Assembly: GCA_047495785.1 (NCBI GenBank)
Contig: JBLDXI010000064.1
Coordinates: forward strand, 310,001-374,000
Source: Lepidodermella squamata
Taxonomy: Eukaryota; Animalia; Gastrotricha
Direction of reading: 5' to 3'
DNA: 64,000 bases
Shown: positions 1 through 64,000 of the stretch, piece by piece
How the letters are laid out: each line of letters begins with the position of its first letter
Numbering within the stretch: position 1 is the first letter of the stretch
Translations under genes and position numbers: made by a program
Notes under the pieces: model-generated
Seen by the model: the letters and a program-made list of their open reading frames with translations, nothing else
The model's database searches: none
What the model was told of the DNA's origin: nothing

Positions 1-90
1 CTATTAATCTGTAAACTGTCCTGCACTTACATGTTTCACTTTCAAATTACCTCTTGTCAAGCTGCCCTCTTCTGGGCGTTAAAGCTTATA

Positions 91-150
<60 letters not shown>
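91..150. repeat. (TAAA)n microsatellite
   Basis: Direct tandem TAAA run; it explains the YLFI repeat in ORF 57..383. Confidence 0.95.
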
Positions 151-154
<4 letters not shown>

Positions 155-164
155 AAATTATACG

Positions 165-570
165 TAGTACGAAGCTAAAGAAATATGTGAAGCAGAACAC
201 GGCCAGCTCGACATGTATCGAATCTCGCGGGATCTCAAACTGATCGTGCTGAACATTTGGCTTAGGCTGGTCAGGAGAAACGGCACTTTTTGGCGGCGGA
301 TAGCTGGCGGCATTTTCAAGGAGATACCAGGCGTTATGTGCATTTATTGGACTTGGAGGAGGAAATATGTTGAAACCGAACATGTAAACGCCTAGCCGTT
401 GGCAAGGACGTTTTATGTGAGGTTACGGCTGATTGAACGAAGATCAGATTTCCACCAAGGTGGATCGAAAGGTTGTAGCAAGCCTTAACTGGGCCGCAGG
501 CAAGCCATTCCGGGGTAGATGTTGTAGTGATAGCCTCCAGCAGCTGCCGTTATCTGTGTTATAGCGCTTC
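165..570 (-). pseudogene. Possible degenerate GPCR-like fragment (TM5-ICL3-TM6 region)
   Basis: Frame-switching hydrophobic pieces (YMFGFNIF...; ELAVFCFTYFFSFVL followed by a GT donor) with stops. Resemblance by eye only. Confidence 0.25.
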
Positions 571-815
571 CGTTAGAAGCAAAATAATTTCATAGATTTT
601 ATATCGTTTATTAAATATAATCACTGCAGAAACTAGGATGGCGCCCGTCTCCATTTTGTTGCTGGGAAGGCTAACAAAGAGGAAAAACGTTTTTTCAAGC
701 CTAGTTTATTCTACTGGTGTTTCCTTGCAGCAGCTCTCAAGTATGGTTAACATGCGAAGTACATTTTTAACAGTCATTTCAAAAGCTCAAAACGGCAGCC
801 TCAATGTCGTATCAC

Positions 816-3068
816 TCATTCAACATAGGTTTCGCACACTCCGTAGCCCAAACGATTGCCGCAAGGAAAAAATGCCATCAAAGATTGAATGACCCCGCAT
901 TTAGTAACATCTTTCGGAGACTGAAACAGCGTTTGATTGAATGTGAGAGCCGAACCGTCTGACCATTTAAGGACGCCGGACTCTGGAGCAAGGCCCACCC
1001 AAGCGCTGTCGCCGTTGGGTGCAACGCTGCCAACCAGGGCAAGGTCGGCAGCCGTTTTGACAGTTGCCAAGATGCCATCCAGTTGCGAGCAATATAAAGC
1101 GGCATCCTGGTGATTTATCCCATCAACGCCATTGCCAACCGAGAACAGCTGCTTTCGAGCGTTTTGACACTTCGATTCGCTGCTGAACAGAACATTTGCA
1201 GGAAAACGTTTCTCAGTGTTGTCGCCACAGCCGCTTGAGCTCGGCCGGCAGGTTACTGAACCATCGGCAGTTAGCAGGCAGCGATGAAAAGTGGTCTAAT
1301 AAAAAGAAAATATCAATCATTTGCCTACGAGTTCGTCCCGCGGTAAATAGGGCGTATTATAGCGCAAAAAACTGAAGTTCAGAAGTTCATTTTTCGCACA
1401 AGGTTATAGAGCCAAACAGTTCACGCTGCCTGGTATACATTTTGTTTGAAGAAAATTTGAGTTATCAGCATAAGAAAAAGAAATGAGCCATAGCTTTTCT
1501 AGCTGCCCTACAACGGTGGTTTTAATCTGTTTACTAAATTGTGGGAATCTCAAAATCTCCAACACAATTATGTTGTTAAAAAAAACCGAAATTCAATTAC
1601 CAATCAAATCATACAAAATCACTAATAAACGGAAAATGGCTGATGATCCGTTTTAATTCATGGTACATCAACACGCGTTGAATTTTTCAAATTTCGAAAA
1701 CCTGAAATTTTCAAAGAAATAAACTCACCGGAGGCGATATATCAGTCATGCATTTGTCGTGATTCAGCTGAAAGGTGACCAAGTTTGAGAACAGCTTAAC
1801 CTGTTATAGAGAAGCAGTTGCTACCGGAAAATCCGTGCTTTTGGTTCAGCGTTACCCGAATTTGATTTAGGGGACAAGCGGCTTAGCAAGACTGACGGTT
1901 AGATGAATCTTTGCACGAAACGGCATTCTGACAACCGAGAGTAAATGCCCCAATTGCGAAAACAGAAGAATAACTACTTACTCCGAGCAGGCAAGCTGCG
2001 CGGTTGACGTAGACTTTGCTCGAGTATTGCTGAGTTTCATTGCTGGCGAAACAGCCAGGGCTCTGCGGTCGGCAGTCGTTGAACTTTTTCGTCGCAGAAT
2101 CGAAGCAGCGGATGTGCGGCTTTTCGCTGACTGGAACTGTGACTGAAATGAAAAAAGGAAACTATTATCAATTTCTACCCAGGTTTGTACCCAATTTTTA
2201 AAATAATTCAAAATTAGATTTTTCAATTGTCATTCAGTTGATAAAAATCGAAACGAACCTGTTCCATTGGTGCATGCCGCAAGAGTTGAATACAGAGTCG
2301 ATTCAGTCACCTAAAAAAACCAGGAATCATCAAAGAATAAACACATCAACCCTTTCAAATCGCTTACCGAGTTGTTTGGGCAGGCGTACGGGTCCGGAGC
2401 ACAAGTCATGATGACGTTGTTCGAGGTGCAACGCCTGAATTTTGAAGTCTGAAATTATAAAAAGATAAAGCATAATCTATAATGGCCTTTAGTTTTCGGA
2501 ATTCTCACCTCGAATGCAGCCTTCTTCTTCTCGCATTCGTTGAGGTTGAATTTCAAACTCAACGTCGGTTTTTGATCATCGAACCAGAACGTCTGGAGCA
2601 GCAAAATAAAATGATAGTCTCATGCGTAATTACTGACTCATCGAACGAGGCTTACATTCATGTCACCCTGGTTGTTACAGCCAATGTTACCAGGTACGCA
2701 AAACGGGGTAAGAGCCTCGTATTTGTAGCACATCCTGGCGTTCTATAAATAAAACAGACAACGATGAACATCAATTTAGCAGAGAAGTTAACAGACTCCG
2801 GTGTTGCAGATCCCGGCTGTTCGGAAGGTTGAGCCCAACTATCAATAGAGAAATATTTCTATTGATTAGCTCTCCGGAGAAATTTCACAGTAAAAACCTG
2901 ATATTCGGCGAGTGGATCACAGCCTTTAGCAGCTGATACGCAGCTGGTGAATTGGTTGCTGAACTGCGAGAAGCACCGAACACTTGTCACAGCAACCTCT
3001 TTACCCAAAGCCTTGTTGCTTGGTGCTAGCATGAGGGCTAGCAGCAGAGCGTGGAAATTCGAAGCCAT
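816..3068 (-). pseudogene. Secreted four-Cys-module x6 + C-type lectin gene with premature stop (10 exons)
   Basis: Signal peptide MASNFHALLLALMLAP. Exon-by-exon paralogy with 33495..35766. C-terminal CTLD (WVGL...WSDGS...CETYVE*). In-frame TAA at 1883-1885 where the paralog has TAC. Confidence 0.8.
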
Positions 3069-3986
3069 GTTATCGTATTAACTTTGAAAACAAATACCTA
3101 AGCTAAAAATTCACGTTATGAAAATTATAACTAAAGAACTGTGAATTACGGTGCCATACTTTATATAGTGAATTTGTGCGACCTGAATTTGAAAAAAGTT
3201 TGGCACGCGACTACATTATTGATCAACCAACGCTCTATCCGCCCATTAGCAAAATTGACTATTTTAAAAAAATCGACAGACTAAAAATTCCCTTTTCCAA
3301 TTATTTTAATTTCGGCTGAAAAATATTAGATTTCACGGTCTATCGACAGAGCTCATATCCATGTTTAAGGCTCGCATGATTAGTTTTCTAGAATTAGTTG
3401 AAAACAGCTGTTTAGCAAACTTTCGGCGAATTTGCCATTCTTTTGCCGCGGTTGGCTCTTCAGGAAATTGTTTGAATATTCTAAGAAAATTAGTTTATCA
3501 ATATTGAGAACTTTCCCTATCCAACGATATAAATTTCGTCAGTTAAATATTTTATTTTGATTTTCCGAGATTTTAAGGTCGTTCAAACTTGGACATAGAG
3601 TGGACATAGAGTTGGTTAGAGTTCTTTTTGGGTCCCGTCGTTGTTGTTATGAACTGGCTAAAAAAATAATTATTTAGACGGAATCAGGCATTTCGAACTT
3701 GATTTCAATGCTCTTTGGGTGGCCGCTAATTCGCCAATCTTATTCCAGGCATATATTTTTAGGTTTCTAACAAATATAGCTCTTTTCAATTATAGATAAA
3801 TGAATAAAGGCTGATGATACAGCTACTAGCATTTATTCTCAGGAATGAAATCATAATTTGCCAAATAAATAATAGCTGAACTCAAAGAATACGACGTGGC
3901 TAGTCATTGTTTGAAGTAACGTCAGCAGTTTATTAGTAACCAGCAGTCGTTAATGAAGATGGGCAACTGACTGGCGGCTTGTTAAC

Positions 3987-6900
3987 CTAATGCGTGCCAG
4001 TCGTGAAAGCGGCGCAGTTGATTTCGACGATTCGCATTTCTTCAAAACTCAGAACCTTGTTGAATAAGTTCAGGCAAGCCAAACTGCCCAATAGCTGGTC
4101 TTGCTGGCCTGACCATGAACTGTCAAATGGAAGTGAATGAACCATGCTTTACTCATTAAAAAAGTTAAGCTGAAACTAACCGCCCTAGGCTGAATTCCCC
4201 GCTAGCCGTGAGAGGCCGCGAGCTGCTTCCAAGCAATCCACCCTCCGTTTGGATATAGAATCTCAGCTCATTGTTGTTGGAATTGTACGTTATCGTCAGA
4301 AACTGCCATGCCATTGTTGATGGTGCCTGGATCGATTGAGAAATAAAAGAGCTACCATACGGCCGAATTTGATACGTTCCGCCACTTTTCTGTAGTTTAA
4401 GTCCTGGCGTCCCTTCATTTGGGGCAAATTCGAATATCGAGCCGCTCGCGCCGTCTGGAATGGTGGCTAGTAGAGTGAGGGTAAAACTGCCAGTGCTTAG
4501 CTTGGCTTTATCAGCAACTACAGCTATTAGTTCGGTTGTATTGAGATAGAAGGCCGTGTTGGGTACGCCGAACGGTCCAGTAACTTGTAGAAGAGGCGTG
4601 TTTGGGGCCGTCGCGTCAGCTCTGGGCTCGACTACGTCATTGAAATCAGTAACCAGCGGCCAAAGAGCTGTGTTCGACTGTAGGATAGCTTTCAAATTCT
4701 CAGGGGCCCAAGTTTGTCCAGCATGAATTTGTAAGCATCTCCTTCGAAGTATCCACAACTGCTGGATTGTTAGGGCTTTGTTGTATATCGATAAGCAGGA
4801 AACTCCACCGAAGAGCGGGGCTTCGGCCAAGGAAATGGCGCCAATGTTCATTTTAGTGCTAGTAACTGGCGGTTCCACGCTCACCATGTAGGTGAGGCTG
4901 TCGCAAACTATTGTCAGTTGACTGGAGGCACGGTCGTAAGTGACAGCGACAAAAATCCAAGCTGGAAAATCTTTTCCGATAGCAAGGCATTGAAATGATT
5001 TAACCGCTGACTCGGAATCTGTAAAAAGAATTTGACGAACCCGTAAAAAAGCTTCAAGAATGTGAACGAGCTAAAAATGATTATGAAAACAGTGAAATGA
5101 ATACAAATGAATACGTATAAATGAATGGCAGAAAGGTATAGGTAATCTATTCAGCAATAAGCAAATTCATTTGAAACAAATTCACAGGCTGAACCATTTA
5201 TAGTTTACAGGGCCTCTGTCTCATGGCTAAAACTGAAGTTGAACCGACAGAATTATGAGTAATATTTTCAGCGACACGCCAAAACAACCGCTTTGATGAC
5301 TCATTCGATCGTACTTTGACGAGCCTAACGTAAAGAGGGAGTACGTTCGGCTTATTTGTGCACTCATCGTACTTATCGTAACTTGATTTTACGTTCAAGG
5401 GTCGAACGTACTTTCCATTAATAAGCTATAAATAGTAAAGTGGTTGTTTTGGCGCGTCGCTGAAAATATTACTCATAATTCTGTCGCTTCCGATATAAAC
5501 AGACAGATCACCATCAACTTGTAAGCATTATTTTTTATCAGTTGCTCACCGGTGTATATGAGCAGCGTGTTGTTCGAAGACGCATACAAAATGCGGAATA
5601 GCAGTGCCGTGTCGTAGAACACAAAGATCGGCGATAGAAAAGCTTTCGATCGGCTATTCAGGCCGACAAAAATTGAAATTGTGAAAGACGATTGGGTGAA
5701 GTCGAGCTTGCTACTCTCTATTACCACATAGCCTGCTGTGCCACCAGTATCGAGCCTAGTATTTGCGAATGCGAAGGGGCCAGTTGAGAAAAAAGACCCT
5801 GCAGCCCTTGCACTGACGCTATTTCCGCTAATATCATTCGTGTTATAGGTTTCTGTCAGCGGTAAGTAAGCCAAATCCTTTGGCAGTCCGAAGGGCATCT
5901 CTGAAAATGACAGCTGAATCATATCCATCACGAAATTCCGACCAACTCACGTTGCTCGCATAGCTCAAAGGTGCTGAACAATAAACCATTAGATACCTGA
6001 ATGAGACCAGCCAGGTTCTACATTACGATTTCATCAAGATATCAAATTATTCTCACATAATTTTCAGGGCAGCCGTTATCAGAGGGCACACATTGATATA
6101 GCATCAACACTTGATTCGTGCACAAGATGTACTATATAGGAGAGAAAAAACAATCATTCAGGTTTCAGGTTCAGTTCGAGTACTAAGCTATTCATTTAAA
6201 ACGAATTCAAGTAGTAAAAAAGTTGTGAAGAAAAATTTTCGCAGTTTTCTTTATTATGTTTGCTTACCGTAAATACCGAATTAGAAGGATATAATTTAGG
6301 GATATAACAGACCAAAATAATTACCGTATTCTACCAGATTCAGTCATTGCCCCTGAAATAAATTATTACTTACGAATGATGCTCCCCAGGCGGCATAATT
6401 ATCGGAATATGTCCCAGTGGCGAAAACAGTATTCTGAAAATACCGATTGCAACTAGTTAACGAAAAATGTGGACAGTGACAAACCGTAAGCTCTCCTTGC
6501 GGGCAATTAGGCGAGTCCTGGCATGATCTCGCAACGGCGCATCGATAGGCACTCTGAAAGACTGGATGATAAAACTAACGCGTGAAAGTGATTATCCATA
6601 CCGCATTATTGCATGCAATCTCGGACGTATAAGTGACGTCTCCAACCTAATGAAAACGTTGAAGCACAGCCAAGCAGCGCAACGCTTCAACTTACAGAAA
6701 TTGATGGGCTGATACAAGATTGGAAACAGCCAGTATATGATTTGTCGCCAGCGTTGTAACAATGCACGTAAATGGTTGCTAGTGACATCAAAAAGTCAAA
6801 GTCAGCAATCGAGGTGAATATCAAAGCTGTGAAGACAAACTTATTTTGCAGATTGCGAACGAGTCAAAGCTAGCACTATCCAGGCTTGCGGTCTGAAAAG

Positions 6901-9357
6901 TAATATTATCCTAATCGGAATTTTGTTGAGAGAAACTTACAGTCGATGCTGGGCAGTCCGCGCTGGTTGGGACGCATACAGCGAGCGTATTCGATTTCGG
7001 CTGGAAGCAACGTTTATGCTTCCCCTTGAGTGAAATTATGGCGCTTAAAATAATCCGTGATGACGATTCAAATTGTATACCTGGGTTGCAGCAAGGCAGG
7101 CCTGGAAACTGTTAACGAACGCCGTAGAGCTTGATCCGACGATTCCAACCTATAAAATTTTGAGTTCAACATTAAACTAGAATAAGATAATGCGTGCTAT
7201 CACGTCATATTTCCCGGCGCCGCTCGGGCACGATTCAAGGCAACTGCCACCGCTCGAAGCATCGTAACACATTCTGATAGGCTGATAGGAAACTTTTAAG
7301 TCATGGCTTGATAATTGATGAAATAAGACTAAACCCCTGTTTCGCAAGCAGTTTTCGTCGCGAAGATCGTAAGGCTTTCGAACTGTTTTAGAAAACAAAA
7401 TATTCAGATGTCAAATAAAAAATGGGATCCTACAACGGATTCATCGCATGGCATCGGAGCAGGCTTGCATCCAGAAAAAGTTGACCCAGTTGGACCAAAA
7501 CAGCGTCGATGAGGAAAATAGGACCTTGGGGCTGTAATAGACTCGATTAGACTGTGAAATATTGATGTTAATTCGTCAACGAGCCAGATTCGCATTCGCC
7601 AAGGTTGGTGAATGTGACGCCGGTCGATAATTGGCTTGTGCTACCAACCGGACAGGTTTGAGAGCCATCAGTAGGGATGCATTTGGTGAGAGCATAATTC
7701 AGTGCATTTAGGCAAAATTGATGCGGTTTCTAAACGATGCATTTATTTTCATGTTATCAGGTCATGAAAGTACCATGTAATTCGCTAGATAACCCAGGCA
7801 CTGAGCGTAATTCGACTCGAAATCGTCCATGTCGCTGAAAGTCGCCATCTGAAGAAGAGTAACGGATACAGAATCGACAATGCAATTGAAATAGCTCACC
7901 AGACTCATTGGCGATCGGCAAATGCTGCGGCAAACGAAGGTCGATGTGGATTTGCATAGCGTAGCAGGCTTCGGGAATGTAAAAGGGAATGAGCTATTTT
8001 CCCTAAAAAACCTCATCAAAATACCCCAGCAGAGCAATGTTTCTTGTCAATGTAGATTCCACCGCTAAAAATCTTGAAACGAAATGATTATACTCTCAAA
8101 TGTCTAATGTCTGAAAGCACTGAACCTGTGTTTGTGTGGTCGCGTTACATCCCGGTGTAGCTAATCGGCAGCCAGCGAATGAGCGATCCCAGTTTGAGAA
8201 ACACCGAACATGAGGCGAGTAGTCTGAACTCCTGACAGCTAAATTAATTCAAAATAGGTAATATGTTCAACCAAATCGCGAGTTTTGAATTTTGAATCTT
8301 GTTTAATTAACATTCACTGCAATTATCATTATCTTCAATTGTCAATATTTTCTTGGAAATTGTTGAGAAAATTAAATGGTAACCAAAATGTCATTCTTCA
8401 ATTTTAATGGATAATCTCGCAGCCGTAAAACATTTTTTGAGCGTCCAATATTTCTTCGATTATTATTATTTGAATTTCAGAATCTTTCGATAATAACGAT
8501 AACAGTTCCAGTTTAGTTTCGCTTTTCTACTATTAGGGTGTAGGAATTTTGAATGCTGAAATATAGGCGCGATTTAACCGTTTGAATTTTAGACTTCGTG
8601 GACTCAAACTGGATGAGTTTGATACGAACCTTGAATTTGCCTCAAACACTCGTTCAAGCTGGATATCAGGCCCGATTCGCGCTGACACGAAACAGAAAAA
8701 TCATTAACAATGTAAATTGCTGGAAATCTCACCCAGCCTGGCGGGCAATTGCAGTCGATAGGCACGCAAGACATCGTTGAATTGACCCAGCATTTTCTCG
8801 CTGGTTTTTCCTGTGGAGCATTAAGAGGAAAAAACCAAGAGAAAATGGCCAAAAATACCATGTAGGACCGAGTAATGTTAATGCAGGTAGCATAACGCGG
8901 TTCGAACTTAAAACCCACAAATTCTAGATGCTATGAAATAAATGAAAAAATAAGATAATAATTTAATTATCGAAAAATACCGGAATTTCGTCCTTCGAAC
9001 AAGACACGAATTTAGGCAGACATCTCAGCGTGAACTGCTTCGGGTTGAAACAGCTATGTAACAACGCCGGCTGAAATAAGAAATTACGTCAAGATATGAT
9101 GAGATTCTTCAAATCGACTTACGCTTTTCTTACATCCCGCATAATCGGGATATGTTGGGCCAAGAAGCTTTTCGCGATAAATGTTTCAAAGCTTTTGGCT
9201 GTTGGGGCAGCATAAATCTCACCTGAGTTTCTTCGAATAGAGAGCAATCGCCTTTGCAATCTATGAAATCGTCGTTCCATCGCGATATACATCGCTTGTA
9301 GCAGTCAACGCCGCTAAAAGCGAAGACTAAGATTAAACTGGCCGTTATTAAATTCAT
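3987..9357 (-). CDS. Secreted protein: signal peptide, ~12 four-Cys modules, 2 LamG/pentraxin-like domains (>20 short exons)
   Basis: Spliced by hand from MNLITASLILVFAFSGVDC to ...INCAAFTTGTH*. LamG motifs SFTISIFV/WIFVAVTYD/CLSIYNKALT and SFTLTLL/WQFLTITYN/ACLNLFNKVLS. One donor near 7584 reads GC. Confidence 0.75.
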
Positions 9358-9754
9358 CTATTCAATTGTGAGTGGAAAAACCAAATGAATAAAGAAGAAA
9401 AATGATAGCTGCTCGGCTTCGGTTATTGTCCACCGCCGTCATTAGTGGTGAAACGTGGCGTTTCGAACTCGCTCGTGCGAAATCACACAAAAACTGATGA
9501 TGCAATTTTCCCATTTACTGCCGTTTTTTTTGTGACGCTGTTTTGTCAAGTTCAAGGTCAACGAGAAGCAGACAATTTAACCGGACTGAACTAAAATAAA
9601 ATAATAAGCGAAATGTGACTCTTTATCAATAGACAATTCTCCTACAAATAAATAAAATCGATGGAGAGCATTATTCGGCGACTGGTCGTTTCCAGTTAAA
9701 AAATGTCAAACCCGAGGACAAATCTTCGATAGCATACACAGCACGCGTTAATGC

Positions 9755-10093
9755 TGTTGAGTGGTCTCCATGGGGACCGCTCAAAAATGAGAATTTCCCG
9801 AAGTCTAATAAAATGAATATAAGGTCTTTTGACATATAGGTATTTCACGGTCCTTAGGCTTGTGTTTTGGATATTTTATCGGCCTTTCTCTAATCGCGCG
9901 GAAAAAAGGTGGATACCGATGGAATTTACTTAGGTCAAACGCTCATCATTACATTTGGCATTCCCACACGTACGATGCGATGTACTGGGGGAATGAGGGG
10001 TATCGTACCCCCAGTTCAGCAGCCCTAGGTAGCAACCACAAAAAGGACATTTGGCCACAATTCAAGGAGTTCCATTTAAATGGAATCTTCTAA
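9755..10093. mobile_element. Probable non-autonomous repeat with terminal hairpins (Helitron/Helentron-like?)
   Basis: Hairpin GAGTGGTCTCCATGGGGACCGCTC near the left end and TTCCATTTAAATGGAA just before the right end. It abuts the point where homology of the 10099..10593 cassette stops. Confidence 0.3.
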
Positions 10094-10098
10094 TCTAC

Positions 10099-10593
10099 CA
10101 TGTAGGGCTGAATTTGCTTGATGCAGTCATTGTAACTCGGCTTAAATGCCAAACCTGTGAAATCTCGGTGCTGTGAAAATAATTCGAAAATATAAAATAT
10201 ATCCATGCTTTATTGAAAAAGGTACCGGAATTTCGTCATTCGAACAAGACGCGAATTGCGGCAGGCATCTCAACGTGAACTGCTTAGTGTTATAACAGCT
10301 ATGAGCCCACTGAGAATAGGAAATTGGTCAAACAGAAAAATAGATTCGATAAATCGACATACGCCTTGCTTACACCCAGCATAATCAGGAAATATTGGTC
10401 CAAGCTATTCGCGAGAATGAGTTTCAAAGCTGTCGGGGGTAGAGTCAATTTTTACCTGAGTTTCTTCGAATAGAGAGCATTTGCCTTTGCAATCTATGAA
10501 TTTGTCGTTGCATCGCGATATGCATCGCTTGTAGCCATTGCCGCCGCTAAAAGCCAATGCTAGGATTAAGCTGGCTGTTAATTGTAAATTCAT
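10099..10593 (-). other. Four-exon duplicated 5' cassette (signal peptide + 2 four-Cys modules); truncated gene or alternative 5' end
   Basis: Exons MNLQLTAS...EETQ / LGPIFPDYAGCKQG / WAHSCYN...DEIP / HRDF...QPYM are all open with GT-AG sites. Closest to the 5' end of gene 15182..21325. Confidence 0.75.
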
Positions 10594-11105
10594 ATGTAGA
10601 TGCTTCAGTGGAAAAGCGGATGATTTTCACAATTTTCACGTTTCGTTATTCGTTAATTTTTGTCCACCGCGACGTTTCGGACTCGCGCGTGCAATCTCAA
10701 AAAGAAACTGATGATGTCATGGCCGGCTGAGATTGTCCAGCTGACTTTATTTTTTTGTCAACAAAATTCAAGTTCAACATGGCGCAGACAATTTTATTTT
10801 CGGGTTAAAAAGCGAACTGAAATGGACTAATAACCGAAATAACCTTTATCAATGGAATTTTTCGAATGAATTGAAACGTTTTGGAGGCGGAGCTTAGAGG
10901 TTCAACGATATGTGATGGTTTTAGTATCCTCGATTGTTTGATTGGAGATTGGATTAAGATATTAAATAACATATAACGAATCATCCAACTCAGCGAATTC
11001 ATTATTTCATTTGTTTCTTCGAATATTTGATATGGAGTTAATAATATGTTGACTTGGAATTAGATAATGTAGCGAAAAATTGGGCATTTCCAGCGTGGAA
11101 AGTAG

Positions 11106-11455
11106 CGCCAGGGACGCCAGGGACGACGAGGGTAGTACCAGGGACGCGTCCCTGGTAGGTTTAGGAGTCGAGGCGTCCCCACCAGGGACGCCGTAGTACC
11201 TGGTAGGTTAGCATTTTCTTTCGATAAAAACCACTTTTGAGCTATGGAACAGCTTAACAGCAGTCACCGAAACTGCCCCAGCAGTCACCGAAACAAGAAT
11301 ATTTCGATAAAAACCACTTTTGAGCTATGGAACAGCTTAACCTAGCCCCAGCAGTCACCAAAACAAGAATATTGTCTTTCGATAAAAAAAACGTTTGAGC
11401 TATGGGGCAGCTTGAGCTAGTCACCAAGCTAGTCACCCCAGCAGTCACCAAAAAC
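11106..11455. repeat. hAT subterminal repeats (CCAGGGACG, CAGCAGTCACC, ~90-bp units)
   Basis: Multiple direct and inverted copies; GCGTCCCTGGTAGGTT recurs near the right end (~14488). Confidence 0.85.
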
Positions 11456-11563
11456 AGTTTCAAACAAACTAGTTTAGTTGGTATGTTAAACTTGGTTAAC
11501 TTTCATCATTTCAAGATCTAAATACGAACTTTCAACGATTTTTCTAATAGTGCTTAATCGTAA

Positions 11564-14319
11564 ATGTCAGCGAATCATCCAGGTCAAAGGCAGAAAAATG
11601 ATTTAGCCCGTCAAACCGGAGAACACGATGAAGCTGTTCTGGTATCAGTTGTTGCTGCAAGCATTGGGGATAGGTTGTTCCCCTTATTTTCGCCTCCAAA
11701 AGGAAATAAACGGCCTCTGGTATTAATATAATTGATCAGTTTTCACTTTTATGACCAACTACTTTTCATGCTAGAATAATACCCAGCCACGAAGTCAGAG
11801 CAACGCTGAAAACGCCGAACCCACACCAGGAAATTTGGCAGATGCCGATCGCCCTGCTAGTGCTTCGGTTCACGTTACGCCCGTTGAGAAGAAAGCCCGT
11901 GTCGACCATCAAGTTGAGTCAGGTGGTGACGACGGTGATAGCGACGACAGTAAGATGGACGAGGAAAACATTACCGTAGTTACTGAAGGTGAAGTTTTAT
12001 GCGATATTCTAGAGTGTTAACTTATTTTTACTGTTTTGAAAAGGTGATAATTCGTTTCCCGAAATTTTTGATTCCAAAACATTTCCCGAGCGTGAATTCA
12101 CAAAGTTCATGGATGGCAGGCCGGAATGTTTGGTTGTCCGTAAAAAGATGTTCTACTGCACGGTCTGCTCAACTTGCTTCGGAAACCCCGAGGCGATGAA
12201 GTTGGCGAATGGATCTTGTGACAACGCACATATCGACCCAGCTTTTGCCAGGAATGGTGTCAAAGCAGGGGATCGAAGGCATCTCACGAATAAGTTGAAT
12301 GCCCATGTGAAGTGAGTTGATTTTTTTATTTTACTTTTGAAATAAGGTCCTAGATGTTTTCAAGTTTAATTTCATGATTCAAATTTAGTAACCACTTCAT
12401 TTATGCGATCTATTCTAGGACCAAGAGCCACGAAAGAGCTGTTGATTACGTGAGTAATCGGGCTAAAAACAGCTTGAAGAAATCACTCGAAACAGCTGCC
12501 GAGTTGGAGTATAAGCGTTTGGCTGCATTGAATTTAGAAACAGAGCGGGTTTTCAATACGGTATACACTGAGGCGTTGCGAGCATTGCCATTTCACGTTC
12601 ATCCTCATTTGATCGAGCTTCAAGCTAAAAATGGCTTGGATATGGGTACCCTTCTTTTTTCAAAAGTTTCCTCGAAGGAAATAATACGCCACATTGCTTC
12701 AATTATGCGTCAAAAACTAGTGAAGCACATCTGTGATGAGTCTATGGATCTATCTGTTATGGCTGACGAAAGTACGTCGGTTTCGACCAAATCGTGCCTA
12801 TGCATTTACTTGCGGGTAGTCGAAGTTATTGACGATCAAGAAGAGGCGATGACGTATCTGCTCGAATTGTTGAATTTAGAAAATATGAAGGCTGAGACAA
12901 TAGCTGCGGCGATTCACAAGTCTCTCAACGATGCGGGATTTTCTGATCATTACCTGAACCAGCACTGGATAGCTCTTGCTACGGATGGCGCCTCGGCAAT
13001 GTTCGGAAGGCTTTCCGGAGCCGGCCGTCGTTTACAGCGTTTATTTCCATTGCTAATGCTATGGCATTGCCTTGCCCATCGTCTTGAGCTGAGTATCGGC
13101 GATGTTGTCCTCAAAGTCCAGGCTGTGAATCACTTCAAGCATTTTCTACAGGACCTCTATCATCTGTATAATCAGTAAGTTTCGCTTTTTCACTTGCTAA
13201 TTTTGTGAGCATTTTTTGTTTCCAGATCTGGCCAGGCTAAAGCTGAACTCGAGGCCATCGGTGAACAGCTTGGTATCGCGGTCGTTGCTATTAAAAGGAG
13301 CTTCGATATTCGCTGGTGTCATTCGAGTTTCAAGGCTGTGTCCGCCATATCAAGAAACTTCAAGGCTCTGCATCAGCATCTTTTGAATCGGATGGAAGCC
13401 ATTCCTGTTAACAGCAAGAATGCTGAGCAAAATAGCCTGCGCAAGAAACTTGGTGAATTGGCAAGTCGGCTGACTGATTTCACGTTTGTTGCAACACTGT
13501 GTCTCATGGAGGACATTTTGAGAACGGTTGGGCAGCTGAGCCTGGTTTTTCAGCGAATATCCTCCTCTCCGCTCAATGTTTGGGGCGAGATTCAGACGGC
13601 AACCCGGGTCATAACGAATTATCAAAATAAAGACGGAGTCAGTCTTGCCGCTTTTTCGCGTGAGTTTGAAGCAAAGAAGAGCTTCAAAGGAGTTGGTATT
13701 CGCGACGTCGATGGATCTGCGATTGCCTTCGAAATTTCAAGAAAAAACATTTGCAAGGCTGTCATCGACTCATTTTCCTCTCGCTTCGAACCATCAAGCG
13801 AAATTATGAAGTGGGCTGATTTGCTCAACCCTCATTCTTGGCCAGCAGAAGACCTGGAAACATTTGGCCAAGGCCGCATGATTACCCTGGCTGGGAAAAT
13901 GCGGGTCGACGCCGACAAAATCGGGTTTGAGTTTGCAAAAATGAAGCTCACGAAATGCGCCCCTGGCGAGGAGATCAACAAGCTCAAACGTAAGCTGAAT
14001 ACGTTCCCGATCGCGAGCTCGGACGTCGAGCGGGGATTTTCCTGCATGGAGGGTATTTGGACGGACGATCGCAACCAACTCGAAGTTGAAACGGCCTCAG
14101 GTTGGATATAAGAATAGACTTGAAATTATTTTATGTGTTTTGCTTTCATTAGACTTGATGTTCGTCAAGGTGAATGGACCGGCTTTACGGAACTTCATCG
14201 CGACTCCGTACGTGTTTTCGTGGCTTCAAGCGAATCACCGCAGCGCTGTCGCACAAGACAGAAGGCCCGACGTTGTAGACGATACCAAAGAACGAATCAA
14301 GAAAAAAATCTTTAATTAA
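11564..14319 (+). CDS. hAT transposase (ZNF862/KIAA1586-like type), 6 exons
   Basis: Open after splicing. Zn finger (CTVC...HVKTKSH), DDE residues in MADEST, ATDGAS and SSDVERGFS, CxxH (HCLAH), RW motif (DIRW), C-terminal dimerisation region. Confidence 0.9.
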
Positions 14320-14533
14320 ATGAGTTTAATTGTTAGCATTGTTGGCAATCCGTTATTCTGAACCCTGAACTCTTTTGAAAACGACTTTCACTTATGACGA
14401 ATAAAGCAGTTATTAATAAAAAGCGGTATAATAGGACCATGCGAGTGAGCGCAAGCGAGCGAGCTAAAAAAATTTTGAGTCAAACAGGCGTCCCTGGTAG
14501 GTTGAATGTCCTACTTTCCACGCTGGGCATTTC

Positions 14534-14720
14534 AACAATTTTGATGTACTTATTTGTGAATGCTTGGTATTTTTGGAATCGCGTGCGCCAAATAAATTAT
14601 GAATGATAAATCTTGTTGATATTTTCTTTCGAGTCGAGGCGCGGGCAAAATACGATGACTTTTCTATCTATCAATTTATCTAGGTGTTAGTGGTGGACTA
14701 TTCCAACGTTGTATAGAGAC
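14534..14720 (+). pseudogene. Remnant of the promoter and first exon of the 22498 lectin gene
   Basis: Colinear with ~22385-22580 (GGAATCGCGTGCGC...AAAATACGATGAC...CTATCTATCAATTTATCT), with a deletion in the signal peptide. Confidence 0.75.
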
Positions 14721-15181
14721 TAATTTTCTTTTTTTCCCTCGAAATCAAACAAACCAAATTTGCCATCGCCAATTCGCACCTGCATGAAAGCCGATGTCCT
14801 GTGAGTATCACAGCTGCCTCGAATTCGGCTCTGCGTTTAGACTCGATTAACAAAATGTGTGCTTACTTGTACAGCAATGTAGCATTGATCTTGTGTTATT
14901 CTTATTCTCATGTTATTCGTTGCATCATCAAGTGAATCATCAATGGAGCTCTGTGATAAAATTCGATATAGATCTTTATTTGAGTTTTCCACAAAATTGG
15001 TGGAACACTAACAATTTTGGTCTTTTTGTGCTTCTTTCATCGGGGTGACTATAGTTCTCAGAGCTAAAATAACCAATTTCCGCGACTGATGCTCTATTGT
15101 TACATTCAACCCCGAATCGCAATCTCGCTAAAAGAAATTAGGAAGAGTTTGCGGAGAAATAATGAAGCCTGTCGATCTCGC

Positions 15182-21325
<6,144 letters not shown>

Positions 21326-22497
21326 CTATTAAAATGCGAGAAAAAAAGCAAATGATTTTGTAAACATGATTTTCTAGCTTTTTCATTCGTTAATTATTGT
21401 CCACCGTGACGTTTTGAGTTCGCGCGTGCAAACTCAAAAATAAACCGATGATGTCAAGCTCTACTCTGGAGATTGTCCAGCTGACTTCATTTTATGTCAA
21501 ATAAATTCAAGTTCAACGCGGCGCAGACAATTTCAAAGCGGGTTAAAAAGCGAACATGAATGAACCAATAGACAATGACATTTTTTTCCAATAAATTTAA
21601 ATATTTCAAAGAGATGTTTCAAATCATCCGACTTAGCGAATCCATTTTTAATCATTGATCGCATCGAGGGCGCAGGGTTGTTCACTGCGGGTTTCATTTC
21701 GAAAATCGACTGTTCACAAAACAGCAAGTGCCTGCGCAATCGAGCTATTGAGAAAATATGACGATTAACAGAAGAATGATTCAATATTTAGCTTGAAAGC
21801 AGCAACCAGCCACCAGCTTGATGAAGCCTCGATTACACGTGCTCAGTTGAACAGAATCACCCGATATATATCGTGTCTTTTTAGAATTAACATGAGACAT
21901 TTTCTCTCTCTCTCTCTCTCTCTCCATTTTGGTCCGAGAACGGGGGGTAAGGGGGTCCGAGAACAAACCCGTTCGAAGATTTATGAAAAACGTAAGGGTC
22001 CCCCCTGTTGATTTGCAAATTTTGGTCTCAAAATGCCCGATTTACCCCCCTCAGAGCTGGACCTAGTCGAAACCCTGTGGAGAGTGCATCTGATCAACTG
22101 ATGTTTCGACGGTTTGACATGTTCAGCGTTTGGATTAGATTTCCAGCTTCAAAATAATTTCCAAAGACTTGGCTGAGTTTGATGGTCATTTTTCATCTAT
22201 TCACAATATTTTTTCCCCGCACTTGTTTCAAATAACAGAATGACGGCCCGTTTGATCGTAATTCAGGTTCAAGACTAGCGAATTCCGCGATAAGAGCTAA
22301 ATCTAAATTGATATCAGTGAAGAAACGAGACAAAAACAGAAAAACTACTTGACTTGAAATGAGATTACATATATTGAGCATTTCAAAAATTTTGACGTAT
22401 TTATGAATGCGTAGTATTTTTGGAATCGCGTGCGCTAAATAAATTGTGAATGAGAAATCGTGTTGAACTGTTCTTCAAAGCCAAGGTGCAAAATACG

Positions 22498-25400
22498 ATG
22501 ACGGCCATCAGCAGCTTGTTCAGAGTTCTCTATCTATCAATTTATCTCGGTGCTAGTCATGGACGATTCCAGCGTTGCTTCTCGCAATATAACGACGATT
22601 TCACGCGATGCGTTGCGGTTAGCGATGGCTGCGACCCGTTAACAGAATCTACGGTAATAATAGCCGAAAGTAGTTTCAATTTAATATCTGAAAATTTTAG
22701 AAGGGCAGTAATTTCACAGCACTCGAGCTATGCCGAAGAGGGGTTTGGCGATAATTATTGTAACAACCTCAACTTTTCAATGATTTTGTTCGAAAAGAAT
22801 GCACTAATGTGTTATCGATATGCGTTACTATCGATTTCATGTCGACCAGCTGGGTTGTCTTGCTATTCAAATGAAATTTCGGTATTTTTCACCTGAGAAT
22901 CTTCAAATTTTAGCAATTATTGGTAATAACAGATACAAACATTTAACGGCCTCACGCTGTTGCGAGCTAATTTACGAGCTTGCAAGAACGCAACTGCCGA
23001 TTTCCCGGTATTTTTTACAGATTTTAATTAAAAATTCATACTTGATTTGCGTCTGTAGGATCAGTTGTTCAAACGCTGCTATGCCAATCGAACTCTGGTG
23101 ACTTGTGTGCCGCGAGAAACAACTTCATGCCCGCCTAACACGGTTTACCACCCAGCACATTCCCAACAATGAGCATGATTCAATTTTTCAAGGTTGAAGG
23201 AGCCAATAAACGTAATTTGACAAGATGCGTCGATGGCAAGAGTGAGTCTTTAGCAAAAATATTGGTATGTTTGCTAACTGCCTTTCTGTAGTTCAAATTC
23301 CTGAAAGTGAACAGTCTCATGTTCGCTGCTTTCGGTCAACCGACCGTAACTTTGTGGTTTGTCGCCCGGCTGACTCCGGCTGCGATAATGGAACTGAAAC
23401 AAGTGTCTTCTCAGGCGGGCCTTTTCGAAATCTCGAAGCATGTTTGAAAGGAGTGAGCTAGTAAATCAAAGCCTCATCTTCAATAACAAATTTTTATATT
23501 TCAAGTTCGCCGTTCTATGCCGCGAGGGCAATGCAAAAGTGTGCTACAACACTTGTCCGAGCAGATCCAGAGTAAGTATCCTGGAAATCAGTAAACCTTG
23601 TAAAATAAGCTTCGATTTCAGATAAAGTTATTTCTCAACTCGCCTTCATTTGCGCATAACTACGCTAGTTGTTTATCGAATTTACAGCTGGTAGTTTTCG
23701 CCGATTCCCGGAACTACTATTTAACATTTTGACATTAAGGAACCGAGTTTTATCCGATGCCTGGCACCTCTTACCGCGGTCGTAACCTGTCGATCAAATG
23801 TTACGGGCTGCCAAGCTACAGAAACGCCCAATCTCGATAGGCTTTATCTGACAGAATCCGACTGTGTCGAGTCTTTCAGAAATTTCGAGGTCAAGAAACG
23901 ATTCACAGTCGTGAAATCGGGCGTCGATTGGCAGACAGCTCTCGGCTTGTGCTCAGCTCAATTAGGCCGACTCGTTGTTATTAAAACCGAAGATGATCAA
24001 AACATGTTGAAGCAGCAGCTCTACTTTCAACTGGTTGAATCAACCTGGATTGGGTTGAATTTCAACTCGACAACAACCGATTGGACTTGGGCGGATGGTT
24101 CAGCGTTCACGCCATCCTTCAGCTTACAATGGGGCCCAGGCGAGCCAAGTGGCAGTGGAACCTGCGTTCTGTTCAATTTCGTCGCAGATAATTTCTACCT
24201 GAACGATTGGCCGTGCGATAATTCGACTGTGACTGCTTACGCCTGCGAGAGCTATGCTGAAAATTACATTCCAGTAAGAACTCTTTTTCGTGATTTTTTG
24301 CTAAATTTTTTATCCGCGAGATTTTTCGGTTTTTCAAGCCTGGATATTTTCGCTGTATCGCACCGAACGGAGTCGTGAATTGTCGCTCCAACGAAACAGG
24401 CTGTTCCTCAATTGAGAAGCAATACCCAGCTGATGTCGGATTCCCAGACGAAGACCGATGCTTGAATCCAGCTAAAATGTTCACAGCCTACAACATCGCC
24501 CTTACCTGGGGAGAAGCCCGCGAGTATTGCAACAATCACAGCCAGGAAATTGCTACAATCAAAACGATGGGCGAGCACTTTGAAGTTCTGCGTTTGCTTG
24601 ACAATCAATCAATCAACTCATCTTGGGTCGGCTCTTATCGAAGCACTTTGTCCAATCTGTGGTTTTGGGTTGATAACAGCCGAGTCCTCGCTTTCCGTAA
24701 TCAATGGGCTGAAAATGAGCCAAATGGAGGCGGAAATTGCGGAATTTACAGGTCAAGCAACGGCGTCTACCAAATGGCCGCGTCCTTCTGCTACTCCGTT
24801 CCAATTCAAGGCTTTGTATGCGAGAAGATTGTCGACAATGACGGAACAGCCCAACTGCCGCAATATTTGACACCACATATTCGGTGTTTCAACTCGAAAA
24901 GCCGCGAATTTGTTGCCTGCCGACTTGAGGCAGCTGGTTGTCTAAATGGAACTGAAACACAAGAATATTCATCCGGGAATTTCGGAACCCTTGACAACTG
25001 TTTGACTGGAGTAAGTGGTCTAGCCATAATATGACGTTTCAGCTTATCTAAAATTTCAGGCAGCCTCTCAATGCCAAACTTCACTATGGAAAAGGTGTTA
25101 CGAATTCTGCCCCTTTGGATCACAGCAGGTAGTTATTATCTCTGATTTTCGAAATTGAACTTTTCCCTCCAGATCCAGTCCTACTTTTCCTCAGCCTACT
25201 TCCAAGAAAACCACGCGACTTGCATGAATCAAATTCCGGTGAGATCAGCAACAAATTGAACACCTATAATTGACAATTATATTCAGGCACTCTACTTACG
25301 CTGTGTTGATGTGAATCAAGGCGGAGTTGTAACTTGTCGGAATGAAACTGAGGGCTGTCAATCGAACGAATTCAGATTCCATGCAGACATTACTTTCTCC

Positions 25401-28400
25401 TCAGAATTGCGATGCTATAACCCAGCCAAAAGATATATCATCGAGAATACTCTCGCTTTCCGTCAAACTGCGATCATTCAATGCTCTGATGCCTTGTATC
25501 AACTTGCGAATGTGAAAACGTTGGGCGAACAAATCTACCTAAGGAGCCTATTGGCGTCTACAACAAACTCCCCGTTTTGGATTGGTCTATCGAAGAACAC
25601 AGGGACTTGGACTTGGATCGATGGCTCTCAATTTGTTGCTCTACCAGGCCAATGGGGCCCTGGTGAGCCAAAGGATTCCTTTGATTGCGCTGCTTACAAG
25701 CTCATCAACGGAACGAACTATCAACTCAGTGCTGAAAACTGCCTTGATACATTTTCCTATGTGTGTGAGAAGATTTTTGAGAATGACGGCTCAGGTAGGA
25801 TTGTTTCTTTTGTACTAGCTGACCTTTTTGTGAGCTTCGTTTAGACCTGGTTCCTGAATATTTGTTGCCACATGTTAGATGCTTCGACTATGCTAAAACA
25901 GATTTTCGGGGGTGTAGACCCATGAGCTCTGGCTGCCAAGTTGGAAATCAGACTCAGGAATATTCACCTGCATCATTTGAGACCTTGGATTCCTGCTTAC
26001 TTGGGGTAAACGATTTCAGAATACAATGCGATAGGGTACCCCATATTTGGCTTTTCCAGACTGCAGTTCAATGCCGAACTACTGTCGACAGGCGCTGCTT
26101 CGATTCGTGCCCAGTCGGGTCGGACCAGGTACGCGAATTTAACCCTGAAAATTGTCGATGCAAGCTTTCATTACTTCGAAAAGGTTGGCTCTTATTCCGG
26201 CTCGTTGTACTTTGCCGAAAATTATGAGACCTGTCTCAGCAACATACCCGTGAGTTTTCCCTAGACCGTGATCTATCTTCAGTGCTTTACCTTTTGATAG
26301 CCTGGTTTTGTCCGCTGTGTATCAACCTCGCCTGTTGAAACTATCAACTGCCGACCAAACACGACCAGCTGCTTAGCTGGAGAACAGCTCGATCCAGCCT
26401 ACGAGACCTACGCTACCGAGAAAATGTGCCTCAACGTCGAAAAATACTTCATTACCCGGCGAACGATGGTTAACTACGCCGAGGCAATAGATTTATGCGC
26501 CAATTTATCGGCTAAAATCGCTACAGTGAAGACATCAAGCGATCAAGCTGCGCTTCGGCAACAGTTGGCGTCTGAGTCTGTTCCAGCTGCTTGGGTGGGT
26601 CTGACATTACTCACGGATGGCTCGTTTGTTTGGGTTGATGGGACACCCTTCTCAGCGCTGCCCGATCAGTGGGGTGCGAATCAGCCGAATCGGTTCTGGA
26701 CATGTTCAAGCTACGCCTTCAAACCCACCCCAAACGAGTATTATCTGGAGAATACGAATTGCGAGCAGTCGCCCAATGCCATTCGACCTGGCTACGCTTG
26801 TGAAAAATTTGCACCTAAGAACAGCTCGGGTATTTTTTGTTTTTGAAAATCCAGCGGTTAAATCTAGCTAATTTCAGCCTCAGAGCCCCATGTTCGTTGC
26901 TTTGATGTGTCAACTCGGGGTTTCGTCGCCTGTCGGCCTTCGAGTCAAGGCTGTAACCCTAGCAATGAGACGCAGCAATTCTCGTCGAGAACTTTCGCCA
27001 ACTTAGATCTTTGCCTGATCGGGGTAAAATAACAGCCAATCAATACAGCCAATATTGATCAATCAATATATTTCAATACAGCCCGCTGTTCTATGCTCAA
27101 TGAGTGATGGAACGAGAAAATGCTACGATTTATGCCCATCAGACTCACAACAGGTCGGAATTTTATACGTAATTCGTAATCTTGATATCTTAGTAGTTCG
27201 TTTCCCGTTTTGTAGGTTGCATACTACCGCAGTTCCATATTCTTCCGGCAAAACTTCGATACGTGTCCGTACAACGAAATTGTGAGTTGTGAGTTGTTCA
27301 TCGGTACTTAGATTGAAGACATTCTAAGCTTTAAGTGGCTCAATTTTGAATCAATTTAAAGCTGGGTGCTTGCATTTGTGGGAGAAATTCGTACTCCGTC
27401 GCTTGAACTTGAGGATTCTTTACCTTCAACAGGGATATTATAGGCTAAGGATAACAAGTCTGATTGGGAAAATTTCCTCGAGAATTGATTAGAATCGTCG
27501 AGATTTCACTTTTAAAGCTTCTTTCTATTCCTAATTCCTAGCCTGCCTTTTATCGCTGCGTGGGAAATGACGGAACCGTAAATTGCCGGGTAAATGCAAC
27601 AGGCTGTTTGGCATCTGAAAAGCGATTCCCGCCCTTTTACACCTACGACACGAAAGCGATATGCGACAGCTTGAAAAAGGCCTACATTTACATCGAAGAA
27701 GCTTATGCGATTGAACAGTACCGAGCCAGCCTGGAATGCCAAGCTCTAAACATGGAGCTCGCGACGATAAAAAGCAACACCGAGTTCACGGCCATATACC
27801 AATACCCGTTCCCAACTATCTACGAACCAACGCCTTTCAGGCATCGAGCTTGGATCGGGTTGAACCTAGTATCGTGGCAGAGTGGCCAGTGGCGGTGGGG
27901 CGATGGATCGATACTGGATCGTAGTCTCTACAGCCCATACTTGTTCTACCTATGGGACGCGACTTACGCAAGTTTCGAATTTCAATGCGCGAGTATAGGA
28001 ATTTACGACAACTACTACAACCGAGCTTATGGCCCGTTGAGAGAAAATTGCTCACCCAGAGCCTATCCCCTGCTGGTTTGCCAGAATTTCGTCGAACCCC
28101 CAATATTGAACGGCAACCTTTCCGTGAGATGAAACTCTCTTTAAAGTTTCGATCTCTACCCTTATGTTTTAGGTTGGATTTTTCCGATGTGTTGATCCTA
28201 AATTCGAAGGCTTTGTCACGTGCCGATCGAATATTACTGGCTGTCTCGAATCAGAACGAAGAGTTCCGTCAAATGTGGTCTTTACCTCGGAATACCTGTG
28301 CTACAACGCTAGAAAAACCTACCAAGTCGTGAATGCAAATTGGAACTGGTTCGTGGCGAATGACTACTGCCAACAGCAGCTCGGTGGCCAAATGGCTGTT

Positions 28401-28661
28401 GTTAGGACTCTGGCTGATTGGAACGCGTTCAACAATCTAGTGGCGACTGATCAACTGCGGAGTGATGCTAAGCCTTGGGTTGGTCTCAGGTATAGCGTTG
28501 GTGGCCCGTGGCGATGGGTTGATGGTTCGGTGCTCCAGTCTTGGTCGCTGATTGGCGATGAGGGTTCGTGCGCGTACCGCGACATGGCTACTAGTAACTA
28601 CTACTCGACAGATTGCAATGATTTATTTACGGACACGTTAGTGTGTGAGACTTATGCTTGA
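22498..28661 (+). CDS. Large secreted multi-lectin: signal peptide, ~17 four-Cys modules, 6 C-type lectin domains
   Basis: Signal peptide MTAISSLFRVLYLSIYLGASHG. CTLDs at ~23900, 24475, 25430, 26445, 27680 and 28315 with WIGL/WVGL/WVGS and WxDG/WVDN motifs. Ends VCETYA*; no TM segment. Confidence 0.85.
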
Positions 28662-28995
28662 GAATTGGTGTGATTTGGTATGTAGATGTAGCACAGCTTA
28701 ATATATTGTAAGAAAGGATCATTTTATTTCAGTAAGAAAAATGAAGGATGTGAAAAGGATCAAGTAGATATAGGCATCGAAATCGAAATGTCTGTTAACT
28801 TCAAAATATTAAACATGCTTTACAATCAAATGAAGAAAATTGATGAATGTACAATGTACATGAGAATATGATAGACACAGCTTTCAACGCTCAAAACCTT
28901 TCAAAAATGGGGAACAAAAGTATTTTTGAAGAAGGAAATTAATTACTATTAAATTTACCGTGACCAATTACTTAAATACTTAAATACTTAAGCAA

Positions 28996-31926
28996 TCAGA
29001 TTTTACGAAGCAGGAACCAGTTCGCATAACCGAAAAATCCAGCAGCCACTAGCAAGGCCAGAACATCTAGGAATCTGGCTAGGCTGATTCGGCCGCTGAA
29101 CAAGTTCTTCATTTCCCTCTTGCCCTCGACGTAATAGGAACAGGCCATCCAAACAATCAGCAGTTGATAAACCGTAACGCCAGCCGAGAACCAAGCCATC
29201 CATTGAATATAAGCACTCAAAATGGTACTGTCAGTATTCGGAGCTTCAGCCACAACCTCAGTCTGGCTAACAGCCATCGCGAGCAGAATTGTCACTGTAA
29301 AAGCGGGCCGTTCAGGCATCGACGGAGCCATTAGGAAAGTCACTAAATCCAAACCGCCCAAAATCGCTGTAGGCAGGTACAAGTTGTTGATGTAGTAGCT
29401 CGCGGATCGTTTCAAAGTAACTTCAAAGACAGCCACAGTCACATTGAACCCATTGAACTTGGCGGAAGATAATTGGCTCGTGAAATCCTTGACGATCCAT
29501 TCAGAGTTGTCAACAGCTCCAGCATCCCATAGGAATTGAGGAGGGTTTGCAAAAGTTAGGATCCTGTCAGATCTCGTCAGACTGAACTCGAACGAGCATT
29601 TCTGGGTGTCGAAAGGAAATTCCTTCATATCCTGCGTGCAATCAGCCACGAAAAGGCCCTCCCGGGTCCAGTAGAAGTTGAAAGTCTTGTTAGGCTTCGA
29701 TTCGGAGCCCAAACCATCCATTGTGACTAGAAAATCATCCCCAACCGCTACATTCTTCATATAGACATTCGACTGGGCGCTGTTTATGAATCGGAGCTGG
29801 GGAAGCCAGATTTGATCAGGCCTCGCGACGTAGATCTGCTCTTTCGGCCGCGAGCTGATGACATCCGTCGTGTTCTTAGGACAGGTATTGACCATCCAAG
29901 ACATTAGAATGACCCCACTCACCGAAATCGTGTCGTCGACACTCGATAGTTCGTTGAGCCCAGGAACGTAAAAAGTCATGTTTACCAAATTCGGTTTCGA
30001 TTCGTCGATCTGGGGCGGCACGTAGCGATTCGTGTCGAAATGATCGCAGCGCTTCAAAATGTCTTCAGTTGTTTTGAAAGGAACCCTAGGTGGCGGATTC
30101 GGGTCTCCGTCCAAGCTAGGAAGCAAACTTCCGATTTCGATGTTCGTTCCTATTTTCGAGGAGCTTATAGACATCGCTGGGCTCCAAGGAATTGTTTCAG
30201 ATGGTTTCGTTATGGACTGGGTTGGTTTCAGTGTCGAAGTCTGAGTAGAGCTTGCCGGTGCTTTCGCGGATGTGCTCGAATGTGCATCTATGGTCGATTG
30301 AGTTGCTTTAATCGAAAATGCAGTTGGAGCAGAATCCGCTTGGGATGACTTTGATGTTGTTGATTCTTGGCCGGTTTGCTGTGAATTCGAGGAAGTTGTT
30401 GATGCCGAGCTGGTTTTAATCATTTTCGAAGTGGACGTTGAGACGGACGATGTCGTAGTTGGAACAGGCTTCCCGCACACACAAGGCAGCAGTTTGATCT
30501 CTTCGGTAGTAAGTACAGTCCCATGAATTGTCATACACGCAATGCTGTCGCCCGGAAATCCACCGATTGGATGACCCGCGGCATCATAAGTAGTCAAAAC
30601 TGAAATATTGCGGTAGTAATTAGACGTGACCGTCGCTACTTTACCAGACACAGTTGGGCCCTCAACCAAATCATCACTACCAGGATCCTGGACGTAGCCT
30701 GTGTGCGTTCCTTTCACGTTATCGATTGTAAACGCGAAAAAGGTCCATTCGTTCCGCTGAGTGTACGGAATTTCCAGAGAGATAATACCGAAAGAGAGGA
30801 CAATCTTGTATTTAGTTGGGTCGCAAATCGCGCCGAGCAAGCTTTTGATATCAAAGACTCCAGCTTTCGAATCGCAGAAGCTTTTATAGTAGAAGGCGAT
30901 CGTGAGATTCGGCGAAACTGGCATTCCATGTACAAGCTTGATGATATCCCCTTTACTTTGCACGGTAATCGACGTGGCGCTGTAGGGACCTTTTGCATCG
31001 CTAGCTAGCCCAGGCATGTCGGCGAAGGCAGTTCGAAACCTGTCCGAGCCGTATTTCTGGAAAATGTTATCCCCAGGCGTTGCCATTGGCATGAAGAATT
31101 TAAGGTTGTCAATCTGAGGCATCAGTTCGAATGTGCTGGGCAGAGGCGGAGACGTGGACCTAGCGATGGTTTGACCGCAAGCGTATGGAATTACATTCAG
31201 CTGATTAGTGGACAGAACTTGCGGGTACAAAACCATGCAAGCGAATATGTCCGAGTTGGTTTTTGTGTAAACCCATTTTCCGTCACTTGTCTTTGCTGCT
31301 CCTATATGGATTGCAGTCGTTGAAAATGGTACCATTATAGTCACCAGATGGCCATCCAATAAAGTCGCATTGAAGGCGGAATCAGCCGAGCTAACAGCCC
31401 ATCGCCACTTGTTAGATTCGTAAGTTATGGCTACGAAACTCCAAATGTTTGTCGACGTTATCGGCAACGTTTCTCCTGTACCCACAAGTTGAGTACCCTG
31501 CATCAATTTCATTTCGCCACTTTCGCAACGGATAGAAAAAATTCCTTCCATAGTTACAATACCTGTTGCATCACTGCAAGCCGTTTTCATGTAAAACGTG
31601 AGCGTAAAACTTGAGTAATCCACTGATGCATCAATGGCGTAGGTTGCGATGGGGTCGACCGAGGTTTCTGCAGTTGTCGCCCCTGATTTGAAGGGCCCCG
31701 CATCAACCGACCGAGCTTTTTTGACGCCATTCTGCGGCACGAAGGCATTAATAGCCGCCGAGAACATGTCTGTATCGCCGCGGTCTAGATACCACAGCAA
31801 AAGCTGGTTACTGCTCGGCAGGACATCCAGGGCATCGTAAGGTGAGTTCACCTGTGAAGGCAACGCCTGAACGCAACGCAACGCCTGAACGACTGACAGC
31901 AAGGCGAGAACAGCTGAGTATTTCAT
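28996..31926 (-). CDS. Intronless Cys-loop ligand-gated ion channel subunit with 2 N-terminal LamG-like domains and S/T-rich stalk (copy 1)
   Basis: ATG at 31926 (MKYSAVLALL, signal peptide). Cys-loop CTQDMKEFPFDTQKC (C-x13-C), IWLPQL, LKR pre-M1, M1-M4, M2 PERPAFTVTILLA. Confidence 0.92.
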   Translation of the reverse strand: MKYSAVLALLSVVQALRCVQALPSQVNSPYDALDVLPSSNQLLLWYLDRGDTDMFSAAINAFVPQNGVKKARSVDAGPFKSGATTAETSVDPIATYAIDASVDYSSFTLTFYMKTACSDATGIVTMEGIFSIRCESGEMKLMQGTQLVGTGETLPITSTNIWSFVAITYESNKWRWAVSSADSAFNATLLDGHLVTIMVPFSTTAIHIGAAKTSDGKWVYTKTNSDIFACMVLYPQVLSTNQLNVIPYACGQTIARSTSPPLPSTFELMPQIDNLKFFMPMATPGDNIFQKYGSDRFRTAFADMPGLASDAKGPYSATSITVQSKGDIIKLVHGMPVSPNLTIAFYYKSFCDSKAGVFDIKSLLGAICDPTKYKIVLSFGIISLEIPYTQRNEWTFFAFTIDNVKGTHTGYVQDPGSDDLVEGPTVSGKVATVTSNYYRNISVLTTYDAAGHPIGGFPGDSIACMTIHGTVLTTEEIKLLPCVCGKPVPTTTSSVSTSTSKMIKTSSASTTSSNSQQTGQESTTSKSSQADSAPTAFSIKATQSTIDAHSSTSAKAPASSTQTSTLKPTQSITKPSETIPWSPAMSISSSKIGTNIEIGSLLPSLDGDPNPPPRVPFKTTEDILKRCDHFDTNRYVPPQIDESKPNLVNMTFYVPGLNELSSVDDTISVSGVILMSWMVNTCPKNTTDVISSRPKEQIYVARPDQIWLPQLRFINSAQSNVYMKNVAVGDDFLVTMDGLGSESKPNKTFNFYWTREGLFVADCTQDMKEFPFDTQKCSFEFSLTRSDRILTFANPPQFLWDAGAVDNSEWIVKDFTSQLSSAKFNGFNVTVAVFEVTLKRSASYYINNLYLPTAILGGLDLVTFLMAPSMPERPAFTVTILLAMAVSQTEVVAEAPNTDSTILSAYIQWMAWFSAGVTVYQLLIVWMACSYYVEGKREMKNLFSGRISLARFLDVLALLVAAGFFGYANWFLLRKI

Positions 31927-32031
31927 TTTTATCCAAACTAGTCTAGCTAGAGCATTGAAATGCAATAAGCACTCTCAATCCGTGTCAGGTTTCGCTTCAT
32001 GCCGTTTTTAATAATCATGTTCTACTTTCTA

Positions 32032-32330
32032 AAGCCTGAGCTTTTGGTATTTGCGGCTTGTTTACATTAGAAAATTTCAGGATACCAAGTTGAGAAAAAC
32101 ACGACGAGGCGGATTGTTGACACCAAGTTGGAGCAGGTTTTTCACGATGAAATATCCTGACGACATCTTAATTAAAGTCGCCCTAGGGATCGCGTATGAT
32201 TAATCTTCCGAAATAGGATTGGCTCGATTCCAGTATAAAAAGGATTACTAAGATATGGTTTCTTACCTTCAACCTCGCCAAGGTTCTAATTTCTAATTTG
32301 GATTTTCATGAGAGCCCTTGTTTCAGTAAT
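32032..32330. repeat. Intergenic direct duplication (second copy ~32821-33110)
   Basis: AGCCTGAGCTTTTGGTATTTGC...CACGACGAGGCGG near-identical over ~80 bp, then degenerate similarity. Confidence 0.85.
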
Positions 32331-33494
32331 GAAATTATGAGTGATGATCGCCTTTAGGGTGCATGCGTACTGTAGTGCAGTGTTACGAATTTACGAACGT
32401 TCGACGCTTTCAGTGATTGTGATTGACTCACTGGTCCGTTTCCGAAAATTCCACCTGCTGAAAGAATCCTGAAATTAGGGCTACACATTGATATCTGATT
32501 TGTGGATTCGCGAATGATTCGCCGATATAAGGAAATTGTTGGGTTTTAAAGTTTACAGAAATTATGCCCAAACTTTAGCTTTTAGCTCACGACACGCCCC
32601 ACGCACCATTTGGTCATAATTGCTGCTGATTTGTCTCTTATTTCACGCATTCCTTCTTACGATTCTACATTTCTTTGCAGCTGAATTCTGAAACGGAACG
32701 TTTTAATGGCTTAATGGCTTAAAGGTGTTAGCTTTCGCATCTTCATGTGATTGGCGGGTTTCAAAAAAGATGCTTCACTGCCCAATAAATTTCATTCACA
32801 ATTTTCTCAAAACCCGAAAAGAGCCTGAGCTTTTGGTATTTGCTGCTTGTTTACATTAGAAAATTGCAGGATACCAAGTTGAGAAAAACACGACGAGGCG
32901 GGTTTTTTTTTATTATTGCATATCCTCTGGACAGCTATCTTAATTAAAGGCGCCCTAGAAAATCATTGTATGATCAATATGCCGAACTAAGATTGGTTCT
33001 ATTCCAATACAAATAGGATTACGAGGGAAAGGGTTTCTCCTTTTTTGTTGTTTACTTCTACCTCGTGAAGGTTCTAAAATTTTGACTTTCACGAACAACT
33101 TGGCGTCAGTACAATTATTTCCGGAACGCGCTGGATATCGACAATCCTGTTCCTTTTCGCGTTTGCTTATTACAATAGAATAAAAACAATAGAAGACAAT
33201 TTTTGGCGCAAATAGGTCACCATAGGAAAGTGAATTTGTTAGATAAAGAGAATTAGGACAAGACAATTTGTTGCCAATTATCAAATTGTCGAAATGCGCT
33301 GGATTGAGAATCATGCGATTATTATTACAAAAAGGCCTTCTCGATTGAGATGAGGACAATGTAATTGTCCAGGTTGAAAGTAGGACGAGTGTTGTCGAAT
33401 CTCAATAACAACAGGCTGCTACGATTTATTTTAGTGACTTTCGTTCAATTTGCAAGTATTTTTCGAGCTTTTTCACCAAGATTCGCCCAATAAA

Positions 33495-35766
33495 ATGGCT
33501 CGTCACATTTACTACAATGTTGTGCTTTCGGTGCTGATGCTGGCTGGTGCCAGCGACGTAGCACGGGGTATGCAGCCGGTGAGCTGCGTTCGATGCTTCT
33601 CGCAGCAAAGCAATCGATTCACCAGCTGCAATCCAGCTGCTAATGGCTGTAATCCACTAATCGAATATCAGGTTTTCCCCGAATTTAATTTCAACCCAGC
33701 TATTTAAGAGTTTTGTGTTTTGTGTCATCGATAGTGGGGCTCGATTTTCCAAACAACCGGCAGTTGCAACACCGGGGTCAGTTTTAAATTTATCTAACTT
33801 TACCCGTTTTACTTTATCTAAAGAATGCTCGAATGTGCTACAAATACGAGGCTCTGACTCCATTCTGCGTACCTGGTAACATTGGCTGTAACAACCCGGG
33901 TGATATGAATGTAAGTCTTGTTTATTGTTCAAAAAAAAACTTTGCCCATCAAACGCTCGTGAAATCAATGTTTCAGACATTCTGGTTTGGCGATCAGAAG
34001 CAGGTGTTGAGCTTGAAGTACAACCTTAACGAATGCGAGAAAAAGAAAGCTGCATTCGAGGTGTGAAATCAGGAATTTTTAAAAGACCAGTGGCATAAAC
34101 TCGTGACTCGTGACATATTTCAGATGTTGCAATTCAGGCGCTGCATGTTGAACAACGTTATCAAAACCTGTGTTCCCGACCCGTACAAATGCCCTGAAAA
34201 CTGGGTGAGCCACTCTCCGAATAGCGTATTCAGTTTAATTTTTTATTCTTCGATGTTTTCCTTAGCAGCCTATCGATTCAACTTTGTTTCCAAATCTCAC
34301 ATCTTGTACGAATGGAACGAGTGCGTTATTTTGTCAACTATTATAGCAATAATATTCTGATCCAAGTAATTGAAAATGGGAAATTACTAATGTCGAGCTT
34401 GCATATTCCTAAATTCATTTGAAGATCCGAAAATTTAACGAATATGATCAGTTATAAGAAATTACATCGGAAACATTACAAGCCTATGATTTATGTGAAT
34501 TTCAGTCGCAGTTCCAGCCAGCGAAAAGCCGCACATCCGGTGCTTTGATTCTGCGACCAAAAAGTTCAAAGACTGCCGACCGCTAAGCTCAGGCTGTTTC
34601 GCCAGCAACGAAACGCAGCAATACTCGAGCAAAGTCTACATCAACCGAGCAGCCTGCATGCTCGGAGTAAGTTTATATTTATCCTTCTCTTTTCGCAATT
34701 TTTTTCGTTTACTATCGTTGGGCAGAACGCCGTTTCGTGCAAGGATTCTTCTAACCGAACGTCTTGCTACGCTGCTTGTCCCCAAGATCAATCTCAGGTA
34801 AAGCTCAGCCAAAAGCACGGTTTTTCCGGTAACAGCAGTATTTTTTTGTATCAGGTCAAGCTTTTCTCGGACTTGGGCACCTTTCAGCTGAATCACAACA
34901 AGTGTTTAATGGACGTAAATCCGGTGGTGAGTATCAGTTTTCGATTTTTGTTGGCTGCAAACGCGATGTTTTATCTAGAGATTTTATCAGCTAACAATAG
35001 CATCTCGAACCTATAAAATATCGGAAAGTCAAAATAAAATAGCAAATTGGGTAGAATTAACAGCGTTTGCGCGCCGCCCTTTTTGCGATAACAGCTCGAA
35101 TGAATTCGCTATAGGAAGATCGTCTGCTTCCTATCTGTTACAGTTTGGTTTATGAAATTAACTGTTATGGGAAGATTGTTAGTTTCTTTTTTCTTAGCTG
35201 TTGCATCGTCAGTAAATCAGAGTCACGCAACGACGCTATCGATTTCCAATTATGATAATTGATAATTTTGTTGTTGATAGATCCCCCAGCACCGATGCCT
35301 GCGAACTGCTGACGGATCAGTAACCTGCCGACCGAGCTCGAGCGGCTGTAACGCCAACACCGAGAGACGCTTCCCTGCGAATGTTACGTTCAGCGGCGAG
35401 TCGCAGTGTCAAAACGCTAAAAGGACTCTGTTTTTCGTTATCAACATTAATGGTGATCATTCAGCCGCAGCCAGGTTGTGTTCGCGCGAGAATGGCATAT
35501 TGGCAACCGCTAAAACAGCTGCCGATGTAGACCTGCTTGTCAGCAGTTTACGACGCGGCTACGATGCATGGCTGGGTCTTGCTGCAGAGTCCGGCGTTCT
35601 TAAATGGTCGGACGGTTCCGCTTTCACATTCGATCAAGCGCTGTTTTATTCCTCGGCCAATGTTGATCAATGCGGGTACATACGGACCGCGGCTTCTAAA
35701 ATGGATTTCAAGGCGTGCGGCAATAAATCTATGTTCTATGCAGGATGCGAAACCTATGTTGAATGA
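33495..35766 (+). CDS. Secreted four-Cys-module x6 + C-type lectin protein (10 exons), intact
   Basis: Signal peptide MARHIYYNVVLSVLMLAGASDVARG; all exons splice in frame; terminal CTLD ...GCETYVE*. Confidence 0.85.
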
Positions 35767-36383
35767 TTAATGAGGCATTGAGGTTTCCGTAAGCTTTTGA
35801 AGTGGCTGTAAGAATTAACCGTATGATAATGATATGTCATAGTGAAAAAAGTTGGTAAACAACGGAGATATCCATTTTGAGAAGCACTCGATTTTATAAT
35901 GCAGATCTTGAGTCTTAGCTTGAGTGTTTACTCTGGTCACTTTTTTCTCTATGTGATATGATGAGATTAGAGTCGATAGAATAACTAAATAAAACAGCTG
36001 GAAAACTGAGCTTGCAACTTGAAAAAATTGCCATTCCTATGTAAGCGGTTTCATCAGCAACTTATGTATTAACGCCACGTGGAAATATTTCAGTAGTCAT
36101 GTTGAATGTTGAATCAAATCTCGACCGAAAAGTGAAGTGTTTGATATTTCCTTCAGAAGACTTCTTAAAATTGACAATGAAACTGGCGAAATCTGCATTT
36201 TTCTTTCCAGCCTGAAGGACGCGTTCGATGTCAGTCTGCAGCCTGATAAATTTACTCATACTTTGCATCATCGTAACTTAAAATGAGGCAATAGGTATAC
36301 AAAGAGTAGGTATCAGAATAGCCTATATAAAAGTAGCATAGCGGAATCGCCACTCGAGAGTGCGTCATTGACGATTTAACAGG

Positions 36384-39119
36384 TTATAATTTACGAAGCA
36401 GGAACCAGTTCGCATAACCGAAAAATCCAGCGGCCACCAGCAAGGCCAGAACATCTAGGAATCTGACTAGGCTGATTCGGCCGCTGAACAAGTTCTTCAT
36501 TTCCCTCTTGCCCTCGACGTAGTAGGAACAAGCCATCCAAACAATCAGCAGTTGATAAACCGTCACGCCAGCCGAGAACCAAGCCATCCATTGAATGTAA
36601 GTACCCAGAATCGTTCTATCCGTATTCGGAGCCTGAGCCACAACCTCAGTCTGACTGACAGCCATCGCGAGCAGGATAGTCACCGTAAAAGCAGGCCGCT
36701 CTGGCATAGAAGGGACCATTAGGAAAGTAACCAGGTCCAAACCGCCCAAAATCGCTGTTGGTAGGTACAAATTGTTGATGTAGTAGCTCGGCGATCGTTT
36801 CAAGGTGACTTCAAAAACAGCCACAGTCACATTGAACCCATTGAATTTGGCCGAAGATAATAGGCTCGTGAAATCCTTGACGATCCATTCAGAGTTGTCA
36901 ACAGCTCCAGCATCCCATAGGAATTGAGGAGGGTTTGCAAAAGTTAGGATCCTGTCAGATCTCGTCAGACTGAACTCGAACGAGCATTTCTGGGTGTCGA
37001 AAGGAAATTCCTTCATATCCTGCGTGCAATCAGCCACGAAAAGGCCCTCCCGGGTCCAGTAGAAGTTGAAAGTCTTGTTAGGCTTCGATTCGGAGCCCAA
37101 ACCATCCATTGTGACTAGAAAATCATCCCCAACCGCTACATTCTTCATATAGACATTCGACTGGGCGCTGTTTATGAATCGGAGCTGGGGAAGCCAGATT
37201 TGATCAGGCCTCGCGACGTAGATCTGCTCTTTCGGCCGCGAGCTGATGACATCCTTCGTGTTCTTAGGACAGGTATTGACCATCCAAGACATTAGAATGA
37301 CCCCACTCACCGAAATCGTGTCGTCGACACTCGATAGTTCGTTGAGCCCAGGAACGTAAAAAGTCATGTTTACCAAATTCGGCTTTGATTCGTCGATCTG
37401 GGGCGGCACGTAGCGATTCGTGTCGAAATGATCGCATCGCTTCAGAATGTCTTCAGTTGTTTTGAAAGGAACCCTAGGTGGAGGATTCGGATCTCCGTCC
37501 AAGCTAGGGAGCAAACTTCGAACTTGGACACTGGTGCCCAGTTTTGCCGAGCTTTCAACCGGCTGTGGAATCATTGTTGGTGGAACTGTTTCAGAAGTAG
37601 TAGAGTGAGTTGGCCCCAGGGTCGATGAAGTTGAAGTAGTAGGCAGAGATTTCCCGCAGACGTAAGGCAACTCGCTTATCTCATCCGTCGTTAGGACAGT
37701 TCGGTGAATTGTCACACAGGCAATGCTGTCCCCAGGTTGGCCATTAACCCAGCTGTTTGACTGAGAGTCCCACGAACGAAGAGATGCAAATGTGCCATAG
37801 AAATATTTTATGCTGCTGACGTCTATGACCGAATTCAACGATGTCTTGCCAGCAACAAGAGTATCGTTTCCTGGGTTCTGATAGTAAGTTTTGAAATTGC
37901 CATTCTTGTTATCGAATGTTATCGCGAAAAACGTCCAATTGTTCCGCATCGTATAGGGAATGTTCAACTGGACCAGCAGGCTAAACGAAAGAACAACCCC
38001 ATCAGCAGGACGGCAGAGGATTCCAAAATAGTTCGGTATCACAAACACTCCTCGAGTCGACTCACAAGTGCTTTTGTAGTAGAACGCGACTGTGTAGACA
38101 GGTAAAACTGGCATCCCAGATAAAAGAGTAATGTAATCGCCAGCTTTTGATACCGTTATCGAACCAGAACCAAACGGACCCGTTGCGTTGCTAGCTACCC
38201 CGGGTAGATTGGCTAATGGCGTTCGAAACCTATCCGAGCCGTATTTGAGGAAAATGCTGTCCCTTGGCTTTCTCATCGGCATGTGGAACACGAGACTGTC
38301 GATTTGTGGCATCAACGTGAAAGTTGATGGTAGCGTCGACGCGGGAGTTGCCATAGTTTTGCCACACGCGAACGGAATAACATCCAGTTCACTGTCCTCC
38401 AGAACAGTTGTTGGGTAGAGAACCATGCAGGCGAAAAAATCAGCATTTGGGGTTGTTAGGAAGGTTTTCCCACCCGAATCAGCTCGTCCTATGTACAGTG
38501 TAGTCGGTGTTAAAAATTTGAAAGCAACTTTATCGATCCAGTTCAGGGAAACTCCATTCGTCACCGCTTTGCTAACAGCCCACCGCCAGCTTTGCTGACC
38601 TGAATTGTAAATCACAACTACAAAACTCCACTCGCCTGTTGATATGTCCAAGGTTTCAGTTCTGTCCTCATACTGCGAACCGGTCCAAATTGCCAAAATC
38701 ATCTTGTTGTTAGCGCAACGAAGTGAAAACTTGCTTTCCAAGAGAACAATGCCTGTTTCGGTATTAGAGCCTATTTTCACGTAAAATGACAGCGTGAAAG
38801 AGTCGAAAACAGCCGTGGAAGCTGCAAGGCTGTAAGCAGCGATCGGATCACTAGTTGTTTTCGATGTTGTCGAGCCTGATTTGAAAGGTCCCGATGCGGA
38901 TGGTAAAGCAGTCGATGTGCCATTTTGCGGCAAAAAGTTGCCTTTCTCAACTGAGAACACGAGGGTGTTACCTTGGTCCAGGTACCAAAGCAGCAATTTG
39001 TCACGAATAGGCAGTACGTTCAAAGCATCGTACGGGCTGTCGACCTGGGACGGCAGCGTTTGTTCACTGCTGCTCAGTGACGCTAATGAAATAGCGATTA
39101 ATGCAATGGCAAAACTCAT
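36384..39119 (-). CDS. Intronless LamG-LamG-stalk Cys-loop channel subunit (copy 2)
   Basis: 911-aa ORF with signal peptide MSFAIALIAISLASLSSS; same Cys-loop and 4 TM as copy 1; shorter stalk. Confidence 0.93.
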   Translation of the reverse strand: MSFAIALIAISLASLSSSEQTLPSQVDSPYDALNVLPIRDKLLLWYLDQGNTLVFSVEKGNFLPQNGTSTALPSASGPFKSGSTTSKTTSDPIAAYSLAASTAVFDSFTLSFYVKIGSNTETGIVLLESKFSLRCANNKMILAIWTGSQYEDRTETLDISTGEWSFVVVIYNSGQQSWRWAVSKAVTNGVSLNWIDKVAFKFLTPTTLYIGRADSGGKTFLTTPNADFFACMVLYPTTVLEDSELDVIPFACGKTMATPASTLPSTFTLMPQIDSLVFHMPMRKPRDSIFLKYGSDRFRTPLANLPGVASNATGPFGSGSITVSKAGDYITLLSGMPVLPVYTVAFYYKSTCESTRGVFVIPNYFGILCRPADGVVLSFSLLVQLNIPYTMRNNWTFFAITFDNKNGNFKTYYQNPGNDTLVAGKTSLNSVIDVSSIKYFYGTFASLRSWDSQSNSWVNGQPGDSIACVTIHRTVLTTDEISELPYVCGKSLPTTSTSSTLGPTHSTTSETVPPTMIPQPVESSAKLGTSVQVRSLLPSLDGDPNPPPRVPFKTTEDILKRCDHFDTNRYVPPQIDESKPNLVNMTFYVPGLNELSSVDDTISVSGVILMSWMVNTCPKNTKDVISSRPKEQIYVARPDQIWLPQLRFINSAQSNVYMKNVAVGDDFLVTMDGLGSESKPNKTFNFYWTREGLFVADCTQDMKEFPFDTQKCSFEFSLTRSDRILTFANPPQFLWDAGAVDNSEWIVKDFTSLLSSAKFNGFNVTVAVFEVTLKRSPSYYINNLYLPTAILGGLDLVTFLMVPSMPERPAFTVTILLAMAVSQTEVVAQAPNTDRTILGTYIQWMAWFSAGVTVYQLLIVWMACSYYVEGKREMKNLFSGRISLVRFLDVLALLVAAGFFGYANWFLLRKL

Positions 39120-39932
39120 TTTTTGCGAAAAAAGTCGAATATGAAAGTGGGCTTGAATTTTTTGACGAACGCTTAGATTGAGAAGAGCGGCGGTGGTGTT
39201 TTGCTTGCATTTTCTGAAATAAAGTTTGTGATCCCTGACACTGTGCCGAATTGCCAGTGCGTAGATGAAACTTGTGGCCGGATATTAAATTACAAAATAA
39301 AAAAAAACATTTTATTCAGAGAATTCAATCTAAATTCAAAGTTTTTATATTTGAATTTTGAAATCATTTTCCTTTTGTGCAACTTTTTTACTGATGAATT
39401 AAAATTGTTAATTTATCATCCTATAATACAGAAGCCGAAGAGCCGAGAAGTTCCGAATGTAAAATGAAGCGACAATTCAATTGCTCATACCACATTTCGC
39501 CCATTTCAATCAATCGTTCGAGTTTTTGACATCAGCTATCAGCAATCAGCTGCTCGCATTCAGCTGTTGTGCTGTTTTAGAATTGACATTGCGCCACCGA
39601 GAGTTATATTCGATGTTAATATCCGCTTGACTATTTTAGCGCCAGAATTTCCGGGCGGCAGTGTCATATCGTGATGCGCAACTGGAAATTAAAATCAAAC
39701 AACATAACGTTCAGCAACGCGAAGATTGCTTTGTAATGACGAAATTCTGCTGGATGCGAACAGTTGATTGAAAACAATTGATTTTGCTTTCACGTTTTCA
39801 GCATTTTAATCACAACTCTGAGCATCGAACGGCAAACCCTTATTTCATATTTTCGTATATCACATAAATCTCGGTGCGCCGAGCCAAAATTAATAAATCG
39901 ATTGCTATAATTGAACTTCTGAAATCCCTGAC

Positions 39933-40336
39933 ATTCTCCGATATATATGTGTTGTACGCCTATACGGGATTAAATCGTATGAGGGTAACTATCGATCGTC
40001 ATATATCATCGATTGCTGTAATCAAGGGCTATCGATTGATGCCAAATCGAATTCCGCGCGGAACTACTGGAAATATGATTTTTGCCTTCAAAATTGAAAA
40101 AATGCGGAAAATTCGCGTTTTTTGCCCAAAACTTGAACCTGAATGTGCCGCGTGGACTTCGACTTGGAATCAATCGATAGCCCTTGATTACAGCAATCGA
40201 TTGATATATGATGATCGATAGTTACCCTCACGGTTTGGCCGCTATGACAGTTTAAAATCGCTTATCCCGTATAGGCTTATGCCTATGCCGTATAAGCTTA
40301 GATCCTCTAAAAGCGTACAACATATGTATCAGAAAT
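39933..40336. mobile_element. Foldback/palindromic MITE-like element
   Basis: Long inverted arms: TGAGGGTAACTATCGATC...GCTGTAATCAAGGGCTATCGATTGAT (~39980-40060) versus ~40148-40230, plus outer inverted segments. Confidence 0.75.
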
Positions 40337-40783
40337 CTTAACAGCCAAAAACCGATGTTTTCATACATACCCGGTTCCAGCAGGCTGAAATAAAAGACGT
40401 CAGGGTTATTAGTTCAGAAACCTGCAACCACAAGGGTAACTGAAACACATTTACGACTACACTATCGATTTTTCGATGTTTGTTGAGTAGCAAAGTTTGA
40501 ATTCCGAGCTTTTCCGACAAAGACGGGTCATATCCAGGCTTTCCCCAGGATGCGTTACTGCAGAATATAGCCAAATGTCTCCACTCATTAATGAAATTAA
40601 ATATTTACATGCAGAACGTCCCTAGGTTACAAGCGAGGAGTGTCAAACTAAAGGGATAGACTGTCAACTCGAAGACACATTTATCCTGATTAATTTGGCA
40701 ATCAGATGTAAAAGCAGCTGAAAATATTCTTCTGTCGGAGTACGGTTCATGTTTATTTTCAACATTTTCTTACTGAATTAAGG

Positions 40784-42016
40784 ATGCGATTGAACGCCAG
40801 CGAAGTGATCCAAGGATCATGGCTGATAGTCCAGATTCCGAATTTGGGCTTCGACTACCCAAGGCCGTACTTCATAGGGTGGTACCACGACTTAGGGGCG
40901 ACTACGATTCCCTCGCGACTGCCTTACACCCTACCCTTCGCACTGATAACTATTTCGATAACAATCGCCTCGGTATTCAATGTTGTGAATTCTCGAAAAC
41001 ATGGCGTGAAAAAGGACATTATGATTCTGTGGAGCTTGATGTGCGTTCGAGACATTACTTTCGCCCTAGCTGTATCACTACCGATTTTCCTTACACTCTA
41101 CGACAACTCCTGGCCACTAGGTGATGCCGGTTGTGCCGTTAACATGTGGATTATGATGGCTTCAGGGTCCTATGGAAATATTCTCGAAATGCTGGTCAGC
41201 TACGAGCGAAGGCTGCGAGTTCTATCAGAGAATCCTTATAGGAAGACCAATACGAAAAAGGTGAGTTTTATAGTAGAGATTTCATCGAAATCCATGTTCA
41301 ATTTCTTTCAACAGATTGTTGTACTCGCAATTCTACTTTTCATCATAGCCGGATCGTCAGTTTTGCCTCTGGTTGCGTATCCTTTCCAGATCTACGCAGT
41401 TTACCCAATCTCTTACCTCGTAGTAGGGAACAAAACCGAGACTAAGAATTTTTGTGGCAATTTCGAACATCGATTGATTGGCCCAGTCGACACAGCCCTT
41501 CTTCTTTGCTTGTACTACAGCTTGTGGGTCTTGATTACAGTGGCTTTCTCAACCTTGAACTACTACGCCCTAGCTCGTGGCATAGGCAAAGTTGGTGCTA
41601 GTACCACAGCTGGAACCACTGTGTCGAACAACACTCTAGCGACCATAGTGTCGAATAGAGCTAAGAAAACAGTTCGATTTCTCGAGGTTTACTACGCTAA
41701 ACAGAGCTTGATTACATTTCTAGTTTTCATGCTACTCTACCTGCCGTGTTTTGCGTGTTTCCTCTGCCAGATCTTCTACTTCAATTTCGGCACGAAATAC
41801 GCGACTGGCTGGCTTAACAAAGTTGGAATGTTCATGATTCTAGTTCAGGTCTTACTAGCTTCGATCTTGCGAAGTGTTAAACCTGGCGCTGTCGGCGAAT
41901 TTCTCGATATAATCAGGAAATTATGCCGAAAACCAGCCGTTTATGAGAACATAAAAATGCAAGGTGGCTCGATTGGAACTGTAACTCAACGTGGTGTGAG
42001 ACCGAGCCTAACTTGA
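40784..42016 (+). CDS. Orphan class-A (rhodopsin-like) GPCR 1; intron 41261-41314
   Basis: Seven hydrophobic segments, WPLGDAGC, YERR at the DRY position, ECL2 Cys, LLYLP in TM6. The GT-AG intron position is shared with paralogs. Confidence 0.88.
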   Translation: MRLNASEVIQGSWLIVQIPNLGFDYPRPYFIGWYHDLGATTIPSRLPYTLPFALITISITIASVFNVVNSRKHGVKKDIMILWSLMCVRDITFALAVSLPIFLTLYDNSWPLGDAGCAVNMWIMMASGSYGNILEMLVSYERRLRVLSENPYRKTNTKKVSFIVEISSKSMFNFFQQIVVLAILLFIIAGSSVLPLVAYPFQIYAVYPISYLVVGNKTETKNFCGNFEHRLIGPVDTALLLCLYYSLWVLITVAFSTLNYYALARGIGKVGASTTAGTTVSNNTLATIVSNRAKKTVRFLEVYYAKQSLITFLVFMLLYLPCFACFLCQIFYFNFGTKYATGWLNKVGMFMILVQVLLASILRSVKPGAVGEFLDIIRKLCRKPAVYENIKMQGGSIGTVTQRGVRPSLT

Positions 42017-42666
42017 AGCCTAGCTCAAAAAGGATTCATGTTTTAGACAATGTAAATATCTAGTTAAAATCTAAATGTGATGCGTCAGTTTTTCAAGATG
42101 AAAAATGAAAAATGACAAAAAGTCATGAGATGAGAATTTTTCCCAAGATCTACCTACAAATCTACGAATGAAATCCGTTTTAGCCGAAGGCATCGAACCT
42201 CAACAATGCTAATGGGAATTCGGTTGATTATGCGCCTGTTTCTGAAACTTGGCACTTGACCGAACAACTTGCTACTTGGAACTTGTCAGTTTTTGTTTTT
42301 GAGATCAAATGCAGCCAGTGGTCCGACTCGGCCCAGCTCTCAGTGAGGTAAATCGCGCATTTTGAAGGAAACAATTACAAATCATAAGGGGAACCGCCGC
42401 ATTTTGCAGTGCATGGCAAGCGATTTTGGTCCATCTTCACAGTGATTTGGGCTATTTGATTGAAGGAAAAGGAAAGGATGAAAGATACAGAATGCTATGC
42501 TGCTTTTTAAAACAGGTCATGTGGTTTTGTGTATTCTCATAATATTACTAAAAAAGGAAAAAACGCGGGAGAAAACTTAATACAAGAACAAATTGCATTA
42601 GACGCAAGCTACACAAAAATGTGTTTCTATTAAGCTGTAGCTCAGCTTTGCTTGTAAAATTTAACA

Positions 42667-44560
42667 ATGCGCCATCACACGGCAACTATTACAACCGTTT
42701 TTCTTCGTTTGGTGTTCGGAGTAGCAGATGCTCAAGATCTCGAATGTGGGACTGTGAACCCCACTGCTATTGCGAAATCAAGAGGCCCTGGCAATCACCC
42801 ACATGACTACCCATGGCTGGTTAGTTAATTTGATAATTTATCTTTGAATAGAAACAGGATGTTTGTGCAAGGTCTTCCTGGAAATTAATAACAGCCGCGA
42901 AACGTCAACATTATATTGCGGAGCTTCTCTCATACCGAGGCAATGGCTGATAATGCTGGAGAGACTCCAATCTTGTAATTTTCTCCATTTCCGCTATTTG
43001 ATTGTCCATGCTTGCTTTCCACAGGATCAAAGTTCGGCATAACGTCAGTGTTCGTGCGAAGACAGCGTCATACGAATCTTTTGTTTCTCCACCGCCTCTG
43101 GTTCATCCAATTTACAACGGACAACGGCAGTCAGCATTTCTACGACTATGATTTCGCTCTGTTGCGATTGACGACCCCAGCTCATCGATTCTCGCAGCAG
43201 ATTCTCGCTCAAATGCAACCCTGGATATAGTTACTACACATCAGTCAATATGGCCGCGTGCATGCCTATATTTAGACCTTCAAAAATTTGAAGATGTACC
43301 CTAGTAGGTAAGGAAAATCTCAAAAATATGCCCGATTCAGCGAATATCATCTCTAACTATTTAGGCTGTGGTACCGTTCCAGCAATTCAAAACGGCAACG
43401 TATCTCCTGGTATGTCGAGTATCGGAGTTACCCGGAGCATATCATGCAACCAACGTTTTGTGCTTCGTGGAAATGCTTCCATATTTTGCCTCTCGAACTT
43501 GACGTGTTCCCAGTCTGGTCAGACAACGAAGTCAGACAACGAAGACCTGTGAGTTTCTACATTTATGACTAACACCAACAAGAATAGGTAAGCTTAATAT
43601 TCCCTTCCTTCGGAGGAGCTTTTAGTACACTTCCTGCTTGAAGAAATCACCAAAAAACCACATGAGGACCCTCTGGTCAAATATATTCAGGTCTGAAATC
43701 ACCCGTAATTACCCTCAGCTCGAGTACCCTACTTTGTACTTTGTACACTGACTCGGATTATATTTCGTGGCTGTTAGAAATAATAATGTCACCTACATTC
43801 TTGGAAACGGCAAGTATCAAGTATTATCCCAATTGCAAACTAAAATCTGTTAGCGACTGTTTGCAAAATCCGTAGTTTTCTCCATGGCTCTCCTTGAACT
43901 ACTGATGTCTGATGTCTGTTTACTGTTTATATAGATTCGTGAAATGCACGAGCAGTTGTGGAATGTGACAGCCTTTACAGATGGCGAGGCGCAGGGCGCA
44001 GGTGCGGCGGCTCGTTGCTGAGATCGACGACACCATTGGCGGCACGTTCGACCCGAACTGCCGCAACCCCGATGAGTTCAGCTGTAGTAATTTTTCATAA
44101 TTCAATGAAAAATGGCACCCTGCTACACAGTGCGACGTGCAATCAGACCAGGTATTGCAAATTGCTCATCTGCTCGTAAACCGTGGAGCTGATGTGAATT
44201 ACAAGGAGGAATATGGCATGACGGCGTTAATGCTTGCGGCTTGGAATGGACAAGTCAATTTAGTTGGACAGTTGCTGGATCACAGCGCTGCAATCGACGC
44301 TAAGGATAAAAGTGGCTTGACGGCGTTGATAATGACGGCTAGTAGTGGGCAAGTCGAGTTAGTTCGATTGTTGCTCTGTCGAAATGCTGCCATCGGCCAT
44401 CAAGGCCAAAGATATCGGTGGCAATATCGGAGGTACAAATAAGGATGCCACAAATTCAGATGGCATGACAGCTCTTGATATTGCTATTTGTTCTAACAAA
44501 ACCGCTGCGGCCGATTTGCTGAGGTCGCGAGAAGCAAGTCGAGCGAAGTCATCGTGTTGA
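42667..44560 (+). pseudogene. Decayed trypsin-CCP-ankyrin gene
   Basis: Remnants ECGTV...HDYPWL, YCGASLI, DYDFALLRL, a CCP exon (~43364-43548) and the ankyrin exon (~43935-44560). Frameshifts; the GDSGGP exon is missing. Confidence 0.85.
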
Positions 44561-44601
44561 TATCAGCGGAATCACGGAGATTTATCATCTTTTATTTATT
44601 A

Positions 44602-45531
44602 CCGTCATTTGGGGTAATCTGGGTCATTGGGGCTATTCGGACGAATGTTCATGCAAACAGGAGAATGAGCATGGCTCCAAAACTACCCGGCCGTTAGCAA
44701 TGAAATTTTGCACGGAGTTAGGTGGGAAGACGACCCACATACCGTAAAAATTTCATGATCTGAGAGTAAGTGGTTGTGAAGATATGGGCTTACCTTTCAG
44801 GTGTAAGTTTAAATCAGTTTAAGCACTGTTCTGCGTTGAATTACCTGGACCCGAAGATAATTTTGCTGGACCTGCGCCCAATTTTTCCTGAATCTACAGA
44901 CGCCAGGGCACCCATGAAAATTAAAAACGCCCCGATCCGACTCGTACTTTTGTCTAATTAATTGCGTCCTTTTAGCCCCACGAAAAAATGATGTTGTGGG
45001 GCTATTCGGTCTGCCATTTGAATATGCTAATGAACTGCGTTGTTCAAACGTTCCTGGCTGATTAAAGCGGACTTTTACTTCATTTACAATTTAATTTTTG
45101 AATAAGCTGGAAAGACTGCAAAATACTAGTTTATTGGCCTACGACATTGCCATTTAATTAATTACGACTAAAATTGACAAATAATTCAACTAAAAATCAG
45201 TGTTTTAGTTTGCTCAAATTCTTGGGCATAAAAATAATAATAAAAAAATTTTGCGGAAAAAAATTGCTCCGCGGCGTGGACTCGAACCCTCGTTTCGTAC
45301 TTTGCTATGCTTTCTAAAAGCACATCTAAAGCCACTCGACCACTGAACACAGCATATTAGTAACATTTATTTAATTATCATTAATAGCCCCACACCTGTC
45401 CGAATAGCCCCATCCGTGGGGCTATTCGGAATCCTGGTTCCATTGGAATCAGGACCTTCTGAAACGTGTAAAAATGCAAAAAAAATCAGGGGGTAATTTT
45501 TTTTCGCCGTCCGGATAGCCCCAACTGACGG
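44602..45531. mobile_element. TA-flanked MITE (Tc1/mariner/pogo-like), 930 bp
   Basis: Imperfect TIR CCGTCA[T/G]TTGGGG..., TA on both sides, repeated GGGGCTATTCGG motifs. Confidence 0.8.
45266..45348 (-). other. tRNA-derived (Leu-like) pseudo-sequence inside the MITE
   Basis: A-box TGGTCGAGTGG, B-box GGTTCGAGTCC, stem-loop with TAG; the acceptor stem does not pair. Confidence 0.45.
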
Positions 45532-46930
45532 TATCTCTGAGATTTATCTCTGAATGTTACCGAGTGCAAACTATGATGTTATCCTTCCCCTTCACTCTCA
45601 ATCAGTGTCTGTGCCGATTTTGTGCTGTTGTTACCGATACTGATGATTTTCGCGAAAATGCAAGATAACCGCACAGTAAACGAAAAATATCATGCATTTC
45701 TTTGTGAGTAATTGTAACTCGAGTTTCAAATTTGAGATGAAAAATGAGTGAGTCCTTCTCGACTTTTTTCCCGCGAATTCATGCATCGTGCACTGCGCAA
45801 ACTTCAGAAGCCTGTTGCTGGCAAGTTTGGCTGGGCATCCAACGGGGGACTGATGAAAAGGTGGGTTGAAGATACCTCAATTGATCTTGGACCTCAATTG
45901 GCTACACAGACCAATCTTGCATGGTCTGACCAAAATGAAGGCTCGATTATTTCGATGAATCGTGGTGACAAAGCTGGTCCTATGCGAGATGCGTGCTGGT
46001 ATGGATGCCGAATGCCGAACCTGGGGCAAGACAGCTTGAGTGGGATTTATAGTATGAGATAATATATTTCGAAAAGGGAGAAATGCTTTCTGCCACCAAA
46101 TATGAAAATCCAAAAATTGTCATTAAATTGAGGTTTCTTGCCACCAAATTGGTCTTTATTCCACCAAAACAAGGCTTACCACCAATTTAGGGTTTCTTGT
46201 CACCAATTAGTGTAATATAACGCGCTGTCCAACTTAACCTCCTCATCTCTTCGCCATTTAGAAAGATAATTGCGCGCAAATTCGCACAGCCCTGAAGTTC
46301 TACGCTGATTCAGAGTATCTAATTTGTATTCAACTGCCCAGCTTTAAAAATGAAATTTTAAATTGAAATTTACACATACTCTATTGAAACATTTTTTGCG
46401 CTTCGCCGTAAAAGAATTAACGTCAAATACAGACTCTAGCGACCAGTAATTTGTAGTTTCAATAACTCTAATCTTATTTGAATGCGGTGTTACACTGCCT
46501 TCTGTAGAATGAATGCCAAATCGAAATTGAGAGGAATTTATGTAATGAGGAAATTCCTCTCATAATTATCATAAGGTGACATTTGACCCTAATTATCTCT
46601 AACAACACTTTTTTATCATAAACAACGCAGCTGCGGCGTCCTAGCTACGTCTCACGCTGTCAATAACATTCAGGAAGATTGTGCGTCATGAGCAAACTGC
46701 CATATTTGATTATCCTTGATGTGGACACTGCAAAAATGTACCCAATGTATGAAAGGCGAATGTCCTTTAGTTACATGCTAGGAGTGTCGATGATGTAAAG
46801 GGATTGACTGTCGTATCGACGCTGATCGAATACACACTCATCCTGTTTAAGTTTCAATCAGCCCTGAAAGCAGGTGCGAGTGCTCGTCTGTCGCAGTCCG
46901 GTCCGTGTTTATTTCTTTCCTGCTGTAAAG

Positions 46931-48133
46931 ATGCCATTAAACGCAACTGAAGTCATCCAAGGATCATGGCTGATAGTCCAGATTCCGCATTTGGGCTTCG
47001 ACTACCCAAGGCCTTACTTCATTGGGTGGTACCACGACTTAGGGGCGAATACGATACCCGCACGACTGCCCTACACCCTACCATTTGCACTGATTACCAT
47101 ATCAATAACAATCGCCTCGGTATTCAATGTTGTGAATTCGCGAAGAAATGGCGTCAAAAAGGATATAATGATCCTATGGACGTTGATGTGTATTCGAGAC
47201 ATCACTTTCGCCCTGGCTGTTTCTCTTCCGATTTTCCTTACTCTTTACGACAATTCATGGCCACTGGGTGATGCAGGATGTGCTGTTAACATGTGGATCA
47301 TGATGGCATCGGGTTCCTATGGAAATATCCTCGAAATGCTGGTCAGTTACGAGCGAAGGCTGAGAGTTTTATCAGAAAATCCTTATAGGAAAACTAACTC
47401 GAACAGAGTTAGTTTCATAGAAAACATCTCATCGAAATCCATTTACAATTTCTCTCAACAGATTGTTGTACTCGCAATTCTACTTTTCATCATAGCCGGA
47501 TCATCAGTTTTGCCACTAGTTGCGTATCCCTTCCAGATCTACGCCGTTTATCCGATATCATACTACGGGATCGGAAACAAAACAGAAACTAAGAATTTCT
47601 GTGGAAATTTCGAGCATCGTTTGATCGGCCCAGTCGATACAGCCCTATTGCTCTGCTTGTATTACAGCTTGTGGGTCTTGATCACAGTAGCCTTCTCAAC
47701 CTTGAACTATTACGCCCTAGCTCGCGGCATCGGCAAAGCTGGTAACACCGCTGGAATAGTGTCGAATAGAGCTAAGAAAACAGTTCGATTTCTCGAGTTT
47801 TACTACGCTAAACAGAGCTTGATTACATTCCTAGTCTTCATGCTACTCTACCTGCCCTGCTTCGCGTGTTTCCTCTGCCAGATCTTCTACTTCAATTTCG
47901 GCACGAAATACGCGACTGGATGGCTGAACAAAGTCGGAATGTTTATGATCCTAGTTCAAGTCTTACTAGCTTCGATCTTGCGAAGTGTCAAACCTGGCAC
48001 GGTTGGCGAGTTTGCCGATAAATTCAGAAAATTGTGCCGGAAGCCAGCGGTATATGAGAATATAAAAATGCAAGGCGGCTCTGTACTGAACGGAACTTCA
48101 ACTCAACGTGGTGTGAGAGCGAGCCCAACGTAA
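46931..48133 (+). CDS. Orphan class-A GPCR 2; intron 47408-47461
   Basis: Close paralog of GPCR 1; ATG at 46931 (MPLNATEVIQG). Confidence 0.88.
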   Translation: MPLNATEVIQGSWLIVQIPHLGFDYPRPYFIGWYHDLGANTIPARLPYTLPFALITISITIASVFNVVNSRRNGVKKDIMILWTLMCIRDITFALAVSLPIFLTLYDNSWPLGDAGCAVNMWIMMASGSYGNILEMLVSYERRLRVLSENPYRKTNSNRVSFIENISSKSIYNFSQQIVVLAILLFIIAGSSVLPLVAYPFQIYAVYPISYYGIGNKTETKNFCGNFEHRLIGPVDTALLLCLYYSLWVLITVAFSTLNYYALARGIGKAGNTAGIVSNRAKKTVRFLEFYYAKQSLITFLVFMLLYLPCFACFLCQIFYFNFGTKYATGWLNKVGMFMILVQVLLASILRSVKPGTVGEFADKFRKLCRKPAVYENIKMQGGSVLNGTSTQRGVRASPT

Positions 48134-48870
48134 AGCAAAAGGCATTCAATTTTGCAGACAAAAGGGTTTGTTTCACTCTCTACCTAGCTTTGTTACAATG
48201 AAAATTGTAATGCATCATTCTTTGTACATGAAAAATGAAAAAATGCAAGCCTCGAGATGAAAAGTGCGAATAAGTCTATGTTTTCTGAGATGAACTTACG
48301 AAAATAAGATGCCCACGATATAGCGGGGAAGATATCGAACCTCCACAATGTACACTTAATGCCATTGAGAATGCGCCTGATGTTTTTGCCACTTGGCACT
48401 TAAGAATAATTCTGAATTCTGAAACAAATTAATAATTAATACTCCGTAAATTAGACTCTTTTATTCTTCTATCTTTAAAATTATTTTGCAACGTTTCGAC
48501 GTTATTCTCAACGTCATCTTCAGGCATCTATCAAGACAAAACAAATAACAATTAAAAGTAGAAGTCATCAACAAAGGTCTGTTAGATATAAATAAGAATC
48601 CTAATAAGAATTTTAAAGATAGAAGAATAAAAGCGCTTTCAATAAAGTTATGCCTTATTAATCGAAACATGCAAATTAGACTCTGCATTACAAATTAATA
48701 TAGAGTCCGTGGCCATCAGCTTGCCCGTTTTTGAGATATATGGTAAAATGAAAAAATTCAGCCAGTGTAGAAAATCGAGTATTTTCAGACAAACAATTAC
48801 AAATCAGGCATTGAACCCTCAAGTCTTTCGCAATGTTTGTAAAGTTTCGAAGGCGAGGTGGTCGTTCAGT

Positions 48871-48964
48871 AACTCGGATTTAGTAAATAAATGACTGCTT
48901 ACTTGTCATCTTTCATCTTTCATCTTTCCTTGCCGTAAACCGTTATCGCATAAAAATCCGCGTT
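48871..48964. mobile_element. Short MITE-like element, copy 2
   Basis: AACTCGGATTTA...TTACTTGTCAT...AAATCCGCGTT, matching 18719-18863. Confidence 0.5.
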
Positions 48965-49679
48965 GTTCCAACGAAGCTAACGAATAAATATGTGAGCAAG
49001 TCTGCAAACAAATGGAAAGAAAATCTTGCCCTCCTTTGACATTGTCTTTCCATTCCTTTAATTGATTTTTCGATTCCATAGATATAACTAAGAAATGTTG
49101 AAGATTTGAATTTAAATGATTAATTCAAAATATTTACGATTAAGATTAACTTACAAAATGTAATCAAACCATAGGATCAAACCATCAATGTAATCACTGA
49201 TTTGACGATACCTAATCCTATTACTCAGGCGCGAATGTGGTAATACGATCCGGAGTGTGGGAGTAACAAAGTGAATCATAGCACGCAATAATCCTCCCAT
49301 GTCACGAACCCAGTTATCGAAATACCGTGTTGATTTGATTACTATATAAATTTAGCATGAACCTCAAAGGCAGAATCTCAAACACAGCAGCTAATGAGCC
49401 GCCCATTAGCTGCTCGCGTGTGATATCCATCAATATCTAGCTAATTCATGTCCTTGGTCACTTTAGCCCCGTGACTTGTACCGTGCGCTTCAAACCATTG
49501 AAAACATATATGAAATCGCTAGGAAATATGGACGAGGGTGTCTCTGGGCAACCTACACCGACACGATATTCGTGCCATGATCCGAGCACGATTGAAGGAC
49601 TCGACCATCTTAAAACCTATATATATAATCCGCAGAGGGAGTTCAGATTGTCACAAACAAGAATTATCAAAAGTCGAAA

Positions 49680-50955
49680 ATGACAGTTTTCAACGCAAGT
49701 GAAGTCATCCAAGGGTCATGGCTGATAGTCCAGATTCCGCATTTGGGCTTCGACTACCCAAGGCCCTACTTCATCGGCTGGTACCACGATCTCGGAGCCA
49801 CCACGATACCCGCACGACTGCCATACACCCTGCCCTTCGCAGTCATAACAATCTCGATAACAATCGCCTCGATATTCAACGTGGTCAGCTCGCGGAAAAA
49901 TGGCGTCAAAAAGGATATAATGATTCTATGGAGCTTGATGTGTGTTCGAGACATCACTTTCGCCCTGGCTGTTTCTCTTCCGATTTTCCTTACTCTCTAC
50001 GACAATTCATGGCCGCTGGGTGATGCAGGATGTGCAGTTAACATGTGGATCATGATGGCATCTGGATCCTATGGAAATATCCTTGACATGCTGGTCAGCT
50101 ACGAGCGAAGGCTGCGAGTTCTATCGGAGAATCCCTATAGGAAGACCAATACGAAAAAAGTAGGTTGAAATGCAGCAAGACTGATTTAGGCTTAATTATG
50201 CCATATTTTAGATTGTTATACTAGCAATACTGCTATTCTTCTTGGCTGGTTCATCTGTCCTTCCTCTGGTCGCTTATCCATTTCAAATCTATTCAGTTTA
50301 CTCGATTTCTTTTTCAATCGACGGAAACGTATCTGAAACGAAAAATTTCTGTGGCAATTTCGAACATCACTTGATTGGTCCAGTCGACACAGCTTTACTT
50401 CTTTGCTTGTACTACAGCCTATGGGTCTTGATAACCGTAGTTTTCTCGACGATGAACTACTACGCCCTGGCTCGTGGTATTGGCAAGGTTGGAGCTGGGA
50501 CTACGGCGTCCAACAGCTCGAAAACTGCGTCGAGCAAACCAATCTCCACGATATCGACCAATAAAAACAAGAGAAATGTCAAATTGCTCGAGGTTTACTA
50601 CGCTAAACAGAGCTTGATCACATTTCTAGTATTCATGCTACTCTACCTGCCCTGCTTCGCGTGTTTCCTCTGCCAGATTTTCTACTTCAATTTCGGCACG
50701 AAATACGCGACCGGTTGGTTAAACAAAGTCGGAATGTTTATGATCCTAGTTCAAGTCTTACTAGCTTCGATCTTACGCAGTGTTAAACCTGGAACGATTG
50801 GGAACGTGTTAGAAAAACTGAACCGACTCATCCGGAGATCCACTATCAATTATTCGAAGGCATCTGGTGAGGGCGTGATTTGCAGCACGCAACCTTCACC
50901 TGTTGTTCAAAAAGCTAGGCTCGGAGTGCCCCGAAACCGAGTTGAAACATTATAA
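49680..50955 (+). CDS. Orphan class-A GPCR 3; intron 50160-50211
   Basis: ORFs 49680 and 50242 join through a 52-nt GT-AG intron at the homologous position. Confidence 0.88.
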
Positions 50956-51500
50956 ATACTTTGGCAAATTTCAACTATTTAGCGTCCTCTGAATTTAGTC
51001 AATTCATGATGTAATAAATGACAGATCATAAGGAAAAAATTCGTCGACAATGTAACAGCTCGTGTCACCCCAGCTGTTGTATTCAAAACCTACTGGAAAT
51101 AAATTATTTCCTCCTCAACATGTCGGCAGAGCTTTGTATATGATTTGATTTAGTCCCGTAAAAATGGGGCAATGATTCATTTTGATTGCTTGTAGGCGAT
51201 CCGTGATTCAGGCCGTAAATTAAATCAAATAGAAGAAGGTGGCACTGGTGTATGACACAGAGCCACACAAGATAAAAGTGCTCATGTTCCAAAGAATTCC
51301 CTTATCAAAATGAGTAGCATTTTAATGGTTAAAATTGGAAATGATTCGCATTACATGACGAGATAAGCATTAGTAGACAAGATATATAATGATTACCACG
51401 GAAATTTGCTAATCCTGATTCATCTTAAAAAACATATTTATTAAAAAGAAAATGATATGCTAGATTTGCCATTTGCACATTTTCCCGAATTACGTTCAAC

Positions 51501-51992
51501 ATGACGTCTCTTTGTTTGTGGAACAAAAGATGCTTCAATATCGATACCTGCATGCGCAAACACGAAGTCGGTGTATGCAAAGAGCCAAAATCATGTCTCG
51601 TGTATAATTGCGAAATGAGGCATTACTATTATCGAACGAAGCCATCTGCCGGGGCTCCATCAGTAGTGCCTTCAGCACAGCAACCAAGGCAAACTGAAGA
51701 CGGAGCATCTAATGGCATGAACATTGAAAATGAGCCTTCGAACAACCCGGACATTGCTCCTAATGGAAATGTTCCACCGGCTCCAATACTGCAATCTTCA
51801 GAAAAACAAAAACCGCTATCTGCGTATTTCTTTCAAGTTGAATTTTCCATTGGATACTCTGGTCCTCCTCTTCAAGCGCAAAATATGTATCAAAACGGAC
51901 CGATTCTTTCTATCAACCCGGCTTCATTTGGCCAACCGGGGCCTCCGCCACCTCCCGTCGCACAACAGCTATTGAGTCGTCCAGATTGCTGA
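51501..51992 (+). CDS. Small protein with two CCCH zinc-finger-like motifs and a P/Q/N-rich tail
   Basis: C-x5-C-x5-C-x3-H and C-x5-C-x4-C-x3-H (Nab2/ZC3H14-type spacing) directly after the ATG. Confidence 0.55.
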   Translation: MTSLCLWNKRCFNIDTCMRKHEVGVCKEPKSCLVYNCEMRHYYYRTKPSAGAPSVVPSAQQPRQTEDGASNGMNIENEPSNNPDIAPNGNVPPAPILQSSEKQKPLSAYFFQVEFSIGYSGPPLQAQNMYQNGPILSINPASFGQPGPPPPPVAQQLLSRPDC

Positions 51993-52195
51993 TTATCACA
52001 TTCATTGGATGACAGTCGATAATCTTTATACTTCATATGATGATAACTGTTAAAAATGTATGGTAAAAGCAAGTTTTCGATTTTGCAAGATTGTTTTCAT
52101 GTAAGAAAAAAGTAATATTTTGCGTTAGAAAAATGAGCGATTTTTTCAATAAAACTTATTATTTCGGGGTACTGAAAACATTTGTGAGAAAATTG

Positions 52196-52450
52196 TCACT
52201 TTAATTTCGGCACGAAATACACAACAGGCTGGCTGACCCAAGTTGGAATGTTCATGATTCATGCTCAAGTTTTACCAACTTCCATTTAACGCTGAAACGT
52301 AAAAATAAATCGACAAAAACTCAGGAGGGTCATTTGCAAATCTGTGATCAGTTATTTAAAGACATCCGTCCTTATAGTACGCCCTATTTACCTGGTAGAG
52401 CTAGGCTCTAGGCTCGATCTGCTTTAGAACCGGGTTAAATTATTATGATT
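52196..52450 (+). pseudogene. GPCR TM7/C-tail fragment
   Basis: FNFGTKYTTGWLTQVGMFMI, homologous to ~50685-50955, followed by a stop and indels. Confidence 0.8.
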
Positions 52451-52505
52451 TGATTCCACGGATTGGAGCATTAAATGTTAATGTTAATGTTAATTTTTCG
52501 ATAAA

Positions 52506-55496
52506 TCAGATATCATTAGGGAATATTTCCTCGACCATGAAGTAACTCGTTCCTCCCAGTCCGATTCCTAAGGAAAGGAAATCCGGAAAATATGTTCAAT
52601 ATCTAATGAAATTGCATTATAGCTCACCGCTGTTGTACATCATCCCTGGATAAGCATTTGATTTGACCGCGTATTGAATTGTGAGAGTTACTTGGCCTGA
52701 AGCAACTGGCATCTTGCAGATACCCTCAACTGGAAATTCACAATGAAATTCGAGAAAAAATGCAGCAAAATCAAGTACCGTAACCCGGTCGACCGATGTG
52801 AACCCCGTGATACCCATTCCAAAACACCATTGAAGTTTCGATCTGCGTTGGATCGGTGCACTCTTTGCCATTTATACGAATGAACCTTGGAAAAAGCTAT
52901 CAACTACGGCAATCATTTGGAAAATCCTCTAGTTCACCATTTTAGCTGCTCAGACCAAGACGGGCTAATCGCAAGGGTCCCCATAAACATACCAGTGTAC
53001 CATTTCACATGGATTGATGATGTGTCTTGCAGTTTTGTCCAGACGAAAATCTAGAAAATGTAACAAATTACCATCTGAAGGAATTTTCGTTCAAATATAT
53101 GCCTTAAGGGGTGTATTTGCACATGGTTGAGTCGAACAGCTACTGCTACAGCTTCCACTGTAACGACACGAGTCCTTGAAACTGAAATACTGCCTGTTGT
53201 AGTAGGGCAGATCGGCCATAGTTCCATCCGATAGCAATAAGCCATTTGTCGGTAACAACTCGTTGATTTCTTCGACGAAAATCTGAGAAGGCTGGCCGTT
53301 GCCAAGGTTTACTTCGATGTATGAAGCATTGTCGACGCCGTAAGAAATGCAGTTCTGATCGACCATGATGTTGATGTCGTATTTGCCAACTGGAAGATTC
53401 CTGCAAACTCCGTCAACTTGGATCGAAAAATAAAAGACAGTAATTGAGAGTAGGGATCAAATTTTCATTGCGAGGTTGAGGGTTCAATTATTTTTTCGAT
53501 CGGGATAGGGGGGTGGGGGGGGGGGGGGGTTCAGTTTTGAAATGTTCAAAACACTGCGCGAAGTAGAATCCTGGAACTAGGGGGTATTTTCGGGCACCCT
53601 TTTTCGGTTTTCCAATTCAATTCGAGCTGATTTTGATTTTAAATCTTTAATTGCCGCTTACGATTGAAAGTTGTCGCGCCAACCGCCATTCGCCCAGCCG
53701 TGTAGTTGGCATCTTGAGCCTGGTACAGCGTGTGCTCAATCGGAAACGGATCCGCGCATTGGCGGCCGTTGATGAGCGCGAAAAATCGAATGCATCGCTT
53801 GTAGACATCGAACATCACCTTGGCGTGCCAGTAGATGCGCAACAACGAAGTAGCACTTCGCTTCTTATATTTCAGAATTTGCTGAAAGAAACATTTCAAA
53901 ATGGAATTAGGGCGATGTGGGTTTGTCTTACGTAGGGAAGTTGCCTTTCTCCTGTTGTATACGGCACCGACTCTTGAAATTGATCTGAAACAGTATTGAA
54001 TACTGTCGAAGATCGACAAATCGCAGCATCATCTGACGGTGAAATGGGAGCATTGTGCAAACAATAAATATAAATTGAAAGGCATTGTTCAAACCTGTTT
54101 TGAAAAGATAACTAGCAGGTATGAATTCTTCGAAGTAAATGAAGCTCGGTGTAGGGTAGGAATTCATGACAACTCCAATCGAGACGGCCATGCGCTGAAC
54201 GAGCTCCCGCCGCAAGGACACGCCGTACGAACGATCACCACGCGGCACCTCGTTAAATGTACACAGCATTTCGCCTATATGCCATAGCGTTAAAGTGTGT
54301 TCTAATATCGTGCTTTGACTTACCCCCCACGGCAACGCCAGCATCTGCGCTGTAGCCAGGATTTTTCATATCGCGACCGATGTGGTGTGTGAGGCTGATA
54401 TTTAGCCAATTTCGAAACTGGGTTTGATGTTAGGTAATGTGTTCCTACCCTTTCTCGCCCATGCACAAATTGCCGTTTAGAGTCACGTCAACGTAAGCCA
54501 CTTCTTTTCCGCAACAACTCTGTTCCCATATATACCTTTAGATTAATGAAGGCTCAATCATTCTATCAGAACGATATCAAGCGCTTACCATGTGAAGCTC
54601 ATTGATACTCGAACGTGAGTGAAATCGTGTAGCTTTTTCCAAGTTCCTTGCTGTTTTTAAGTAAATATCCAGCAATTTTATGAGCTGCCGAATAATTTTC
54701 TTTATCGTTCACTTTTTATTCCAGCACGGAAAATGGAAAATCATAAAAATTGGACGCGCAATATTGGAAATTGAGGGAAAAGGGATACCTCAGCGAATGA
54801 TTGCATGACCTTGATAATATTGATTAAGCTACGATCTCACCTTGAAGTTCGGTATGGCTGTATAACCGCTGATATTTCGCGAGAACTGCGTGAAATGAAC
54901 CCTGCGCGGATATTCAACACAGCCGTTTTCTTCGCCTGTAAATCGAATACATGTTATGCTTGTTTGGAAAATATCTCGGTTTCCTCCGTACCAGCGCAAT
55001 ACGACTTTGACCCAACGCAGTCCTGAACACAAACTGGAGTGATCGCGTTTGGGTCACTTGTCGATGGGACCAGGCAAAAGTTATCGCAATCCTGCACGCC
55101 ATTGCGGCGATCGGTCACGCCCTCGTCGAAATTCATCGCCGAGATGAGAACGCCCCGCATCAGGGCAGAAACGCTGCTCGAATGTTCTGACCTATCGAAA
55201 TCTCGCGCTTGGACCTTGGTGGCTCGCATCAGGATGCAGGTGCGGTTGTACGGCTCGAAGAAGGCTGTTCGACACGGCGGGTTGGCCGAGGACAGGCATC
55301 GCGTGGCACAGCTCGATTGGTCCTTAGTTGTGAGTTGAGGCTGGATAATGTAACGCCCGAGGGCGACGTCCATCATGTCAAGGGTGATGAAAGATTCCGA
55401 GGTCTGTATCATGCGCGTGCATTTGCCTCGGAATATCATCTCGCCCACAGCTGGAATTGTCCATAGTGCAAAGACAAAAGCTAGGTTTGCAATCAT
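52506..55496 (-). CDS. Secreted PAN/Apple + 3x CTHRC1-C-terminal-like domain protein (~13 exons)
   Basis: Signal peptide; PAN motif CATRC...CRTAFF...C. Three repeats of the pattern K-x-x-x-x-S-x-x-x-[IV]...NGxxCxxPxxIE...[DE]GxC...SxxxVEE as in CTHRC1 (first repeat weakest). Ends EEIFPNDI*. Confidence 0.72.
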
Positions 55497-56432
55497 TTTT
55501 TCGTGTCAAATTTTGTGATACTGCCCGTAACGAAAATGTAACATCGGCGCGTAGACAAATCAAAAACCGGCGCTATTGACGAGGGCGCGATAAATTATTG
55601 AGAACACGTAGCGTCGCGCTGTCAAAAACACACTATCTCTTTTTTGTATTTTGAATTGATAACCCAAGTACTGCAATCAAGAATTCTCCTTCCGCCGTAA
55701 TCCGACTTGTTAATAAATTAAAGATTCAGCCTAGACATCTCAAGCTTGTCTGAAGCTCAGACATCGAAACTGGCAAGTGACCTGGACATCTTCAATTGTC
55801 TCGCGGCAGTTCGACCGGTAAGGTCGATTTAGCTCTTTCATCTCTTTCATTCCTTCGTCATGTAATAAAGGAATTCGCTGTTTGGAGAGCGAGCGCGGCC
55901 GCTCGGTCAGGGTTATGGCACGACTTGAGAAACGCAATCTTAAATATGAAACGATAATCAATTTCTACCAGGGATATGAACGCTAAAACGTCAGATCAAA
56001 TCGAAGATCGAAAGAATACTACTTTCTAGTGGCGCCTCTTTTGATCCTGGATCAAATTTTTCGCATTAATTATTTACAGGGTATGTACTCGAGCGGAAAT
56101 ATATGGAAAACAAGCATCCGATTGTCTCATCGGAGATCGGCCGGTAAGCTTATTGATTAATCAATCAATGTTTAATGTTTCAATGTTGCTTGGGGTTCAT
56201 CCCCACCGGGCAGTCGAAGTTGCAGGAAGCAACGCGTTCAGGCTGGTAACAGCTGGCTCTCATACTCTCCAAACTGCAGGAAAGATTCAACAGGTCAACG
56301 CTTGTCTAGCATTACATCTCTGGCTAAGATTTATTATTCAGTAAAATTGAACTCGTGTTCTTTACTGAAATCATCTTTCGCTTCCTGACAGTAATAACTA
56401 GATCGAAGCGCTTGGTGGGGAAGTGAGTGATT

Positions 56433-59400
56433 TCAACATTTGGACGACTTTGCCCTAATTGCACCTCGCGATACCAGCAGATCGATAGCAACTAGTCTGT
56501 CAAGACAAATGGCAAGATCCAGAGCTGTCCGGCCACTGTCATCTTTGAAATCCATATCTGCCCCCGCATCCAGCAGAAACGGAACAGCGCTGACCTGACC
56601 AACGAAAACCGCTTGCATCACTGCCGTCCTGCCGCTGTTGTTCGTGGCGTCGATGGCCGCGTTGCGATCCAGCAACAGCTGTATTTTTCTTACGTCCCCA
56701 AGCATAGTAGCTTGTATTAATGCGGTCGCACCGTCGTTATCCTTCGCCTCTATCGAAGCGTTTCTATCTAGTAAAAGGCGTAAAGCATCGATATTTCCGT
56801 ACGAAGCCGCATGTATCAACGCCGTGTATCCCTTGTTGTCTCTTGCCTCCTTGGCGGCGTTTCGATCCAGTAGAAGTCTTACAGCGCCGGTTTTTCCTTT
56901 ACTAGCCCCGCGCATCAATGCCGTGATTCCGTTTTTGTCCTTAGCTTCGATAGCAGCGTTGCGATCCAGTAACAGTCGAACTGTCTCGATGTCTCCATTT
57001 CCAACCGAATGAATCAACGGCGTTGAGCCTTCCACATCCTTGGCCTCGATTGAAGCGTTCCGATCTAGCAACAGGCGAGCTACTCTGACTTGCCCATTTT
57101 CAGCTGCGTGAATTAGCGCTGTACAGCCACTCTCATCTTTGCCATCGATGGCGGCGTTGCGATCCAGCAAAAATCGAGCTGCTTCGACATCCCCATTAAT
57201 AGCCGCTGCCATCAACGCCGTCCTGCCATAGGTACCCTCCTTGGCATTCACATCAGCCCCGCGATCCAACAACAGCCTAGTAATTTCCAGCTGCACGTCC
57301 GACTTTCGACTAGTGCATAGCCAGACACTGTATAACAGGGTGCTATTTTTTGTAGTCGACCTATCGCAGTACGATACTTTTGGGTTGCGCCAATTTGGAT
57401 CGAACTTGCCACCAGTGGAATCGTCAATGTCCGAAACTAGTTGCCGAACTTGTGCCACGTCGCTCGTGTTCGATGTGACGTTCCACAAACGTTCGTACAA
57501 TTCTTGGACCTGGAGAAAGGCATTACAAGCTTTTAGATTTCTCGACTGTGGGTTAGGATAACGTAGTGATCTATGTGAAAATTTTAAAGTGTGAAGTAGA
57601 AAGCATCAGATACAGAAATTGGGGTGCTCAACAGTGGGCGAAGTAAGGGGGAATGGGCGGTATCGTACCAAAGGGGAGACACTCCTTAGATAGAGCAAAA
57701 AACAAACAAGATTATAGCATTTTTCTCGGAATTTTCGGCGTAAAATATAATATAATAAAATAACCATCTCATTCGATAGAGAAGCGCTTCTAGTAATTCG
57801 GAATAAAATTTGGAATTAGTGAGAAATGGAAGTTTTTCTCTGGGAATTTTAGAAAGTAATCAAAATTCGGAAAAATTACCATTGGCGAATAGGGAGATGA
57901 GTGAATTAAAATGGAGGTCGCAAGCCCACTTATTAACGTTTTGGTGTGAATTTTATTTACTATAGGTAGATCGCTAGTTTCAGATCTGTATGGACATTGT
58001 GGAACCGCTGGTAAGTTGAACTGTGGCGCGCACGCTGATTGGTCAATTTATCGTTGCTAATGACTCCGGAATGAAACAATTTAGTCGTGCGATCCACTAA
58101 TAAATGATTTTATATTTATGCAAAAGATGACCTTGCCACACCCACTGCACGGTTTCCATTGACCACGAGCGTTAACTCCATATTAATGGTGGTAAATTGC
58201 TGCGGCAAAAAACACTTGTTGCAAAAAATCTTATGGCTCGCACGACCAACATGTTTCCAACCAATAAAAAGAAAACTTACAGGTAGCCTAGTCACGCAGG
58301 AACCTGGTCGGGACCAAGTGAAGTTCGAGAGGCACACTATGGAGGCATTCCCTCGAATCACAAATTCCTGGTTGCAGGATATATTTCGGGTAGATCCGAT
58401 GCTCGAGAGACCGGGGGATACGTTGCCGTTTCGTATCGGGCCAACAGCACCACAGCCTTGACTGAATGCTTTAGATAAGGCGAGGGAACACAAAATTTAC
58501 CTACTTGTAGGGTTACACTTCCCATTTATCACTGGACTGAAAGGAGGCAAGCAAGAGGCAGTCGAAACTGAGGCAGAGTAGGCAAAACCTGGGTTGCATT
58601 TGACACTCACCACGCCTCCTCTTTCCACCACTGAACCTGGCTTCAGAACAACGCCGGTATCTTCCAAAGTTTCTGGGTCCATCTGGGTAACGAACCCCGC
58701 TGTTACGTTTGGTACAAGACAAGAAGTCGTCTCGCTGCGAACATCCGTGTAGTTCGAAATCCAATCGAGAACCTTGCAGACCCTGCTGTAGATCCCGGGA
58801 GTGTATCCATTGCACGAATCGTCACCATTCGAGATTATGCCAAGTAGGAAAGTTTTCCTCGACTTCGAGCACATGAGAGGACCCCCAGAATCTCCGAAGC
58901 AAACATCGCTGCCATCGGCGGCTAAACACATTTTCGAATCGGTGATGTTGACTGGATTAGAACGGTCGCGAGAATACTCCATCGAGCAATTTCGGTAAGA
59001 TCGTACTTGAAGATTGAGCTTCCTCGGGATCTCGGATATTCTAGCTGAAATGCACAAATGCAATACAGCTAAAGGTTTGGGGCCTTGGCCAGAACAGTTT
59101 CTCGTTTTTGAAAATGGAGGGGGGAAGCGTTTGCCCTGCTTCTATTTGAGTCTAAGCCTCTATTTGAGATTGTGCATCATCCTTTTTCATGTTTCAACAA
59201 ATACCTAATTGCTAACGAACCCACACCGCTCATGAGACGTACTATAGGACGCCGCGGCTTCGAAGCTCCCATTACATGACCCCGCGGCTGCCACCCACTG
59301 TGCATAATTATTCTGAGCATAATTTTCACTCCAGTAATTTCGAAATAAAAAAAAATTTAATTTATAAAATTTTAATTTTTTAAATGTCAATAATTAAAAA

Positions 59401-61151
59401 CTGCTGAGAATTCATTTACAGCAAAAGATCGGCCAGACGCTGTGTAAAGATGTGTTGATCTCGTTGATCTTAAGCAAAAAAAGAGGCTTGAGAGGATTGC
59501 AAAAAGTGTAATGAGATGATTCATTGGTCGAGTTGGACTTTGGACCTCATTAAAAATATCAAGCTTTTTCTGATTCTACGCATGCCGCGGCGTCGTATAT
59601 TACGTCTCAAGACACCGCTAAGTCTAATTAATAAGGAATAATTCGTATTTGAAGTTTAAAACCACACCATGGTCATCATAGTTCTGATCAGTCCTCCGAT
59701 TTTATTTCGTGACTCGAAAGTGTCTGCCACTGGGAAGAAATTGTAAAAGGGTGCATATGCCAATTTGGATCTTTTGATTTTTTCGCTAAGCTGTTTCCAT
59801 TGGTTCGAAGTTCGCAAAAACTAGTTAATACGCGATTAAAAAATCATGTCATTTCCTAGAGCGTAAAGCCTGCAGTCTTCGATGCTGTTATACAGTAGTA
59901 AGGTCTTTTATATACAGTGCTCCCTCGATAACTGTATGTAAATCCAAGGGATTGACATACTGTATGCGAATTGACCCCAGCCAGCTGCGATCCCCGAATC
60001 ACATCCGTCGATCGCATTCGCTATATGTGAGTTCGCTCGGCACATGGTTCTCGGGTCTGGTAAACAAATTGGCCTGATCTGCTGCGAGAACGCCGGGACT
60101 GGGCTCGTCAATCGCAAGAGAGCGAAATCAAAGTCAAAGAAATTCTGACTTCCCTTGTATAGCGGATGAACCAAAGGTGGCAGAGACACGAGAGATTCGC
60201 GAGAAGCTATTTCTGACTGGACACTAATGTTATGGCGCCCGAGCAACGCTTTAATCCTGTAAGAACACGGAATTGCCTTCATCGGATAGTAAAGTGAAAA
60301 TCAAAAGCTACGCACGGTCAGGAATTTGTTGGGTTGAAAATTGAAATATCTCACACGCGCCCGAATTATTTTTAGCTCCAAGCTTGGGTTAAGCTTAGCT
60401 AAAAATAAAAAGTGTAACTCGGAAAGACCAAAAAAATTTATTAGTCTTAAAAATATGAATATTCATAAGGTGCTAATTAATATTCCGAAGCCCTCAAAGT
60501 TGTTAATCTGGTCAGGAAAATTATGGATAAATAATGTTTGATTTTTTGTAACCTCACTTTAAGTGCTCAAATTTTTCTGCAATTTTTGGCAATCAACTAA
60601 GAATGTCCTAGTTTCATGACATCTCATGAATATATTCATATTATTGAAACTATCCCCCTTTCTTTGGAGCTATTTTTGGAGATCTTTTGCTGGGGATAAG
60701 CAGCCTCATTTCGCACGTGCGAAAAATGTCAACTAGCATCGCCTCATTTCCACCGTGCGGATCTGTTGACTGTCACTGCTGTAAAAACAGTTCGAAGACT
60801 CACAAGATAGGGGTGGTTCCGGAATTCCAAACACAATGAGCAGCTGTTATCAGCCATTGACTCGAGATTAGGGACGCCCCGCAATTTGAGGCAGACGTAT
60901 CAAGCCTGTTATAGATTTCAAGCAAGACCTTGAACATATTAATTTTTCGGTTGTGTGAAGCGAATTCAAATTAGGCTAACCAGCCACGGGTAAGCATGTG
61001 CTTCTGCAGGGTGACTGCCTGGGCCTCTTGATTTCGCTTCAGTAGGTCCTGCATTCGAGTAGTTCACGTTCACAGTCCCGCATTCGAAATCCTGAGCAAC
61101 AGCAACTCCAGAAATCAAAGCTAGAAGATAGGTAGCCGTAAGTAAGCGCAT
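56433..61151 (-). CDS. Secreted trypsin-like serine protease - CCP - CCP - ankyrin repeat (~9) fusion, 6 exons
   Basis: Signal peptide MRLLTATYLLALISGVAVA; triad TAAHC, DFALL, GDSGGP; two sushi-like domains. Phase-0 splice from 58281 to 57509 into the ankyrin exon. Confidence 0.82.
59231..59611. mobile_element. hAT-type MITE (381 bp), intronic
   Basis: 28-bp imperfect TIRs CA/TTGAGACGTA...GACGCCGCGGC; 8-bp TSD ACACCGCT (59223-59230; 59612-59619). Confidence 0.9.
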
Positions 61152-61355
61152 TGCAAGATGTTAGATGAAAGCTGAACTACAGCATGAAGAATAAAGATTA
61201 TCTGTAGTAGAATTATTCTCCATACTAAAAAAACTGTCAACACATTTCTATCTGTATCTTATATAAATATAATAGAGTTAAAACAAGTGAAAACACGTAA
61301 CACGAAGCATTCATCAATTCATGTTGCATGTTGAGCTCTCCTTAAGAAATTTGTA

Positions 61356-63902
61356 ATGCGTCTACTTATAGCTGCCAATCTTCTCGTGCTAATTTCCGGA
61401 GTTGCTATTGTTGCTCAGGATCTTGGCTGCGGAACTGTGGTACCGATGATAATGCCTAAAATAAGTGGCCCTGGCAGTCACCCGACAGGACCGCATGAAT
61501 ACCCTTGGCTGGTTTGTTCAGTTCAAATTGTTTTCACCTAACCTAGAACGGAAGCTTGTTCAAGGTTATGCTGGAGATTTACTTCAGCCAGTCAGTCTCC
61601 TACTGCGGAGCAACTCTCATCTCGAGGCAATGGCTGGTAACTGCTGCTCGTTGCGTTTCGACTGCCGAAGGCACCCCTGTTTTGTATTTTTCTTCGCTAT
61701 TTCCCTCTAATAAGATAGTTGAAAGTTGTTTTGATGTGTACAGAATCAAAGCGATGCTAGGGCGCTATAACATTAGCGTTCGTTCAGAGAAAGCCTCTCG
61801 CGAATTACTCGTGGCTGTGCCGCCTTTGGTTCATCCGCTATACAACGGCAGTCAGAATGATTACGACTTCGCTCTCTTGCAATTAATGAGCCCTCTTCTG
61901 AAATTCTCGCATGAGATCAAACCGATTTGCTTACCAGACGTAGTTACCATGTGCCGAGCGAACTCATTTACAGCAAATACGATCGACGGATGCGATTCGG
62001 CAGTAGCAGTTGGCTGGCGGCATATTGCGCAAAGTAGGTCATTCTCTTGCCAATAAGGGCCCGTTCTCAGAGTGCGATCACGGAGTTGCCAGGGATGGAC
62101 AGGGATTTTTGTCCATCTCTGGCTTCAAGAACACAATATCGTCTTAACGCGAATATCCTATTTTTCGTTGTGTTCCGAGAGCTCGAACAAATCTTTCAGC
62201 GATTATGAGCTGGCGTGCGCCGATTTAGGGTGTGAACTTTCACCCGAATTGATCCACTTCGATCATAAATTGCTAGATATTGCAAGCTTAGACTCAAAAT
62301 GTATTGCGGTGATTCTGAAAAATCTCAAATAAATGGAAAAAAGTTCAAAAATTATTTCTATTCTCAAAAACTGCTGGAGGAGATACTCGCCTTGATCGGC
62401 GAAGTTTCCCTTGCCTTTTCGAGATAAAAAGACGAGAGGGTCAAATTTCCTGGGCGAAATTAAATAATAAGATCAATAAAAATTGAATAAGATTATATCT
62501 TATATCACTGGGCATTGATGCATTTCAGCTAGAATATCCGAAATTCCGAGGAAGCTGGACCTTCAAGTACGATCTTACAAAAATTGCTCGATGGAGTATT
62601 CTCGCGGCCTCTCTGATCCAGTCAACATCACCGATTCGAAAATGTGTTTAGCCGCCGATGGCAGCGATGTTTGCTTCGGAGATTCTGGGGGTCCTCTCAT
62701 GTGCTCGAAGTCGAGGAAAACTTTCCTACTAGGCATAATTTCGAATGGTGATGATGATTCGTGCAATGGATCCACGCCTGGGATGTACAGCAGAGTTTGC
62801 AAGGTTCTCGATTGGATCACGGAAAACACAGATGTTGGCGGCCAGACGACTACTTGTATTGTCCCTACCGTAACAGCAGGATTTGTAACGCGAGTGGACC
62901 AAGAAACTTCGGAAGATACCGGCGTAGTTCTGAAGCCAGGATCAGTGGTGGAAAGAGGCGGGTCCGTGAGTGTCAAATGCAACCCCGGTTATGCCTACTC
63001 TGCCTTTGTGTCAACCGCCTCTTGCTTGCCTCCATTCCGCCCAGCGATAGCTGGCAGGTGCAACCCTACAAGTAAGTGAATGTTGTATTTAAAGCATTAT
63101 CTAAAGCATTCAGTCAAGGCTGCGATGCTGTTGGCACAATACAAAATGGCAACATATCTCCTGGTCTGTCGAGCGTCGGAGCTACCCGAAACATATCCTG
63201 CAATCAGGAATTTGTGATTCGAGGAAATGCTTCAATAGTGTGCCTCTCAAACTTCACTTGGTCCCGACCAGGTTCCTGTGTGACTAGGCTACCTGTAAGT
63301 TTTCTATTTATTTCAAGCTTTCAACTACAAGACCTTATGTCTCGATTATTCTATTAGCCATTTGAGAGGTTTCATTTAGGGGAATTTATTGAGGGAACTT
63401 CTACTACATTTAGATCCGTGAAGTGTACGCAGAATTGTGGAATCTAACAGCCGAGACGGACGACGTGGCGCAGGTTCGGCAACTAGTTTCGGAGATTGAC
63501 GATTCCACTGGTGGCAAGTTCGATCCAAATTGGCGCAACCCAAATGTATCACATTGCGATAAGTCGACTACAAAGAACAGCACCCTGTTATACAGTGTCT
63601 GGCTGTGTTCTGGTCGAGAATCAGACGCGCAGCTGGAAATTGCTCGGCTGCTGTTGGATCGCGGAGCTGATGTGAATGCCAAGGAGGGAAGCTACGGCAT
63701 GACGCCGTTGATTGCAGCGGCTAATAACGGGGATCTCGATGGAGCTCGACTGTTGCTGGATCGCAACGCTGCCATCGAGGCCACTAGTAGCGATGGCTTC
63801 ACTGCGTTGATATATGCCGCTGCATTTGGGAAAGTCGAGATGGTTCGCCTGTTGCTGGATGGTTGCGCACCAAAGGTCCCACAGGGACGGAGTCCCCAAT
63901 AA
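61356..63902 (+). CDS. Inactive protease homologue - CCP - CCP - ankyrin; ankyrin array interrupted at ~63860
   Basis: Same exon structure as 56433..61151. TAARC in place of TAAHC. Phase-0 splice from 63294 to 63414 into the ankyrin exon. Homology stops after LLLD. Confidence 0.75.
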
Positions 63903-64000
63903 GCGATAGAGTACGGCGCATCAGCTACTGCTGATGCGGAAGGGGTTATAGGAAATTTTGGGGAAACTCCTAGGGAAACTCCTGTGATAGCTGTAAAATT

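Follow-up and report, generated by a model that had tools for sequence, protein, structure and literature searches.

Gene Structure of the Locus

The window (the whole stretch of 64,000 nucleotides that was analysed) carries three copies of a gene in which the coding segments of an S1A protease and of CCP/Sushi modules are followed by ankyrin repeats. Copy A occupies positions 61151 to 56433 of the minus strand, where six exons with GT-AG borders combine into one stop-free reading frame of 2397 nt (798 amino acids). The predicted protein starts with a signal peptide and an S1A protease; a weak CCP-like module and a clear CCP follow, and an ankyrin solenoid of about ten repeats comes last. It has no membrane span. 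The features of the locus are as follows:

60981 to 61151, minus strand: exon 1 of copy A, with the start codon, signal peptide (MRLLTATYLLALISGVAVA/QD), propeptide, K-S-R-GPGSHP site and YPWL; a homologous exon is found in paralogues
60804 to 60928, minus strand: exon 2, protease segment with His57 (ITAAHC); Pfam Trypsin E 5.3e-07; preceded by a 52-nt intron
59961 to 60256, minus strand: exon 3, the part of the protease that contains Asp102 (DFALLRL) and Cys122 (ICLPD); Pfam Trypsin E 1.6e-05
58505 to 59044, minus strand: exon 4, C-terminal half of the protease (Asp189, Ser195, Gly216, Gly226) followed by a CCP-like module with four Cys; Trypsin E 1.5e-17
58281 to 58468, minus strand: exon 5, canonical CCP/Sushi module (31.3 bits); preceded by a 36-nt intron and ending in the phase-0 donor CCT/gtaagt
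57510 to 58280, minus strand: intron 5, 771 nt, between the second CCP and the ankyrin exon, the join in question; read-through from the second CCP would run into a stop after 54 codons
56433 to 57509, minus strand: exon 6, ankyrin solenoid, 358 amino acids and the stop codon; matches Pfam Ank families (Ank_2 E 3.9e-53)
56330 to 56335, minus strand: AATAAA, 100 nt past the stop codon of copy A, a likely polyadenylation signal
61152 to 61355, no strand: spacer of 204 bp between the divergent start codons of copies A and B, which stand head to head; a duplicate pair on contig C4 (L002) is arranged likewise
61356 to 64000 (window end), plus strand: copy B, with the exon order of copy A and a 119-nt phase-0 intron (63295 to 63413) before the ankyrin exon
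42667 to 44560, plus strand: copy C, a decayed remnant with the order of copy A

A sequence-only reading of this DNA had reported the same domain order in all three copies. The order is indeed kept, but the ankyrin exon of copy B is invaded by repeats, breaking off at 63861 within an array of units of about 640 nt, and the ankyrin part of copy C is spread over three frames. The same reading described an intact catalytic triad with Asp189, Gly216 and Gly226. This holds for copy A but not for its neighbours: copy B carries His57Arg (TAARC), while copy C has a frameshifted exon 3 and has lost both TAAHC and the Ser195 half of the protease.

Protease and CCP Modules

The catalytic residues of copy A lie in TAAHC (His57), DFALLRL (Asp102) and DVCFGDSGGP (Asp189, Ser195), and Asp194 is present as well. 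Assigned by eye against chymotrypsin numbering, the S1 pocket is trypsin-like, with Asp189 (D-V-C-F-G-D-S), Gly216 (S-N-G) and Gly226 (P-G-I-Y); the position of Trp215 is occupied by Asn. The closest solved relatives of exon 4 are chymotrypsinogen and enteropeptidase, and the propeptide encoded by exon 1 holds a cysteine that would pair with Cys122. The zymogen activation motif Arg15-Ile16 (IVGG) is absent, and K-S-R-G-P-G-S-H-P is found there instead. Across the family the motif at this site is K-x-x-GPGS(H/Q)P, with I or V right after the Lys in some paralogues. Because the IVGG motif has been replaced in this way, the catalytic competence of copy A is not assured, and the enzyme may catalyse poorly or come under a different kind of regulation.

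Two CCPs had been proposed to follow the protease. The second is secure, with four Cys, F-T-W and a Sushi score well above the PF00084 cut-off of 20.7 bits. The first, at the end of exon 4, has four Cys without the Trp and reaches 15.3 bits (E 0.026), which is under that cut-off. Pfam gives no CUB or EGF match in copy A, and the CCPs are placed C-terminal to the protease.

Proposed Joining of the Second CCP to the Ankyrin Exon

At the junction of copy A both the donor (CCT/gtaagt) and the acceptor (ctccag/GTC) are in phase 0, so that the ankyrin acceptor is in phase with the CCP donor, as had been noted from the letters of this gene. The same arrangement is kept in the 16 paralogues compared at the junction (N-cap identity 56-95%), all of which pair a phase-0 donor behind the second CCP (P/gtaagt, gtgagt and similar) with an ankyrin acceptor of the form ag/(A/G)TC. 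The length of the intervening intron is highly variable among them: 50 and 57 nt (L011 and L016), then 119, 189, 404, 771 and 1,500 nt, up to 5.4 kb. The introns of 50-57 nt are too short to contain either a promoter or an unseen exon with a membrane span.

Sequence conservation of the ankyrin exon begins at its first codon when paralogues are compared, and in 12 of the 16 an in-frame TAG, formed by the acceptor itself, lies directly 5' of the exon. The copy A exon has no ATG at its start, in agreement with the earlier observation, and its first in-frame Met is residue 100 of the exon. Taken together with a modelled helix that begins at residue 2, these features indicate that the ankyrin exon cannot stand alone. 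Linkage was examined across the 121-Mb genome: of the 46 near-full-length matches to exon 4 (counted by hand), 38 are followed downstream on their own strand by an N-cap exon at most 6 kb away, where about 0.1 would be the chance expectation. A genome search with a 63-residue junction peptide found no intron-less (processed) copy of the junction that would have proved the splice, each apparent upstream extension being an acceptor site. The paralogue comparison on which the join rests argues for splicing of exon 5 to exon 6, which we infer from these sequences.

Ankyrin Array and Predicted Secretory Features

Exon 6 opens with an N-cap that is specific to the family and holds two invariant Cys as well as two conserved N-x-T sequons. 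Eight regular helix pairs come next, and a C-cap closes the array; its cysteines are Cys775 and Cys798, the C-terminal residue. In an AlphaFold2 model (pLDDT 93.5) the ankyrin part forms ten helix pairs, of which the first helix spans residues 2-15, and residues 1-347 make up one solenoid that superimposes on the repeats of ankyrin-B/R with TM scores of 0.80-0.83 over 344 columns.

In copy A all cysteines of the ankyrin part lie in the caps, as pairs. Family arrays of 291-952 residues have just 4-5 Cys: an invariant pair belongs to the N-cap, and the C-cap contributes a second pair (AIC... and the terminal ...SSC), both members of which are missing together in L002+ and L009. Paired cysteines near both ends had been pointed out before and prove to be conserved across paralogues. 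Cys makes up 0.09% of the residues in 235 internal family repeats, compared with 1.5% in 101 other ankyrin arrays, 12 of which have an equally low content. In the paralogue N-caps, one N-x-T sequon has an invariant Asn55, and WN(V/A)T is nearly invariant too. Paired Cys restricted to the caps and conserved sequons both fit an extracellular ankyrin domain.

The N-terminus of copy A is a predicted signal peptide with a hydrophobic core and A-V-A ahead of the likely cleavage point. The top window of the hydropathy profile starts at residue 1 and no other 19-residue window exceeds 1.72, which confirms the claim that there is no transmembrane segment. The copy A product is therefore predicted, from its sequence, to be secreted.

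Selection and Variability in the Family

Copy A can be compared with its duplicate on contig C4, from which it differs by a dS of 0.116. Over 795 codons omega is 0.20; taken by domain, the protease has 0.12, the N-cap 0.16, the CCPs 0.20 and the repeats 0.22. All domains of copy A are under purifying selection. Intron 5 is 87% identical to the corresponding 831-nt intron of the duplicate.

Variation between the repeats of the family is concentrated at particular sites. Positions 1, 6, 9, 10, 12, 31 and 32 show an entropy of 2.4-3.8 bits, while T2, L4, A7-A8, G11, R17-A24 and G33 are near-fixed, and five of the seven variable positions coincide, in our own mapping, with positions randomised in DARPins. 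At the variable positions omega is about 1.1 (1.1-1.3) against 0.39 in the framework, a value inflated by the selection of these positions for their variability; we considered positive selection on the binding face and make no claim for it.

The family comprises at least 85 ankyrin exons of the copy A type, about half of them visibly linked to a protease of the copy A type, and the number of repeats ranges from about 5 to 26. Copy A is an intact, selectively maintained member of this lineage-specific family, which turns over quickly.

Interpretation and Alternatives

We consider it probable, with good confidence, that copy A is one gene for a secreted trypsin-CCP-ankyrin protease of a lineage-specific family, in which the array likely serves as a target-binding arm. 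The mRNA would join five exons (signal peptide, S1A protease, the weak and the canonical CCP) to one large terminal ankyrin exon, and the product would enter the secretory pathway with no membrane span, which would place the ankyrin array in the extracellular space or within a secretory compartment. The ankyrin array would most likely act as the target-binding arm, with the CCP pair as spacer and the protease as effector. That a single secreted polypeptide combines these parts had been the central claim of the sequence-only reading; the paralogues, the pattern of selection and the arrangement of Cys and sequons support it strongly. Pfam does not confirm the first CCP. The further proposal of a target-guided protease with a DARPin-like module is compatible with variable positions on the canonical binding face and stays at the level of a suggestion. 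Catalytic activity and target binding of the copy A product are presumed, as is any immune, toxin or digestive role.

The adjacency of protease and ankyrin exons could instead be mere synteny, the protease ending after the CCP exon and a separate intracellular ankyrin gene starting within intron 5. Ankyrin repeats are usually cytosolic, and an AATAAA lies 323 nt into the intron. Of the 85 N-cap exons, moreover, some 35-40 lack any recognisable protease exon at a distance of up to 6 kb, so the ankyrin exon also occurs alone or with other partners. A separate gene, however, would have no start codon, as the first Met lies inside the modelled solenoid, and in most paralogues it would be preceded immediately by an in-frame TAG. 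Nor would it account for the exact phase-0 donor and acceptor pair in 16 paralogues, for introns too short to hold a promoter or for the N-cap exon that follows 38 of 46 protease exons, and cap-only paired Cys with conserved sequons are unexpected in a cytosolic protein. We regard two genes as quite improbable. The notion that copy A is unexpressed or decaying, a pseudogene in the making, draws on the damage to its two neighbours in the window, copies B and C, and on the quick turnover of the family. With all six exons open, splice sites intact, the catalytic residues and every cap Cys kept and the low omega against its duplicate, copy A hardly looks like one, and this explanation merits very little credence.

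A different objection accepts the fusion and questions the function of the array, which might be an intramolecular regulator of a zymogen-like protease or a scaffold for oligomerisation or matrix anchoring, its diversity reflecting relaxed constraint. The non-canonical activation site does suggest unusual regulation, the conserved C-terminal Cys could form intermolecular disulfides, and omega at the variable positions is near 1 and not clearly above it. Several paralogues have a dead protease (H57R; H57D plus G193A), yet retain long intact ankyrin arrays. We nevertheless find this explanation unlikely, since the variable residues cluster on the canonical concave binding face while the framework is nearly invariant, and since such a range of repeat numbers is hard to square with docking on one fixed protease domain.

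If the array of copy A is indeed a secreted recognition arm, the ankyrin fold would have been made fit for secretion in dozens of genes, with a signal peptide, cap disulfides, glycosylation sites and a protease. It would represent a new way to aim extracellular proteolysis, beside lectins, LRRs and immunoglobulin domains, and would offer protein engineers natural ankyrin scaffolds that are disulfide-capped and competent for secretion. A bolder picture, which we put forward tentatively and hold to be rather doubtful, is that of a large and rapidly diversifying set of secreted effector proteases in this genome, whose choice of substrate is delegated to extracellular ankyrin arrays with a hypervariable binding face on a fixed framework. 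Such a set would be a natural 'DARPin library' coupled to a protease, and would serve for recognition, encoded in the germline, either in defence or in attacking prey or hosts.

Comparison with Known Systems

Few protein-binding modules are as common as ankyrin repeats, which in animals work almost only inside cells. The trypsin-CCP-ankyrin architecture appears to be undescribed, and the literature searched yielded no description of a trypsin-Sushi-ankyrin protein. An exhaustive protein search with the ankyrin exon was dominated by giant ankyrin proteins, none of the matches covering the N-cap. The arrays nearest to the ankyrin exon, metagenomic proteins and one haptophyte protein, do not discriminate between a bacterial and an animal origin of the exon. 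When the N-cap alone was compared with proteins in word-indexed searches, those of 523-1660 residues gave generic ankyrin overlap only, with no Trypsin or Sushi partner, and those of 197-626 residues gave no match. Among the matches listed, metagenome contigs held generic ankyrin only; the one match in GTDB genomes, to a short-chain dehydrogenase, was due to chance, IMG/VR gave no match and the ESM Atlas gave generic ankyrin clusters. As to the organism itself, the assembly has no COX1, and its intron-less HSP70 reaches no more than 83% identity with any database entry, the named matches being scattered among molluscs, arthropods and tardigrades.

Related in design are C1r, C1s, the MASPs and horseshoe-crab factor C, which likewise are secreted trypsin-like S1A proteases with CCP/Sushi modules and in which a recognition part directs proteolysis. 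In these proteins the CCPs and recognition modules are N-terminal to the protease (CUB-EGF-CUB-CCP-CCP-protease in C1r, C1s and the MASPs) and recognition relies on lectin or collagen-type partners. Copy A differs in that its CCPs and candidate ankyrin recognition part follow the protease, and it has neither CUB or EGF modules nor IVGG. Trypsin and Sushi domains are widely found together across the animals, also in non-bilaterians, and the words 'ankyrin' and 'ANK' are absent from the text of the survey of trypsin-associated domains (bioRxiv 10.1101/645952). Relative to the Trypsin-Sushi proteins of this animal 'tryptome', what is new in copy A is the ankyrin array at its C-terminus.

The latrotoxins of widow spiders have long ankyrin arrays whose site of action is outside the cell that makes them, as proposed for copy A. 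In sequence the ankyrin exon matches solved latrotoxins, among others (E 1.7e-45 to 4.9e-31), a likeness of the generic ankyrin kind. Latrotoxins are pore formers without a protease or CCP part, whereas the array of copy A is C-terminal and is preceded by disulfide-rich modules and a signal peptide of the classical type. In structure, the best matches are DARPins and the membrane-binding domain of ankyrin-B/R, which share with the copy A family a regular, consensus-like framework of 33 residues. DARPins and the copy A family also have their variation concentrated at the hairpin tip and at first-helix positions. While DARPins are synthetic and ankyrin-B/R is cytosolic, the copy A family adds its own pairs of Cys in the N-cap and C-cap and its N-glycosylation sequons.

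Gene Structure of Copy A

Eukaryotic gene structure is present in the window, and copy A, a minus-strand gene running from an ATG at 61151 to a TGA at 56435-56433, is described by a six-exon model:

Exons and introns of copy A
61151-60981 (-), exon 1; intron 1, 52 nt (-)
60928-60804 (-), exon 2, Trypsin; intron 2, 547 nt (-)
60256-59961 (-), exon 3, Trypsin; intron 3, 916 nt (-)
59044-58505 (-), exon 4, Trypsin and a terminal four-Cys module; intron 4, 36 nt (-)
58468-58281 (-), exon 5, Sushi (CCP); intron 5, 771 nt (-)
57509-56433 (-), exon 6, ankyrin

Every exon border is GT-AG, the joined frame of 2397 nt (798 aa) is free of stops, and an AATAAA lies 100 nt 3' of the stop codon. Pfam placed Trypsin on exons 2, 3 and 4 and ankyrin families on exon 6 (Ank_2, E 3.9e-53). 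The sequence-only reading had proposed two consecutive CCPs; the second, in exon 5, scores 31.3 bits as Sushi against a cut-off of 20.7, but the first, which closes exon 4, scores only 15.3 bits (E 0.026) and is here called CCP-like. The protein begins with a textbook signal peptide, made up of a hydrophobic core and A-V-A, followed by Q-D. Beyond it, no 19-residue window has a Kyte-Doolittle mean above 1.72, which agrees with the earlier view that a TM segment is absent. All told, copy A is a genuine gene, intact and maintained by selection.

The 36-nt intron at 58469-58504 (-), between the CCP-like module and the CCP, measures 37-50 nt in paralogues and is required to avoid an in-frame TAA in copy A; introns of 36-57 nt seem to form the minimal class of the Lepidodermella squamata genome. 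Positions 59347-59384 are part of the AT-rich intron 3. A 180-aa ORF at 54954-55496 (-), ~900 nt 3' of the ankyrin exon and on its strand, starts with a hydrophobic segment and carries a PAN/apple domain (PAN_1 in Pfam, 24.3 bits); it is probably another gene for a secreted protein.

Probable Joining of the Ankyrin Exon to the Protease-CCP Exons

The case for the join across intron 5 is a comparison within the genome of L. squamata (121 Mb in 151 contigs), and draws on conserved order and borders, the missing start of the ankyrin exon, linkage, selection, and introns too short to hide an exon. More than 100 genomic stretches match the ankyrin exon, and 85 loci match its first 70 residues, the family-specific N-cap; 26 regions were taken for comparison of paralogues. 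The order signal peptide, protease, CCP-like module, CCP and ankyrin N-cap is common to 16 paralogues. In all of these the CCP exon ends at a phase-0 donor (P|gtaagt, gtgagt or gttagt) and the ankyrin exon begins at ag|(A/G)TC, coding for (I/V)-R-E-V-Y-E-Q-L-W-N, so that the acceptor is in phase with the CCP donor as had been claimed. Since N-cap identity to copy A is 56-95% and the intron lengths include 50, 57, 116, 119, 189, ~400, 771, 831, ~1,500, ~1,900, 4,700 and 5,400 nt, these borders have been held through much divergence and complete intron turnover. The introns of 50-57 nt are too short for a promoter or a membrane-span exon.

The ankyrin exon also lacks an ATG of its own at its 5' end, as first noticed. 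Its earliest in-frame Met in copy A is exon residue 100, amino-acid conservation starts at codon 1, and in 12 of the 16 paralogues the acceptor itself forms an in-frame TAG immediately 5' of the exon. An AlphaFold2 model built with 13 paralogues (pLDDT 93.5, pTM 0.89) shows a helix over residues 2-15 and, over residues 1-347, a single solenoid of ten helix pairs, which aligns to ankyrin-B/R repeats with a TM of 0.80-0.83 over 344 columns. According to this model, a start at Met100 would behead the fold.

With pairing done by hand, 38 of 46 near-full-length exon 4 matches are followed within 6 kb by an N-cap exon of the same strand, against a chance expectation of ~0.1. Copy A has a duplicate on another contig (locus L002 on C4; dS 0.116), and between the two, omega is 0.12 in the protease, 0.20 in the CCPs, 0.16 in the ankyrin N-cap and 0.22 in the repeats, so that the ankyrin exon is under constraint like that on the rest of the gene. 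The genome search found no processed (intron-less) copy of the CCP-ankyrin junction, and the apparent upstream extensions considered as such copies all turned out to be acceptor sites. From these sequence comparisons, we hold with high confidence that the join in copy A is real.

Duplicates and Paralogues

Copy B (61356 onward, plus strand) stands head to head with copy A, with 204 bp between their starts. It has the same exon order, with a 119-nt phase-0 intron before the ankyrin exon, and reads TAARC (His57Arg). A repeat array interrupts its ankyrin exon at 63861, at L-L-L-D|R-N-A:

Array of ~640-nt units in copy B
63861-64000, continuing in region L001 (positions 2562-5400; array at G000:C64:373861-376700), at least 5 repeats

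Each unit starts with GGTTGCGCACC and ends with TTTTTCTAG; between the first two lie 204 nt that code for ankyrin, and later units adjoin one another. Splicing of the units at G|GT...AG|AT would preserve the reading frame and insert a single Asp. The entire pair of copies A and B is duplicated at L002 (G000:C4:1552900-1562500; dS ~0.12 for A), where the counterpart of copy B has the same His57Arg and an intact ankyrin exon of 657 aa. Copy C (42667-44560, plus strand) is a decayed third copy which has lost TAAHC and the Ser195 half of the protease, has a frameshift in exon 3 and has its ankyrin part fragmented over three frames. The one domain order claimed for all three copies is kept in A and B and, in decayed form, in C; the intact triad is confined to A. 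H57D together with G193A is found at two further paralogous loci (L009 and L012).

At L010 (5264-6436, minus strand), L013, L015 and L018 (contigs C73, C4, C64 and C10), some ankyrin exons that carry the family N-cap and acceptor either come after a further complete ankyrin exon or lack a protease exon within 6-8 kb. They could serve as alternative terminal exons, belong with more diverged CCP genes, or be orphans. Two ankyrin ORFs at L018 (G000:C10:360600-370599) continue past the usual S-R-G-A-S-R-x-x-S-S-C into a hydrophobic tail (ILFLFLN), which may indicate a further splice donor or a membrane/lipid-associated variant.

The Protease Domain

The motifs ITAAHC, DFALLRL and DVCFGDSGGP of copy A supply His57, Asp102, Asp189 and Ser195; S-N-G (Gly216) and P-G-I-Y (Gly226) complete the specificity residues named at the outset, and trypsin-like specificity is predicted. 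Among solved structures, chymotrypsinogen, enteropeptidase and plasma kallikrein are its best relatives, and the propeptide Cys (E-C-G) with I-C-L-P-D is compatible with the Cys1-Cys122 link of chymotrypsinogen. Where R-IVGG is expected, copy A has K-S-R-G-P-G-S-H-P, and K-x-x-GPGS(H/Q)P is the motif throughout this gene family. The canonical activation site is missing and the Trp215 position is Asn, and the enzyme may be under a different control or catalyse poorly.

A Probably Extracellular Ankyrin Array

Ankyrin arrays of 291-952 aa contain only 4-5 Cys each. The pairing near both ends that had been described is borne out, with two invariant Cys in the N-cap (exon residues 48 and 65) and two in the C-cap (A-I-C and the C-terminal S-S-C). 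Both C-cap Cys are replaced together in L002+ and L009, as expected of a disulfide pair. Cys makes up 0.09% of the internal repeats (7 in 235 repeats) and 1.5% of 101 other ankyrin arrays (1,191 repeats, same pattern), 12 of which are as Cys-poor as the protease-linked family. The N-cap carries sequons at N-(G/S)-T, with Asn55 invariant, and at the nearly invariant W-N-(V/A)-T; N-A-S is present in 51 of 235 repeats. The ankyrin part, in its own right, seems to be adapted to the secretory pathway. The signal peptide, disulfide-rich partner domains, lack of a membrane span, cap-only Cys and sequons together argue for an extracellular array.

Across 238 repeats, T2, L4, A7, A8, G11, R17-L-L-L-D-R-N-A24 and G33 are nearly fixed, and positions 1, 6, 9, 10, 12, 31 and 32 show an entropy of 2.4-3.8 bits. 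By our own mapping, five of these seven are presumably positions randomised in the published DARPin design, and we take them to sit on the hairpin tips and first helix, the concave binding face. Between nearest-neighbour repeat pairs, the framework has an omega of ~0.39 and the variable set one of 1.1-1.3, which indicates absence of constraint and not positive selection, since the set was picked for its variability. Repeat number ranges from ~5 to 26 between genes.

Relation to Known Proteins

No N-cap relative was found in a 5.8-billion-protein index (length bands 523-1660 and 197-626 aa), among the matches listed from JGI metagenome contigs, or in IMG/VR; the sole match in GTDB genomes was a chance hit in a dehydrogenase. 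Generic ankyrin arrays dominated the output of an exhaustive HMMER search with the ankyrin exon. An HSP70 gene of the genome that lacks introns reaches 83% identity at most to proteins in the database, and its named matches are spread among molluscs, arthropods and tardigrades. Our literature search found no description of a trypsin-Sushi-ankyrin protein, and ankyrin goes unmentioned in a survey of the domains associated with trypsin in animals (bioRxiv 10.1101/645952).

The product of copy A is very probably a secreted S1A protease-CCP-ankyrin fusion belonging to a large lineage-specific family. The best-supported mechanism is one in which the ankyrin arm would direct the trypsin-like protease to a target. 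The family is a rare instance in which ankyrin repeats have become adapted to the extracellular milieu. As far as can be told, the architecture is undescribed, and it forms a new variant within the known class of mosaic secreted serine proteases.
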